The position numbers were made by a program, and so were the translations under genes. Under the pieces are notes generated by a model. That model searched no databases. It was not told where the DNA came from and worked only from the letters and a program-made list of their open reading frames with translations. Of a DNA stretch of 64,000 nt, positions 1-64,000 are shown in pieces. The stretch is taken from NCBI GenBank assembly GCA_031441465.1, contig JANOEP010000010.1, positions 96,001 through 160,000 of the forward strand. Reading direction: 5' to 3'. Every line of letters starts with the position of its first letter. Within the stretch, counting starts at the first letter, position 1. Origin of the DNA: a bacterium (GTDB lineage: Bacteria; Krumholzibacteriota; Krumholzibacteriia; LZORAL124-64-63).

Positions 1-57
1 GGCGGCGATGCCCACACCGACGGCCCCCACTGTCTTGAGGAAGTCCCTGCGATCCAT
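1..57 (-). CDS. 5' end of a Tat-exported protein (runs off the window)
   Basis: Reverse complement from ATG at 57 reads MDRRDFLKTVGAVGVGIAA, a twin-arginine RRxFLK signal peptide. GAAAGGGA RBS-like sequence upstream. Too short for the ORF track. Confidence 0.8.
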   Translation of the reverse strand, partial: MDRRDFLKTVGAVGVGIAA

Positions 58-324
58 GCCGGTCCCTTTCTGCTGTGAAACGGAGGCGGCCGATATCCCC
101 GCGGGGACGGCCGCGTCCCGGCGAAATTGGCACACTGTCAATATGATAACAATCGTTTGTTGATCAAGAATTATTAGTAGGGAAAAGGCAGGACCCGGAA
201 ACCGGGGAAAGGCGAGAATGGCACTCATATCCGCAATCTTGGGGGATCCGTGCAGAGCGCGTCCGTGCTAGGATGGCGGCATCGATCTCGCCCCCCCCCA
301 CTGAAAACGCGGAGGCGGTTTCCC

Positions 325-936
325 ATGAAGCGTTCCCTGCAGCTCCTGACGGTCCTGGCGTTCCTGACTGCGCTGGCCGGCGGCTGCTTCGACCCGGAGG
401 ACTCCCCCGTCGATCCTGACCCCGCAGTCTCGACGTTCCCGTTCCCCGACACCGCCGAGAAGCTGATGGCGAACTTCCAGGCCGCCTACGACAGCATGGA
501 CATCGCCGAGTACGCGTTCACGCTGCACGAGGATTTCGTCTTCTTGTTCTCGTCGGAATGCGAGATCGGCCCCGTCGGCGGCGCCTATTCACGCACGGAC
601 GACCTGCTGCACACGACGCGCCTGCTGAACGGCGAAGCGGGGTACGACCGGGTCCATGCGCGCCCGCTGCCGGCGGTGCGGGACATCGCGTTCCTGCAGT
701 TCGAGAATCTGACGGGATGGAGCGAGGTGTCGCAGGACGAGCCGGGATTTCCGGGGGGGCTGAAGGCGATGTACGCCGTGACCGCCGTCATGACGCTGGA
801 TACCGTGGACGACAACACGTACGGGATCGACTCGTTGCAGGTGTTCTACGTGAAGCAGGAGATGGGGACGGCGCCGGGGGGGGAATCGCGGTTGCGGTTT
901 TATTTGGTTGGGCAGAGGGATCTTGTCGCCGACTAG
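325..936 (+). CDS. Lipoprotein of unknown function (possibly NTF2/SnoaL-like fold)
   Basis: ATG at 325 after GGAGG. Signal MKRSLQLLTVLAFLTALAGG-C with lipobox. The segment 'LMANFQAAYDSMDIAEYAFTLHEDFVF' resembles an NTF2-like start (inference). Confidence 0.7.
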   Translation: MKRSLQLLTVLAFLTALAGGCFDPEDSPVDPDPAVSTFPFPDTAEKLMANFQAAYDSMDIAEYAFTLHEDFVFLFSSECEIGPVGGAYSRTDDLLHTTRLLNGEAGYDRVHARPLPAVRDIAFLQFENLTGWSEVSQDEPGFPGGLKAMYAVTAVMTLDTVDDNTYGIDSLQVFYVKQEMGTAPGGESRLRFYLVGQRDLVAD

Positions 937-1060
937 CGAAGGGGAATTGGGCAGATCATGTCTGTCTCGGCCCGCGCAACGGCCGTCGGCGCAACCTCGA
1001 CGGACCACCGCGCGTAGCATGCCCGTTACCCGCACCGCCGACCACCATCCGGGAGGGATC

Positions 1061-2773
1061 ATGCCTCGCCCACATCCGCTCCACGCGTCGCTGCTGCTCC
1101 TGCTCGCCACCGTCGCGCTCACTGCGGCCGCCCCCCCCGCCATCGCGGAGACACCCGCGGCGCCGGCCGTGCCCGGCAACTCCGAACTGGCCGCGCGCAT
1201 CAACGCGCTGCTGTCGCCGATCTTCCCCGCGGACCAGCCGGGAGTGGCGGTCCTGGTGGCCCGCGACGGCCTGCCGGTCTACCGTCGCGGCTTCGGCCTG
1301 GCCGATCTGGAACGCGGGATTCCCATCACGCCGGAGACGGTCTTCCGCATCGGCTCGGTGACGAAGCAGTTCACTGCGGCGATCGTCATGCGCCTGGCGG
1401 AGCAGGGCCGGCTCAGCCTGCAGGACGACCTCACGAAGTACCTGCCCGACTACCCCACCGGCGGCCAGGCGATCACGATCGAGCACCTGCTCACTCACAC
1501 CTCGGGCATCGCCAGCTACACCGACCAGCTGGCGTGGGCCGCCCGCATGGCCGAGGACCTGACGCAGGCGCAGATCATCGACCTCTTCAAGAACGAGCCG
1601 CGCGGCTTCGACCCGGGCACGCAATGGGCCTACTCCAACTCGGGCTACTTCCTGCTGGGTGTCGTCATCGAGAAGGTCACCGGGAAGAGCTACGCGCAGT
1701 GCCTCGCCGACGAGATCTTCACGCCCCTGGGAATGCAGCACTCCGGCTGCGGCCGCAGCACGCCCTCCTTCCCGGGCGAAGCGAGCGGCTACGAGAGGCG
1801 GGACGACCAGGTCGTCCCCGCCGAGCCGCTCAGCATGACCTCGCCGTTCGCCGCCGGGGTCATCGTCTCCTCGGTGGATGACTTGCAGCGCTGGAACAAA
1901 GGCCTCGAAGCCGGCCGCGTCCTGCAGCCGGCTTCGCGGGAACGCGTCTTCACGCCCTACGTGCTGAAGGACGGTCACGACACCGGCTACGGCTACGGCT
2001 GGGGCCTCACGCAGTACGAGGGACACCGGATTCAGGAGCACTCGGGCGGCATCAACGGCTTCTTCGCCCACGTGATGCGCCTGCCCGACGACCGCCTCTA
2101 CGTGGCGCTGCTCTTCAACTGCGGATCGCCGGCGGTGGACGGCTCGTTCCTGGCGCTCAAGATCGCCGCCGCCGCGGTGGGCCGGCCGCTGCCCGAGCCT
2201 GGCGACTACACGATGTCGCCGGAGAAGCTCGACCGCTTCGTCGGCGTCTACGAGGTCGACCCGACCACGACGCGGGCGATCAGCCGCGAGGGCGGGCAAC
2301 TCTTCTCGCAGCGCGGCGGCGGCGCGCGCCTGGAGATGTTCCCCACCTCCGACTCGACGTTCGCCTACGTGGGACGGATCACGCGCGTGACATTCCGCTT
2401 CGACACCGCGGGCCGCGCGGACCGCATGATCATGAACCAGTCCGGCATCGAGCAGGTCTCGCGGCGGACCGACAAGCCGCTCCCCCCGCCCCGCACCGCG
2501 ATCACCTTGGACCGGGCTGCCCTCGAGGCCTGCGTCGGCATCTACGAACTCGCGCCGGGTTTCCTGATCACCGTCACTCACGAGGACGAGCGCCTCATGG
2601 CCCAGGCCACGGGCCAGCCCAAGTTCGAGATCTTCCCCGAATCACCCACGTCGTTCTTCCTCACGGTCGTGGACGCGCAGATCGAGTTCCAGCCCGGACC
2701 CGACGGGCGGATGTCAGCGATGGTGTTGCACCAGGGAGGGCGGGACGTGCCGGGGAAGCGGGTGGGGCCGTAG
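1061..2773 (+). CDS. Secreted serine hydrolase, beta-lactamase class C/D-Ala-D-Ala peptidase family, with two C-terminal DUF3471-like domains
   Basis: GGAGG RBS and signal peptide. Motifs SVTK (SxxK), LLTHTSG, YSN (YxN), HSGG. Two repeated C-terminal modules ('LDRFVGVYE', 'LEACVGIYE'). Confidence 0.9.
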   Translation: MPRPHPLHASLLLLLATVALTAAAPPAIAETPAAPAVPGNSELAARINALLSPIFPADQPGVAVLVARDGLPVYRRGFGLADLERGIPITPETVFRIGSVTKQFTAAIVMRLAEQGRLSLQDDLTKYLPDYPTGGQAITIEHLLTHTSGIASYTDQLAWAARMAEDLTQAQIIDLFKNEPRGFDPGTQWAYSNSGYFLLGVVIEKVTGKSYAQCLADEIFTPLGMQHSGCGRSTPSFPGEASGYERRDDQVVPAEPLSMTSPFAAGVIVSSVDDLQRWNKGLEAGRVLQPASRERVFTPYVLKDGHDTGYGYGWGLTQYEGHRIQEHSGGINGFFAHVMRLPDDRLYVALLFNCGSPAVDGSFLALKIAAAAVGRPLPEPGDYTMSPEKLDRFVGVYEVDPTTTRAISREGGQLFSQRGGGARLEMFPTSDSTFAYVGRITRVTFRFDTAGRADRMIMNQSGIEQVSRRTDKPLPPPRTAITLDRAALEACVGIYELAPGFLITVTHEDERLMAQATGQPKFEIFPESPTSFFLTVVDAQIEFQPGPDGRMSAMVLHQGGRDVPGKRVGP

Positions 2774-2871
2774 CGGATGCGGGCATGGACAACTGCCGCG
2801 CAAGCGACACCGGTACATACAGCCCTCGACCGCGGACGTTGGCATGGAGTTGGCACGAGGTCTGGGAGCAT

Positions 2872-2915
2872 CAAAGAAGAGAGCGACCCACTTTCGTAAG
2901 TCGCTCTCTTCTTTG
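2872..2915. terminator. Probable bidirectional intrinsic terminator between the convergent serine hydrolase and tRNA-Gly
   Basis: Perfect 16-bp inverted repeat CAAAGAAGAGAGCGAC / GTCGCTCTCTTCTTTG, with pyrimidine/U-rich 3' arms on both strands. Confidence 0.8.
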
Positions 2916-2922
2916 CAGATGC

Positions 2923-2998
<76 letters not shown>

Positions 2999-3010
2999 GA
3001 AGTGCCGCTC

Positions 3011-3039
3011 AATATGACGGCGATCCCCCCGGATGTCAA
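3011..3039 (-). promoter_or_regulatory. Sigma70-type promoter for tRNA-Gly
   Basis: TTGACA (3039-3034), 17 bp, CATATT (3016-3011), ending 12 bp before the tRNA 5' end. The -35 contains the TGA stop of the upstream glycosyltransferase. Confidence 0.7.
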
Positions 3040-4175
3040 ACCGATTTTTCACGCCCCAGGACCCGCCGGTATAGGGCCAGCGTGTCCACTGCGGCGTTCT
3101 CCCAGGAGTACGTCGCCAGCACCCGCCGGCGCGATGCCACGCCGTGGCGCTCACGGGCCGCGGGATCGTTCAGCAGCGCCGCCAGGGCCGCCTCGAGCGC
3201 CCCGACGTCGCCACTCGCGAACGACGGCGCGCACCCCCCGGACACCTCCAGATTGGGCGCGATGTCGCTCACCAGGCAGCAACGCCCGTAGCTCATCCCC
3301 TCCAGCAGGGCGATCGACAGCCCCTCGAGCGTCGACGGCAGCACCACCAGCGCCGCGTGGCTGTACAGCTCTTCCAGCACCCGTCCGTGGACATAACCCG
3401 GGAACAGGACCTCCGGCGGTGCGGCCACCCGCAGGCCAGCCGCGTAGGCGTCGCTGAACCCCGACCCCCCCGCCATGACCAGACGGTGCCGGGCCCGCAG
3501 CTCGGCGGGCAGCTTCCCGTAGGCCTCCAGCAAGAGGTGGCACCCCTTCTCGGGCACGAAACGCCCCACGAACAGCACGAACCCGTCGGCCAGGCCGAGC
3601 TGGTCTAACTCCTGCCGCGGCCGCTGCACCGGCTCCCCGATCCCGTTGGGGATGCAGACCGCCGCCACGCCGTACCGCGTTGCGTAATGCTGCCGCAGGG
3701 CCTGCGAGACGACGATCAGCCCGTCCGGGAACCGTGCCGAAGCCCCCTCCCCGCCCCGCAGGACGGCCGCCGCCAGCGGCCCCCACTTGTCCCGCTGCCA
3801 GTCCAGTCCGTGGACGGTGACGACCGTGCGGCCGCGCCGTAGCCAACGTGGCACGCCGGACAGCAGCGCGGGGCCGAGGGCGTGGTAGTGGACGATGTCG
3901 TAGCCATGGCGCACCGCGTCCGCGGTGGCCGCCAGCGTGTGGGTGATGGCGTCGAGGTGCTTGGTCGGCACGCTGGGAAGTTGGCGCACCGTGACGCCGG
4001 GCATGGCGGTGGGGCCGTCGGCGTCGCTGTAGTGGGGGCGGCTGTAGATGGTGATCTCGACGCCGCGCGGAGCCAGCCTGGCGGCCAGCTCCGCGACGTG
4101 CTTCTCGATCCCGCCGTGGACGGGGGGATAACCCTTCTGGCCGATCATCGCCACGCAGATGGGCGCTTCGCTCAC
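3036..4175 (-). CDS. Glycosyltransferase family 4 (GT-B)
   Basis: N-terminal 'IGQKGYPPVHGGIE', 'FVGRFVPEKG', and E-x7-E motif 'EGLSIALLEGM'. Confidence 0.92.
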   Translation of the reverse strand: MSEAPICVAMIGQKGYPPVHGGIEKHVAELAARLAPRGVEITIYSRPHYSDADGPTAMPGVTVRQLPSVPTKHLDAITHTLAATADAVRHGYDIVHYHALGPALLSGVPRWLRRGRTVVTVHGLDWQRDKWGPLAAAVLRGGEGASARFPDGLIVVSQALRQHYATRYGVAAVCIPNGIGEPVQRPRQELDQLGLADGFVLFVGRFVPEKGCHLLLEAYGKLPAELRARHRLVMAGGSGFSDAYAAGLRVAAPPEVLFPGYVHGRVLEELYSHAALVVLPSTLEGLSIALLEGMSYGRCCLVSDIAPNLEVSGGCAPSFASGDVGALEAALAALLNDPAARERHGVASRRRVLATYSWENAAVDTLALYRRVLGREKSV

Positions 4176-4199
4176 GGCTCTCCCCCGCGCGGCTGGAGC

Positions 4200-5228
4200 C
4201 TACGCGTTCTGGAAGGTCAGGTCCTGCGGCGCGCCGTGTTCCCGGATGGAGAGGCAGGCCTTCTCCAGCACCTCGACCACCTGCAGACCCAGGGCCCCGT
4301 CGCTGACCGGCTTGGCGCGGCCCAGCACGCAGTCCACGAAGTGCGACGTCTCGACCTTCAGCGGCTCGGCCTGGTCGATCTTGGGGATCAGGATGTCCCC
4401 GTGCCGGTACGCCAGGTGGAACTCGTCGAACCCGTCGTAGTGCGGCATCACGTCGACGCCCTTGTCGTAGATGCGGATCTTGTCCGTCATCGCGACGTCA
4501 TCATAGACCACCATCTTGCGGCTGCCAACGAAGGTCGCTTCGCGCACCTTGTTCGGGTCCAGCCAGCTGACGTGCAGGTGGGCGACCCGGCCGCCGGGGT
4601 ACCACAGCGAGACGAAGGCCACGTCCTCGAGCTGCTTGTCCGTCTGGACGTAGCAGTGGCCGGTGGCGCTGACCCGCTCCGGGACGGCGTCGAACAGGTA
4701 GTTGAGCATGGCCACGTCGTGGGGCACCAGGTCCCAGACGACGTTGGCGTCCTTCTGGAAGATGCCCAGGTTCAGGCGGCGGATCTTGACGTAGTAGATG
4801 TCGCCCAGCTCGCCGGACTCGATCAGCTGCTTGATCATGCGCACCGCGGGCACGAACAGGAAGGTGTGGCCGACCATGATCTGCAGGCCGCGGGCCGCGG
4901 CGATGGCGCAGAGCTTGCGGCACTCGTCGGCGCTGGCGGCCATCGGCTTCTCGATGAACAGGTGCTTCCCGCTCTCCAGCACGGCCTTGCCCAGGGGGAA
5001 GTGGGTGCTGACCGGGGTCGCCACCACCACGGCGCCCACCGAGGGGTCGCCGAGCATCCGGCCCATGTCGGCGCTGACGTCGGCCGCGGGGTAGAGCTGG
5101 GCCATGTGCGCCCGGCGCTTCTCGTCGAGGTCGCAGATATGCGTCAGCTCGACGTCCGGATGGTTGTGGAAGTTCCGGATGAGGTTGGGGCCCCAGTAGC
5201 CGCAGCCGATGGCTGCCATCTTCAACAT
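4200..5228 (-). CDS. Gfo/Idh/MocA family oxidoreductase (NDP-sugar dehydrogenase, WbpB-like)
   Basis: ATG at 5228 after AAGGAG. Rossmann motif 'IGCGYWG', 'EKPM', 'DLVPHD'. Sugar-cluster context. Confidence 0.88.
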   Translation of the reverse strand: MLKMAAIGCGYWGPNLIRNFHNHPDVELTHICDLDEKRRAHMAQLYPAADVSADMGRMLGDPSVGAVVVATPVSTHFPLGKAVLESGKHLFIEKPMAASADECRKLCAIAAARGLQIMVGHTFLFVPAVRMIKQLIESGELGDIYYVKIRRLNLGIFQKDANVVWDLVPHDVAMLNYLFDAVPERVSATGHCYVQTDKQLEDVAFVSLWYPGGRVAHLHVSWLDPNKVREATFVGSRKMVVYDDVAMTDKIRIYDKGVDVMPHYDGFDEFHLAYRHGDILIPKIDQAEPLKVETSHFVDCVLGRAKPVSDGALGLQVVEVLEKACLSIREHGAPQDLTFQNA

Positions 5229-5409
5229 GACCAGACTCCTTTGGTGACGTCGACTCCTTACCGGGCGATCAGACGAGAGCACGATCGGGCAAATGGACAA
5301 ACGGGCAAGAGAAGGCCGGCCGGTGCTGTTGCACGAGCCGGCCCAGGGAATGCATCGTTCTGCGTCCGCGGAACTTGAGGCCAAAGACGCCGGCCTGCGA
5401 ACCGCCGTA

Positions 5410-6132
5410 TCAGTAGCCCCCGGTGCCTCGCAGCACCACCGGCACGGTCTTGAACATGATCCGCAGATCGTGGCCCAGCGACCAGGTGTTGATGTAGTGG
5501 ATGTCGAGCCGGACCATCTCCTCGAAGGGGACGTTGCTGCGGCCGCTCACCTGCCAGAGGCCGGTCAGGCCCGGGGTGATGCGCAGGCGCTCGTGGTGCC
5601 AGGGCTGGTAGTGGTCCAGCTCGTAGGCGATCGGCGGCCGCGGGCCGACCAGCGACATCTCCCCGCGCAGGATGTTGAACAGCTGCGGCAGCTCGTCCAG
5701 CGAGGTCTTGCGCAGCCAGCGGCCGATCCCGGTCACGCGGGGATCCTCGGTCAGCTTGTAGACCTTGTCCGTGGACGTGTGCTGGGAACCGCCGTTGATG
5801 AACATCGCCGCGAACTGCCGGTGGATGGCGTCGTCGCTCTTGTGGACCATGGTGCGGAATTTGTAGAACGGGAAGGGCTGGCTGTTCTTGCCGATCCGCT
5901 CCTGGACGAAGAACACGGGACCGGGGCTCGAACGTCGGACCAGGAAAGCGAGCACCAGCAACAGCGGGGACAGCAACAGGACGGCCCCGCCGGCCAGGAC
6001 GATGTCGAAAAGTCTTTTGGCGGATCCCCCCCAGCCGTTCAGGCGGGAAGTATCCGCGACGAGGTAAAGTGTCGGTGCGGCAGGGAGGACATCCTCGACC
6101 ACAGCCGAATAAGCCACCGCGTCTTCCTTCAT
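5410..6132 (-). CDS. Bacterial sugar transferase (undecaprenyl-phosphate glycosylphosphotransferase, WbaP/WcaJ catalytic domain)
   Basis: 'KRLFDI', one TM helix, 'YKFRTM', 'DPRVT', 'SLDELPQLFNILRGEMSLVGPRP', 'PGLTGLWQVSGR'. ATG at 6132 after GGGGAG. Confidence 0.93.
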   Translation of the reverse strand: MKEDAVAYSAVVEDVLPAAPTLYLVADTSRLNGWGGSAKRLFDIVLAGGAVLLLSPLLLVLAFLVRRSSPGPVFFVQERIGKNSQPFPFYKFRTMVHKSDDAIHRQFAAMFINGGSQHTSTDKVYKLTEDPRVTGIGRWLRKTSLDELPQLFNILRGEMSLVGPRPPIAYELDHYQPWHHERLRITPGLTGLWQVSGRSNVPFEEMVRLDIHYINTWSLGHDLRIMFKTVPVVLRGTGGY

Positions 6133-6239
6133 GGTGTCTTCTCCCCATGCAGGGCAAGCAAGGTGCGAATCTCGGAAACGCGTTAGCTTCGGGCCATGGA
6201 ACCCCTTTCTGTCCCCCAGGAGCGTACGAACCTGCAAGC

Positions 6240-6269
6240 ATTATAGCAGAAGGTCGCAGACCCTGTCCA
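6240..6269 (-). promoter_or_regulatory. Extended -10 sigma70 promoter for the sugar transferase
   Basis: TGGACA (6269-6264), 18 bp, TATAAT (6245-6240), preceded by TGn. The TATAAT contains the TAA stop of the DegT gene. Confidence 0.7.
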
Positions 6270-7332
6270 CCATCTCTTTTGACATTTCCGCATACATCGG
6301 CAGGGACACGATGTGCTCGCAGAGGTCCTCGGCCACCGGGAAGGAGGCGTCGACCGGCACGAAACCGGCCAAAGCGGGCTGAAGGTGGCACGGAACCGGG
6401 TAATGCCGCCCGCAGAAGACCTTGCCCTCGCGCAGGCGGGCGATCAGGCCCTCGGGATCCTGGCTCTGGATCGGGAAGATGTGGTGCACCGGCGTGGTGC
6501 CGGGCAGCGGCTCGGGCATGCGGAACTGCCCCTTCAGGCGGGCGCGGTACCAGCCGGCGACTTCCCGGCGACGGGCGTTCCAGCCGTCGAGGTGGGGCAG
6601 TTTGGTGTCCAGGATGACCGCCTGCAGGGTGTCGAGGCGGCCCGTGTAGCCCACGGAGTCGTGCAGGTTCTTGGTGCCCTGCCCGTGGTGGCGCAGGCTG
6701 CGCAGGACGGCGTCGATCCGCTCGTCGGCGGTGACGGTCGCCCCACCGTCCCCGAAGCCGCCCAGGTTCTTGCCCGGGTAGAAGCTGAAGCCCGCCGCGA
6801 TCCCCAGGGTGCCCGCGCGCTTGCCCTTATAGAGAGCGCCGTGGGCCTGACAGGCGTCCTCGATGATGGGCAGGTCACCGGCGACGGCCCGGATCTCGTC
6901 CAACGGCGCCAGGTGGCCGAAGAGGTGGACCGGCATGATGGCCTTGGTGCGGCGCGTGATCGCGCGCTCGAGCTTCGCGGGGTCCATCATCCAGGTCTCG
7001 GGATCGACGTCCACGAAGACGGGCGTCGCGCCGGTGTAGACGATCGCCTCCACAGTGGCGATGAAGGTGTTCGGGACGGTGATGACCTCGTCGCCGGGTC
7101 CGATGCCCAGGGCGCGCAGGACCAGGTGCAGCGCCTGCGTGCCGGAATCCACACCGATGGCGTGGGGGGCGCCGCAGTAGGCGGCAAAGTGCTGTTCGAA
7201 GCGCTCGAGACGATCCCCGAGGATGAACGCCGTGTTGTCGACCACATCGGCGATCGCCGCATCGAGTTCACGGCGAAGGGGGGCGATCTGGGCCTTGAGA
7301 TCGAGGTAAGGGACGGGCGTCGGGGTCGTCAT
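6241..7332 (-). CDS. DegT/DnrJ/EryC1/StrS family PLP-dependent NDP-sugar aminotransferase
   Basis: 'SGTQAL', 'TFIAT', 'IIEDACQAHG', PLP-lysine motif 'SFYPGKNLGGFGDGG', 'RLDTLQA'. ATG at 7332 after AAGGAG. Confidence 0.94.
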   Translation of the reverse strand: MTTPTPVPYLDLKAQIAPLRRELDAAIADVVDNTAFILGDRLERFEQHFAAYCGAPHAIGVDSGTQALHLVLRALGIGPGDEVITVPNTFIATVEAIVYTGATPVFVDVDPETWMMDPAKLERAITRRTKAIMPVHLFGHLAPLDEIRAVAGDLPIIEDACQAHGALYKGKRAGTLGIAAGFSFYPGKNLGGFGDGGATVTADERIDAVLRSLRHHGQGTKNLHDSVGYTGRLDTLQAVILDTKLPHLDGWNARRREVAGWYRARLKGQFRMPEPLPGTTPVHHIFPIQSQDPEGLIARLREGKVFCGRHYPVPCHLQPALAGFVPVDASFPVAEDLCEHIVSLPMYAEMSKEMVDRVCDLLL

Positions 7333-7413
7333 GAGAGGCTCCTTGATGTTGGCCGCGTTCCAGGGCGCGTCTCGCACCGGGTGTGGATCCATGGGTTTGA
7401 GCCACGGATGTTA

Positions 7414-7424
7414 ATTATATCACA
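7414..7424 (-). promoter_or_regulatory. Extended -10 promoter for the DegT operon
   Basis: Minus strand TGTG-A-TATAAT (perfect TGnTATAAT) in the AT-rich divergent intergenic region, ~80 bp upstream of the DegT ATG. Confidence 0.7.
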
Positions 7425-7605
7425 TACTTTGTCCCACAACCAGTGCCAAGATGATAGCCACCAGTCGCGCATTCTCCTAGGACGTTCCTGCCAAACCCGG
7501 CTGGAGAAAGACCTTGCATGGGCGGCAGATACGGGCTATTTCCAGCGGAGTTACGAGCCCGCTGCCGTGTCCTTGGCAAGGATGATGCCGCAGCGAGGTT
7601 CCACG

Positions 7606-7634
7606 TTGCTTTCCGCGCCCCCTGCTCCTAAGAT
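7606..7634 (+). promoter_or_regulatory. Sigma70-type promoter for ino1
   Basis: TTGCTT (7606-7611), 17 bp, TAAGAT (7629-7634), ~50 bp before the ATG at 7684. Confidence 0.55.
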
Positions 7635-7683
7635 CGGGCGCCCTGACTGCGGAACGACCGCGTGCAATGAGAGGAGCGATTCC

Positions 7684-9018
7684 ATGACAACAGGCCTGAA
7701 GATCACGCCTGCGGACGGGAAACTGGGGATCCTGACGCCAGGCATGGGGGCCGTGTCATCGACCTTCATGGCCGGCGTGATCGCGGTGCGGCGAGGCATC
7801 CGCCTGCCCATCGGCAGCATCACGCAGATGGGCCATATCCGTCTGGGAAAACGCACCGAGAACCGCCAGCCCATGGTCAAGGACTTCGTGCCTTTGGCCG
7901 GCCTGGACGACATCGTCTTCGGTGGCTGGGACATCTTCGAGGACTCGATCTACGAGGCCGCCGTCAAGTGCGGTGTCCTGCCCATGGACCTGCTGAACGA
8001 GCTGAAGGACGAACTCCACGCGATCAAGCCGATGCCCGCGGTGTTCGACAACTTCTACGTCAAGAAACTCCACGGCACCCACGTCAAAAAGGGCGCCACC
8101 AAGATGGACCTCGCCGAGCAGCTCATGAAGGACATGCAGGACTTCAAGAAGAACAACGGCTGCTCCCGTCTGGTCATCGTCTGGTGCGGTTCGACGGAGA
8201 TCTTCCTGAAGCCCACGGACGTCCACCAGACGGTCGAGTCCTTCGAGGCCGGCCTGCGCAGCAACCACCCCGACATCGCGCCGAGCATGATCTACGCGTA
8301 CGCCGCGATCAAGCAGGGGATCCCCTACGCCAACGGCGCGCCCAACCTCAGCGCGGACATCCCCGCCCTCGAGACGCTGTCCAAGCAGACGGGATCGCCG
8401 ACCTGCGGCAAGGACTTCAAGACGGGCCAGACCCTGATCAAGACCATCCTCGCCCCCGGCTTCAAGGCCCGCCTGCTGGGCGTCAGCGGCTGGTTCTCGA
8501 CCAACATCCTGGGCAACCGCGACGGCGAGGTCCTGGAAGATCCCGGCAGCTTCAAGTCCAAGGAGGAGTCCAAGCTCAGCGTGCTGGACACGATCCTGCA
8601 GCCCGAGCTGTACCCGGACCTCTACGGCAACCTCTTCCACAAGGTGCGGATCAACTACTACCCGCCCCGCGGCGACAACAAAGAGGGCTGGGACAACATC
8701 GACATCTTCGGCTGGATGGGCATGCCCATGCAGATCAAGGTCGATTTCCTCTGCCGCGACTCGATCCTGGCGGCCCCGATCGTGCTGGACCTCGCGCTGT
8801 TCCTGGACCTCTCCAAGCGGGCGGGCTTCAATGGGATCCAGGAGTGGCTGTCCTTCTACCTGAAGAGCCCGGTCACGCCGCAGGGTCTCTACCCCGAGCA
8901 CGACCTGTTCATCCAGCAGAAGAAGATGAAGAACACGCTGCGCTGGATGATGGGCGAGGAACTCATCACCCATCTCGGCCGCGAGTACTACGAGGACGTT
9001 TCGCAGGACGACCGCTGA
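7684..9018 (+). CDS. ino1: Myo-inositol-1-phosphate (inositol-3-phosphate) synthase
   Basis: AGGAG RBS. Motifs 'GGWDI', 'VWCGSTE', 'NGAPN', 'GKDFKTGQT', 'STNILGNRDG', 'CRDSILAAP' match MIPS of the Bacteroidetes/archaeal-like type. Confidence 0.95.
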   Translation: MTTGLKITPADGKLGILTPGMGAVSSTFMAGVIAVRRGIRLPIGSITQMGHIRLGKRTENRQPMVKDFVPLAGLDDIVFGGWDIFEDSIYEAAVKCGVLPMDLLNELKDELHAIKPMPAVFDNFYVKKLHGTHVKKGATKMDLAEQLMKDMQDFKKNNGCSRLVIVWCGSTEIFLKPTDVHQTVESFEAGLRSNHPDIAPSMIYAYAAIKQGIPYANGAPNLSADIPALETLSKQTGSPTCGKDFKTGQTLIKTILAPGFKARLLGVSGWFSTNILGNRDGEVLEDPGSFKSKEESKLSVLDTILQPELYPDLYGNLFHKVRINYYPPRGDNKEGWDNIDIFGWMGMPMQIKVDFLCRDSILAAPIVLDLALFLDLSKRAGFNGIQEWLSFYLKSPVTPQGLYPEHDLFIQQKKMKNTLRWMMGEELITHLGREYYEDVSQDDR

Positions 9019-9046
9019 ACCGGTCGGCCGACGACGACACTCAACG

Positions 9047-9070
9047 AGGGCCGGCCAAGGGGCCGGCCCT
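9047..9070 (+). terminator. GC-rich hairpin after ino1 (terminator or mRNA-stabilising stem)
   Basis: AGGGCCGGCC-aagg-GGCCGGCCCT, 10-bp stem; no clear U-tract. Confidence 0.4.
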
Positions 9071-9095
9071 TCCCTCATCCGGAAGGACCCCCGAC

Positions 9096-9752
9096 ATGAC
9101 CCACCCCGACGGCTCGCCGCCCGCCTGGCGCCTGCAGACGCTGGTGGTCGGCCCCCTGCAGATGAACGCCCAGCTGCTGTGCGCGCCCGCGACCGCCGAG
9201 GCGATCCTGGTCGATCCGGGCGACGATCCCGAACTCCTCTTGGACGCCGTGACGGACAGCGGCTGCCGGCTGGTCGCCCTGATCTGCACGCACGGGCACT
9301 TCGACCACGTGTCCGCCGCCGCCGCGATCCAGAAGGTCTGGGACCTGCCCCTGCTGCACCACCCCGACGAGGGGGCGCTGCTCGCCGGCCTCGCGGCCAG
9401 CCGTGCCGCCTACGGGTTCTCCACCGTGCCGGCGCCGCGCACCGCCCTGCTGCCCGGCGGCGCGCTGCCGTTCGCCGGCGACCGCCTGCGGATCGCCCAC
9501 GCGCCGGGCCACAGCCGCGGCCACGTCCTGTTCATCTGGGAGGGGAATGCCTTGGTCGGCGACGTGATCTTCGCGGGCTCGGTGGGACGGACGGATCTGC
9601 CGGGCGGCGATTTCGCCACGCTCGAGCGCAGCATCCGGCGCGAAGTGTACACCCTCGACGACGAGACCGTGCTCCATCCGGGGCACGGTCCCGATACCAC
9701 GGTCGGTCGCGAACGCCGTTCGAACCCCTTCGTGAACGACGCCGGCCGCTGA
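9096..9752 (+). CDS. MBL-fold metallo-hydrolase (glyoxalase II/YcbL-like)
   Basis: 'THGHFDH' (HxHxDH), 'PGHS', 'GDVIFAGSVGRTDLPGG', 'HPGHGPDTT'. Confidence 0.92.
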   Translation: MTHPDGSPPAWRLQTLVVGPLQMNAQLLCAPATAEAILVDPGDDPELLLDAVTDSGCRLVALICTHGHFDHVSAAAAIQKVWDLPLLHHPDEGALLAGLAASRAAYGFSTVPAPRTALLPGGALPFAGDRLRIAHAPGHSRGHVLFIWEGNALVGDVIFAGSVGRTDLPGGDFATLERSIRREVYTLDDETVLHPGHGPDTTVGRERRSNPFVNDAGR

Positions 9753-9764
9753 GGTGGCGCCGAT

Positions 9765-10604
9765 CTAGGGCTGCGGCGGCTGGGCGTTCAGCAGGTTGAT
9801 CTGCTCGAGCCGGTCGCTGCGCTTCTTCTCCAGCGTCTTGTGGCGGCGCATCAGCTCGCCCTTGATCCAGTCGCGGTAGAGGGAGGCCCCCAGGCAGCCG
9901 GAGTCGTAGGAGAAGATGCTGTTGAAGGCCGAGGGCGCCTCCTCGATCTTGATGTTGTTGGTGATCATGGTCTTGAACAGGTCGCCCTTGAAGTGGTTCT
10001 TCAGCTCCTTCTGCGCCTCCTTGTGGAGGTCCGTGCGCCCGTCCTTCATGGTCACCAGCACGCCGAGCACCTGCAGCCAGATGTTCTGGCGCTCCTGGAC
10101 GCGACTGATCAGGGCGCTGAGCTGGTGCATCGTCGAGACGGCCAAGCCGGTGCAGGGCGTCGGGATCAGCGCGTAGTCGGAGGCGACCAGGGCGTTCTGG
10201 GTCAGGATGCCGAGGTTCGGCGGCGTGTCGATGATGATCCAGCCGTAGGACGTGGACAGCGCCTGGGTGACCTTGATCAGCCGGTCGGTGAGCTGGGTGC
10301 GGGCCATGCTCTCCAGGGAGGGGTGGGACGGGATCACGTCGATGTTCTCGTCGAACACCGTCGAAGTGATGCCGTCCTGGGGCGTGATCGCGCGCCGCAG
10401 GACATCGAAGATCGAGCGCGCCGGCGGCTCCCCGTTCATCTTGCCCAGCAGCGCCGAGGAGGCGCAGCCGTGGGGGTCCATGTCGATGACCAGGCAACTC
10501 GACGTGATGTCGCTGTAGCGGGTCAGGCCCGCGGCCAGGTTCAGCGCCGTGGTGGTCTTGCCGGTGCCGCCCTTGTGGTTCACGACCGCGATGACGTTTC
10601 CCAT
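9765..10604 (-). CDS. ParA/Soj family ATPase (orphan, no adjacent parB)
   Basis: Deviant Walker A 'NHKGGTGKTT', 'IDMDPHG', 'IIIDTPPNLG', 'EEAPS'. ATG at 10604 after GGGAG. Confidence 0.9.
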   Translation of the reverse strand: MGNVIAVVNHKGGTGKTTTALNLAAGLTRYSDITSSCLVIDMDPHGCASSALLGKMNGEPPARSIFDVLRRAITPQDGITSTVFDENIDVIPSHPSLESMARTQLTDRLIKVTQALSTSYGWIIIDTPPNLGILTQNALVASDYALIPTPCTGLAVSTMHQLSALISRVQERQNIWLQVLGVLVTMKDGRTDLHKEAQKELKNHFKGDLFKTMITNNIKIEEAPSAFNSIFSYDSGCLGASLYRDWIKGELMRRHKTLEKKRSDRLEQINLLNAQPPQP

Positions 10605-10836
10605 GGAATCTCCCAACAGGTCGGGGCATCGAAGCTCCGGGAATCCGGAGTGAACCGTCAAAGATAATGATCCACGCTCATGAAGCAACCTGTATTCGGA
10701 TCGGCCCCTGCCGCCCCAACCGGTAATCGACTCTTAACTGAATGCACCGCAGCGCATTACATGATGAGTTTCACGAATTCGTTCCACTCCCGCGGGTGCG
10801 GGGCGATCCGCGATTACTTGCGCTATCATCTCAATT

Positions 10837-11601
10837 TCAAAAATGCGCCATCAACCTGGCGGTCATCGTCACCAGGTGCTGGGGACCGAACTCGCGGTAT
10901 TCGGCGCTGGGCGGGAAGCCCTGCTCCGCCGGTAGATCGTCCAGGGTGAACTGCTGGATGTGGTCGGCGAGGTCGAGGCCGAGGGACCAGCGGGGGCCCC
11001 CGCGGTACACGAACCCCGCCCCGAGCAGCGCGCCCGGCACGCTCTGGTCGGCCGCGGCGGCTGTGGCCCCGATCCCCGTGTAGGACAGGCCGGCTCGGAC
11101 CATGGGCTGCAGCCGGGTGTCGGTCAGGCGCTGTTCCCAGGCGAGGTCCAGCTGCACCACGTTCCAGCGGTCGTACAGCACCGGCGTGACGAACTGGGAG
11201 TCATTGGCCAGGGCGGCGGCGTCCATCCGCCCGGCCGTCAGGTCGAGGCGCAGCCAGCCCCGCGGGGTCACGCGCTTGGCGGCCGCGAGGCCGAAGGCCG
11301 CCGCCTCGTCCAGGGTCACGGTGAATCGTTTGGCGTTGAAGTCGGCGCCGCCGGCCGGCGGCGTCCAGGGTACCGTCAAGCTGTTCGCCACCTGGAACAG
11401 GTCCCCGCCCGCCAGCACGCCCGAAGCGATGCCGAAGCACCAGCCGGTCTCCCCGGTCGCCGCCGCCTCTTCGTCCGCGACCGCGGCGGTCCGACCGCTG
11501 ACGGCGCGCCGGGGCTGGTCCTGCGCCGTCGCGACGCCGGCCGCCGACAGGGCCAGCACCAGGATGGAGGCGGTCAGGCGGTGGCGGTGGGTCCCGGTCA
11601 T
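10837..11601 (-). CDS. Outer-membrane beta-barrel protein (small, OmpA/OmpW-like)
   Basis: Signal peptide '...ILVLALSAAGVATA', alternating amphipathic strands, C-terminal Phe ('ARLMAHF'). Start could instead be GTG at 11619. Confidence 0.7.
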   Translation of the reverse strand: MTGTHRHRLTASILVLALSAAGVATAQDQPRRAVSGRTAAVADEEAAATGETGWCFGIASGVLAGGDLFQVANSLTVPWTPPAGGADFNAKRFTVTLDEAAAFGLAAAKRVTPRGWLRLDLTAGRMDAAALANDSQFVTPVLYDRWNVVQLDLAWEQRLTDTRLQPMVRAGLSYTGIGATAAAADQSVPGALLGAGFVYRGGPRWSLGLDLADHIQQFTLDDLPAEQGFPPSAEYREFGPQHLVTMTARLMAHF

Positions 11602-11615
11602 GACGCGGACCCCGG

Positions 11616-12383
11616 TCACGATTTGGGCTCCTCGATCTTGGGCGCGAAGTGCCGGAAGAGGTCGATCGGCACCGGGAAGATCGTCGTCGAGTTGTTCTCG
11701 CGGGCGATCTCGCTCAGGGTCTGCAAGTAGCGCAGGATGATCGCCGAGGGGTCGCTCGAGATGACGACGGCGGCCTCGGCGAGCTTCTTGCTGGCCTGGA
11801 ACTCGCCGTCGGCGTGGATGACCTTCGACCGGCGCTCGCGCTCGGCTTCCGCCTGGCGGGCCATGGCGCGCCGCATCTCCTGGGGCAGGTCGACGTCCTT
11901 GATCTCGACGGTGCCGACCTCGATGCCCCAGGGCTCGGTCGCGTGGTCGATGATCTCCCGGATCTGCAGGTTGAGCTTGTTGCGCTCGGACAGCAGGTCG
12001 TCCATCTCGACCTGGCCCATGACGCTGCGCAGGGTCGTCTGGGCGACCTGCGAGGTGGCGTACAGGTAGTCCTCGACGCCGATGATGGCCTTCTCCGGCG
12101 AGACCACCTTGAAGTAGATGACGGCGTTCACCTTGACCGAGACGTTGTCCTTGGTGATCACGTCCTGCGGCGGCACGTCCATGGGCACGATGCGCAGGCT
12201 GACCTTTACCATCCGGTCGACCAGCGGGATCAGCAGGATGAGGCCCGGGCCCTTGACGCGCTGCAGGCGGCCCAGCCGGAAGATCACTCCCCGCTCGTAC
12301 TCGCGCAGCACGCGCAGCGAGTTGGCCAGCACGAAGACCAGCAGCAGCAGGACGGGCACGAAGGAGATGGTCAGGTACTGCAT
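11616..12383 (-). CDS. SPFH/band-7 (slipin/stomatin-like) membrane protein
   Basis: N-terminal TM, '[12 protein letters not shown]', '[12 protein letters not shown]', 'QDVITKDNV', '[10 protein letters not shown]', 'QAEAERERR'. Confidence 0.95.
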
Positions 12384-12547
12384 CGGGAGCCTCCGGATTC
12401 AGGCGGGATCTCGGAACGAATCGGCCTCCAGCCCGGCCGGCGGGCCGCGAGCGGCAGGCCCGGACACAAGCCTGCCGCCTCGAGGACCGCGGCGGCAGGG
12501 CGAGTCGGGATCGCGGCGAACTTCGCCGCGAACTTCGCGACGGACGG

Positions 12548-13321
12548 TCAGCGCCCCGGGCTGCGGCCTTGGCTGTCCGCATCAAGGTACGCGATACCGC
12601 GGGCGGCGAGCAACGCCTTTAGTGTCGTGTTCTCTCCCCGCAGGCCGATGATGCCGCTGCGCAGGCGGGCGTTCTCGGCGCGCAGGGCGGCGACGTCGTC
12701 GAAGCCGGCCAGCATGCCGGGCGCCAGGGAGACCGGCTGCAGGCGCTCACCCGTGCGCGTGCGTTCGGACAGGAGGCCCTGGCTGACCGGACGGCCGAGG
12801 AAGCCGCCGCCGAGCTGCACGTTGCGGGTGCGGTTGCCGGTCAAGGGCAGGCGGTCCGAGAGGTCGGTCACCAGGCGCGCGGACGAGGTCGGCGTGACGG
12901 TCGTCGCCGTGGCCGCGGCCACGGTCGCCGCCGGGCCGGCGGCCGGCGACACGGCGCGCGGACCATCGGGCCAGATCAGCACGGCCACCAGCGCGGTCAC
13001 GGCCACGCCCGCCAGCGAGGAGGCCGCGAAGCCCCGCCACCAACCGACGGCGTTGCGGGGCGCGTCCTCCCAGGGCACGGTCCTGGTCGCGGCGGCCTCC
13101 TGCAGGGCGCGGTTGAGCCGCAGCTGGAGTTTCCACTCGAAGGAATCGGTGGGCACGTCGGCGGTCGCCCGCAGCAGGCGCCGGCCGAGGCCGAGTTCGG
13201 CCCGGTGTTCGCGGCAGGCGCCGCAGCGGCCGAGGTGCTCCTCGATCGCCGGCGTCTTTTCGGCGGGCAGCCTCCCGTCCATTTCCTGACTGATCAACCG
13301 TCGTGCCGTGTAGCAAAACAT
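12548..13321 (-). CDS. Zinc-finger (zf-HC2/ZAS) transmembrane anti-sigma factor
   Basis: N-terminal C...HLGRCGAC (Hx3Cx2C), one TM, C-terminal coiled coil. Directly downstream of an ECF sigma. Confidence 0.85.
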   Translation of the reverse strand: MFCYTARRLISQEMDGRLPAEKTPAIEEHLGRCGACREHRAELGLGRRLLRATADVPTDSFEWKLQLRLNRALQEAAATRTVPWEDAPRNAVGWWRGFAASSLAGVAVTALVAVLIWPDGPRAVSPAAGPAATVAAATATTVTPTSSARLVTDLSDRLPLTGNRTRNVQLGGGFLGRPVSQGLLSERTRTGERLQPVSLAPGMLAGFDDVAALRAENARLRSGIIGLRGENTTLKALLAARGIAYLDADSQGRSPGR

Positions 13322-13343
13322 GGGGATGTCCTCCTCGACGTCG

Positions 13344-14036
13344 TCACGCGTCCTGTTCGTCCTGTTCCATCCGGGCCTCGAGGAGCTCGAGTTCGGCGAG
13401 CAGATCCTCGTTGCGCAACAAGGGCTTGATGTTCTGCCGGAAACGGGTCCGCGCGCGGTTGATGCGCGAGCGCACGGTGCCGAGCTTCAGGCCGGTGACC
13501 TGCTGGATCTCCTCGTAGGACAGCTGTTCCACTTCGCGCAGCAGGAACGGGACCCGGTAACGCTCCGGGATGCGGCTGGTCGCTTCGGCGATCAACTGGC
13601 CCAATTCCCGTCCCTCGAGTTCGCGCGTGGGGTCGGCCAGGGGATCGGCCGGGTCCAGCGGGATGTCGTCGTCGCTCTCGGGCGCGGGATCGAGCACGAG
13701 CATCTTCGGCTGCCGCTTCTGCTTGCGGACCCGGTTGCGCACCAGGTTGGTGGCGATGGTGAACAGCCAGGTGGAGAAGCGTGCGATCTCGCGGTACTTG
13801 TCCGCGTGGATGTAGGCGCGGATCAGCGTGTCCTGGGCGAGTTCTTCCGCCTCGACGGGGTCCCCCACCATCCGCAGGATGAAGCTGTACAGGCGACCCC
13901 GATAGCGGCGGACCAGCTCGTCGTAGGCCCGCTTCTGACCCTGCTGCACGAGCGCGATCAGGTCCTCGTCGCGCTGCGCGGTCCAGGCGAGCGGACCGTG
14001 ACGGCCGGGATCGGGATGTTTGTCGTTCAAGAACAC
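13344..14036 (-). CDS. ECF RNA polymerase sigma factor (RpoE/SigW-like)
   Basis: Region 2 'EAEELAQDTLIRAY...FSTWLFTIATN' and region 4 'LSYEEIQQVTGLKLGTVRSRINRAR'. GTG at 14036 chosen for its AGGAG RBS and the upstream ECF-type promoter; the longest ORF starts at 14132. Confidence 0.92.
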   Translation of the reverse strand: MFLNDKHPDPGRHGPLAWTAQRDEDLIALVQQGQKRAYDELVRRYRGRLYSFILRMVGDPVEAEELAQDTLIRAYIHADKYREIARFSTWLFTIATNLVRNRVRKQKRQPKMLVLDPAPESDDDIPLDPADPLADPTRELEGRELGQLIAEATSRIPERYRVPFLLREVEQLSYEEIQQVTGLKLGTVRSRINRARTRFRQNIKPLLRNEDLLAELELLEARMEQDEQDA

Positions 14037-14080
14037 CTGATCGCTCCTGGCAGCGGGGGTGGTGTCGTCTGCGGCGGGGT

Positions 14081-14107
14081 CAACACCGGGACTGGGGCGC
14101 AGGTTCC
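14081..14107 (-). promoter_or_regulatory. Candidate autoregulatory ECF promoter
   Basis: GGAAC (14107-14103), 18 bp, GTTG (14084-14081), a typical ECF AAC/GTT pattern ~45 bp upstream of the GTG start. Confidence 0.55.
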
Positions 14108-14128
14108 CGTCGGGATCGTCGGGGCGGC

Positions 14129-14911
14129 TCATCGGTCGTCGCTTTCAGCCAGGACTTCGCCCAGGGGCCACAGGGGCAGCACCACTTCGAGGGGATCCCC
14201 CCAACGGACCGCGCCTTGCGGCGGGCCCAGTTCGAGGGTCGCCGCGAGCCGTGACGCCTCCAGGCGGGCGCCGCCGTCAGGACCAGCGCCCACGCGCCAG
14301 CCTTCGCCGGCGCCGCCGCGCCCGAGTCCCCGGCAGGCGAGGTCGTGCGCGAGCGGTGCCGCACCGTCGTCGTCCGCCGGCCAGACGAGCAGGAGCGGCG
14401 CCGCAGCAGGTGCGCGGGTTTCCCAGGGAACACGCCGGCCAAGGTCGCGATCTCCGGCTCGTTGCCGCCACACCGCCGGCGCGACCGCCGCGCGTGTCGG
14501 ATCGCCGCCGTTGACTGCCAGCGCGAGCAGCACGGTGAGCCGGTCGGCCTGAGCCGGCTCGAGCGTGCGCAGGGGGCCGTCCCAGGCCTGCATCACGACC
14601 GATCCGTCGCCGGGCGCGACCGCCGTCCAGCCCTCCCCCAGACGCCCGAGGGCCGCCGCTGCCGTGCCGGTGTCGGGGTCGTCGGGCGCCGCCAGCGCCA
14701 CGTCGAGGCGCCAGGCGCCGTCGGGGCAGCGCACCCAGGCCGCGGTCCCGGCGGCATCGCCGAGCAGGGCCTCGACCCGCCACGGCGCGACATAGGATTG
14801 CAGGGCGCAGGCCGCCGGTTCCGGCTCTGCGGCGAGGGTCACCGCCGACCAGGACGCGCCGGCCAACCCGACCGCCAGGCCGACGAGGAGCGGCTGCCGG
14901 CGCCGCCTCAC
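14129..14911 (-). CDS. Hypothetical exported protein
   Basis: GTG overlaps the TPR gene stop (GTGA). Basic N-terminus plus hydrophobic signal 'RRRRQPLLVGLAVGLAGASWSAVTLA'. No recognisable motif. Confidence 0.55.
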   Translation of the reverse strand: MRRRRQPLLVGLAVGLAGASWSAVTLAAEPEPAACALQSYVAPWRVEALLGDAAGTAAWVRCPDGAWRLDVALAAPDDPDTGTAAAALGRLGEGWTAVAPGDGSVVMQAWDGPLRTLEPAQADRLTVLLALAVNGGDPTRAAVAPAVWRQRAGDRDLGRRVPWETRAPAAAPLLLVWPADDDGAAPLAHDLACRGLGRGGAGEGWRVGAGPDGGARLEASRLAATLELGPPQGAVRWGDPLEVVLPLWPLGEVLAESDDR

Positions 14912-16731
14912 CGCTCGCCGCCGGCGCCGTCGGCCGGCTGGAGGTCCTTCAGGACCTTTTCCAGGTTCTCGCTGTCGCCGCCGACCGCCTTCGCGCGCAG
15001 GAACACTTCGTAGGCGCGGTCGTGACGGCCCAGGGACAGCAGCACCATGCCGAGGTGCTCGAGGATCACCGGATCCTCCGGCAGCGCGTTGGTGGCGCGG
15101 ACGAGGTAGTCGAAGGCGTCCACGGGTTGCCCCTGGCGGTGCAGGAGCCAGCCCAGGGAATCCAGGTAGGCGGGGTTGTCGGGCTCGCTCTTCAGGGCGG
15201 CGCGGATCAGGCCCTCCGCGCGCGGCAGCTCCTGGCCGTGGTCGGCGAGCGTGTAGCCCAGGGCGTTCTGGATGACGTGGTCGTCGGGGTGGTCGGTGAG
15301 CAGGGATTCCAGGGCCGCCACCGCCGCTTCGGGGCGGTTCGTTTCCTCGCAGGCCAGCGACAGGTTCAGCAGCGCGTTGCGCCGCAGGTCGGGATCCTCG
15401 GCGGCGCGCTCGTAGTAGGGGATCGCCGTCTCGTGGTCGCCGAGTCCCTGGTAGGTCGCGCCGAGCATCATCCGGACGGTGAGCGGCGCGCTCTCGTCCA
15501 GCATCGCCGCCGCCCGGTCGGCCAGTTCCTTCACCTCGCGCACCGGCGCCTCGCCGTCGCCGTCGGCGACGTGACCGGTGAACAGCTCCGGGTGGCGGCG
15601 GCTGAGGATGGAGATGAGCGCCAGCAGGTTGTCGGGATCGTCGGCGCCGAGCGCCACCGCGCGTCGGATCTCGACCTCCCCCGCCGCGAGGTCGTCGCGG
15701 CCGGCGAGGAATTCGCCGAGGAACAGGTGCGGCCGCGCGGCCTCGGGCCAGCGCGCCGCGATCTCGCGCGCGAGGGCGATCGCGCGATCCCAGTCGTCGG
15801 CGCGCGCGCGCAGCCGGCTCAGCTGCAGCGCCGCACCGAGGTCCAGGGCGTCCCGCTCCCACATGGGCTGCAACAGGGCGATGGCCGCCGCTTCGCGACC
15901 GGCCTGGGCGATCATGCCCGCGGTGAGTTCCACCCAGATCCGGGTCGTTCCCGCCGCGGACAAGAGGCTGTCGCCGGCGACCGCGACGGACATGGCGTCG
16001 TCGTCGCGAGCGTTGTCCACGAGGTGCTGGATCCGGCCCAGCCGCAGCGACCGCGACCCCGGTTTGGCGGCGAGTCCCTCGGTCCACAGCGCCGCGGCCT
16101 CCTCGGGCCGGTTGAGCAGGGACGCGAGTTCGGCCATCGCCCCGTAGATCCGTTCCTGGTGGGCGGGATGGCGCGGCAGCGCCTGCCGGTACGCCGCCAT
16201 GGCCTCCGCCCAGGCGTGCGTGCGCAGCAGGATTTCCGCCTCGACCAGATCCAGGCGGGTCGAGTCGGGATGAGCGAGACGGCAGCCGTCCAGGGCCTCG
16301 CGTGCGTCAGCGAAGCGCTCCTGGGCCACGTTCAGACCGATGAACCGCTCCCAGCCCTCGTAGGAATCGGGATGATCGCGCACGATCCGCCGCGCGACGT
16401 CCGTCGCGTCGCGCAGGTAGCCGATCTCCTGCAGCACGTCGCGGTAAGTGCGGGCGAAGGTCAGCTCGTCCGGGCTCATCCGGTACGCCTGCGCCAGGAA
16501 GGGCAGCGCCCCAGCCAGATCGCCCTCGGCCAGCAGCGTCGAGCCGACCATGTAACCCGTGGCCGCGCCCTGGGGGATGGGATCGAGTTCCGCCCCGCCC
16601 GGTTCGGCGCCCGTGCTGTCCGCAGCGGCGGCGGCCGGGAGCGAAGACTTGGGCACCACGGCGCCGGCGACGAAGGGCCAGGCAGCCACGGTGAGGAACA
16701 GGGCGGCGAAAATCGGCGCGCGTCGCGACAA
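14908..16731 (-). CDS. Exported tetratricopeptide-repeat protein
   Basis: Signal peptide and many TPR-like helices. C-terminal 'NALGYTLAD...PDNPAYLDSLGW...ILEHLG' typical of periplasmic TPR proteins. Confidence 0.88.
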   Translation of the reverse strand: MSRRAPIFAALFLTVAAWPFVAGAVVPKSSLPAAAAADSTGAEPGGAELDPIPQGAATGYMVGSTLLAEGDLAGALPFLAQAYRMSPDELTFARTYRDVLQEIGYLRDATDVARRIVRDHPDSYEGWERFIGLNVAQERFADAREALDGCRLAHPDSTRLDLVEAEILLRTHAWAEAMAAYRQALPRHPAHQERIYGAMAELASLLNRPEEAAALWTEGLAAKPGSRSLRLGRIQHLVDNARDDDAMSVAVAGDSLLSAAGTTRIWVELTAGMIAQAGREAAAIALLQPMWERDALDLGAALQLSRLRARADDWDRAIALAREIAARWPEAARPHLFLGEFLAGRDDLAAGEVEIRRAVALGADDPDNLLALISILSRRHPELFTGHVADGDGEAPVREVKELADRAAAMLDESAPLTVRMMLGATYQGLGDHETAIPYYERAAEDPDLRRNALLNLSLACEETNRPEAAVAALESLLTDHPDDHVIQNALGYTLADHGQELPRAEGLIRAALKSEPDNPAYLDSLGWLLHRQGQPVDAFDYLVRATNALPEDPVILEHLGMVLLSLGRHDRAYEVFLRAKAVGGDSENLEKVLKDLQPADGAGGER

Positions 16732-16746
16732 GAGCGCTCCTTTGCT

Positions 16747-17586
16747 TCAGGATCCGGGACCCGGCACCGCGGTGAGCAACGACGGTTCCTGCGCCAGACG
16801 CTGCAGCGCGCAACCGGCCGCCTGCTGTTCGGCGCTCTTCTTGTTCGCGCCCCGGCCGACACCCAGCACCCGGTCACCGAACAGGACTTCCACCGTGAAG
16901 ACGCGCTCATGGTCGGGGCCCGTCGTCTCCAGGACCCGGTAGCGCGGCGGCACGCGGTGGCGGGCCTGGACGATCTCCTGCAGGCGGCTCTTGTCGTTGG
17001 CCAGCGCGCGGTGCTCCAGGATCTCGTCGGCGTGGTCGAACAGCCAGCGCTCGATGACGCCCTGGGCCGCTTCGAGACCGCCGTCGAGGTAGACCGCGCC
17101 GATGATCGCCTCGACGGCGTCGGCCAGGATGCTGTCGCGGTCGCGGCCGCCGGTGGCGGCCTCGCCGCGGCTCATCAGGATATGGTCGCCCAGTTCGAGG
17201 CGCTGCGCCACCCGGGCCAGGCTCGCCCCGCAGACGAGTTTCGACTTCAGGCGCGTCAGGTCGCCTTCCTCGAGGTCCGTGTATTCCAGGTAGAGGTAGG
17301 CGTTGGTGACAAGGCCGAGAACGGCGTCGCCGAGAAATTCGAGGCGTTCGTTGGCCTCGATGCGCTCGTCGCCGTAGGCGTGGAGGTGGGAGCGGTGGAC
17401 CAGGGCCTGGCCCAGCAGGCAGGGATCATGGAAACGGTACGACAGCATGGTCTCGACGGCGGCGGCGGCCAGCCGGCGCGATTCGGCGTCCGCGCGCGCC
17501 GGGGCCTCGCCCGCGTCGCGGCGCGGCGCACGGCCGCGCCGCGCGCCCGCGATCAACCTGGAAAAAAACCCTCGCCACGCGGCCAT
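16747..17586 (-). CDS. rnc: Ribonuclease III
   Basis: Signature 'NERLEFLGDAVLGL', 'ADAVEAIIGAVYLDGG', dsRBD 'KSRLQE...GPDHERVF...KKSAEQQAA'. ATG at 17586 after GGAGG. Confidence 0.96.
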   Translation of the reverse strand: MAAWRGFFSRLIAGARRGRAPRRDAGEAPARADAESRRLAAAAVETMLSYRFHDPCLLGQALVHRSHLHAYGDERIEANERLEFLGDAVLGLVTNAYLYLEYTDLEEGDLTRLKSKLVCGASLARVAQRLELGDHILMSRGEAATGGRDRDSILADAVEAIIGAVYLDGGLEAAQGVIERWLFDHADEILEHRALANDKSRLQEIVQARHRVPPRYRVLETTGPDHERVFTVEVLFGDRVLGVGRGANKKSAEQQAAGCALQRLAQEPSLLTAVPGPGS

Positions 17587-17609
17587 GGCGCCTCCCCGGC
17601 CGGTGGGGG

Positions 17610-18848
17610 TCAATCCGGCCAGCGCTTCAGGCACAGGGACACGTTGTGCCCCCCGAAGCCGAGCGAGGTCGACAGCGCCGCCCCGATCGGGCGCGTGACC
17701 GCCTCGTTGGGACAATAGTCCAGATCGCACTCGGGATCGGGGGTCCGGTAGTTGATCGTCGGCGGCAGCCGTCCGTCGCGCAGCGCCAGGGCGGTGAAGG
17801 CGGCCTCGACGCCGCCGGCGGCACCGAGCAGGTGGCCGGTCATGGACTTGGTCGAGGAGACCGCCAACTTGCGGGCGTGGTCGCCGAAGAGATCGCGGAT
17901 GGCCAGCGTCTCGATCTTGTCGTTGAAGGGCGTGCTGGTGCCATGCGCGTTGATGTAGCCGATGTCGGTCAGTTCCAGACCGGCGCCGGCCACCGCCAGG
18001 CGCATGGCGTTGCGGGCGCCCTTGCCCTCGTTGTCGGGCTGGGTCATGTGGAACGCGTCGGCGGTCATGCCGTAGCCGGCCACCTCGGCCAGGATCACGG
18101 CGCCCCGGGCGCGGGCCCGCTCGAGTTCCTCGAGCACGAGGATGCCGGCGCCCTCGCCCAGCACGAACCCGTCGCGCTCGGCGTCGAAGGGGCGGCTGGC
18201 GTGGGCCGGGTCGTCGTTGCGGGTCGACAGCGCCTTCATGGCGCTGAAGCCGGCCATGGCCATGGGACAGACGCTGGCCTCGCTGCCGCCGGTGATCATC
18301 AGGTCGGCGGTGCCGTTGGCGATGTGCTCGTACGCGAGGCCGATGGCGTGCCCGGCCGAGGCGCAGGCCGAGACCGTGGCGTAGTTGGGTCCGCGGAACC
18401 CGTGGGCGATCGACACGAGCCCCGAGGCCATGTCGGCGATCATCATCGGGATGAACATCGGCGACACGCGCGACGGGCCCTTGTCGAGCAGCTTGGCGTG
18501 CTGCTCTTCGAAGGTCTGGAAGCCGCCGATGCCCGAGCCGATCAGCACGCCCGCCCGTTCGGGATCGACGTCGCCGGGCGCGGACTGGGCCATCGCCTCG
18601 GCCGCGGCGCAGACCGCGAACTGGGAGTAGCGGTCGGCCTTGCGGGCGTCCTTGAGATCCATCGCGACGGTCGGGTCGAACCCCTTCACCTCGCCGGCGA
18701 TGGTCACGCGGAAGTCGGTGGTGTCGAACGACGTGATCGCGGCGATGCCGTTGGTCCCGGCCAGGATCGCGCGCCACGTCTCGTCGCGCGTCAACCCCAC
18801 GGAGGTGATCAGCCCGAGGCCCGTGATCGCTACCCTGCGGCGTTCCAT
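17610..18848 (-). CDS. fabF: 3-oxoacyl-ACP synthase II
   Basis: 'RRVAITGLG', catalytic Cys in 'SACASAGH', 'INAHGTST', 'KSMTGHLLGAAG', 'GFGGHN'. Confidence 0.97.
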   Translation of the reverse strand: MERRRVAITGLGLITSVGLTRDETWRAILAGTNGIAAITSFDTTDFRVTIAGEVKGFDPTVAMDLKDARKADRYSQFAVCAAAEAMAQSAPGDVDPERAGVLIGSGIGGFQTFEEQHAKLLDKGPSRVSPMFIPMMIADMASGLVSIAHGFRGPNYATVSACASAGHAIGLAYEHIANGTADLMITGGSEASVCPMAMAGFSAMKALSTRNDDPAHASRPFDAERDGFVLGEGAGILVLEELERARARGAVILAEVAGYGMTADAFHMTQPDNEGKGARNAMRLAVAGAGLELTDIGYINAHGTSTPFNDKIETLAIRDLFGDHARKLAVSSTKSMTGHLLGAAGGVEAAFTALALRDGRLPPTINYRTPDPECDLDYCPNEAVTRPIGAALSTSLGFGGHNVSLCLKRWPD

Positions 18849-18935
18849 GCCATCCTCCCTGCACATACGGATCGCCCCGGTCCAACACGGCGGGACCGCA
18901 GGACCGGGGACGGTTCGCTCACGGAAAGGGCGCGG

Positions 18936-19175
18936 CTACGCGTCCAGATGCGCTTCGAGGTAGTCGATCGCATCCTGCACGGTCCGCAGCTTCTCCTGGT
19001 CCTCTTCCGGAATCGTGATGTTGAAGACCTCTTCGAGGTCCATCACCAGCTCGACGGTGTCCAGGGAGTCGGCCCCCAGATCGTCGGTGAACGAAGCTTC
19101 GGGTGTGATCTGTTCCGGATTCACCGAAAGCTTGCGCTCGATGATCTCGTAGACCTTTTCCTGAATGGAGCTCAT
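18936..19175 (-). CDS. acpP: Acyl carrier protein
   Basis: 79 aa, acidic, phosphopantetheine site '[14 protein letters not shown]'. Confidence 0.98.
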
Positions 19176-19202
19176 GTCAGCCGTTCCCTCCTTGGGAAGG
19201 TT

Positions 19203-19934
19203 TCACGTGACCATGCCGCCGTCGACCACGAGCGTCTGCCCGGTGACGTAGGCGGCGTCCTGCGACAACAGGTAGGCGACGGCGCCGGCGACGTCTTCGC
19301 CCTGGCCGAAGCGCTTCAGTGGGATGCTCCCGAGCATGCCGGCGCGCACCGCTTCGGGCAGGCCCGCCGTCATGTCCGTCTCGATGAAGCCGGGCGCCAC
19401 CGCGTTGCAGGTGATGGCGCGTCCGCCCAGCTCGCGGGCCACGGACTTGGTGAAGGCGATGACGGCCGCCTTGCTCGCGGCGTAGTTGGCCTGGCCCGCG
19501 TTGCCGGTCATGCCGATCACCGAGGTGATGTTGACGATCCGGCCGATTTTCTGGCGCATCATAAGCGGGGTCACGGCCTTTGTAAAGTAGAAGGTCCCCG
19601 TCAGGTTGACGTCGAGGACTTCGCGCCAGGCGGCCTCGGACATGCGCACGAGCAGCGCGTCGCGGGTGATGCCGGCGTTGTTGACCAGCCCGTAGACCGG
19701 CCCGAGTTCCTGCTGCACGCGGGCGACCGCCGCCTCCACCGCCGCGAGGCTCGCCACGTCGCCCGGCAGCACCAGGTGGCGGCCGGCGCCGGGCAGCGAG
19801 GCGGCGACCTCGGCCAGCGCATCGGCGTTGCGGGCCACCAGGGCCAGATCGAAGCCGTCCGCCGACAAGCGGCGGGCGATCGCCGCGCCGATGCCCCGGC
19901 TGGCGCCGGTGACGATCACGATTCGGTTGCTCAA
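19203..19934 (-). CDS. fabG: 3-oxoacyl-ACP reductase
   Basis: 'TGASRGIG', 'NNAGITRD', YxxxK 'NYAASK', 'PGFIETDMT'; fab cluster context. Confidence 0.96.
   Translation of the reverse strand: MSNRIVIVTGASRGIGAAIARRLSADGFDLALVARNADALAEVAASLPGAGRHLVLPGDVASLAAVEAAVARVQQELGPVYGLVNNAGITRDALLVRMSEAAWREVLDVNLTGTFYFTKAVTPLMMRQKIGRIVNITSVIGMTGNAGQANYAASKAAVIAFTKSVARELGGRAITCNAVAPGFIETDMTAGLPEAVRAGMLGSIPLKRFGQGEDVAGAVAYLLSQDAAYVTGQTLVVDGGMVT
19558..19586 (-). promoter_or_regulatory. Internal sigma70 promoter inside fabG, probably for acpP-fabF-rnc
   Basis: TTTACA (19586-19581), 17 bp, TATGAT (19563-19558), formed using A/T-ending codons (TTT, ACA, CTT) that are rare in this window. Confidence 0.65.
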
Positions 19935-19970
19935 GGGCCTTCCTTCCGCTGCCGACGGTGCGAGGCGGGA

Positions 19971-20933
19971 TTATGCCAACAGGCCACGGATGGTGTCCAG
20001 CGCGTTGTCCAGCTCCCCTGCCGTGCCCACCGCCAGGAACGTCACATCGGGATGCTCCCGCTTCGCCAGGTTGCTCAGGACCTTGCCGGGCCCGACCTCC
20101 AGCACGACGCGCGGCCGCTCCCCACCCGCGGCACCGCCCACCAGCGCCGCCAAGCTCTCGTGCCAGCGGACCGGCGAGACGAGCTGCCGAGCGAACCCGT
20201 CGCGCAGGGCCGCGGCGGTCGTCGACGGGGCGGCCGTCACGTTGGCCACCAGGGGCGCCGCGGGATCGGCCAGTTCGACGGCGGCGAGGTGGTCCACGAA
20301 GCTCGCCGCCGCGCCCGCCAGGAGCGGGGAATGGAAGGCGCCGCTGACGTTGAGCCGCAGCGCCCGCTTGGCGCCGGCGGCCTTGAGGGCCTCGCAGGCG
20401 GCTTCGACGGCGGCGATCTCGCCGGAGATGGCGACCTGGTTGGACGAGTTGTGGTTGGCGACCACGACCACGCCGGCGCTGCTGGCGACCTCGGCGCAGA
20501 CCCGTCTCACCGCATCGGCGTCGAGCCCCATGACGGCCGCCATCGTCCCGGGCCGTTCCTGCCCGGCGGCGAACATCAGCTCGCCGCGGCGGCGCACCAG
20601 CTGCAAGCCGTCGCGCGGCGACAGCGCGCCGACCGCCACCGCCGCCGAGAACTCGCCGAGCGAGTGGCCGGCGACGATGCTCGGCGTGATCCCCAGTTCC
20701 CGGAGCTCCAGCACCACCGCCACCGAATGGGCGAGGATGGCGGGCTGCGCGTTCCAGGTCTCGGTCAGCGTGGCCTCGGGCCCCTCGAACATCACGCGCG
20801 TGAGGTCGAAGCCCAGCGTCCCGTCGACGGTCGCCAGGAAAGCGGCGCCGGGGCCACCCCGTTCGGCGAGGTCGCGGGCCATGCCGACGGTCTGGGAGGC
20901 CTGCCCCGGGAACAACATGGGGACCTTGAACAT
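19971..20933 (-). CDS. fabD: Malonyl-CoA:ACP transacylase
   Basis: 'FPGQASQ', 'AQPAI', catalytic 'GHSLGE', 'VSGAFHS', 'SPVRW'. Confidence 0.96.
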   Translation of the reverse strand: MFKVPMLFPGQASQTVGMARDLAERGGPGAAFLATVDGTLGFDLTRVMFEGPEATLTETWNAQPAILAHSVAVVLELRELGITPSIVAGHSLGEFSAAVAVGALSPRDGLQLVRRRGELMFAAGQERPGTMAAVMGLDADAVRRVCAEVASSAGVVVVANHNSSNQVAISGEIAAVEAACEALKAAGAKRALRLNVSGAFHSPLLAGAAASFVDHLAAVELADPAAPLVANVTAAPSTTAAALRDGFARQLVSPVRWHESLAALVGGAAGGERPRVVLEVGPGKVLSNLAKREHPDVTFLAVGTAGELDNALDTIRGLLA

Positions 20934-20957
20934 CGCGGTGCCTTTCTGGGGGTCGGG

Positions 20958-21959
20958 TCAGGCGCGCGCGGCCAGGCGCTCCTGCAGCAGCGCCGGCAGG
21001 TCGAGTCGGGCCATGCGACCTGCGGCCAACACCGCGCTCTGGATCGCGCGCTCGGGGCTGGCACCGTGACAGATGATGGAGGAGCCGCGCACCCCCAGCA
21101 GCAGGGCGCCGCCGGTGGACGTGTAGTCGAGCCGGTGCAGCAGGTCACGCAGGCCCTCCCCCGCGCCGGTGGCGCCGCCGGCGAGGAACTGCCGGGCCGC
21201 CGTCTGCAGGAAGCCGCCGAAGCCCTCGATGAGCTTCAACACCATGTTGCCGGTGAAACCGTCGGTGACCACGACGTCGGCCGCGCCGTCCAGGAGGTGG
21301 CGGCTCTCGACGTTGCCGACGAAGTTCAGCGGGGCGGCGCGAAGCAGGGCGTGGGCCTGGATGCAGAGTTCGGTGCCCTTGGTCGGCTCTTCGCCGATGT
21401 TCAGCAGGCCGACGCGCGGCACGGCGACGTCCAGCAAACGGCGCGCGAACTCGTCGCCCAGGAGCGCGAAGACCAGCAGGTGCTCGGAGGTGCACTGCAC
21501 GTTGGCGCCGACGTCCAGCAGCAGGAAGCGGCCGTTCAGGGTGGGGATCCCCGTCGCGATCGCGGGTCGGTCGACGCCCTCGAGGCGTCCGAGGATCATC
21601 AGGCTGGCGGCGACCTGGGCACCGGTGCTGCCGGCGCTGACCACCGCCTGCACGCGGCCATCGCGGTGGTCCCGGGTGGCCCGGACGATCGGGGCGTCGG
21701 GGCGGCCCTTGACCGCCGCGGCGGGCGATTCGCCCATCTCGATCCGGTCCCGGCACGCCACGACCTCGACGGGCAGATCGCGCGCGCCGAGGTCGTCGAG
21801 CTGGGTGTTCAGGATCTCGGGGTCGCCGTAGAGCGCCAGGGCCAAGCCGGAATCGGCACGCGCGGCCGACACGGCGCCGGGGACGACCGCGGTCGGTCCG
21901 AAGTCCCCGCCCATGGCGTCCACGGCCACGACCACCCTGCGCGTCGCGTTGCCGTCCAT
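20958..21959 (-). CDS. plsX: Phosphate acyltransferase PlsX
   Basis: 'AVDAMGGDFGP', 'VSAGSTGA', 'RPAI', 'LLNIGEEPTKG', 'DGFTGN'. Confidence 0.96.
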   Translation of the reverse strand: MDGNATRRVVVAVDAMGGDFGPTAVVPGAVSAARADSGLALALYGDPEILNTQLDDLGARDLPVEVVACRDRIEMGESPAAAVKGRPDAPIVRATRDHRDGRVQAVVSAGSTGAQVAASLMILGRLEGVDRPAIATGIPTLNGRFLLLDVGANVQCTSEHLLVFALLGDEFARRLLDVAVPRVGLLNIGEEPTKGTELCIQAHALLRAAPLNFVGNVESRHLLDGAADVVVTDGFTGNMVLKLIEGFGGFLQTAARQFLAGGATGAGEGLRDLLHRLDYTSTGGALLLGVRGSSIICHGASPERAIQSAVLAAGRMARLDLPALLQERLAARA

Positions 21960-21990
21960 GCCCGACCTCCTTGCCGGTTCGCGCCGCCCG

Positions 21991-22173
21991 CTAGCTCTTC
22001 TCCACCACCATCACTTCGCGGGCGCCGTAGTGGCCGCACGCGCGGCAGACGCGGTGGGGGCGGCAGGGCGCCCCGCAGTGCGAGCACTTCGACGCGCTCG
22101 GGGTGGCCAGGTGCCAGTGCGCGCGACGGGTGCCCTTGCGCATGTGGCTCGTCTTTTTCTTGGGAACAGCCAT
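21991..22173 (-). CDS. rpmF: 50S ribosomal protein L32 (zinc-binding C+ form)
   Basis: 'MAVPKKKTS', CSHC...CRAC zinc ribbon. Confidence 0.97.
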   Translation of the reverse strand: MAVPKKKTSHMRKGTRRAHWHLATPSASKCSHCGAPCRPHRVCRACGHYGAREVMVVEKS

Positions 22174-22195
22174 CTCGATGCCTCGTTTCCTGTGT

Positions 22196-22684
22196 TCAGG
22201 AGTCCAGCCCGTCCCAACGGGGATCGGTGGGCTCCCGGGGGCAGACGCAGTCCTTCTGGTTTCGGTCGGCCCCGCAGGTGGGGCAGTACCCCAGGCAATC
22301 CTCGCGGCAGACCCGCTTGAACGGCAGGTCCAGCAGCGCGGCTTCGCGCAGGGGACCGTCCAGATCGACCTCGCCGCGCGCCTGGTGCAGGGTCCAGGTG
22401 TCGGGCTGGTCTTCGTCGGGAGTCCCCGCCTTGGTCCGCACGATCTGGATGTCGACCCCCGCCTCGTAGACCAGCCCGAAGGCCTCCAGGCAGCGGTCGC
22501 AAACCGACTGGCAGGACACAGCTAGGGCGCCGGTGACCAGGATCCGGCTGTCGACGTTGTCCACCGCCAGTTCGCCGCGGACGGACAGACCGCCACCTCC
22601 CTCCTCCTCGTCCTCGACGAGGAAGGTCGCCTCCACCTCCAGGGTGGAGCGGCCGAAGGGCAGGTTGTCCAGATTCAGCTTCAT
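22196..22684 (-). CDS. yceD: DUF177/YceD family metal-binding protein
   Basis: 'CDRCL', 'CREDCLGYCPTCG', 'DPRW'; canonical position upstream of rpmF. Confidence 0.92.
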   Translation of the reverse strand: MKLNLDNLPFGRSTLEVEATFLVEDEEEGGGGLSVRGELAVDNVDSRILVTGALAVSCQSVCDRCLEAFGLVYEAGVDIQIVRTKAGTPDEDQPDTWTLHQARGEVDLDGPLREAALLDLPFKRVCREDCLGYCPTCGADRNQKDCVCPREPTDPRWDGLDS

Positions 22685-22745
22685 TCCGGGCGCACGGCCT
22701 GGTCCCGTCCGGGCCCGTCCCGTCCCGGCGCCGTGCAAGCGCACC

Positions 22746-22774
22746 ACGTTACGAGCGCGACCGTCGTCTGTCAA
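22746..22774 (-). promoter_or_regulatory. Sigma70 promoter for the yceD-rpmF-plsX-fab operon
   Basis: TTGACA (22774-22769), 17 bp, TAACGT (22751-22746). The -35 contains the ndk TGA stop. Confidence 0.7.
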
Positions 22775-23205
22775 GACGCGCGGTCCCGGCCCAGGCCCAC
22801 ACCGAAGACGAGGCCGATCTCGCGCAGGGCGTTCTCGGGCGAATCCGAGGCGTGGACGGCGTTCTGGGACAAGGACGTCCCGAACAGGTCGCGCAGGGTG
22901 CCGCAGGCGGCGTCGCGCGGGTTGGTCGCCCCGACCAGTTCCCGCAGTTTGACCACGGCCTGGTCGCGCTCGAGGTGGATCGCCACCACCGGACCGGAGG
23001 CGATGTAGTCCACCAGCTCGGGAAAGAACGGCCGCTCGCGGTGGACCGCGTAGAATTCCTCGACCGTGTCGCGGCTCAGGCTGGTGAGCTTCAGGTTGCG
23101 GATGCGGAAGCCCGCCCGCTGCACGAAGGCCAGGATCGCGCCGATCCGCTGGGTCTCGGCGGCGACGATCTCCGGCTTGATCATCATGTAGGTCTGTTCC
23201 AGCAT
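22771..23205 (-). CDS. ndk: Nucleoside diphosphate kinase
   Basis: 'IKPE', 'FYAVHRERPFF', 'SGPVV', 'GATNP', 'GTLR', catalytic His 'NAVHASDS'. Confidence 0.96.
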   Translation of the reverse strand: MLEQTYMMIKPEIVAAETQRIGAILAFVQRAGFRIRNLKLTSLSRDTVEEFYAVHRERPFFPELVDYIASGPVVAIHLERDQAVVKLRELVGATNPRDAACGTLRDLFGTSLSQNAVHASDSPENALREIGLVFGVGLGRDRAS

Positions 23206-23226
23206 GTCGTCCTTTCGGGGTCCGAA

Positions 23227-24105
23227 TCAACGCTTCCAGATCTGCTGCAGCAGCGGCACCACGTCCGCGGGGCGGTCGGCGACCGGGATGCCGGCCGACT
23301 CGAGGGCCTTCTTCTTCTCGGCCGCCGTGCCGGCGCCGCCGGACACGATCGCGCCGGCGTGGCCCATCCGCTTGCCGGGGGGCGCGGTGCGGCCGGCGAT
23401 GAACGAGACGACGGGGATCTTCATGTTCGCCTTCACGAAGTCGGCGGCCCGCTCCTCCGCATCGCCGCCGATCTCGCCGATCATGACCAGGGCCTGCGTC
23501 TCGGGATCGGCGTGGAACGCCTGCAGGGCGTCCATGAAGTTGGTGCCGATGACCGGATCGCCGCCGATGCCCAGGCACGTCGTCTGGCCTAGGCCCGCGC
23601 GGGTCAGGGCGTCGACGACCTCGTAGGTCAGCGTCCCGCTGCGGGAGATCAGGCCGACCGGTCCGGGGGCGACGATGTTGGTGGGCATGATGCCCAGTTT
23701 TGCCTGCTGCCCGGGATTGATGAAGCCGGGGCAGTTCGGCCCGATCAGGCGCACGCCGCGCTCGGCCAGGTAGGGCATGACCTTGACCATGTCCAGGGTC
23801 GGCACGCCTTCGGTGATGCAGACCACCAGCTTGCAGCCGGCGTCGGCCGCCTCGAACACGGCGCCGGCGGCGCCGGCCGGCGGCACGAAGATGACCGAGG
23901 CCTCGGCTCCCGTGGCGGCGACCGCGTCCTTGACCGTGTCGAAGACCGGCACCTTCCCCTCGAAGGTCTGGCCGCCGCGGCCCGGCGTCACGCCCGCCAC
24001 GATGTTGGTGCCGTAGCCGAGCATGGACTTCGCGTGGAAGCTCCCGTCGCGGCCGGTGATGCCCTGGATCAGGATCTTCGTCTCGCGCGTGCAGAAAATC
24101 GCCAT
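23227..24105 (-). CDS. sucD: Succinyl-CoA ligase alpha subunit
   Basis: 'QGITG', 'GPNCPG', 'SRSGTLTYE', phospho-His 'MGHAGA'. Confidence 0.97.
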
Positions 24106-24147
24106 GGTTCGCTCCTGTTCGTAACGCCGACCGCGGGTCGGTTTGTC

Positions 24148-25281
24148 CTACTTGCCGGCGAGTTCGAGGGCCTTCTGCACGGCTTCGTCCATGGTGGCGG
24201 CCGGGACCAAGTCGGTCTTCTTCAGCAGTTCGCGGGCCTCCGCCTCGTTCGTTCCGGTCAGGCGCACCACGATGGGCACGCCGATGGTCATGCGTTCGGT
24301 GGCGGCGATGATCCCGCGGGCGACGTCGTCGCAGCGCGTGATGCCGCCGAAGATGTTGAACAGGATCACCTCGACGTTCGGGTCGCCCAGGATGATGCGC
24401 AGCGCGTTGACGACCTTGTCCGGGTTGGAACTGCCGCCGATGTCCAGGAAGTTGGCGGGGCGACCGCCGTAGTACTGCACCAGGTCCATCGTCGCCATCG
24501 CCAGGCCGGCGCCGTTGACCAGGCAGCCCACGTTGCCGTCGAGCTTCACGAAGGAGAGGTCGGCTTCGCGGGCCAGCCGCTCGCTGGGGTTCTCCTCGTC
24601 CAGGTCTCGCAGCGCGGCGAAGTCCGGGTGACGGAACAGGGCGTTGTCGTCCAGGTTGATCTTGGCGTCGATCGCCTTGCCCGCGCCCTGGTCGGTGAAG
24701 ATGAAGGGGTTGATCTCGGCCAGGCTGGCGTCGGCGGCCAGGAAGGCCTTGTAGAGCTTCTGCATGGCGTCGGCGAGCTGGCGCGCGCGCTTCACGTCCG
24801 GGTCGAGGCGCAGGGCGACGGCCATCGCCTCGTGGTCGAGCAGGCCGAAGCGCGGGTCGATGGCGTGCTTGAGGATGGCCTCGGGCTTCTCGACGGCCAC
24901 CTTCTCGATCTCGACGCCGCCCTCGGCGCTGGCCATCAGCAGGACGCGCCGGCTGGCGCGGTCCACGAGCATCCCCAGGTAGAACTCCGCCGCGATGGTC
25001 TCGGCCGGGGTCACCAGCACCTTGCGCACCGTGTGACCCTTGATGTCCATGCCCAGGATGTTGCCCGCGTGCGTGCGGACGTCGTCCTCGGTCTTGCAGA
25101 ACTTGACCCCGCCCGCCTTGCCGCGGCCGCCGGCCAGGACCTGGGCCTTGACCATCACGGGCAGCCCGTGCTGGCGTGCGAGCGCCAGGGCCGCCTCGAC
25201 GGTCGTGGCGACTCCGCCCGGCGGCACCGGCAGACCCGCGGCGCGGAAGATGTCCTTCGCCTGATACTCGTGGATGTTCAC
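24148..25281 (-). CDS. sucC: Succinyl-CoA ligase beta subunit
   Basis: GTG after GGAGG. 'NIHEYQAK', 'GGRGKAGG', '[11 protein letters not shown]', 'NFLDIGG', '[10 protein letters not shown]'. Confidence 0.97.
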
Positions 25282-25324
25282 TGATCGACCTCCGGCTGTG
25301 AAACGGGAACAGCGTGCGGGACGC

Positions 25325-25354
25325 AAAACGGGGGAGGACGCCGGCCCTCCCCCG
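25325..25354 (-). terminator. Intrinsic terminator after the COG2403 gene
   Basis: 9-bp stem CGGGGGAGG/CCTCCCCCG (25329-25354) followed on the minus strand by TTTTG. Confidence 0.6.
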
Positions 25355-25362
25355 CCGCCGCG

Positions 25363-26679
25363 TTACGCGGTGAACTTGCGCAGGACGTCGGTCAGGTCGG
25401 GCTTGCCGATTTCCTGCAAATCATAGCCGACGCGAACCGTCGGCTTGCGGATCTTCACGATGCGGTTCAGGTCGATGGGCGTGCCGATGACCACCGCGTC
25501 ACACTCCACCGCGTTGATCGTCGCCTCGAGGTCGCGGACCTGCTCCTCGCCGTAGCCCATGGCCGGCAGCAGGGCGCCGATCTCGGGATAGATCGCGAAG
25601 GTCTCGGCGAGCCTGCCCTTCACCCAGGGGCGCGGGTCCACGAGGTCGGCCGCGCCGGCGCGCATGGCCGCGATCACGCCCGCGCCGTAGGTCATGCCGC
25701 CGTGGGTCAGGGTCGGCCCGTCCTCGACCACCAGCACGCGCTTGTCGCGGATCAGCTCCGGGTGGTCGATCGTCAGCGGCGACGCCGCCTCGATGATCAG
25801 GCAATCCGGATTGATGCTGCGGACGTTCTGGCGCACGGTCTCGATGTTCTCGAATTCCGCCTCGACGACCTTGTTGATGATCACGACGTCGGCCAGTCGG
25901 ACGTTGGTCTCGCCCGGGTAGTACGACAGCTCGTGGCCGGGGCGGTGCGGGTCGGCGACCACCACCAGCAGGTCGGGCTTGTAGAAGGGCGTGTCGTTGT
26001 TGCCGCCGTCCCAGAGGATGACGTCCGCCTCCTTCTCGGCCGCGCGCAGGATCTTCTCGTAGTCCACGCCGGCGTAGATCACGCTGCCGCGCGCGACGTG
26101 GGGCTCGTACTCCTCCATCTCCTCGATGGTGCAGTCGTGCTTCTTGAGGTCCTCCACGGTCGCGAAGCGCTGGACGGCCTGCTTCTCGAGGTCGCCGTAG
26201 GGCATCGGGTGGCGCACCGCGACGACCTTCTTGCCGGCGGCCTCCAGGATCTCGGCGATCCGGCGCGTGGTCTGGCTCTTGCCGCAACCGGTCCGCACCG
26301 CGCAGATGGCGATCACGGGCTTGGTGCTCTTGAGCTGCGTGAGGCGCTCGCCGAGGAGCTTGAAATCGGCGCCGCAGGCGTTCACCAGCGCCGCCTTGTG
26401 CATGACGTCCTCGTGGGCCACGTCGCTGTAGGAGAACACGCAGCACTCGACGCCGTGCTCGGCGATCAGGTCCGGCAGCTCCTCCTCGGCGTGGATGGGG
26501 ATGCCCTTCGGGTAGAGGCGGCCCGCCAGCGCGGCGGGGTAGCGGCGCCCGTCGATGTCCGGGATCTGGGCGGCGGTGAACGCCACCACCTCGTATTTCT
26601 CGTCGTCGCGGAAGACGCAGTTGAAGTTGTGGAAGTCGCGTCCGGCGGCGCCGATGATGACGATCTTCTCCCTGCTCAT
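25363..26679 (-). CDS. COG2403 P-loop NTPase (usually annotated cyclic 2,3-diphosphoglycerate synthase-like/GTPase); probable arginine synthetase (ArcE) homologue
   Basis: Family signatures 'GAAGRDFHNFN', 'QIPDIDGRRYP', P-loop 'AVRTGCGKS', 'RHPMPYG', 'WDGGNND', 'EDGPTLTHGGM'. Family recognised from memory; the function is inferred. Confidence 0.8.
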   Translation of the reverse strand: MSREKIVIIGAAGRDFHNFNCVFRDDEKYEVVAFTAAQIPDIDGRRYPAALAGRLYPKGIPIHAEEELPDLIAEHGVECCVFSYSDVAHEDVMHKAALVNACGADFKLLGERLTQLKSTKPVIAICAVRTGCGKSQTTRRIAEILEAAGKKVVAVRHPMPYGDLEKQAVQRFATVEDLKKHDCTIEEMEEYEPHVARGSVIYAGVDYEKILRAAEKEADVILWDGGNNDTPFYKPDLLVVVADPHRPGHELSYYPGETNVRLADVVIINKVVEAEFENIETVRQNVRSINPDCLIIEAASPLTIDHPELIRDKRVLVVEDGPTLTHGGMTYGAGVIAAMRAGAADLVDPRPWVKGRLAETFAIYPEIGALLPAMGYGEEQVRDLEATINAVECDAVVIGTPIDLNRIVKIRKPTVRVGYDLQEIGKPDLTDVLRKFTA

Positions 26680-26757
26680 GTCAGCCTCTTTATGTAAACG
26701 TGTGCGCGTGCCACGAAACTTCCCCTGCCGCTGCGCAAGGCGGCGGCCGTTTCCGGC

Positions 26758-27258
26758 TCAGGGAAGACGCTTCAAGGCGACGATGATGGCGGTCGTGGAA
26801 CGGCCCGCGCGCATGGCAACGCGCACGACCTCGCCCCCCCAGCCGCGAACCTCAGCGGCGCCGACGATGTCGGTCTCGGCGTACTCGGCGCCCTTGACCA
26901 GGACGTCGGGCCGCGCCAGCAGGATGGTGTCCAGGGGCGTCGGCTCGCCAAAGATGGTCAGCGCGCCGACGGGGCGCAAGTGGGCCAGGACGGCCAGGCG
27001 GTCGGCGAGGGGCGTGAGGGGGCGTGCGGGCCCTTTCAGGGTGCTGACCGAGGCGTCGTCATTGACCGCCACCAGCAGGACGTCCCCCAGCCCGGCCGCC
27101 TCGGCCAGGTACTCCACGTGGCCGCGGTGCAGCAGGTCGAAGCAGCCGTTGGTGAAGACGAGCCGGCGGCCGTCGCGCCGCAGGTCCCGGGCCCAGGCGG
27201 CCAGCTCCGCGCGGGGCACCACCGGCGCCGGGGCGGTCGCTGGCGTCGGGGCGGTCAC
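26758..27258 (-). CDS. hldC: D-glycero-beta-D-manno-heptose 1-phosphate adenylyltransferase (RfaE domain II)
   Basis: 'FTNGCFDLLHRGH', 'KGPARP', 'PDVLVKGAEY', 'STT'. Confidence 0.92.
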   Translation of the reverse strand: MTAPTPATAPAPVVPRAELAAWARDLRRDGRRLVFTNGCFDLLHRGHVEYLAEAAGLGDVLLVAVNDDASVSTLKGPARPLTPLADRLAVLAHLRPVGALTIFGEPTPLDTILLARPDVLVKGAEYAETDIVGAAEVRGWGGEVVRVAMRAGRSTTAIIVALKRLP

Positions 27259-28226
27259 TTGCCCACCGCTTCGCGGATCTGGGCCGCGGTGATCGTCGCG
27301 GTGCCCAGTTCGCGCACGGCCAGGCCGGCGGCGTGGTTGGCGAGGTTGGCGGCTTCCAGGTAGGTGGCGCCCGCGGCCAGCGCCGCCGTGTACACGGCGA
27401 TGACCGTGTCGCCGGCGCCGGTGACGTCGTAGACGTCGCGGGCCTCGGTCGGCAGGTGGTGCTCGACGCCGCCGCGCTCGAACAGGGCCATGCCGTGCTC
27501 GCCCCGGGTGATCAGCACGCAGGCGGCCCCGGTGCGCGCGAGCAGCTCGGCGCCGGCGAGGCGCAGGCCGGCGAGGTCGGCGATCGCGAGGCCCGTGGCC
27601 TGGCCGGCCTCCTTCTGGTTCGGCGTGAGGGAGGCGCAGCCGCGGTACTGGGTGTAGTCGCCGCGCTTGGGGTCGACCACCACGGGGATGCCGGCCGCCG
27701 CGCCGGCGTCGATGAGTTCCCGCAACAGCGCGTCGGCCAGCACGCCTTTGCCGTAGTCCGACAGGACGACCCCGTCGAACGGGCCCAGGCGGCGGACGCG
27801 CCCGGCCAGATCGGCGAGCGCCTCCTCCCCCAGCGGCTCGTCCGACTCGACGTCGGCGCGCACGACCTGCTGGTTGTGGGCGATGATGCGGGTCTTGAGC
27901 GTGGTGCGGCGGCCCGGCTGGCGCAGCAGGCCGTCGTCGGGGATGCCCGCTTCGGCCAGCAGCGCGGCGAGGCGATGCGCCGTCGCACCGGTGCCGGCGA
28001 CCGCGACCAGGGTCACCTCGGCGCCGAGGGCGCGGATGTTGGCGGCGACGTTGGCCGCCCCGCCGAGCTTGTCGGTCTCCCGGCGCAAACGCACCACCGG
28101 CACCGGCGCCTCGGGGCTGATGCGGTCGACCTCGCCCCAGAGGAAGCGGTCGAGCATGGCGTCGCCGACGACCGCCAGGCGCAACCCGGCGAGCCGGTCG
28201 AGGATGGCGAGGCTGCGGGCGAGCAT
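27255..28226 (-). CDS. hldA: D-glycero-beta-D-manno-heptose-7-phosphate kinase (RfaE domain I)
   Basis: 'GDAMLD', 'RISPEAPVPV', 'GGAANVA', 'SDYGKG', 'TPN', 'DVTGAGDT'. Confidence 0.94.
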   Translation of the reverse strand: MLARSLAILDRLAGLRLAVVGDAMLDRFLWGEVDRISPEAPVPVVRLRRETDKLGGAANVAANIRALGAEVTLVAVAGTGATAHRLAALLAEAGIPDDGLLRQPGRRTTLKTRIIAHNQQVVRADVESDEPLGEEALADLAGRVRRLGPFDGVVLSDYGKGVLADALLRELIDAGAAAGIPVVVDPKRGDYTQYRGCASLTPNQKEAGQATGLAIADLAGLRLAGAELLARTGAACVLITRGEHGMALFERGGVEHHLPTEARDVYDVTGAGDTVIAVYTAALAAGATYLEAANLANHAAGLAVRELGTATITAAQIREAVGK

Positions 28227-28266
28227 GGTGGCTCCAGGGAGGGGGTGAGGTGCGTGCGCGCCCGGA

Positions 28267-28295
28267 AAGCTACCATCCCGGGCCGGCGGCGTCAA
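28267..28295 (-). promoter_or_regulatory. Sigma70 promoter for hldA-hldC
   Basis: TTGACG (28295-28290), 17 bp, TAGCTT (28272-28267), with TGn extension. Supports the ATG at 28226 over the TTG at 28295. Confidence 0.6.
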
Positions 28296-28368
28296 CGGGA
28301 CTGGCTCCCCGCGCGGCCGTGCGCTATCATGCGACGGTCATCGACACCACCGAACCGGAGGCACGACC

Positions 28369-28686
28369 TTGGAAAAGAATCAGCCGGCGCCGACGCAGCA
28401 ACTCAGCGTGGAACTCGATCCCGAGGTCGCCCACGGCACCTACACCAACCTGGCCCTGATCACCCACAGCCCGAGCGAGTTCGTCGTGGACTTCGCCCGC
28501 ATGATGCCCGGACTGCCCAAGGCCAAGATCCACGCCCGCATGATCATGACCCCGCAAAACGCCAAGGGGCTGCTCAAGACGCTGGAAGCGAACATCCGCC
28601 GTTACGAGGAGACCCACGGCGAGATCAAGCTGCCCGGCCTGCCCGGCAAGGACCTCGGCTTCCACTCCACCGACAGCCGGAACTGA
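28369..28686 (+). CDS. DUF3467 domain protein
   Basis: TTG after GGAGG. 'VAHGTYTNLALITHSPSEFVVDF...ARMIMTPQNAK...YEETHGEI' is typical of this small family. Confidence 0.85.
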   Translation: MEKNQPAPTQQLSVELDPEVAHGTYTNLALITHSPSEFVVDFARMMPGLPKAKIHARMIMTPQNAKGLLKTLEANIRRYEETHGEIKLPGLPGKDLGFHSTDSRN

Positions 28687-28719
28687 AGCCGGACCCTGAC
28701 GATCCCCGGAAGGTGAGGC

Positions 28720-29913
28720 TCAGTCCACCAGTCGCCGAAACCGCGCCGCCGCCAGCGCGAGCAACCCGGCGAGCATCACCGCCAGAACGGTGAGGTGGCC
28801 GGCGTTCCCGGCGAGGCCCCAGCCGCGCCCGATCATGTTGTGGAAGACCGTCACCGCCTGACCCGTAGGCAGGGCCAGGGCCACCTTCTGCATGAAGCCC
28901 GGCACCACTTCCAGCGGCCACCAGAGGCCGCCCAGGGCGGCCATCATCATCGAGGCAGTCATGCCGAGGCCGTCGGCCTGGCCCGGCGTGCGGCAGAACG
29001 TCGCCACGCACAGCGCCAGCGCCGAACTGATGGCGGTGAACAGGACCATCGTCAGGATCAGGGCGCCGGGACTGCCCCCGTAGTCCATGCCCGGCAACAG
29101 CAGGTTCAGGCCCAGCAGAACCGCCGCTTGAACCAGTCCCACGGCCAGCGGCCCCAGGAACAGGCCCACCGCCAGCAGCCACGGCGACGCGGCCGCCAGG
29201 CGCAGGCGCCGCAGCGTGCCGTTGCGCCGCTCCATCACGACGTCCCGCACGCTCATCAGCATGAACATCATCACGAACATGAGCGTGTAGCTGGGACCGG
29301 TGTGCTGGAAGCCGCTGGAGAACCCCACCAGCGCGCTCGTCGGCGGCTCGCCGCCGAGACGGCCGAGGGTGCGGGCCTCGAGAGTGAGGCGCGGGTCGCG
29401 CCACACCGAATCGAAGCGGGCCGCGTCGAACCCGGGCTCGGCGCGCCGGCCCGCGGTCAGGAACTGCAGGCGCAACACGGCCTCTTCCAGGGCGGTGCGC
29501 GCCGTCTGAGCCGAGGAGCGGTCGGGGTCGTAGGCCAGCGAGAGCGAAGCCGTCCGGCCGGCGGCCAGATCATCGTCGAATCCGGCCGGGATGTGCAGCA
29601 CCGCGGTGCGGCGCCCCTCGTCGACCAGGGAGCGTGCAAGGTCCCAGGAACCCGCACTATCGGCCACGACGATCCGGTACTGTTCGCGCCCGCCAAGTGC
29701 CGTGACCAGATCGCTCGACGCCGGGCTCCGCGACTCATCGAAGACCGTCACCTCGGGCGCCTCGCGGGTACCGCCCCCCATGTCGCCGAACATCATCCCC
29801 ATCAGCACGGTGAACATCAGCGGCATGCCGAACAGCCAGAAGAGGCTGGCCCGATCGGCCGCGACCTGCCGCACGTGCAGGGCCACCAGGGCCCGGATCA
29901 CCCCAGTGTTCAC
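28720..29913 (-). CDS. ABC-2 type exporter permease
   Basis: N-terminal TM, extracytoplasmic domain, then multiple TMs; 'ERRNGTLRRL', 'LGGLWWPLE'. GTG overlaps the upstream stop. Confidence 0.9.
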   Translation of the reverse strand: MNTGVIRALVALHVRQVAADRASLFWLFGMPLMFTVLMGMMFGDMGGGTREAPEVTVFDESRSPASSDLVTALGGREQYRIVVADSAGSWDLARSLVDEGRRTAVLHIPAGFDDDLAAGRTASLSLAYDPDRSSAQTARTALEEAVLRLQFLTAGRRAEPGFDAARFDSVWRDPRLTLEARTLGRLGGEPPTSALVGFSSGFQHTGPSYTLMFVMMFMLMSVRDVVMERRNGTLRRLRLAAASPWLLAVGLFLGPLAVGLVQAAVLLGLNLLLPGMDYGGSPGALILTMVLFTAISSALALCVATFCRTPGQADGLGMTASMMMAALGGLWWPLEVVPGFMQKVALALPTGQAVTVFHNMIGRGWGLAGNAGHLTVLAVMLAGLLALAAARFRRLVD

Positions 29914-31232
29914 AGCAGGCCCACCTTTCCGCCCCGTCGCCGGTAGATCGCCACGGCGACCGCCAGCAACGCCGCCGCGATCCCGAACAGGACCGCGATG
30001 CGGGGCAGGATGTCGGCCGCACCCCGGCCGTGGACGATGATGTCGTTGAACGTCAAGTTGGCCCAGTAGTTGGGCGTGAAGCGCCCCACCGCCTGCAGCA
30101 CGGGCGGCATCTGGTCGACGTTGATGAAGTTGCCGCCGACCAACGCCATGAACAGGGTGACGCCGGTGGAGATGGTGCCCATCTGCTTCTCGTTCGCGGT
30201 CAGCAGGGCCAGGGGCAGGAACAGGGAAGCCAACATGGCGCTGGTGGCGACCGCGGCCATGACCAGCGCCAGGGGATCCGGACCGAGGCTCATCTTGAAC
30301 AGGAGCCGACCGGCCGTGAAGAGCACGGTCAGCTGCAGCAGGCCGTTGAGCATGGCGAAGAGCCACTTGCCGACCAGGAGGTCGGAGTTCCCCAGCGGGG
30401 CGACGAGTAGGCGCCGCAGCGTGCCGGCGGCGCGCTCGCGGTGCAGGTCGCCCGCGGCGGCGGCGGCGGCGAACATCAGGAAGAACACGCCCATCCCCGG
30501 CAGGATGTAGTCGAACATGTTGCGCGAGGGGCCGAACTCCTCGGCCACCTTCCCGGTGCGGTCGACCACTTGCAGCGAAACGGCCGGCGGGTCGAACGCG
30601 TCCGACAGCGCCGCCTGGTGGTCGAGGATCGCCTCGAACTTCGCGCGCGCGGCATCCGCTTCAGGGGAGCTGTCGCGGATGCGCCGCCAGATCCCGACCA
30701 GGGAGTCGCCCTCGAAAAGGTCGCCGAAGGGATCGGGCTCGCCCTCGGCGGGGAACCCGTCCGCGGGCCAGGCCGTGACGTAGACGGCCTCGCCGCCCTG
30801 CACCCGCAACAGCATCCGGCGCAGGATCTGCTCGACGATGTCGGCTTGGAAGACGCTGACCGGGTCCTTCCAGACGCCGATCGCCACGCGTTCGCCCGAC
30901 AGCAGATCCTGCAGATCGCCGGGCAGCAGCACCGCGGCGCGGGCCTCCCCCTTGCGGACCAGGCGTTCGGCCTCGGCCGAGTCGCACCAGACCGGCGTGA
31001 AGAGTCCGCTCTCCCGCAGTGCGCGTTCGAGGGGTTCCTTGAGCAGCGTGGGCGGATCGCCGACCAGAGCCAGCGGGATGGCCTCCATCTCGGGGCCGCC
31101 GCCGCCGCCGAAGCCACCGAACGAAATCCCGAGCACGCCCGTCAACAACAGAGGCAGCAGGAGCGTCACGACCACCGCCTGGCGGTCCGACCACCAGCGG
31201 CGGATGTCCTTGAGCACCAGCACGCGCAACAT
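29910..31232 (-). CDS. ABC-2 type exporter permease
   Basis: 'KDIRR', TM, large loop, 'ERAAGTLRRLLVAP', multiple TMs. Confidence 0.9.
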   Translation of the reverse strand: MLRVLVLKDIRRWWSDRQAVVVTLLLPLLLTGVLGISFGGFGGGGGPEMEAIPLALVGDPPTLLKEPLERALRESGLFTPVWCDSAEAERLVRKGEARAAVLLPGDLQDLLSGERVAIGVWKDPVSVFQADIVEQILRRMLLRVQGGEAVYVTAWPADGFPAEGEPDPFGDLFEGDSLVGIWRRIRDSSPEADAARAKFEAILDHQAALSDAFDPPAVSLQVVDRTGKVAEEFGPSRNMFDYILPGMGVFFLMFAAAAAAGDLHRERAAGTLRRLLVAPLGNSDLLVGKWLFAMLNGLLQLTVLFTAGRLLFKMSLGPDPLALVMAAVATSAMLASLFLPLALLTANEKQMGTISTGVTLFMALVGGNFINVDQMPPVLQAVGRFTPNYWANLTFNDIIVHGRGAADILPRIAVLFGIAAALLAVAVAIYRRRGGKVGLL

Positions 31233-31241
31233 GGCAGACTC

Positions 31242-32174
31242 CTATTCGCGCAGGGCGCGGCCGGTGATCTTCAGGTAGAGCGATTCCAGGTTGGGACGGA
31301 TCACTTCGAGCTGGTCGAGGCCGAGGCCGCCGGCGGACAGCTCGGCCTGCAGGCGCGGCAGCAGCGCGGCGCCGTCGCGGCAGTGGATCTCGAGCTTGCC
31401 CTTGCGCAGTTCCGCGAGGGAGACGTCCGGCCACGCGCCGGCCGTCGCCGCGGCCCGTTCCAGAGCCGCCGTCGGCAGTTGGACCCGCACGACGTCGCTC
31501 TCGCCGATCTGCCGGATGAGTTCTTCCTTGTTGCCGAGCGCCGCCAGCCGGCCGTGGTCGATGACCCCGATGCGGTCGCAGAGGTGCTCGGCCTCCTCGA
31601 GGTAATGCGTCGTGTAGAGGACGGTGAGCCCGCGGGCGTTCATGCTGCGGATCAGGTCCAGGATGCGCGTGCGCGCCTGGGCGTCGATCCCCACGGTGGG
31701 CTCGTCGAGGAACAGGACGTCCGGGGCGTGGACCAGTCCGAGCATGATGTTCAGGCGCCGCTTCATGCCGCCGCTGAAGCCCTTGACCGGGCGGCGGGCG
31801 TGCTCGGCGAGTTCGGCCAACTCGAGCAGTTCCCCGACGCGGGATTTGAGGCGCGGGCCTTCCAGGCCGTACAGCCGCCCGAAGGTGTTGAGGTTCTGCT
31901 CGGCGGTGAGTTCCTCGTACAGGGCCAACTCCTGCGGCACGACGCCGATGCGACGGCGGACGGCGGCGGGATCGACCGCGACGTCGTGGCCGCAGACCGT
32001 GGCCGAGCCGGCGTCGGCGGGCAGCAGCGTGGCCAGCACCGAGATCGTCGTGGTCTTGCCGGCGCCGTTGGGCCCCAGCAGGCCGAAAATCTCGCCTTGG
32101 CCGACCGCGAAGCTCAGGTCGTCGACGGCGCGCAGATCGCCGAACGATTTCACCAGGTTGCTGACTCGGATCAT
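31242..32174 (-). CDS. ABC transporter ATP-binding protein (DrrA/NatA-like)
   Basis: Walker A 'GPNGAGKTT', signature 'FSGGMKRRL', Walker B 'LFLDEPT', 'TTHYLEEAE'. Confidence 0.95.
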   Translation of the reverse strand: MIRVSNLVKSFGDLRAVDDLSFAVGQGEIFGLLGPNGAGKTTTISVLATLLPADAGSATVCGHDVAVDPAAVRRRIGVVPQELALYEELTAEQNLNTFGRLYGLEGPRLKSRVGELLELAELAEHARRPVKGFSGGMKRRLNIMLGLVHAPDVLFLDEPTVGIDAQARTRILDLIRSMNARGLTVLYTTHYLEEAEHLCDRIGVIDHGRLAALGNKEELIRQIGESDVVRVQLPTAALERAAATAGAWPDVSLAELRKGKLEIHCRDGAALLPRLQAELSAGGLGLDQLEVIRPNLESLYLKITGRALRE

Positions 32175-33082
32175 GAGTCGTCCTTTCGGGGCGGGCGCGT
32201 CTTCCAGCGCCGATGCACCCAGAACCAGTGGTCGGGGTAGCGGCGGACGAATTCCGCCAGGCGGTCGGTGTGCGCCTGGGTCAGGGCGAGCACGGCCTGC
32301 GGCTCGTCCAGCGCGGGATCGGGTTCGATGGCGGCGGTGACGTGCGCCACGTGACGCCCGTCCGGCTGCCGCACCAGGAACACCGGGACGATGGGGCAGT
32401 CGAGTTTCCAGGCGAAGTACGCCAGACCGGGGGGTGTTGATGCGAGCGAACCGAGAAATTCCACGAACACGCCCTCCAGTCCGGCGTTGACGTCCGGCAG
32501 CATCGCCGCCGTGCCGCCGCTGCGCAGGAGCTTGACCAGCTGGCGCACCGAGCCGTCGGCGCGGATCGCCTGGACGCCGGAACGGGCGCGGATCGCATTC
32601 TGGAGGCGGTCCACGTGGGGGTTGCTCTGCTGCCGCACCACGACGTGCAACGGGTGGCCGTAGGCCGTCAGCGCCGCGCCGAGCAGTTCGAAGTTGCCGA
32701 AATGCCCCGTGGTGAAGATGAAGCCGCGGCCGGCGGCGCGCAGCGGCGCCAGGACGCCGGGGTCGTCCAGGTCCACCAGTTCTCGGATCCGCTCCGGGGT
32801 GAGGTCGTCCATCGCCATGAACTCGAACAGGGAGGTCGCGATCTGCTGGTAGGCGCGCACGGCCACGTCGCGGCGCTCGGCTTCGTCCCAGTCGGGGAAG
32901 GCCTGGCGCAGCTGCGTCAAGGCCACCGCGCGCCGGTAGCCCCAGAAACGGAACGCCGCCGCGCCCAGACGGCGTCCCGCGGCGGACCTCCCGCCGGACG
33001 ACAGCCGCCGCACGACCGCCCGCACGGCGCCCAGCACGGCGAATTCCAGCAGCCAACTCACGCGCTTCAGCGGCGAGGCCAC
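32171..33082 (-). CDS. Lipid A late acyltransferase (LpxL/HtrB family lysophospholipid acyltransferase)
   Basis: Hx4E motif 'GHFGNFE', 'VFVEFLG', C-terminal 'PDHWFWVHRRWK'. Confidence 0.88.
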   Translation of the reverse strand: MASPLKRVSWLLEFAVLGAVRAVVRRLSSGGRSAAGRRLGAAAFRFWGYRRAVALTQLRQAFPDWDEAERRDVAVRAYQQIATSLFEFMAMDDLTPERIRELVDLDDPGVLAPLRAAGRGFIFTTGHFGNFELLGAALTAYGHPLHVVVRQQSNPHVDRLQNAIRARSGVQAIRADGSVRQLVKLLRSGGTAAMLPDVNAGLEGVFVEFLGSLASTPPGLAYFAWKLDCPIVPVFLVRQPDGRHVAHVTAAIEPDPALDEPQAVLALTQAHTDRLAEFVRRYPDHWFWVHRRWKTRPPRKDDS

Positions 33083-33124
33083 GGTTCCTCCCGTTGCGGG
33101 ACAGGGAGGGCGCCGAGCCCGCCC

Positions 33125-34057
33125 TCAAGGAATCCAGATCCTACGCGCCACCCGTCCTCCGGGCAACCTCACGATCAGCCCGGCCATCTCCAGCGCCAGC
33201 AGACCCTCCAGCCAGACCACCTCCTTGCCCGCCCAGCTGCGGCGCAGTTCCGACAAGCGCAACCCGGTCAGGTCGAGCCGGTCCCAGATCCAGCGGGCCG
33301 ACGAACCGGCCAGCGGCAGCGGCGTCCCGTTCCCGCAACCGGCCGGGTCCTGCGCTCCCAGCTCGAGAGGCCGCGGCCGGCCCAGCACGTCGAACACGTC
33401 GCGCGCTCCCTCGGCGAGGTGGGCGCCCTGCCGCAGCAGGTGGTGGCAACCGCGGCAGCCGTCGTCGTCCACCGGGCCGGGGACGGCGAACACTTCCCGT
33501 CCCTGGTTCAGCCCGTGGAAGGCGGTCTGCAGGGCGCCGCTGCGCAAGGGAGCCTCGACCACGACGACGCCCAGCGCCAGCCCCGAGATCAGGCGGTTGC
33601 GCCGGGGAAAGACGAAGGGCAACGGGGCGACGCCGTCCTCGGCCTCGGTGACGGCGCAGCCGTCCGCCTCGATGCGACGCCGCAGGTCCACGTGGCGCGC
33701 CGGGTAGGTGCGGTCCGCGCCGGTGGCCATGACCGCCACGGTGCGCCCGCCGCCCGCGAGCGCGCCCTCGTGCGCCGCGGCGTCGATGCCCAGCGCCATC
33801 CCGCTCACGATGGTCCAGCCGGCGGCGGCCAGGTCCCGGGCCAGCCGCTGCGCCACCGCCCTGCCGCGTGGCGAGGGGCGGCGCGTCCCGACCACGGCGA
33901 TCGCCGGGGTCGCCAGCACGGACGGGTCGCCGGTGCCGCGCACGCGCACCGGCGGCACGTCGATGTTTCGCCAGAGCTCGGGCCAGCGGGGATCGTGGGG
34001 CGTCAGCGTCCAGACGGCGTCGGATTCGGCGCACGAGGGCGCCCGTTCCACGCGCAT
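33125..34057 (-). CDS. dprA: DNA-processing protein DprA
   Basis: 'AVVGTR', 'IVSGMALGIDAAAH', 'FPRRNRLISGL', 'SGALQTA', 'GREVFAVPG'. Confidence 0.93.
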   Translation of the reverse strand: MRVERAPSCAESDAVWTLTPHDPRWPELWRNIDVPPVRVRGTGDPSVLATPAIAVVGTRRPSPRGRAVAQRLARDLAAAGWTIVSGMALGIDAAAHEGALAGGGRTVAVMATGADRTYPARHVDLRRRIEADGCAVTEAEDGVAPLPFVFPRRNRLISGLALGVVVVEAPLRSGALQTAFHGLNQGREVFAVPGPVDDDGCRGCHHLLRQGAHLAEGARDVFDVLGRPRPLELGAQDPAGCGNGTPLPLAGSSARWIWDRLDLTGLRLSELRRSWAGKEVVWLEGLLALEMAGLIVRLPGGRVARRIWIP

Positions 34058-34100
34058 GGCACGTCCTTCCCGGGAGGGAACCGAGGGAGGCGGAGCTGCG

Positions 34101-35120
34101 TCAGTCGGTCGCGGCCAGAGCGGCGCGGTAGAGGTCGCGCAGGACGTGCCGCAGGGCTTCGATCCCCTGGCCGGTCACCGCCGAGATGCAGTGCGGCCCG
34201 CCGGCGCCGTTGTCGGCGGTCCACTCGCCGACCTCGTCGCGCAGTTCCTCGATGGCTTCGGGATCGATCAGGTCGAGCTTGTTCAGCACCACGGTCGCGG
34301 GCAGTTCGCTCAGGCGCTGCCCGTAGGCCAGCAGCTCCTGGCGCAGGACCGCCAGGGTCGCCACGGGCGCGGGGTCGCTGACGTCGATCAGGTAGACCAG
34401 CGCCCGCGTGCGCTCGACGTGGCGCAGGAACTCATGGCCGAGCCCCTTGCCCTCGCTGGCGCCCTCGATCAGACCGGGGATGTCGGCCAGGGTGCAGCTC
34501 ACGAAATCGCCCAGGTCGATGATGCCGAGGTTGGGCACCAGGGTGGTGAACGGGTAATCGGCGATCTTGGGGCGGGCCGCCGTGAGCCGGCTCAGCAGCG
34601 TGGACTTGCCGGCGTTGGGCAGGCCGATCAGGCCGATGTCGGCCAGCAGCTTCAGTTCGAGACGCAGGTGGCGGGTCTCCCCCGGCCGGCCGGGCGAGGA
34701 GACGAACGGCGTCTGGCGGTGGGGCGAGCGGAACTCGTAGTTGCCGCGGCCGCCCTTGCCGCCGGCGGCGACGCAGAAGCGCTGGCCCGGCGTCGTCAGG
34801 TCGCAGATCACGTCGTTGGACTCCGCGTCGTAGACGAGCGTCCCGCAGGGCACGGGCACGTCCTGGCTCACGCCGTCGCTGCCGGTCTTGTTCCAACCGC
34901 CGCCCTTCTGGCCGGACGTGGCTTTGTAGCTGCGGCGGTAGCGGAAGTCCTGGAGGGTGGAACTCAACGACGAGGCGACCAGCCAGATCGAACCGCCGCG
35001 CCCCCCGTTGCCGCCGTTGGGGCCGCCGCGCGGCACGCCCGCCTCGCGGCGGAAGGCCACGGCCCCGTCGCCTCCCTGGCCCGCAATCGCGGTGATCTCC
35101 GCGACGTCGATGAAATGCAC
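34101..35120 (-). CDS. obgE: GTPase ObgE/CgtA
   Basis: GTG after GGAGG. Gly-rich Obg fold 'GGPNGGNGGRGG', 'GLPNAGKST', 'DYPFTT', 'DIPG', 'NKLD'. Confidence 0.96.
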   Translation of the reverse strand: MHFIDVAEITAIAGQGGDGAVAFRREAGVPRGGPNGGNGGRGGSIWLVASSLSSTLQDFRYRRSYKATSGQKGGGWNKTGSDGVSQDVPVPCGTLVYDAESNDVICDLTTPGQRFCVAAGGKGGRGNYEFRSPHRQTPFVSSPGRPGETRHLRLELKLLADIGLIGLPNAGKSTLLSRLTAARPKIADYPFTTLVPNLGIIDLGDFVSCTLADIPGLIEGASEGKGLGHEFLRHVERTRALVYLIDVSDPAPVATLAVLRQELLAYGQRLSELPATVVLNKLDLIDPEAIEELRDEVGEWTADNGAGGPHCISAVTGQGIEALRHVLRDLYRAALAATD

Positions 35121-35121
35121 G

Positions 35122-36309
35122 TCAGCCTCCGAAGGTGGCCGCTGCGCGGCGGAAGCGCGCCGCGGCTTCGCGGAGCGTCGGCTCCCCTGCGGCATAGCTC
35201 AGGCGCAGGTGGTTGGGGACGCCGAAGGGTTCGCCGGGCACGACGGCCAGCATCTCGGTCTTCAACAAGTGCTCGGCCAGACGCCAGCAGCCGCCGACCG
35301 GTCGCTCGGGATCGACCAGGCCACTCACGTCCGCCAGCAAGTAGAAGGCCCCGTCGGGCACAAGGAAGCGCAAGCCGGGGACCGTCGCCATCTCGGCGAC
35401 CAGCACGTCGCGGCGGGCGCGGAAGGCGCGGGCCATCGCCTCGACCTCGTCGCGGCAGTCGAAGGCCACCAGGGAAGCCTTTTGCGCGATCGTGTTGACG
35501 TTGCTGGTGGAGTGGCTCTGCAGGCGCGTCATCGCGCCGATGGCCTTCTCGTCCGCGATGCCGAAACCGATGCGCCAACCCGTCATCGCGTAACTCTTGG
35601 ACAGTCCGGTCACGGTCACGATGCGGTGCCGCAGGTCCGGGGCCACGGTCATCAACGGGACGTGGCCCTCGTCGGTGTAGACCAGGTCCTCGTAGATCTC
35701 GTCGGTGAGGATGAAGAAACTGGTCTTGCGGCAGTACTCGGCCAGGGCCTCCAACTCGGAACGCGTGTAGACGGCGCCGGAAGGGTTCGAGGGCGTGTTG
35801 AGGATCAGGGCCTTGGCGCGGCCGGCGCCGGCCCGGTCGAGGTCCTCCGGCGTGATCTTCCAGCCCGAACGCGAGGGCACGACCGGGATCATGCGGGCCC
35901 GCAGGGCCGCGATCTGCGCGGGGTAGGTCACCCAGTAGGGCACCGGCACGGCGACCTCGTCGCCCTGGTTGAGCAGGATCGACAGCGCGTTGTACAGGAT
36001 CTGCTTGGCGCCGTTGGAGACGATGACTTCGCCGGGAGTGATGGCGACGCCGAGTCGGGCGGCATAGAAGTCGGCGACCTTGCGGCGCAGGGCCGGCAAT
36101 CCGGCGCTCGCGGTGTAGCCGTTGCCGCCCTCGTCCAGGGCGCGGTGCGCGGCCTCGCGGATCCGCAGGGGCGTGTCGAAATCCGGTTCACCGACCGTCA
36201 GGTTGATCACCGGTTCGCCGCGGGCGAGCAGTTGCTTGGCCTGCCCATCCAGCTTCAGGGTCGGGGAATCATCGATCACATCCGCCAGCCAACCGAGCCG
36301 CATTTCCAT
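35122..36309 (-). CDS. PLP-dependent aminotransferase class I/II (aspartate aminotransferase-like)
   Basis: 'GEPDF', 'NGAKQ', 'NTPSNPSG', 'DEIY', 'SKSYAMTGWRIG'. Confidence 0.94.
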   Translation of the reverse strand: MEMRLGWLADVIDDSPTLKLDGQAKQLLARGEPVINLTVGEPDFDTPLRIREAAHRALDEGGNGYTASAGLPALRRKVADFYAARLGVAITPGEVIVSNGAKQILYNALSILLNQGDEVAVPVPYWVTYPAQIAALRARMIPVVPSRSGWKITPEDLDRAGAGRAKALILNTPSNPSGAVYTRSELEALAEYCRKTSFFILTDEIYEDLVYTDEGHVPLMTVAPDLRHRIVTVTGLSKSYAMTGWRIGFGIADEKAIGAMTRLQSHSTSNVNTIAQKASLVAFDCRDEVEAMARAFRARRDVLVAEMATVPGLRFLVPDGAFYLLADVSGLVDPERPVGGCWRLAEHLLKTEMLAVVPGEPFGVPNHLRLSYAAGEPTLREAAARFRRAAATFGG

Positions 36310-36436
36310 GATATCCCCCCAGCGTCAGGACCGTCGCCGCGCTCCATGGCGCGATTTCCCCATTAATGTGGCTCCCCGCGGGGTCGGGGCAAGGACGAAC
36401 CGTCGCCGGCCGCTGGCGCCTCCGCCGGCGGGCCGG

Positions 36437-36931
36437 TCAGGCGCGGGCGAAGCGCCGCCGCAGGGCCTCGGCGACGCCCGGGGTGACGAAGGCGTCCAGG
36501 GCGCCGCCGCAGCGGGCGATGTCGCGCACCAGCGTGCTCGACACCATCGCCAGTTCGGGCCGCGGGAACAGGACCACGACTTCGAAACCCGGACTCAGGA
36601 CGCGGTTGAGGGCCGCCATGGCCTGCTCATGATCGAGGTCCGCCTGGGAACGCACGCCCCGCAGCACGGCGGTCGCGCCGAGTTCGCGGGCGGTGTCGAC
36701 GAGCAGGCCGTCGAACCCGATCACACGGCAGCGATCGGCGCCGGCCAGGCCGACCAGCGCGCCGCGCACCAGTTCGACGCGCTCCTCCCGCTCCAGGAGC
36801 GTCGCCTTGCCGCCGGCCGCCACCGCCACGGTCACCCGGTCGCAGAGGGCGAGCCCCCGCTCGAGGAGGTCGAGGTGACCGCGCGTGAACGGGTCGAAGG
36901 TGCCGGGGTACAGGAAGTGGCGCTCGTTCAT
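36437..36931 (-). CDS. coaD: Phosphopantetheine adenylyltransferase
   Basis: 'YPGTFDPFTRGH', 'LRGVR', 'VSSTLVR'; follows rsmD with an ATGA overlap. Confidence 0.94.
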   Translation of the reverse strand: MNERHFLYPGTFDPFTRGHLDLLERGLALCDRVTVAVAAGGKATLLEREERVELVRGALVGLAGADRCRVIGFDGLLVDTARELGATAVLRGVRSQADLDHEQAMAALNRVLSPGFEVVVLFPRPELAMVSSTLVRDIARCGGALDAFVTPGVAEALRRRFARA

Positions 36932-37482
36932 GACGATGGCTCCAGCAGGCTGAGGGTGGCGGCGCCGTAACGCCGGTCGTCGCGCCGCCAACCCTCCGGG
37001 GCGGCGCGCAGCGCGCAACCAGCGCCGTGCTCGAGCACGGCCACGGCCAGGCGCCCCTGCGCGGACAGCGCGAGGAAGAGTTCCCAGAGCGCCGCGCCCG
37101 TCCGGTCGGCGTAGGGCGGGTCCGCCAGCAGGATGGTCCCGCCGGCCAAGGTCGGGGCCGCCGCCTCCAGCCAGGCGACGGCGTCGCGGCGGTGCAGGCG
37201 CGCCGTCGCGGGTGCGGCGCGACAGGCCGCCAGGTTGCTCCGCACCGCGGCCAGCGCCCGCGGCGAGTGGTCGACGAAGTCGCAGGACGCGGCGCCCCGG
37301 CTCAGCGCCTCGAGACCCAACCCGCCCGCGCCGCAGCAGAGGTCGGCCACCGGCGCGCCGTGGATGCGGCGGCCCAGGATGGAGAACAGCGCCTCCTTGA
37401 CCCGGTCCGTCGTCGGCCGCGTGGCCAGCCCCTCCGGCGCGACGAGGCGCCGCCCGCGCCACTGTCCGGCGACGACCCTCAT
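36928..37482 (-). CDS. rsmD: 16S rRNA m2G966 methyltransferase
   Basis: 'MRVVAGQWRGRRL', 'RPTTDRVKEALF', 'DLCCGAG', 'ADPPY'. Confidence 0.92.
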   Translation of the reverse strand: MRVVAGQWRGRRLVAPEGLATRPTTDRVKEALFSILGRRIHGAPVADLCCGAGGLGLEALSRGAASCDFVDHSPRALAAVRSNLAACRAAPATARLHRRDAVAWLEAAAPTLAGGTILLADPPYADRTGAALWELFLALSAQGRLAVAVLEHGAGCALRAAPEGWRRDDRRYGAATLSLLEPSS

Positions 37483-38021
37483 GCGCCCACCGTCGCGCGC
37501 TGGCGTTGCCAGGTGACGTGGCGCGTCAGGGCGCGGCGGGCCGTGACCTCCGGCGCCGACTGGTCCGTGCGCACCCGAAAGTCGGCGGCGCGGGCGTAGA
37601 GAGGCCGACGCACGCCATCGAGCGCCCTGGCCGCGGCCCAGTCCCCCGCGGCCAGCAGGGGGCGGTCGTCGCCGGCGTCCGCCGCGGCGGCCAGGCGGGC
37701 CTGCAGCGTCTCCCAGGGCGCGTCCAACCAGATCACGCTGCCCCGGTCGCGCAGCAGCGCCACCGCCGCGGGCGTCGTGACGAGCCCGCCGCCGCAGGCG
37801 ATCACCAGATCGGCCTCCGGCGGCAGGGCGTCCAGCGCCGCGAATTCGGCGGCGCGGAAGCCCGCCTCCCCCCGCGCCCGGAACAGCTCGCCGATGGTGG
37901 CGCCCTCGCGCCGCACCACCTCGCGGTCGAGATCGATCACCGGCAGCAGCGCCCGCTCGCCGAGCAGTCGCGCCGCCGTGCTCTTGCCGCTGCCCATGAA
38001 GCCGATCAGGGAGATCCACAC
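37479..38021 (-). CDS. aroK: Shikimate kinase
   Basis: GTG after GGAGG. 'GFMGSGKS', 'DLD', 'GEAGFR', 'ACGGG', 'RPLL', 'RRPLY'. Confidence 0.92.
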   Translation of the reverse strand: MWISLIGFMGSGKSTAARLLGERALLPVIDLDREVVRREGATIGELFRARGEAGFRAAEFAALDALPPEADLVIACGGGLVTTPAAVALLRDRGSVIWLDAPWETLQARLAAAADAGDDRPLLAAGDWAAARALDGVRRPLYARAADFRVRTDQSAPEVTARRALTRHVTWQRQRATVGA

Positions 38022-38055
38022 GTGCCGCCTCCAACCCGCTGGGATGCCGGCGGCG

Positions 38056-38084
38056 AGCATAGACAAAACACGGGCGTCGGGCAA
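38056..38084 (-). promoter_or_regulatory. Sigma70 promoter for aroK-rsmD-coaD
   Basis: TTGCCC (38084-38079), 17 bp, TATGCT (38061-38056), ~35 bp upstream of the aroK GTG. Confidence 0.55.
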
Positions 38085-38102
38085 GCCTTGCCCGACGCCC
38101 GT
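38064..38102 (-). terminator. Intrinsic terminator after the sigma54 response regulator
   Basis: Perfect 16-bp inverted repeat ACGGGCGTCGGGCAAG / CTTGCCCGACGCCCGT (38070-38102), followed on the minus strand by GTTTTGT. Confidence 0.75.
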
Positions 38103-38142
38103 TCGGCTCGACGGCCCGGAATCGCTCCGGCGAACCGGCCGC

Positions 38143-39642
<1,500 letters not shown>

Positions 39643-39788
39643 GCATCGCTCCTTGGGTCGTGCCGCGCGGGCGGCCGTGCGTCTCCCGTCCGTCCCACTG
39701 GATATCGGTCAGATTGCAAGACACTTGAGCACGAAGGTGCAGGATTCCGCACCAGCCGGCATCCGGCCGGGGCAGAATGCAACGGCGG

Positions 39789-40985
39789 CTACACGGTGAG
39801 GAGTTCGGCGACGGGAGTCCCGGCCGTGTCCAGGACCAGCGGCAAGTCGATGCGGAACTCGGCGCCGCCGTCCGGCCCGGCCCCGACCTGGATGACGCCC
39901 CCGTGCGCCTGGACGATGCGCTGGACGACGGGCAGCCCGAGGCCGGTGCCGCCCGTCTTGGTGGTGACGAAGGGCCGGAACAGCGTGTCCCGCACCTCCG
40001 GTGCGATGCCCGGCCCGGTGTCCGCGACGACGAGCCGGCAGACGGTGTTGTCGTCGTCCAGCGTCGCGCTCAGGGTCAGGGTGCCGCGGCCGCCCATCGC
40101 CTCGCACGCGTTGAGCGAGAGGTTCAGCAGCACCTGCTGCATCTGCTCGGGGTCCATGAGCACCAGCAGGTCGTCAGGTTGGATCTCGGCCACGATGCGC
40201 AGGCCCTCGCGCCCCTGCTGGTGCATGCGGACCTGGAAGGCGAATTCCTCGAGGAAGGGCTTCAGTTCCGACAGCTGGCGCACCGTCGGGCGCAGCCGCG
40301 CGTAGGCGAGGAAATCGCTGACGATGCGGTTGACCCGCTCGCTCTCCTTCAGGATCAGCGCCAGCAGACGCTGTTCCTGCCCGCCGACCTTCAGTTCCGC
40401 GGCCAGCAGTTCCGCGCTGCCGCGGATGCTGCCCAGGGGGTTGCGGATCTCGTGGGCGATGCTGGCGGACAGCTCGCCGATCGCGGCCAGCCGGTCGTTC
40501 TCGCGCATGCGTTCGCGCAGGGCGTTGACCTCGCTCAGATCCTGGAAGATGGCGACGGCGCCGGCGGGGTTGCCCGCGTCGTCGCGGACGGGGTGGACGC
40601 TGATCCCGGCCGGCAGCCGGCGGCCGTCGGGCAGGGTGAGCAGGATCTCGCGGCGCGCCACCGTCTCGCCGCCGGCCAGCACCTGGACCACGGCGCGCGC
40701 GAACTCCCGGCGCCCCTCGTCGAAGGCGTCGGCCACGGTCTGGCCGGTCAGCGCCTCCTCGCTCACGCCCAGGATGCGCGCCGCGGCGGGGTTGGCCCGC
40801 TGGATGACGCCGTGCCGGTCGGAAATCACCAAGCCGCTGCCGAGGTTGGTCAGGACGTGGCGCAGGTCCGTGCGCAACTCCCGCTCCCGGGTCAGGGCCG
40901 TGCGTGCCTCGGCGCGCGCGCGCGACAGGCGGCGCAGGAGCACCGCGCACACGACCAGCAACGTCCCCGACAGCACCCACGACAT
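39789..40985 (-). CDS. PAS-domain sensor histidine kinase (PilS/NtrB-like)
   Basis: N-terminal TM, PAS ('ANPAAARILG'), H-box 'AHEIRNPL', N-box 'NLSLNA', 'DTGPGI', 'GTGLGL'. Confidence 0.94.
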   Translation of the reverse strand: MSWVLSGTLLVVCAVLLRRLSRARAEARTALTRERELRTDLRHVLTNLGSGLVISDRHGVIQRANPAAARILGVSEEALTGQTVADAFDEGRREFARAVVQVLAGGETVARREILLTLPDGRRLPAGISVHPVRDDAGNPAGAVAIFQDLSEVNALRERMRENDRLAAIGELSASIAHEIRNPLGSIRGSAELLAAELKVGGQEQRLLALILKESERVNRIVSDFLAYARLRPTVRQLSELKPFLEEFAFQVRMHQQGREGLRIVAEIQPDDLLVLMDPEQMQQVLLNLSLNACEAMGGRGTLTLSATLDDDNTVCRLVVADTGPGIAPEVRDTLFRPFVTTKTGGTGLGLPVVQRIVQAHGGVIQVGAGPDGGAEFRIDLPLVLDTAGTPVAELLTV

Positions 40986-41032
40986 GAACGGCCTCCCCGC
41001 GGCGCCGCGCCCCGCACGCGGCAGCCACCGGA

Positions 41033-41455
41033 TTATCGGCCGGGCGTGCCGGAACTTGACCCGCCAGGGCGGGCGACGACCGGCGCCGCGTCGTAGAGCA
41101 GCAGCGGGCCGAGCCGCTCCGTCAGCTTCGGCCCGATGCCCTTGACCCGCCGCAGGTCCGCCTGGTTGCGGAACGGCCCGCCGCGCTCCCGTTCGGCCAC
41201 GATGCGACCGGCGAGCACGGCGCCGACGCCCGGCAGGTAGGTCAGGGTGTCGGCGGTCGTGCGGTTGACGTGGAAGGGCGGCGCCGGCGGCTCGGGCGCG
41301 ACCTCCTCGACAGCCAGGGCCGGCAGCAGCCCGTCCAGGAAGCCGGGATCGCGCCAGGCGCCGTCGGCATCCACGAGCAGGGCGTGGCGGACCCAGCGGC
41401 CGGCCAGCACCGCGGCGAACAGCAACAGCAGGCCCAGGGCTTCGCGTCGGGTCAT
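41033..41455 (-). CDS. comEA: ComEA family helix-hairpin-helix DNA-binding protein
   Basis: N-terminal TM; 'HVNRTTADTLTYLPGVGAVLAGRIV', 'GPF...DLRRVKGIGPK'. Confidence 0.85.
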   Translation of the reverse strand: MTRREALGLLLLFAAVLAGRWVRHALLVDADGAWRDPGFLDGLLPALAVEEVAPEPPAPPFHVNRTTADTLTYLPGVGAVLAGRIVAERERGGPFRNQADLRRVKGIGPKLTERLGPLLLYDAAPVVARPGGSSSGTPGR

Positions 41456-41537
41456 GGGGGCTCCGGCCGGCGCGCGCCGGCGGCGGGGAGGCGGGCCGGG
41501 GCGCGGGAGTCGCCCGGGTGGGATCAGAGGGCGACGG

Positions 41538-43397
41538 TCAGCGCCGCAGGGTCCACTGCAGACGCCAGCGCATCTCGCGCCCCGGGGCAGGCGCCAGCGG
41601 GGTGACGGCCGTGGTGTCGCCGGTGAGATTGCGCAGTTCGAGGCCCAGGTCCGCGCCGACCAGGCGGAACGAGCCCAGCAGGTGGTGCAGGGTGCGGGCG
41701 GGTACGTCGGTCCCGCCGCCGGGGAGCCAGGGATCCGACATCGCGCCGCGGTGCTCCAGGACGTAGCCCAGTTCGAGGATGCCGTCCTCGTGGAAGGCGT
41801 GGCGCTCCCAGAACACATTCAGCACGGCGGACCGCTCCGGCGGCAGGGCCAGCGGCGATCCGGCGCCGACGTCGGTCCCGCGCCAACTCGCCGTCGCCTC
41901 CCAGCGCAGCAGGCCGGCCAGCCGGACGGCCCGCGCGACGGCGACGGTCGCGGCCCAGCCCTCGAGTTCCACTTCGTTGGCCCAGCGACCGCTGCCCGCG
42001 CCCGGAGCGGCGGCGCGCCAACCGATGCCGTCGCGGAGCCGCCGCCACGTCGCGTCGAAGCGGACGGCGTGCCCGGCGAAGCGGCCGTCGGTGGCGAGCG
42101 TCGCCTCGGTGAGGTCCTCCCAACCCAGGCTGCGCGCGGGCAGCATGACGACGGTGCGGCTCCCGGAGAACACGCGCTCGGAGGTGTACAGCTCGTCCAG
42201 GCGCGGTGCCCGGCCGCCGCGGCTCAGCCCGAGCCACAACGGCCAGGCGGTGGGGCGCCAGGTCGCGCCGGCGTGCGGCGACCAGCCAACGTGTTCGTGC
42301 CAGCGGCCGGCACACTCGAGCCGCCAGTCGGGCGGCAGGCCGCCGTCGCGCGGCGACTCCCAGGAGAAGTCGCAGACCCCGTCGCGGCCGCTCTTACCGA
42401 CGCGCGAGGTGTCCGCCCCCGCCCAGGCCGCGGTCCCGGACGCATCGTCGGCCAGTCGCCAGGACGCCACCTGGGCGCCCAACCGCCAGGCGGCGCGGCC
42501 GAGTTCCAGTCGGGCGCCGTCGCGGGCCGTCTCCACCTTGCGGTCGTCGTCCCCGATCTCCCGCACCACGTCCACGCGCGAGGACCACAGGCCGGCGCTC
42601 CATTCGCCACCGCCCCACGGTTGGCGCCAGTGCGCGGTGGTCCGGTCCCCCCACGTCTCCTGACGCTGCGCGCCGTACCGGGGCAGGTCGGTCAGATGAC
42701 GACGGTCGCGGGCGTAGCCCACGACCAGGGTCGACGTGTCGGGGAAGCGGCGGACCAGGGTCGTGCGGGTCAGGCGCGATCTGCTCTCGGCGGCGCCGGT
42801 GCGCGTGCTCCCGTCTTCGGGCAACTCGTCGAGCAGTTCCTCGAAATCGAAACGCCCCTCCCAAGGCGCCTGCTGGGTGCGCAGGGAGAGCCGTCTCAAA
42901 TAAGTGTCGCCGGCCCCCTTGAAGAAGGCGCTGTCCAGCAGGCTGCCGCCGGTATCCGCCGGGCAGGATTCCCAGGCGAGCCGAGGCGAGCCGCCGCCGC
43001 CCGGGTCCTGGGCGAACCCGACCCGCGCGAGGTCCGCGCCGGCCAGCGACCACGTCCAGGGATCGTCGGCCCAGCGATGGCCGAGACCCAGCGGCAATCC
43101 GTCCCGGACGGCCGACGGGACGCCGTCGTCCCCGGGCAGGTGCAACAGCAGCAGGGGCGCGCCCGGCGCGCCGTCGCGCACCGCGACCAGCGGCGAACTG
43201 CGCCCCAGCAGGTCCATGACATCGCCGGCGAAGGGCACCCACGGCGTGCGCGAACCGGGCGGCGACTCGGCCAGCGCCGCCGAGCGGACGCCGGCCGGCG
43301 CGACGGCCTGCGTGAAGGCGCACGAGGCGGCGATGGCGTTCCACGCGAGCGCCGCCGCGCCGTACCGCAGCAGCAGGCTCAAACGGCCGCGCGTCAT
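41538..43397 (-). CDS. Large outer-membrane beta-barrel (putative porin/TonB-receptor-like)
   Basis: Signal peptide, Trp-rich alternating strands, 'RAPRLDELY', 'LRNLTG', terminal strand 'MRWRLQWTLRR'. ATGA overlap with hutI. Confidence 0.65.
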   Translation of the reverse strand: MTRGRLSLLLRYGAAALAWNAIAASCAFTQAVAPAGVRSAALAESPPGSRTPWVPFAGDVMDLLGRSSPLVAVRDGAPGAPLLLLHLPGDDGVPSAVRDGLPLGLGHRWADDPWTWSLAGADLARVGFAQDPGGGGSPRLAWESCPADTGGSLLDSAFFKGAGDTYLRRLSLRTQQAPWEGRFDFEELLDELPEDGSTRTGAAESRSRLTRTTLVRRFPDTSTLVVGYARDRRHLTDLPRYGAQRQETWGDRTTAHWRQPWGGGEWSAGLWSSRVDVVREIGDDDRKVETARDGARLELGRAAWRLGAQVASWRLADDASGTAAWAGADTSRVGKSGRDGVCDFSWESPRDGGLPPDWRLECAGRWHEHVGWSPHAGATWRPTAWPLWLGLSRGGRAPRLDELYTSERVFSGSRTVVMLPARSLGWEDLTEATLATDGRFAGHAVRFDATWRRLRDGIGWRAAAPGAGSGRWANEVELEGWAATVAVARAVRLAGLLRWEATASWRGTDVGAGSPLALPPERSAVLNVFWERHAFHEDGILELGYVLEHRGAMSDPWLPGGGTDVPARTLHHLLGSFRLVGADLGLELRNLTGDTTAVTPLAPAPGREMRWRLQWTLRR

Positions 43398-44722
43398 CGC
43401 GACACCAACCGGCGGCCGTCGCGCCACACCTCGCGCACGGGATTGCGCCCGGCGTGGTAGGGCACCAGGCGGTGGTCGTCGACGTCTAGCACCAGGAAGT
43501 CGGCGGCGCGGCCCGGCGCCAGCGAACCGACTTCGTCCTGGAGACCGAGCGCCCAGGCGGCGTTGATCGTGCAGGCGGCCAGCGCCTCGGCCGGCGTCAG
43601 GCGCATCTGGGTGCAGGCGATGGACTGGATCAGGGGCACCGACGCGATCGGGCAGCTGCCGGGGTTGAAATCGGTGGCCAGGGCCACGGCCACGCCCGCC
43701 TCGATCATCGCCCGCGCCGGCGCGTAGCTGCGCAGGCCCAGCGAGAAGACCGTCCCGGGCAACAGCACCGCCACGGTCGGCGCGCCCGCCAGGGCGGCGA
43801 TGCCCGCGGCGTCGATGCGGATGAGGTGGTCCGCCGAGTCCGCTCCCAGCCGCGCGGCCAGCGCCGCGCCCCCGAACGGCTCCAGTTCGTCGGCGTGGAC
43901 GGTCGCGCGCAGGCCGAGTTCCTGCCCCCGTCGCAAGATCGTCGCGGTCTGTTCGAGGTCGAAGACCGTCGGCTCGCAGAAGACGTCCAGCCGCTCGGCC
44001 AAGCCCTCGCCGACGATCCGCGGCAGGATCTCGTCGCAGACGAGCTTGACGTAATCCCCACGGCGGTCCCGGTACTCGGGAGGCACCTCATGGGCGGCGA
44101 GGCAGGTGCGGACCACCCTCAGGCCGACCGTGCCGGCCGCTTCCCCGGCGATGCGGAGCATGCGGGCTTCATCATGATATGACAAACCATATCCGCTTTT
44201 AATTTCTATGGTTGTTGTTCCATGTTCAAGTACTTCACGAAGTCGCGCCACGGTCAGATCCAACAAGTCGTCATCGCTGCGCGCTCGTAGGTCCCGCACC
44301 GAGGACTGGATGCCGCCTCCCGCTGCGGCGATCTGCAGGTAGGTCTCGCCGCGTAGGCGCCGCTCGTACTCGTCCTGCCGGGTCCGGCCGAACACGGCGT
44401 GGGTGTGGGGATCGACCCAGCCGGGCACGACGCAGCGGCCGCCGGCGTCGTGGACGGCGCGCGGTGCGCCGCATCGGGCCAGCAACGCCGCTTGCGGTCC
44501 GTAGGCCAGCACGCGCCCGCCGGCCACGGCGAGCGCCGCCCCGGCGACCAGGCCGGGATCGTCGAGGTCGGCGCCGCGTCGGGGACCGGCGCTCGCCGCT
44601 CCCGGGCCTGGTCGGCCCGGCGCATCCAGCGTGCACAGCTGGCCGATGTTCTGCACCAGCAGGTCCGGCCCCGCCGCCAGGGCGGCGTCGTTTTCCGTCA
44701 CGACGCGGTCGATCGTGGTCAT
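43394..44722 (-). CDS. hutI: Imidazolonepropionase
   Basis: 'PGWVDPHTH', 'YLQIAAAGGGI', 'GTTTIEIKSGYGL', 'DVFCE', 'HADEL', 'ALATDFNPG'. Alternative start GTG at 44728. Confidence 0.95.
   Translation of the reverse strand: MTTIDRVVTENDAALAAGPDLLVQNIGQLCTLDAPGRPGPGAASAGPRRGADLDDPGLVAGAALAVAGGRVLAYGPQAALLARCGAPRAVHDAGGRCVVPGWVDPHTHAVFGRTRQDEYERRLRGETYLQIAAAGGGIQSSVRDLRARSDDDLLDLTVARLREVLEHGTTTIEIKSGYGLSYHDEARMLRIAGEAAGTVGLRVVRTCLAAHEVPPEYRDRRGDYVKLVCDEILPRIVGEGLAERLDVFCEPTVFDLEQTATILRRGQELGLRATVHADELEPFGGAALAARLGADSADHLIRIDAAGIAALAGAPTVAVLLPGTVFSLGLRSYAPARAMIEAGVAVALATDFNPGSCPIASVPLIQSIACTQMRLTPAEALAACTINAAWALGLQDEVGSLAPGRAADFLVLDVDDHRLVPYHAGRNPVREVWRDGRRLVSR
44168..44245. other. AT-rich synonymous patch inside hutI, with inverted repeat and promoter-like motif
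   Basis: 24/70 G+C over 44171-44240. 23 of 26 consecutive codons end in A/T. GATATG-N6-CATATC at 44176-44193. TTAAAA-17-TATCAT on the minus strand (44202-44174). Confidence 0.85.
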
Positions 44723-44724
44723 CG

Positions 44725-49498
<4,774 letters not shown>

Positions 49499-49513
49499 TC
49501 ACTCCAGCGGCGG

Positions 49514-51355
49514 TTAGAAGGACTGCAGCAGAGCGACGTGCAGCTTGGCGTCCTCGAAACGGAACGCACCCGGAAAGCCGATCGCCAGGGAGATCTCGCC
49601 GGCGGCCGAGGTCGTCATCAAACCGAGCCCGTAGCCGCGCAGATGGCTGGTGGCCGTGATCCGTCTCGTCGCATCCGCCGGGTCGGCGGTGGTGGTGCGA
49701 ACGTACCCCAGGTCCAAGAAGGTGTAAACACGCGAGCGGTCCGGACGTCCCCAGCGCAGTTCGAACGCCGCCGAGGCCACCCGCTCGCCGTGGAACTGGT
49801 CCTCCAGGTAGCCGCGCAGGCTGCGGGCGCCGCCGAGCCGGTACTGCTCGGTGAGGGGGGCGCCGGCCGCGTCGCCGCGCAGATCGCGGAACAGACCCGT
49901 CACCGCCGTGCTCGTGCGCGGTCCCCACCAGCGTTCGACGCCCAGATCGGCCTCGACCAGGGTCTGCCGCACCTCGCCGGCCGACGCGCCGGGAACCGCC
50001 CCGTCGCCGGTGCGCAATCCGGCGCCCCGGCGGGCCGATTCCAGGGCGAACGCCCCCGACCAACCGTTGCTCGCCGGATCGCCGCGCCGGCGCAGGATTC
50101 CCGCCCGGGTGCGCCAGCGGGACGTGCTCGACCAGGCGCCGGTGGCGTAGGTGCTGCGGTCGCGGCCCAGACCGAACTCCACACCCCAGGGACCGGACAC
50201 CGGCAGGCGCAGGCGGCCGTCGAGATGGAAACGCGTGGAGACGTTCCGTTGGACCTCGTGGCCGACGGTCAGGTCCGCATCAAGCGGCGTGCCGCCGATG
50301 AGCGGTTCGCGCCAGCCGATTTCGAGCCGGGACCGTTCGCGGCCGTCGTCGCTCCAGAGCAAATCGAGGCCCCGCCCGCTGCCGGCGAGGTTGGCCAGGT
50401 GCAGGTCCACCTGACCGCTCAGTCGCGAGGCCCCGTCCACGCCGGTGCGGCTCAGTCCGAGCATCACCGACGCGCGGTTCGGCCGCGGCTTCAGACGCAC
50501 CGGCCAGTGCACGCCGACCGCGTCGGCTTGCCCGGTCGCGTAGACGACCGGCGCGCCGACCTCGGCGTAGATGTCCCGCAGCTGCAGGCGGCGGCGCGCC
50601 GCTCCGAGTGACGACTCCCGGAATCGTGAACCGGGCGCCAGTCGCGCGGCCCGCGCCAGGAACGCCGACCCGCGTCCGCCGGGCAGGTCGGAGGTCGTCG
50701 GACCGAAGGCCACGGCGGGACCGGGCACGAGGATCGCCGTGACGTCCAGCAGGGGCTCATCGTCGCGGATCGCGACGCGCCGCACGATCCAATGCGCGAA
50801 GGGATGGCCGGCCTCCCCCGCCGCCTGCAGCAGGCCCGCGACGGCGCGCCGCCAGACGTCGGCGCCGACGGGGTCGCCGGGACGAGGCAGCCAGCGGGCC
50901 AGGGCGGCGCCGCGACCGGCGAAGTCGTCGCCCTCGACCTCCACCCGCCCGTGACGGTGGAGCGGCCCCGGCGACACGACCAGCGCCTGCCCGCTGTCGC
51001 GGCTCGCCGGCGCCACACGGCAGGCGAGGTACCCGCGCGCGAGCCAGCGATCGCGCAGCAGGGAGGCCGACGGCCGTCGTGCGGCGCCGTTGGTTGCCGC
51101 AGGATCGGCCGGTCGTGAAGGGTCGGCCAGCCAACCGGGAAGGGAATCCGCCGCCGCGCCCGTCGCCGCCACGACACCCGGCGGCAGGGAGGCCAACCAG
51201 TCCGCGTCTTCCAGGAGCCAGTTCTGCAGACGCCGGTCGCCGGCCGTCGCCGCCGAGAGACGCACCGCGGTCGGCGCGGCCGCGACGGCCGTGCTGCTAC
51301 CCAGGAACGCGGCCAGCAAGGCGCTAGAAACGAGCCGTCGACTCCAGTCGGACAT
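49514..51355 (-). CDS. Omp85 (BamA/TamA) family outer-membrane protein with degenerate POTRA domains
   Basis: Signal peptide, POTRA-like segments ('ARGY', 'GHPFA'), 'NLAGSGR', lid motif 'LGGARSLRGY', 'FLDLG', 'GYGLG', C-terminal Phe. Confidence 0.88.
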   Translation of the reverse strand: MSDWSRRLVSSALLAAFLGSSTAVAAAPTAVRLSAATAGDRRLQNWLLEDADWLASLPPGVVAATGAAADSLPGWLADPSRPADPAATNGAARRPSASLLRDRWLARGYLACRVAPASRDSGQALVVSPGPLHRHGRVEVEGDDFAGRGAALARWLPRPGDPVGADVWRRAVAGLLQAAGEAGHPFAHWIVRRVAIRDDEPLLDVTAILVPGPAVAFGPTTSDLPGGRGSAFLARAARLAPGSRFRESSLGAARRRLQLRDIYAEVGAPVVYATGQADAVGVHWPVRLKPRPNRASVMLGLSRTGVDGASRLSGQVDLHLANLAGSGRGLDLLWSDDGRERSRLEIGWREPLIGGTPLDADLTVGHEVQRNVSTRFHLDGRLRLPVSGPWGVEFGLGRDRSTYATGAWSSTSRWRTRAGILRRRGDPASNGWSGAFALESARRGAGLRTGDGAVPGASAGEVRQTLVEADLGVERWWGPRTSTAVTGLFRDLRGDAAGAPLTEQYRLGGARSLRGYLEDQFHGERVASAAFELRWGRPDRSRVYTFLDLGYVRTTTADPADATRRITATSHLRGYGLGLMTTSAAGEISLAIGFPGAFRFEDAKLHVALLQSF

Positions 51356-54300
51356 CGTGCTGCCACCCCCTCTCCCCCAACCGGCGGCCGAAGTAGCCGG
51401 CGGTCAGGGTCAGGGTCGCCGACGGGGTCCAGGCCAGGCGGGCCGCCGCTTCGACGTTGCCTCCCGGATAGGGGTAGAAGTAGGGGCGCAGCGCGCCCGG
51501 CGGTTCGTCGGCCTCGACCCACGACCAGCGCAGTTCGGAATATCCCGTCCAGCGCCGCTCGAACCGCAGCCGGGCTTGCGGCTTCAGGCCCCAGTCGCGC
51601 TGCCGGACGCCGGAGACGAGGTCGCGGCGCTCGGCGCGGTCCAGCGCGATCACCAGCTCGTTGCCGGGCGACGGCCGGCGGCTGCCTTCGACCTCCCAGC
51701 CCGTGGTCAGCGAATCGTAGGGGCGGTTGCCGGCGACCGCCTGCTCGCGGTTGGCCCGGGTCTCGTCGGTGCGCGTGGCGCGCAGGCGCAGGCTCGTGCG
51801 CTCGTCGACGTTGAAGGTCAGCGTTCCCTGGTGCAGGCGGCGCAGGCGTTCCTCGGGATGGGTCGCGTACTGGCGGTCGAGGCCCTCGTCGAACTCGAAG
51901 CGCCCGCGCAGGTCCCAGCGCCGCAGGTGCCGCAGCAGCCACAGCTCCTGCCGCAGGGAGATCTCGCCGAGCACCGTGTCCTGCTCGTCGAGGATCCGCG
52001 CGGGCGCCAGGCGCATCAGCCCGCCCACGTCGTCGGTCCGGCTGCGCCCGCGCACGGTCGCGCGGGTGACCGACTGCCAGGCGCCCCAGACGCGGTCCTT
52101 GCCGAGCACGGCGAAATCCTGCCGCCAGGAGAGGTCCGCGCTCACCTCGGTGGTGGCGATCAGCGAGTCGGTGCCGACGGTCACCACGTCGAAGTCGCCC
52201 AGGTCGTAGCCGACGAAGGCGCCGCTCTGGTCGTAGTCGCCCTGCCGCAGGCCGACGAAGAGGATCTGGCGGTCGAGCACCTCGCTGCGGCTGCTGTCCA
52301 CGGCGTAGACCAGGCCCCAGTCGCTGCCCGTGCGTTCCCAGCGCCCGTGCAGGTCGATCCGCGCCAGGCGTGTGGTGAGGTCCGGCCCGTCCGGGACCTC
52401 GACCCGCCGCAGCGTGCCGTCCGCGGTCAGGCGGACGCCGCCCAGCGCCGGCGTGCCGAGCCGCCAGCGCGTGGTGCGGCTGTCGCGATCACGCTCCCAG
52501 TGACCGGCGCGCAGGCTGTCGGACAGCCCGCGCTCGAAGCTCGCGCCCCAGGCCCAGGCGGCGCGGGCCGGCGCCTCCAGACCGGCGGTCCAGCGGCGGC
52601 GCTTCGCACCGGCGGTCCGGCCCGCGGCCGCCGCCGCGTCGGCGTGTTGGGCGCGCTCGTAGGCGAAGGAGGGCCGCGCGTAGGTCGCGTCGACGCCGAT
52701 CGCATGGCCCTGCTCGCGCCGCAGGACATCCAGGGGATCGGCCAGATCCTCGCTGCGCGCCTCCTGCCAGTGCGAGGCGCCGTCCAGGCGGCCCCAGGCC
52801 CAGCCGGCATCGGCGCCGGCGCGCCGGGCGTCCAGGGACGTCCCGTGGGACAGGCGGCCCCACTGCCCTTCCAGGCGCAGGCGTCGCGTCCCGCCGCCCG
52901 AGGTCAACGAACCCGTCGCCGACGACTCCACATCGCGCGCCTGCAGGAAGCCCGCGCGACGAGCGCGGTCGCCCAGACCCCAGCGCTCGTAACGGAAGAG
53001 ATCGCGCGCCAGCTGGAACGGCGCGAAACGGGCCCCGAGATCCTCGTGCTTCGCCTGCAACGCGACGACGCCGACGCGACGCCCGCCCGGTTGCCAGGCG
53101 CGTGCGCCGAGGTCCAGCGCGGCGCGCAGGGCGCCGCCCGCGTCGTCGCCGTCGTCACGGCCGGAGAGGGCGTTGGCGTCGAGGCTGCTCGCGTCCCACT
53201 CCAGGGACAGCAACGGGCGGCGCGGGTCGCCGAGCGTCGCCAGGAAGGTCGCCAGCCGCTGCGACGTCGGGGCGGGCAGCAGGCGGCCGATGCGGTAGGA
53301 TCCGCCCCCGGCGCCGCGGTAGGCGTAGACGGTCCGGCCCAGCGCCGTCAACGACGCGACGCCGTAGTCGCCCAGCCCGGGGCCGGCGTCGTAGAACTCG
53401 ACCAGGTGATCGCCGGCGAGCGTGTCGTGGACCGCCACCTGGATGCCGCCCAACGATTCGAACCGGTAGTCGCCCGCACCCGCCGCGACGACCGTCAGGC
53501 CCGGGGACACGGCCGGCTGATCGCCGGCCGCGGCGAGGACCGCGCGGTCGGCTTCCGACAATTCGCCGGCCCGCAGGCGGGTGGGGTCGTCCTGCTCGCG
53601 CACCAGCCGCATCGTCAGCGCCGCCGTGCGCCCGCCGAGCAGACCGACGTCGACGGCGGCCTGCGCCTGCGCGCCGGACACGGTGCGGGAGTACGGCCCC
53701 TCGCCTTCTTCGAACTCCACGACGATTTCCGAGTCGGCGGTGATCAGGCGGCGGTAGGTGAAGGTCACCGTGCCGCGGACGTAGTCGACGACGTAGTCGC
53801 GGTCGGAGCCGCGCGTCATCGTCTGGCCGTCGAGGCGCACGCGCTCGCTGCCGGCGACCAGGAAGACCCCGGACCCGCCGGCGCCCAGCTGGTACGGGCC
53901 CTGGTTCGCCTCCTCGCCGCGGAGCTGGAGCGTGCGGTACAGCCCGCGCGGCGAACCGGCCATCGCAGCGACGCCGGCGGCGACGTCGGCGGTGCCCGGC
54001 CGGGCCTCCAGCACGAAACCCTGCAGCTTGCGCCGGTAGTTCCCGAATTCGGTGCCGCCGCGTTCGGCGACGAAGTCGCCCAGGACGGCGTTCCAGCGCG
54101 GCGCGGTCAGCTCCACGCGCACGCGGTCGATGTCGCGCAATTCCTCGGTGTTCCCCTCCGGGACCACCGGCAGGTTGTCGTCCGACAGCGCCGCCCTCAC
54201 CGAGATGGTTTCGGTGAGACGGCCGGAGATGTCCAGGCGGAGATTCTGGTCCACGCTGAGGTCGCGGCGGTTGCCCGAGGCCATGCGCACGGATTTGCTG

Positions 54301-54800
54301 CCGCTGACCAGCAGGTCGTCCAGCGGATCGCCGGCCGCGGCGGCCGACGGCAACGGCGGCGGCAACACGCCGGCCGCCGTCGCGGGAGCGGTCGGGTCGG
54401 TGGCCAGCGGCGGGCCGCGCACCGCATGCAACTCCTCGTCGGGCGGCACCACGGCCGGGACGAAGTCGTACCGCAGCCGGACGGCGACGACGACCGCACC
54501 GGGATCGCCCAGCGGGCGCAACGGGAACCAGATGCCGCGCGTGCCGTCGAGCCGGTAGTCCGTGTCGGCGCGCCAGGTCACGCCACCGACGACCGCCTCG
54601 AAGCCTTGGTTGAGCACGAAGGGTTGGGCCAGGGCGAGGCTCGTGGTTCCGGGCGGCAGCAGATGCCACTCGGTCTCGCTCAGCGCGGATCGCGGGCCGC
54701 CCGGCTCCGCCCGGGCCGCGGGCGCGCCGGCGCCCAGCAGGACGGCGGCCGCCAGCAGCCGTGACGCGATCCGCAGCACGGGATGCCGCACGCCGCGCAC
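51324..54800 (-). CDS. Large (1158 aa) outer-membrane beta-barrel protein with SprA-like segments
   Basis: Signal peptide; 'SGSKSVRM...LRLDISGRL...ALSDDNLPVVPEGNT', 'GSERVRLDG...RGSDRDYVVDYVRGTVTF'; many amphipathic strands; C-terminal Phe ('ESTARF'). Exact start uncertain. Confidence 0.72.
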   Translation of the reverse strand: MRGVRHPVLRIASRLLAAAVLLGAGAPAARAEPGGPRSALSETEWHLLPPGTTSLALAQPFVLNQGFEAVVGGVTWRADTDYRLDGTRGIWFPLRPLGDPGAVVVAVRLRYDFVPAVVPPDEELHAVRGPPLATDPTAPATAAGVLPPPLPSAAAAGDPLDDLLVSGSKSVRMASGNRRDLSVDQNLRLDISGRLTETISVRAALSDDNLPVVPEGNTEELRDIDRVRVELTAPRWNAVLGDFVAERGGTEFGNYRRKLQGFVLEARPGTADVAAGVAAMAGSPRGLYRTLQLRGEEANQGPYQLGAGGSGVFLVAGSERVRLDGQTMTRGSDRDYVVDYVRGTVTFTYRRLITADSEIVVEFEEGEGPYSRTVSGAQAQAAVDVGLLGGRTAALTMRLVREQDDPTRLRAGELSEADRAVLAAAGDQPAVSPGLTVVAAGAGDYRFESLGGIQVAVHDTLAGDHLVEFYDAGPGLGDYGVASLTALGRTVYAYRGAGGGSYRIGRLLPAPTSQRLATFLATLGDPRRPLLSLEWDASSLDANALSGRDDGDDAGGALRAALDLGARAWQPGGRRVGVVALQAKHEDLGARFAPFQLARDLFRYERWGLGDRARRAGFLQARDVESSATGSLTSGGGTRRLRLEGQWGRLSHGTSLDARRAGADAGWAWGRLDGASHWQEARSEDLADPLDVLRREQGHAIGVDATYARPSFAYERAQHADAAAAAGRTAGAKRRRWTAGLEAPARAAWAWGASFERGLSDSLRAGHWERDRDSRTTRWRLGTPALGGVRLTADGTLRRVEVPDGPDLTTRLARIDLHGRWERTGSDWGLVYAVDSSRSEVLDRQILFVGLRQGDYDQSGAFVGYDLGDFDVVTVGTDSLIATTEVSADLSWRQDFAVLGKDRVWGAWQSVTRATVRGRSRTDDVGGLMRLAPARILDEQDTVLGEISLRQELWLLRHLRRWDLRGRFEFDEGLDRQYATHPEERLRRLHQGTLTFNVDERTSLRLRATRTDETRANREQAVAGNRPYDSLTTGWEVEGSRRPSPGNELVIALDRAERRDLVSGVRQRDWGLKPQARLRFERRWTGYSELRWSWVEADEPPGALRPYFYPYPGGNVEAAARLAWTPSATLTLTAGYFGRRLGERGWQHDVRLESTARF

Positions 54801-54808
54801 CGCCGCTC

Positions 54809-55807
54809 CTATCGGTAGAGGATCCGGTAGATCAGCACCGCCTGGCGGTCGCGATCGGCGACCGCCAGCAGGTCGTCGGGGCCGACGGCGACGTCGATGG
54901 GCAACTGCGGCGTCGCCAGCAGGCCCAGCGAGGAATCGGTGCTGAACAGGTGCGTGAGGTCCGGCGCGTACACGTGCACGGCCCGGCCCGCGGGATCGGC
55001 CACGAAGAGGTTGCCGTCGGGGTCGGTGTCCAGGCCCTGCGGCGTCAGCAGCACGTTGTGGCGGTCGAACTCGCCGCCGACCATCTGCTCCAGGTAGCCG
55101 AGCCGCGAGAAATGCTGCAGGCGGCGGTTGGCCCGATCGGCGACGACGAAGCTGCCGTCGTTCAGGAACGCGACGCCGCTGGGCTCCTGGAACTGCTCGC
55201 GGTGCGAGCCGGGCCCGCCGACCGTCGTCTGGATCGCCAGGAACGAGTCCAGCAGGACGGCCTGGCTCTCGGAGGCGTCGGTGAAGACCAGCCGCCCGTC
55301 GAGATCGATGTCGAAGCTCGAGGGCAGGCGGTCGAACCCCGGATCGAGGTGCGCGAAGCTCACCAGCTGGTCCTGGTAGGCGCCGCCGAGGTCGTAGCGC
55401 AGCAGGCTGCGGCCGTCCATGTCGAGCACCAGGACCTTGAAGTGGTCGACGCGCACGTCGACGGGCCGGAAGAAGCGCGAGCCGGGGCTGTCGAACTGGA
55501 ACCAGAGGTCGTCGGCGGGGCTGTAGCCGTGGACGCGTCCCGCCTTCTCGTCGCAGATGTAGAGGCTGCCGTCGCCGTACCAGCAGATCCCGGCCAGCCC
55601 CTCCAGGGGGTAGTAGGGGGCCGAGCGCACGTTCTCGTAGGCGAGCAGGAATTCCAGGGCGTAGGGGCGCGCCGTCGCGACGGTCTCGGCGCCGTCGGTC
55701 GCGGCGCCGGTATCGGCGCCGAAGTCGGCGCCGACCTGCGGCGACGGGGCCGGCGCGCAGCCGCCGAGGGCGGCGGCGAGGCTCAGAACGAGCGCGAGAC
55801 GACGCAT
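54809..55807 (-). CDS. NHL-repeat (beta-propeller) lipoprotein
   Basis: Lipobox 'LAAALGG-C'; repeats 'FQEPSGVAF...VVADRANRRLQ', 'PQGLDTDPDGNLFVAD', 'PIDVAVGPDDLLAVAD'. Confidence 0.88.
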   Translation of the reverse strand: MRRLALVLSLAAALGGCAPAPSPQVGADFGADTGAATDGAETVATARPYALEFLLAYENVRSAPYYPLEGLAGICWYGDGSLYICDEKAGRVHGYSPADDLWFQFDSPGSRFFRPVDVRVDHFKVLVLDMDGRSLLRYDLGGAYQDQLVSFAHLDPGFDRLPSSFDIDLDGRLVFTDASESQAVLLDSFLAIQTTVGGPGSHREQFQEPSGVAFLNDGSFVVADRANRRLQHFSRLGYLEQMVGGEFDRHNVLLTPQGLDTDPDGNLFVADPAGRAVHVYAPDLTHLFSTDSSLGLLATPQLPIDVAVGPDDLLAVADRDRQAVLIYRILYR

Positions 55808-56598
55808 GCGGTGCCCCCGTGTCCGCCCGCCGAGCGGGACTCGAGGTCGAACCCGAAGCCGGCGACCTCCAGCTGGTGGTCGCCCGCGCCGGCGCCGCGG
55901 ACCGCGTCGTAGGCCGACACGGCGCGGTTGACGATCGCGAACAGGATCATGAAATCGCGGCGGTCGTAGGCGATGTTCGCGTCGGCGCGCAGGCTCTGGT
56001 AGTTCTCCCGGTGGTCGCCGCTGCGCCAGAACCAGCCTTCGGCGGGGTCGAGCAGGCCGGGGGCCGTGGCCGGGTCCCGGCCTTCGGCGCGCGCCTCCAT
56101 CATCAGGGCGGTGTTGAAGTCTTCGCTCTCCATGTAACGGCCGACGGCCCGCCAGTAGTTCTCGGTGTGCTCGGGATCCTGGACGCCGGCGAAGATCTGC
56201 GCGTAGTCGCGGGAGTCCTCGCTGTAGCCCACGGCCTGGGAGTGGAACACGAAGTAGGCGGTCCACACCGCGGCCTCGGCCCCGGCGAAGGCCAGGGCGC
56301 GATCGCGGTCGCCGTTGTAGTACTGCCCCGCTCCGGGCAGCGCCAGCGAGAGCAGCCCCGCGGTGAACTTGCGGCCGAAGTTGCGCGGGCCGGCGCTTGT
56401 CGGTTCGCGGCGCACGCCGCCGACCGAGGCGCCGCCTCCGAGTTCCTGCACGTCCCACCGGGACGAGGAAGCGGCCAGTCCGGTCGCTTCCCACCGCGCG
56501 GCCAGCAGGTCGGGAGCGGGATCGGCCGCCGCCGGCGCCGCGCAGGCCGCCGCGGTCAGAGCCGACGCGATCACGATCCGTCGCAGGGACATGTGCAT
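55783..56598 (-). CDS. DUF5683-like envelope protein
   Basis: Signal peptide; 'LLSLALPGAGQYYNG' hairpin motif; 'NRAVSAYDA'; C-terminal beta strand ending in Phe. Confidence 0.7.
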   Translation of the reverse strand: MHMSLRRIVIASALTAAACAAPAAADPAPDLLAARWEATGLAASSSRWDVQELGGGASVGGVRREPTSAGPRNFGRKFTAGLLSLALPGAGQYYNGDRDRALAFAGAEAAVWTAYFVFHSQAVGYSEDSRDYAQIFAGVQDPEHTENYWRAVGRYMESEDFNTALMMEARAEGRDPATAPGLLDPAEGWFWRSGDHRENYQSLRADANIAYDRRDFMILFAIVNRAVSAYDAVRGAGAGDHQLEVAGFGFDLESRSAGGHGGTACVVSRSF

Positions 56599-56612
56599 GA
56601 CTTGCCGCCTCG

Positions 56613-57521
56613 TCAGTAGGAGATGGACACGCCCAGCCGGCTGGAGGTCAGCCCGCGGGGCTCGGCGATGAGGGCCAGTTCGTGACCGGCCACGTTCATG
56701 GCGGCCGAGCGGCCGCCCGAGAAGACGCCCTGCAGGTAGGCCACCTGGACCATGCTGAACACACGGGTGAACATGTTCACGTAGACCAGCTTGTCGCGAT
56801 TGTCGAACGACGCGTTGGATTCCTGGCGCAGCGCGCGGTAGGCCTCGCGGTGGGCGGTGACGCGCACGTCCTTCAGGATGCGGCTGTTCAGGTCGGTGTA
56901 GTCGTCCCAGGTCGGGTCGGTCTGCTGCCACCAGTTCACCGACCAGCCGCGCGGGTCGGAGAAGTCGTCCCAACCGAACACGAACTGGTCCCACTTGCCG
57001 GCGTTCTCGTAGTACTCGCGCTCGTCGTCCTCGCGGGAGACCCACAGCGACAGGTCCGTGTAGGCGGCCACGTCGTAGAAGAAGGTGCCGACCTCATCGC
57101 CGTCGCCGAAGGCCGCCGCCAGCTGCGCCTCGCTCCAGTGCGCGTCGAGGTAGTCGTAGTAGTCCTGCCGCTTCTGGTTGCCCTGGTCGTGGTAGTGCTT
57201 CACGCCGATCCAGGAGGCGACGTCCAGCGCCATCATGGCGTAGCCCCGCTTGTAGCCGAGGCTCGCCTCGCCGAGGCCCGGCACCAGCAGCGAGAACAGC
57301 ACCGGCCGCAGGGAACCGCCGCCGTCGCCGCCGCCGGCGTGCGACGGCGCCAGCCGCGAACCGCCGATGTCGCTCTGCGGCAGGGCGGCGCGCTGCAGCG
57401 TGGGGGTTTCCGTCGCGGCGCGGTCCAGCAACCAGCCGGCGCGGCCGCGGTCGGCGTCGCCGGCGGCGGCGGCCGCCGACCACAGGATGAGCATCGTGAT
57501 GAGGATCAGGCTCGAGCGCAT
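56613..57521 (-). CDS. DUF5683-like envelope protein (paralogue of the downstream gene)
   Basis: Signal peptide; 'LFSLLVPGLGEASLG'; 'YYENAGKWDQFVFGWDD'; terminal strand 'RLGVSISY'. Confidence 0.7.
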   Translation of the reverse strand: MRSSLILITMLILWSAAAAAGDADRGRAGWLLDRAATETPTLQRAALPQSDIGGSRLAPSHAGGGDGGGSLRPVLFSLLVPGLGEASLGYKRGYAMMALDVASWIGVKHYHDQGNQKRQDYYDYLDAHWSEAQLAAAFGDGDEVGTFFYDVAAYTDLSLWVSREDDEREYYENAGKWDQFVFGWDDFSDPRGWSVNWWQQTDPTWDDYTDLNSRILKDVRVTAHREAYRALRQESNASFDNRDKLVYVNMFTRVFSMVQVAYLQGVFSGGRSAAMNVAGHELALIAEPRGLTSSRLGVSISY

Positions 57522-57566
57522 CGTCTCACTCCCCTAGCGCGGGCCGGCCCGCGGTGTGGATGGCGG

Positions 57567-60500
57567 TCAGCGCTCCACCGCGAGGCGGAGCAGTCGGGTG
57601 ACGCGTCCCTCGGCGGCGGGCGCCGTCAAGCGGACCAGGTAGACGCCCGAGGACAGCGTGTCCGGGCTCCAGCGGATCTCTTCGAGCGTGCCGTCGCCCC
57701 CGTCGTGCCGCAGTTCGGCGACGCTCTCGCCTTCGAGGTTGAGGACCGACAGGCGGGCCTCACCGGGCCGCGCGCTCCAGTAGCGGAACGCGACGTCGCG
57801 GCCGCGCAAAGGGTTGGGGTAGGCGACGAAGCGATCCCGCTCCGCGGCCTGAGCCGAGAGGTCGCCCAGGTCGTGCGGTTCGCCGACGCGTCCGTTGCGC
57901 AGGGGGCCGCCCAGGGGACCGAGCCAGCACGAGGTCGCGGTGACGTCGCGCGTGGCGGTGCCGGGCAGCCAACCCACCGCCGAACCGGTGACCGGCGCGC
58001 CGCCGAGACCGGGAGCCGACCTGCCGCCCGGGTCCGCGAGCCAGAGCACGCGGCCGAGTTCCGGTTCGTCGCCCGCGACCAGCGACGCGCCGCCGGCGTC
58101 GCCCCACAGCAGCGGTGAACGGGGCAACAGGCGGCCCGTCGCGTCCCAGACCAGCAGGTGCCCGCCGTCGGTGGCGGCGAGGACCTCGTTGCGACCGTCC
58201 CCGTCGACGTCGAACACGACCACGGCGCCGTCGAAGGCCGTCGGGGTGGTGAAGGGGAACTGCGAGGCGAGTTCCAGGGGGAAACCGGCCAGCGACACGC
58301 CGGCAGCCGAGCAGGCGAGCAGGTGGGTCGCGGTCGTCAGGATCAGGTCGTCGCGCCCGTCGCCGTCGAGGTCGGCCACCGCGGGTTCGCCCGTCGGCGC
58401 GCCGCGCGGCGGCAGCGGCCAGGCGGTCGTCGCCGGCGCGAGGTGAGGGAAGAACTCCACCGACACGGCGGCGCCGTCGCGGCCGATGACGACCATCCGC
58501 GCCGCGACGCCGTCCTCGAGCACGGCGACGCGGTAGCCGTCGGCGGCCGGCGGCAGGCCGAGGCGGCCGGTGCTCGCCCCGGCTTCGCCGAGCCCTTCGA
58601 CGGGGATCAGGAACCAGCGGTCGTCGGTCAGCAGCAGGAAGCGGTCCACGCCGAAGGGAGCGCTCACGAGGCGGGGCGCGGCCAGCACCGGGCCGACGAC
58701 CGCTTCGGAGAGCGCGCCGAGGTCGATGGGCTCGCCCACCCGCGCACCCTGCTCGTCCAGCAGCAGGGCGCGGCCGGGTTCGGTGCAGCACAGCAGGCGC
58801 GCCTCGCCGCCGGGCAACCGCCCGACGATCGGTCCGAACGCCAGCGTGTCGGCCACGGCGTACGGTCCCCACAGGCGGGGCCAGAACGCTCCGGAGACGA
58901 GGCTCAAGTACGCAGAAACGCGGCCGCCGCGCTCGCCGACCACCAGCTGGTCGCGGCCGTTGGCGGCGAAACGCGCGACGACCGGCGGTCCGGCCAGGGG
59001 CTCCGTCAGGACCGCGGCCGCGCCGGCCGGCCAGTCCGGTGATCCCTGGGCGACGGGACGACCCGCGGCGTCGAAGAGGAAGAGGTAGGCCGGCTCGTCG
59101 GGCGTGCCGTCGGTGACGGCGTCGACGGGCAGCGAAGCGCAGGCCAACGCGGGACCCGGACCCGTCCCCCCGATCCCCTCGACCAGCCAGGGGGTGACCG
59201 ATTCCGGCGCCAGAAGGCGGGCGGCGGCCGGATCGAGCGCCGCCGGCAGACGGACCGGTTCGCCGGCGCGCAGCGGCAGGGTGTGGGCGGTGAAGGTCAT
59301 CGTCGCGCCCTGGGCCGAGATGCCCGTCATCTCGAAGCCGGTCCAGGCCCGCTCGTACGTGCGGGTCGAAGGCCGCCCCTCCTGCCGCAGCGCCGCCGTC
59401 GTGCCGGCGTGGAAGGGGTCGCGCGCCGAACCGTAGAAGCCGAAGACGTAGGCGTCGTAGACCCCGACGTCCTGGATGCCGTCGGCCTCGAGCAACCGCA
59501 GGCCGTCGCCTGCGCCGTTGATCGTGTTGTCGGCCAGTTGCGCCTCGATGCGCGCCTCGTTCACGTGCCAGACCAGCAGGCCGCCGTCCGGCAGGAAGAA
59601 GTCGTACATGCCCGTGTTGCGCGAGACCTCCTCCAGGGGGCCGGGACCGTCGGGATCCTCGAGATCGCCGCCCATGTAGAGGAAGACGCCGGTCGCCGCG
59701 TCGCGGACGAAGCCGATGCCGCTCGTGTCCGGCAACGCGGCGCCGCTCAGCGGCACCCAGCGGTTCTCCACCAGGAAGAACTCCCGCGGCGAGACGCCGC
59801 CCAGGATCGCCTGCGGGTAGGCGGGATCGAAGTCGTACGGCGCGCCGGCGACCGAACTGCCGCTGTAGTGCTGCACGTACTGGCTGCGCGGGATCTGGAC
59901 GGCCGGCAGGTGGACCTCGCGGTCGCCGCCGCCGATGGTCGCCGTCTCGAGCCAACCGAGGTACCAGCGGTTCCAGGCGCCCAGCGAGGGCGGCAGCAGG
60001 CCGGCGACGCTGAAGACGTCGATGGAATCCGGGTACTCGGGATGGATGTTCAGACCGACGTTGGCCACCAGGTTCGGACCGGAGTCCATCAAGTCCCAGA
60101 GCCCGACCGCCGGCAGGCCGGTGGTGGTGTCGTAGATGTCGGGCAGGCCCAGCGAGTGGCCGAATTCGTGGTAGAGGGCGCCCGCGATGCTGCCCAGCCA
60201 GTCGTCCTGGCTAGTGGATTCCGGGATGATCGAGCACTCGCTGATCGAGCCGGGTGTGCCGGTCTCGGTGTCGGCGCCGAGCAGGGCGACGGGTTCGCCC
60301 AGGGTCACGAAGAAGGTTGGGACGTCGTTGGGCGAGTCGCGGTTGATGTCGCTCTGCCAGTCGCCGCCGGCGTGGACGAAGATCACGTAGGTGAGTTCGT
60401 TGTCGTCGTCGAAGTCGGCCAGGTTGGCGCTGCCGTCCTGCTGGGTGCCGGCATCCGCCGCCCCGATGACGTCGTGCACGAAATTCTCCAGCAGTTCCAG

Positions 60501-61145
60501 GGTCCAGCCGCCGCCGGCGCCGGGGCCGTAGTCGGCCAGGTCCGACAGACGGTAGCAGTCCTGGTCGCCTGCGGGCAGCACGCGCCCCTCGATGACGAGA
60601 CGTCCGCCGGACTGGATACGGTAGTACTCGCCGAGACCGTTCAGGTGCGCTTCGAAGTAGGCCCTGTCGTGGGGAGGTCGGTCGAAAATCGCGTCGGGGT
60701 CGGGGGCCAGCACGAAGTTGCCGTCCGACGTGACGCTCGTCAGTTCACCGCTGAGGTCGGTGTCGAAGCCGATGCGGATCAGCAGCACCCGCAGCGTCGT
60801 CGGTTCCCCGGACTTCGTCGCCGACGCCGACGCCGCCCGCACACCCGGGCGCCGGGAAACGTGCCGTCCCTCGAGCAGGTCGTGAACGGCGTGGAAGCGT
60901 TCCTCGAGCACCTCGAGCCGCCCCTGCGCCGCGTCGCGCGCCCGCTCGCCGCCTGGGCCCGCGAACAGGCGCTCCGGCGCGACCTTCACGACGGGCACCT
61001 TGACGGTCGGCCGCGCGTCGACCGCCGCCGTCGCCGCGACGGCGCACGTCCCGAGCCCCACGCACAGGACCAGGGACAGCAGTCGCTTCGCGATGCGGGC
61101 CGGTTCGTGCCTGCGCGGTGCGCCGTCGGTCTGCATGCCGTTCAT
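57567..61145 (-). CDS. M6 (immune inhibitor A-like) metalloprotease with FG-GAP/VCBS repeats and a T9SS type A C-terminal sorting domain
   Basis: 'IFVHAG', zinc motif 'HEFGHSLGLPD', Met-turn 'WDLMDSG', 'EFFLVENR', 'GLLVWHV'; 'ADLDGDGRDD', 'FDVDGDGRNE'; CTD 'YPNP...SGVYLVRL...LAVER'. Confidence 0.88.
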   Translation of the reverse strand: MNGMQTDGAPRRHEPARIAKRLLSLVLCVGLGTCAVAATAAVDARPTVKVPVVKVAPERLFAGPGGERARDAAQGRLEVLEERFHAVHDLLEGRHVSRRPGVRAASASATKSGEPTTLRVLLIRIGFDTDLSGELTSVTSDGNFVLAPDPDAIFDRPPHDRAYFEAHLNGLGEYYRIQSGGRLVIEGRVLPAGDQDCYRLSDLADYGPGAGGGWTLELLENFVHDVIGAADAGTQQDGSANLADFDDDNELTYVIFVHAGGDWQSDINRDSPNDVPTFFVTLGEPVALLGADTETGTPGSISECSIIPESTSQDDWLGSIAGALYHEFGHSLGLPDIYDTTTGLPAVGLWDLMDSGPNLVANVGLNIHPEYPDSIDVFSVAGLLPPSLGAWNRWYLGWLETATIGGGDREVHLPAVQIPRSQYVQHYSGSSVAGAPYDFDPAYPQAILGGVSPREFFLVENRWVPLSGAALPDTSGIGFVRDAATGVFLYMGGDLEDPDGPGPLEEVSRNTGMYDFFLPDGGLLVWHVNEARIEAQLADNTINGAGDGLRLLEADGIQDVGVYDAYVFGFYGSARDPFHAGTTAALRQEGRPSTRTYERAWTGFEMTGISAQGATMTFTAHTLPLRAGEPVRLPAALDPAAARLLAPESVTPWLVEGIGGTGPGPALACASLPVDAVTDGTPDEPAYLFLFDAAGRPVAQGSPDWPAGAAAVLTEPLAGPPVVARFAANGRDQLVVGERGGRVSAYLSLVSGAFWPRLWGPYAVADTLAFGPIVGRLPGGEARLLCCTEPGRALLLDEQGARVGEPIDLGALSEAVVGPVLAAPRLVSAPFGVDRFLLLTDDRWFLIPVEGLGEAGASTGRLGLPPAADGYRVAVLEDGVAARMVVIGRDGAAVSVEFFPHLAPATTAWPLPPRGAPTGEPAVADLDGDGRDDLILTTATHLLACSAAGVSLAGFPLELASQFPFTTPTAFDGAVVVFDVDGDGRNEVLAATDGGHLLVWDATGRLLPRSPLLWGDAGGASLVAGDEPELGRVLWLADPGGRSAPGLGGAPVTGSAVGWLPGTATRDVTATSCWLGPLGGPLRNGRVGEPHDLGDLSAQAAERDRFVAYPNPLRGRDVAFRYWSARPGEARLSVLNLEGESVAELRHDGGDGTLEEIRWSPDTLSSGVYLVRLTAPAAEGRVTRLLRLAVER

Positions 61146-61174
61146 CCCGCCTTCCGGAACGCGGAGTCGCCGTC

Positions 61175-62200
61175 TCAGAAATCGTAGCCCAGCGAAATAC
61201 GGGTCACGTGCTTGAGGCCCTTCGCCTGCGGCACCGAGGCGAAGCCGAACGTGATGTTCTTGCCGACCCAGCGGCCGAGGTCCAGGCCGAAGCCCCAGGT
61301 GCTGTCCTCGATCTCGCCGGTGCCCTTCTTGAAGCCGAAGCGCAGGTAGAGGGACTGCGCGTAGGCCAGCTCCGTGCCGACGCCCCACTCGTTCTCGCCG
61401 AAGTCGAGGCCGAGACCGTAGTCGTCGTTGTTGTCGTCCCAGTTCAGCAGGGGCACGAGGTAGTCCGCGACCAGCAGCAGGGACAGCGCCTCGCCCTGGA
61501 CCACGCCGTAGGCGGCGCCGAAGGTGAGCTTGCGCGGCAGGGGATCGCTCTGGTCCTCGTCCACGTGCGTGATGTTCGGGCCGAGGTTGGCCAGGGCCAC
61601 GCCGAGGTTGGCCTTGAGCGCCGGGATCTTCCAGAGCAGGCCGGCGTCCACGGCGAAGGTGCTGCCCGAGCCGCCGCGGCCGTCCTGCAGCGCCGCGTCG
61701 GGAGCCAGATTGTCGCGGAAGTACTTCACGCCGAGGCCGGCGCCGAGGTTCGTCGAGATGCGGGTGCCGTAGGTGAGGCCCATCGCCCACATGTTCGAGG
61801 AGAAGATGCCGGTGGACTCGCCGTTGTCGTTGGTGCCTTCCTGGTCGCCCATGGACAGGTAGGTCATGTTGAACCCGAAGCTGCCGCCCCACTTGCGGGC
61901 CGCGTAGCCGCCCCAGTACAGGGCGATGTCGTCGGCGAGGTCGGGCACCAGCTTGGACTGCATGAACTCCATCCGCCCCGGACTGGTGTCGTTGGCGAAG
62001 GCCAGGCCGCCGGGGTTCCACCACATGGCGGTGGCGTCCTGCGCCAGGGCGGTGCCGGCCTCCCCCATGCCGTTGAAGCGGGCGCCGATGGGGAATTCCA
62101 GCGCGATGGCGCCGGCGCCGGACATGGCCAGGGCCGTCCCGGCCGCGGTCGTCAGGCAGGCTGCGGCGAGCAGCGTCACGAATACGGGTGTCCTCTTCAT
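61175..62200 (-). CDS. porV: PorV/PorQ family outer-membrane protein (T9SS shuttle)
   Basis: 'IGARFNGMGEAGTA...DATAMWWNPGGLAF', 'KLVPDLADD', 'FAVDAG', 'NLGPNI', 'PLPRKL', C-terminal Phe; directly downstream of porU. Confidence 0.9.
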   Translation of the reverse strand: MKRTPVFVTLLAAACLTTAAGTALAMSGAGAIALEFPIGARFNGMGEAGTALAQDATAMWWNPGGLAFANDTSPGRMEFMQSKLVPDLADDIALYWGGYAARKWGGSFGFNMTYLSMGDQEGTNDNGESTGIFSSNMWAMGLTYGTRISTNLGAGLGVKYFRDNLAPDAALQDGRGGSGSTFAVDAGLLWKIPALKANLGVALANLGPNITHVDEDQSDPLPRKLTFGAAYGVVQGEALSLLLVADYLVPLLNWDDNNDDYGLGLDFGENEWGVGTELAYAQSLYLRFGFKKGTGEIEDSTWGFGLDLGRWVGKNITFGFASVPQAKGLKHVTRISLGYDF

Positions 62201-62276
62201 CGGAACGTCCTTCCATCCTGGGTTCCGGGGGCTTCGGCGCCCCCGCCGTTGGCAACCAGGGCAGGCCGGGCCTGCC

Positions 62277-64000
62277 TCATTTCATGAGCACGAGTTTTCC
62301 GTTCACCGTCACCGGGTGCCGCGCGTCGTCGACGGTGCTGCCGCGGACCACGTACAAGTAGACGCCGTTGGCGATCTCGTCGCCGCGGGAATCGCGGCCG
62401 TCCCAGGCGAGCACCTGCGGCCCCGCCTCGGCGAAGCTGTGCGTCGTCTGCCAGACCGCCCGCCCGGCCACCGTGAAGATGGTCCAGGTGACGGTCAGCG
62501 GGTCGCTGGTCTCGAAGAGCAGGCGCGCCGGGCCGGAGGTCGGGTTCGGGAAGACGGAGACGTCCTGCAGGCCGGTGACGGCCGCGGCCACGACGTGGAA
62601 CGACAGCGTGTCGCTGCCCACGTTGCCGAGCAGGTCGCTGGCGAACATCGCCGCCGCGTGGGGGCCCGGGGCGAGGTTCTCGGGCAGCGGCACCGAGACG
62701 CGGGCGCGCGTGTAGCTGCCGGGATCGAAGACGAGGCGGTCGGTGACGTTGCTCATCTCGCCGTTGCCGTCGAACTCGAGCAGCACGCTGTTCAGGGGCG
62801 TCGTGCCGAGGATGCTGACGCCGCTGCTGTCGGCCAGGTCGGCGTGCAGTTCGGTCCCGACCTTGACCCGCGTGCTGCCGCCGGCGAAGGCCAGGGCGGC
62901 CGTCGGGCCCGCGACATCGTCGAGGCCACCGGTCGCGACCCGCGCCGCCGGCAACTCGGCGTACGCCGCGCGCGAGCCCTCGGGAGCGTCGACGATCAGC
63001 CGCACCTTGCCGTGCGCGCCGGTGCGCAGTTGCAGCGGCACCTTGAACTCCACGCTCAGCGTGTCGCGATCGGCCTCGCCGGTGCCGCGGAAGACGGGGG
63101 CGCCGGGCTGCCAGTAGTCGAGGCTGGCCGTGCCGATCTGGTAGTGGCGGTCGTCGCGGGACTCCTGCACCAGCAGGTCGTACGTCGTGCCGGGGCCCGC
63201 GGTCAGGCCGTAATCCGAGAGCACGCAGACGACCCGCTCGCGGCGCCCGGTGCGCAGGCTGTCGGAGGTCGCGGCCTGCAGGACAGGGCCGCCGCCGGGG
63301 TTCGGCAGCGCCAACGCCGGGTCGCCGAACAGGTTGTACCGGTAGCTGTTGTGCATCATCTGGGGGTTGCCGTCGCCGAGACCGACCTTGGCCAGCCAGA
63401 GCGCCGCTCCCGGCGAACGGCCGGGATCGACCACGCGGCCGGGATAGAGGTTCGCGTAGAAACGGTCCGAGAGCGGGTCGTTGTAGATGACGTAGCTGAC
63501 CTGGGAGGCCGCGATCGCCGCGATCGTGCCGCCGGCGGGCTGCGACACGAACACTTCGGCCATGCTCTGGCGGACAGCCGAGTCGAAGATGCCCACGTCG
63601 CAGCTGAAGGCCAGGAACACGCCGCGGCGCAGGCCGTTGTTCAGACCGTAGATGTCGTCGGTCAGGAAGAGCTGCTCGTCGGCCAGGGTGTGCTCCGAGC
63701 CGTGGCCGATGTAGTGGAAGATCGTGGTGCCCTCGTTCAGGGCGCGCTTGGCGGCCAGGCGCGCCAGCGGCTTGTAGACGCCGCTCGGGGCGGCGGCGTA
63801 GTCGATCATCAGCAGCTTCTCGGCGTCGATGGTCCAGGGCACGTAGGTGTCGACCAGTTCGGTTGCCTGCAGCGTGTGCACGCGCTCGAAGCTGCCGGGA
63901 CTCGACGGCTGCGTGAAATCGTCGGCCGCGAACACGACCCGGTTGCGCCAGGCGCCGGGCGGCGTCGCCGTCTCGTAGGCGACGATCCGGTCGACCATCC
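62277..64000 (-). CDS. porU: PorU-like T9SS sortase (peptidase C25/gingipain fold) with FlgD-Ig/CTD; 5' part lies outside the window
   Basis: 'WRNRVVFAADD', catalytic His 'YIGHG', catalytic Cys 'SCDVGIFD', 'LFGDPAL', 'DDVAGP', 'DSSGV', CTD 'FPNP...WDGRD...ANGVYLY...KLVLMK'. Confidence 0.88.
   Translation of the reverse strand, partial: MVDRIVAYETATPPGAWRNRVVFAADDFTQPSSPGSFERVHTLQATELVDTYVPWTIDAEKLLMIDYAAAPSGVYKPLARLAAKRALNEGTTIFHYIGHGSEHTLADEQLFLTDDIYGLNNGLRRGVFLAFSCDVGIFDSAVRQSMAEVFVSQPAGGTIAAIAASQVSYVIYNDPLSDRFYANLYPGRVVDPGRSPGAALWLAKVGLGDGNPQMMHNSYRYNLFGDPALALPNPGGGPVLQAATSDSLRTGRRERVVCVLSDYGLTAGPGTTYDLLVQESRDDRHYQIGTASLDYWQPGAPVFRGTGEADRDTLSVEFKVPLQLRTGAHGKVRLIVDAPEGSRAAYAELPAARVATGGLDDVAGPTAALAFAGGSTRVKVGTELHADLADSSGVSILGTTPLNSVLLEFDGNGEMSNVTDRLVFDPGSYTRARVSVPLPENLAPGPHAAAMFASDLLGNVGSDTLSFHVVAAAVTGLQDVSVFPNPTSGPARLLFETSDPLTVTWTIFTVAGRAVWQTTHSFAEAGPQVLAWDGRDSRGDEIANGVYLYVVRGSTVDDARHPVTVNGKLVLMK

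Follow-up and report, generated by a model that had tools for sequence, protein, structure and literature searches.

An inherited, two-state AT-rich island of rare codons inside hutI of a GC-rich Krumholzibacteria genome

In coding sequences, silent sites are mostly regarded as close to neutral or as adjusted over whole genes. Codon-dependent regulation is known from bldA/TTA control in Streptomyces, and a cluster of rare arginine codons reportedly tunes a restriction endonuclease. AU-rich tracts provide entry sites for the endonucleases RNase E and RNase Y, and nucleoid proteins silence AT-rich promoters located within genes. Chaney et al. 2017 (PMC5438181) described clusters of synonymous rare codons that are conserved at specific positions (CRCCs). 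The island in hutI is far more extreme than typical CRCCs, being the lowest window of its genome, and its 26 sharply bounded codons are held opposite to genome codon usage in at least three genera. What is added here for hutI is the two-state distribution of the island, the number of times its state has switched and the shift in G+C of codon positions 1 and 2 (GC12). In the portions of the literature returned by a search, no published description of such islands as a general phenomenon was found.

The gene belongs to an uncultured member of the Krumholzibacteria, known from a metagenome-assembled genome (MAG) of 3.49 Mb with 69.6% GC and 96.8% completeness; positions below are those of the 64-kb window, the whole stretch of DNA that was analyzed, unless the contig is named. 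hutI, which encodes imidazolonepropionase, occupies 43394..44722 on the minus strand (442 codons and a stop, boundaries read from the sequence), and its product exceeds the equivalog cut-off of TIGR01224 (437.2 bits compared to 298.15, profile positions 4-375 of 377) and contains Pfam Amidohydro_1/3 domains. The AlphaFold model is a TIM barrel plus sandwich with a pLDDT of 91; H82, H84, H252 and D327 are invariant in a 13-sequence alignment and presumably represent the metal ligands of the HutI barrel, namely the HxH of the first strand, another His further along the chain and the Asp on strand 8. The start ATG lies 2 nt past the stop codon (44727-44725) of a DinG/YoaA-like helicase gene (44725..47445, minus strand), which was recognized by its Pfam Helicase_C_2 and DEAD domains and matches NCBIfam DinG/YoaA models with scores under their cut-offs. 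At the other end, the hutI stop codon TGA shares bases with the start codon of the gene that follows (ATGA), a reading frame of ~620 codons at 41538..43397 (minus strand, start probably the ATG at 43397) for which no Pfam or NCBIfam match was obtained even at E 5, and which is kept after hutI in family members both with and without the island. With only 2 nt on one side and the ATGA overlap on the other, hutI is thus tightly packed between the unrelated helicase gene and a gene of unknown family, and the helicase gene is predicted to be translationally coupled to it.

The island comprises 26 codons at 44168..44245 on the minus strand, with a GC of 0.36 and a GC3 of 0.12, and encodes R136-E161 in the numbering of a 418-residue query, to which 24 is added for full-protein numbering. 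The first-pass annotation of this DNA had pointed it out as a patch of A/T-ending codons between GC-rich flanks, and this description was found to be accurate throughout: the codon string is exactly as first quoted, 23 of the 26 codons end in A or T (leaving 3 with G or C), G+C over 44171-44240 is 24/70 (0.343), and the 150-nt flanks reach 0.69 and 0.73. The frame is intact and encodes RLREVLEHGTTTIEIKSGYGLSYHDE. Milder atypical codons (GAT, TTG, TTG, GAT) do extend to ~44290 in this genome; just upstream of the patch, the codons of relatives end mostly in G or C. The gene as a whole is 72% GC with ~91% of codons ending in G or C. In the model, the encoded segment begins in the last part of one helix (126-142), continues through the second barrel strand (TTTIEIK; strand 145-151) and a loop, and runs into the first part of another helix (158-175). 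Its center is a nine-codon core, TTTIEIKSG (44192..44218, minus strand), for which codon tables indicate that the AT state recurs in other lineages, typically in the form ACA ACW RTW GAA RTW AAA AGC GGW.

In terms of codon usage, the island has a geometric-mean relative usage of 0.075 (ln -2.59), which is below the lowest 26-codon window (-2.48) among the 2033 crude ORFs scored, and the lowest-scoring windows of those ORFs look like wrong-frame artefacts. Twenty-three of the codons each account for 0.4-23% of their synonymous set, most of them for 0.4-10%; the rarest are ATA (0.4%), GTA (0.8%), CTT (1.0%), TCA (1.2%), ACA (1.6%) and ATT (1.7%). Windows of 70 nt across the genome have a mean GC of 0.696 (sd 0.071). 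When AT patches are defined as 60 nt with a GC of at most 0.42, the genome holds 375, with 13 located inside ORFs whose flanks have a GC3 of at least 0.80; the hutI island is the most extreme of these 13, and the most extreme AT patch seen inside a gene of this genome. A scan for short AT3 dips in any frame gave 101 matches, mostly wrong-frame artefacts, and missed hutI because the flank windows overlap its long patch; its matches were left out of the counts. No second copy of the patch was found elsewhere in the genome by blastn-short, and the only other gene in this genome with a conserved island is a TPR gene (contig 213624-213723).

Logan contigs of 6024 and 8888 bases from two runs cross the island identically, with 0 differences over the whole 2-kb stretch and flat depths of ~30 and ~21, where both runs may be the source of the MAG itself. 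From two other runs (X3 and X4) only short sequences of relatives were obtained, among them a 44-nt one that covers 44168-44211 and has 5 differences; these were left unused. Among the listed runs that contain this DNA, none is recorded as an RNA run. All five congeners covering the site (L002-L005 and L114) are AT-rich there, with a GC3 of 0.23-0.38 in the patch compared to 0.90-0.97 in the rest of the gene. The alignment of related hutI genes, which had been suggested as a check, further extends the patch to two other genera, g14 (L006, GC3 0.50 vs 0.94) and g12 (L159, 0.42 vs 0.76), in which it has the same cgt-ctt-CAG-gaa-ATG...gaa codons; close genera that have the same operon (L007 and L120) are without it. 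As related species keep A/T-ending codons, something therefore acts on the "silent" letters.

The letters themselves vary: silent third-position differences within the genus amount to 0.24-0.48 for the patch, compared to 0.08-0.29 for the remainder of hutI, a turnover at least as fast as that of the flanks. What is conserved is composition, not sequence. Parsimony counts, with ranges that span both tie-break rules, give 1.4-2.3 G/C-to-A/T changes per G/C site in the patch compared to 0.24-0.26 elsewhere, and 0.7-0.9 A/T-to-G/C changes per site compared to 1.2-1.8 elsewhere. Changes within a class (A/T to A/T and G/C to G/C) are at ~0.4-0.6 per site in the patch and 0.33 outside. The tilt is not confined to third positions: relative to 17 patch-less family members, the GC12 of the genus is shifted by -0.087 in the patch, a lower value than in any other window (the remaining windows have a mean of +0.013 with sd 0.018 and reach -0.033 at the least), and amino-acid changes within the patch also tilt towards AT.

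Across 119 GC-rich hutI genes, the number of AT-ending codons in the nine-codon core is 0-1 in 86, 2-4 in only 18 where 42 are expected, and 5-7 in 15 where 0.4 are expected. On a tree of 120 hutI sequences the state changed at least 10 times, and the AT state is found beside varied neighbors, which may be hutH, dinG together with the unknown gene, or hutU together with a TPR gene. The motif at this site is the most conserved one, and its GC-state DNA is nearly identical across many lineages. In a cross-family test that left the tested window out of the reference and corrected for amino acids, codon rarity at the island position was ordinary in 72 other GC-rich hutI genes, where 0.60 of other windows do not score higher, and in 46 mid-GC genes, where this share is 0.89, and was low only in seven low-GC genes, four of which are from Acinetobacter. 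By uncorrected per-column rarity, no window scores lower than the patch in any of the GC classes, a result that disappears for high- and mid-GC genes after correction; a universal rare-codon signal of HutI was thus rejected as an artefact of excluding only the patch from the reference counts. The island is native and inherited, stands at its own compositional equilibrium and is two-state across the phylum.

The specific elements noted in the first pass are present in the DNA. The minus-strand TTAAAA-17-TATCAT at 44174..44202 matches the sigma-70 consensus at 9/12 positions with a weak -35 hexamer, and is the only such match within 38000-53000; its -10, TATCAT, is identical to that of two tRNA promoters. 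It is private to this genome, occurring at the homologous place in 1 of 13 patch-bearing orthologues scanned and being absent there from the five other genus sequences and from all seven scanned patch-bearers outside the genus; L114 carries a different sigma-70-like match elsewhere. Native tRNA promoters, as seen in tRNA upstream regions, have the canonical TTGACA-17-TAnnnT in GC-rich surroundings; no promoter architecture was seen from the k-mers of 491 AT patches outside crude CDS calls, nor did any emerge from the enriched word TCAATAT. The sigma-70-like match is probably incidental to AT-richness. A repressor-controlled internal promoter for the downstream genes, the explanation preferred by the first-pass annotation, fails as stated: the hexamers are unconserved, native promoters sit in GC-rich DNA, and the order dinG-hutI-unknown-comEA is the same in relatives with and without the patch. 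A tie of the patch to downstream genes was also considered on account of the TPR genes that follow hutI in L026, L065 and L008, and was rejected, as these are unrelated to the downstream gene of the window and genes of their type also follow patch-less hutI.

The inverted repeat GATATG-ACAAAC-CATATC (44176..44193) exists because of Tyr and Gly codons (GGA-TAT and TCA-TAT-C). A genome scan for GATATG-N6-CATATC, suggested at the outset, returned this single copy, and the arms are kept in three of six genus sequences, including L003 and L005, and lost in L002, L004 and L114. The palindrome AAGTACTT (GAA GTA CTT; 44228..44235) is private to this genome, where it has 20 copies; at its place the other genus sequences read ATA CTC, ATA CTT or ATG CTT. 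The further suggestion of a chromosome-level site is not upheld, as the inverted repeat is unconserved and the patch is not at a skew extreme: the cumulative GC-skew minimum of the contig is at ~60 kb and the patch at 140 kb, ~80 kb apart. The contig has 0 DnaA-box-like words, in keeping with what had been said of their absence. At the RNA level, Rfam gave 0 matches at E up to 1 within 43300-44800, and the fold is no more stable than that of shuffled sequence (z-score -0.69). CsrA is encoded in the genome, and Hfq was not found in a PF17209 search of this 96.8%-complete assembly; candidate sites for either protein, sought through GGA codons and AAnAAnAA-like words, were rejected as they are not kept among patch-bearers.

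The eight weakest-folding 80-nt windows of the hutI mRNA all overlap the island, at -9.9 to -13.8 kcal/mol compared to a mean of -33.4 (sd 8.4). Both RNase E/G and RNase Y are encoded in the genome. The genome encodes each of the isoacceptor tRNAs required, almost always from one gene copy, and therefore rarity need not mean slow decoding. At free wobble sites the ratio of A to T is 61:57 in patches and 268:346 elsewhere (p 0.13); with A and T used about equally there is no clear sense-strand signature, and a preference for sense-strand A in the core is a weak trend (12 of 15 lineages, p 0.064).

The explanation favored here, tentatively and with a probability of about 0.4, is that the island is an AU-rich rare-codon stretch kept by selection that throttles HutI synthesis within a translationally coupled operon. 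We infer selection as the force, RNA rather than DNA as its target and a throttle as its effect. A persistent local force holds the island AT-rich at all three codon positions, and the island would act as a cis-acting element of the hutI message, where its 26 rare codons form the sole AU-rich and weakly folding stretch of a GC-rich mRNA. Such a stretch would impede ribosomes or lay the message open to endonucleases, or do both at once, and either effect would lower or tune HutI output. A throttle would matter because hutI, wedged between two genes, lacks its own promoter and a free ribosome-binding site. The all-or-none core fits what is expected if several adjacent sites must act together. 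The GC12 shift is not predicted by pure tRNA-limited pausing and fits any selection on nucleic-acid composition, that on DNA included. A folding requirement of the enzyme is unlikely as the cause, since the patch is missing from close genera that share the operon.

The main rival, considered unlikely, is an AT element acting at the DNA level, for easy strand opening, as a low-specificity landing site for nucleoid proteins or as a weak sense or antisense promoter, placed where the protein permits the lowest G+C; it takes in the first-pass promoter and the nucleoid-protein part of its chromosomal site. In its favor are the conservation of composition and not sequence, the GC12 shift and the about equal use of A and T, the last being what a duplex property predicts, and an all-or-none state fits a threshold property. 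In 59 of 136 hutI genes, no part of the gene could attain a lower G+C than the patch region, and in 82 of the 136 this region falls among the lowest 2% of windows. It is also one of only three spots with at most 30/70 GC in the 64-kb window, and in this genome it contains the only sigma-70-like match in 15 kb, sharing its -10 with two tRNA promoters. Against this, native promoters consist of two hexamers in GC-rich DNA and do not need an AT island, the hexamer match is missing from the five congeners and seven outside patch-bearers, and the AT state does not track downstream genes. Equally AT-permissive windows in neighboring genes also remain GC-rich, such as one in the helicase gene whose GC could fall to 0.24 but is 0.65; as the state recurs in hutI under differing neighbors, the gene itself is implicated. 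More doubtful is a functionless local mutational bias, in which the most AT-permissive stretch has settled at an AT-rich mutational equilibrium, for example through breathing and faster deamination. It would account for a G/C-to-A/T rate raised 5-9 fold with the reverse lowered only ~2 fold, for the effect on all codon positions and for the AT-permissive location, and positive feedback could yield two states. Yet a conserved island exists only in hutI and one TPR gene though many genes are equally permissive, the TPR island is not at the lowest floor of its gene (rank 39 of 232), the similar within-class rates inside and outside the patch imply that the overall rate is little raised, and at least 10 switches at one site of one gene suggest a gene-specific cause.

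The footprint of a site-specific selfish element such as the homing endonuclease of an intein or intron, left by co-conversion or by recoding of the site to escape being cut, is very unlikely. The most conserved motif with its nearly identical GC-state DNA, the sporadic, labile, two-state distribution and the conservative amino-acid changes would agree with it. Among the matches listed for the 196 genomes with hutI of 208 searched, however, no hutI is split at the motif on one contig, and the only two longer HutI-like proteins in a limited sample, a weak test, are both without an intein domain; in the portions of the literature returned by the search, no report ties an intein to imidazolonepropionase. 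Homing endonucleases of coding targets were shown to cleave sites altered at all wobble positions (PMC3159444), and therefore silent recoding would protect poorly. Within the genus the AT state is moreover renewed and not decaying. The last two proposals of the first-pass annotation, a passive tract recombined from a low-GC hutI and an assembly chimera, together retain hardly any probability. Sharp edges and AT-rich content are consistent with either, but the closest matches to the peptide RLREVLEHG...SYHDE come from family members, at an identity of 0.73-0.81 beyond the genus, compared to 0.58-0.65 for the seven low-GC hutI genes sampled, and the tract is common to three genera and at equilibrium. 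The chimera is excluded by the Logan contigs, identical over 2 kb, and by five other assemblies that carry the patch. Of the original proposal of a second signal laid over the conserved motif GTTTIEIKSGYGL, the nucleotide-level signal and its inherited AT state therefore stand, and none of the four explanations offered for it does in the form given.

If selection is the cause, the island would be an unusually clean natural case for effects on yield, folding, mRNA decay and operon polarity. In practical terms, islands of this kind can be mistaken for promoters, chimeras or foreign DNA when a MAG is GC-rich, and they break assemblies, as with the hutI of G005, which is split over two contigs directly past the patch; codon "optimization" of such a gene would erase the island. 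As a speculative and rather improbable generalization, the island could belong to an undescribed class of "silent-site switches", inherited yet reversible and with two states, that sit on the conserved motifs of genes in GC-rich bacteria and in which an all-or-none change of ~10-26 adjacent codons to A/T would activate a cis-regulatory property of DNA or RNA and would be repeatedly gained and lost, possibly by exchange of short segments. Candidate properties would be those such as strand opening, nucleoid-protein nucleation, and endonuclease or ribosome control.

In comparing the island with the known systems, the likeness to AU-rich RNase entry sites and silenced AT-rich promoters would lie in low-specificity recognition of composition, the tract here being likewise conspicuous in a GC-rich background; the native promoters of this genome are not AT islands. 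Rare-codon throttles likewise limit or condition the synthesis of one protein in a GC-rich or biased genome, but involve one codon type and one tRNA, whereas the hutI island has ~15 codon types and no special tRNA missing or duplicated. Relative to CRCCs (PMC5438181), the island is similar as an interior cluster of ~20-26 codons each rarer than its synonyms, in which rarity or composition is kept and not codon identity, and in its location within a structural domain, among small motifs such as the helix, strand 2 and the loop. It differs from them in that codon rarity at this position is ordinary in the high-GC and mid-GC groups of the HutI family after control for amino acids and self-counting, in its all-or-none state with frequent switching, and in the shift of codon positions 1 and 2, which indicates that composition and not rarity alone is involved.

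The hutI gene occupies 44722-43394 on the minus strand (TIGR01224, 437 bits versus a 298-bit cut-off; Pfam Amidohydro_1/3) of an assembly of 3,492,914 bases in 74 contigs with 69.6% GC, whose closest named relatives are Krumholzibacteria MAGs. It carries an AT-rich island of 26 codons at 44245-44168 (minus strand), corresponding to R136-E161 when residues are counted on the 418-residue query (full-protein numbers are 24 higher). The codon string reported in the first-pass annotation is present as quoted, with 23 of 26 codons ending in A/T and 24/70 G+C over 44171-44240; the GC content of the patch is 0.36 versus 0.69 and 0.73 in its flanks. Its description as the strongest intragenic AT anomaly holds across the genome, where it ranks top of the 13 in-ORF patches with GC-rich flanks among 375 AT patches. 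The codons used include very scarce members of their synonymous sets (ATA 0.4%, GTA 0.8%, CTT 1.0%, TCA 1.2%, ACA 1.6% and ATT 1.7%), and their geometric-mean relative usage of 0.075 is below that of every window in the 2033 crude ORFs scored. As tRNAs for all needed codons are encoded, nearly all by single-copy genes, codon rarity alone is no proof of slow decoding. An AlphaFold model (pLDDT 91) places the patch from the last part of helix 126-142, across barrel strand 145-151 and a loop, into the first part of helix 158-175. The eight weakest-folding 80-nt windows of the hutI mRNA all overlap it (-9.9 to -13.8 versus a mean of -33.4 kcal/mol); the region has no Rfam match and no unusual RNA fold (z -0.69), and the patch occurs only once in the genome.

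Two other unusual stretches were seen in this genome. A TPR-repeat gene outside the window (G000:C10:213624-213723, minus strand; loci L154-L158) holds a second conserved intragenic AT island, whose core codons caa-tcw-tct-...-tat-ttt-acn-gga have a GC3 of 0.44-0.71 versus 0.88-0.94 in the remaining gene in 6/6 genomes of the genus, all of which keep TAT TTT; this island does not lie at the lowest attainable GC of its gene (rank 39 of 232). On contig C39, an open frame at 70668-70709 (minus strand) has a His/Asp repeat (DHPHDHPHDHPHDHHHDHDH) for which a GC-rich frame mostly uses CAT and GAT, both ending in T.

The island is native and inherited. An assembly chimera, as had been considered, is rejected by Logan contigs of two runs, which carry the 2-kb stretch in full, without a single difference and at flat depth (~30 and ~21), and by the relatives; as the runs are possibly the MAG's own source, they test only the assembler. 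The patch is AT-rich in 5/5 congeneric sequences examined (four genomes and a metagenome contig), with GC3 of 0.23-0.38 versus 0.90-0.97 in the remaining gene; in this sample G006 gave no hutI match and the patch-covering contig of G005 was left out. The hutI gene of G005 is split over contigs C316 and C375, which overlap at residues 160-205; one of the two begins right where the patch ends on its 3' side, a pattern that would fit an assembly graph broken by strain variation within the fast-turning patch. One sequence each from genera g14 (patch GC3 0.50 versus 0.94) and g12 (0.42 versus 0.76) shares both the AT state and the first codons of the patch. The suggestion of a recombination tract from a low-GC hutI fails likewise, since the patch peptide is nearest to the family (identity 0.73-0.81 to members outside the genus versus 0.58-0.65 to the 7 low-GC genes sampled) and the AT state is inherited in relatives and maintained.

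The AT-rich equilibrium is maintained at all codon positions. Silent third-position differences within the genus are 0.24-0.48 in the patch versus 0.08-0.29 elsewhere; thus, no fixed sequence is conserved. Changes were counted by parsimony on a hutI tree built without the patch columns (19 patch versus 280 other columns; ranges reflect two tie-break rules). G/C to A/T changes numbered 7-13 on 3-9 G/C sites in the patch and 62-70 on 255-274 in the rest of the gene, or 1.4-2.3 versus 0.24-0.26 per site, and A/T to G/C changes 0.7-0.9 versus 1.2-1.8 per site; with small counts and related sequences, these rates should be read as indications, not tests. In the patch, amino-acid replacements lean AT-ward as well: its GC at codon positions 1 and 2 (GC12) is 0.42-0.48 in the genus versus 0.50-0.60 in patch-less family members, and at -0.087 this difference falls below that of every other 26-codon window (mean +0.013, sd 0.018, minimum -0.033), implying a force on nucleotide composition and not on codon rarity alone.

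Across the phylum the island is all-or-none and labile. The majority of GC-rich hutI genes show nothing unusual here, yet the nine-codon core (TTTIEIKSG) is in the AT state in scattered lineages, namely families f1 (genera g10 and g18), f3, f5, f6 and f9, as well as in an 'uncultured bacterium' MAG. Among 119 hutI genes with a remaining GC3 of at least 0.75, counts which include kin and are not independent, 86 have 0-1 AT-ending core codons (76 expected under a binomial), 18 have 2-4 (42 expected) and 15 have 5-7 (0.4 expected), a bimodal distribution. A FastTree phylogeny of 120 HutI proteins (16 AT, 95 GC, 9 intermediates unscored) requires at least 10 state changes; label shuffles gave 15-16 (first 10 of 200). 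Genus g10 is mixed (G015 AT; G116 and G117 GC), as is g47 (G051 AT, G050 GC), and in g26 one genome, G034, is AT-rich (patch GC3 0.46) and the four fetched congeners are not.

Gene calls in this analysis are crude and GC3-based, and all genomes used are MAGs. A DinG/YoaA-like helicase gene stops 2 nt ahead of the hutI ATG, and the TGA of hutI overlaps the ATG (ATGA) of a ~620-codon gene with no Pfam or NCBIfam family match; hutU and two hutH-like genes sit on other contigs. From the helicase through hutI and the ~620-codon gene to comEA (41538-47445, minus strand) runs a series of unrelated genes joined by translational coupling. Several family members keep this order; in other parts of the phylum hutI lies after hutH or hutU and before a TPR gene. 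The sole minus-strand site in 38000-53000 found to resemble an intrinsic terminator is a strong hairpin at 38070-38102 (15 pairs, 11 G-C, then GTTTTGT), which may end this long minus-strand gene string.

An internal promoter for the downstream genes had been the favored explanation. The proposed TTAAAA-17-TATCAT is present and is the sole such match in 38000-53000, but it occurs in only 1 of 13 patch-bearing sequences scanned, that of the source genome. The helicase-hutI-unknown-comEA order does not depend on the presence of the patch (L007 and L120 have the order but no patch), which speaks against this role; in other patch-bearers hutI is preceded by hutU or hutH and followed by a TPR gene, an arrangement shared by many patch-less genes. 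The island is specific to this hutI site whatever its neighbors. Upstream of tRNA genes the genome has canonical TTGACA-17-TAnnnT promoters in GC-rich DNA (TTGACA-17-TATCTT/TATATT/TATCAT, e.g. C10:39817, C37:17435, C58:23639), so for its tRNA genes at least, this FCB-group lineage does not use a promoter of the Bacteroidetes type. Apart from the patch, the 64-kb window drops to 30/70 GC or less at just two spots, 107-212 (containing TGGCAC...TCAATATGATAAC) and 7386-7465, which judging by their sequence and by the ORFs listed for 6500-8500 look like non-coding, AT-rich promoter-like regions. A chromosome-level site fares no better: the skew minimum of contig C10 is at ~60 kb versus the patch at 140 kb, and DnaA-box-like words are indeed absent from C10. 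The inverted repeat noted earlier is unique in the genome, but its arms, which follow from TAT and GGA codons, are kept in only 3/6 genus sequences.

Our tentative reading, with a probability of about 0.4, is that the island exerts its effect through the message. In support, it forms the sole weakly folding part of the mRNA and is built from the genome's rarest codons; translational coupling on both sides leaves hutI without control at its own promoter or start, and the genome encodes RNase E/G and RNase Y. The main rival, an AT-rich element acting as DNA duplex, is unlikely; the GC12 shift favors it, as does the almost balanced use of A and T where the wobble base is free (61:57 in patches versus 268:346 elsewhere, p 0.13). 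That the patch is a function-less mutational sink appears improbable. In 59/136 hutI genes no other window could go lower in G+C than this region, and in 82/136 it ranks in the bottom 2%, yet neighboring genes have equally AT-permissive windows that are GC-rich. A selfish-element footprint is very improbable: among matches listed in 196 of 208 phylum genomes, no single contig had a hutI interrupted at the motif, two longer HutI-like proteins had no intein domain (a weak test), and a literature search for an intein link to imidazolonepropionase found nothing relevant. Homing endonucleases directed at coding targets cut sites altered at every wobble position (PMC3159444), which would make silent recoding a poor defense.

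A first analysis gave a HutI-wide rare-codon signal in all GC classes, which was a bias, as only the patch had been omitted from the reference counts. In a corrected test with leave-window-out counts and an amino-acid expectation, the window was ordinary in 72 other high-GC and 46 mid-GC hutI genes (0.60 and 0.89 of other windows as low or lower) and low only in 7 low-GC genes (0.018), 4 of them from Acinetobacter. It is thus unlikely that the HutI fold depends on a translational pause here. In low-GC hutI genes of Acinetobacter (L094, L096, L097) and Evansella (L059), the same window has unusually many codons ending in G/C (GAG, AAG, ACG), only a hint, from few and related sequences, that rarity and not AT content may be kept in some low-GC lineages. 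No account of islands like this one in GC-rich bacteria turned up in a literature search. Among published concepts, the nearest is the position-specific conservation of rare-codon clusters (PMC5438181); the hutI island qualifies as a rare cluster but is not clearly conserved across distant homologs, and it adds two-state behavior and a shift at non-silent positions.
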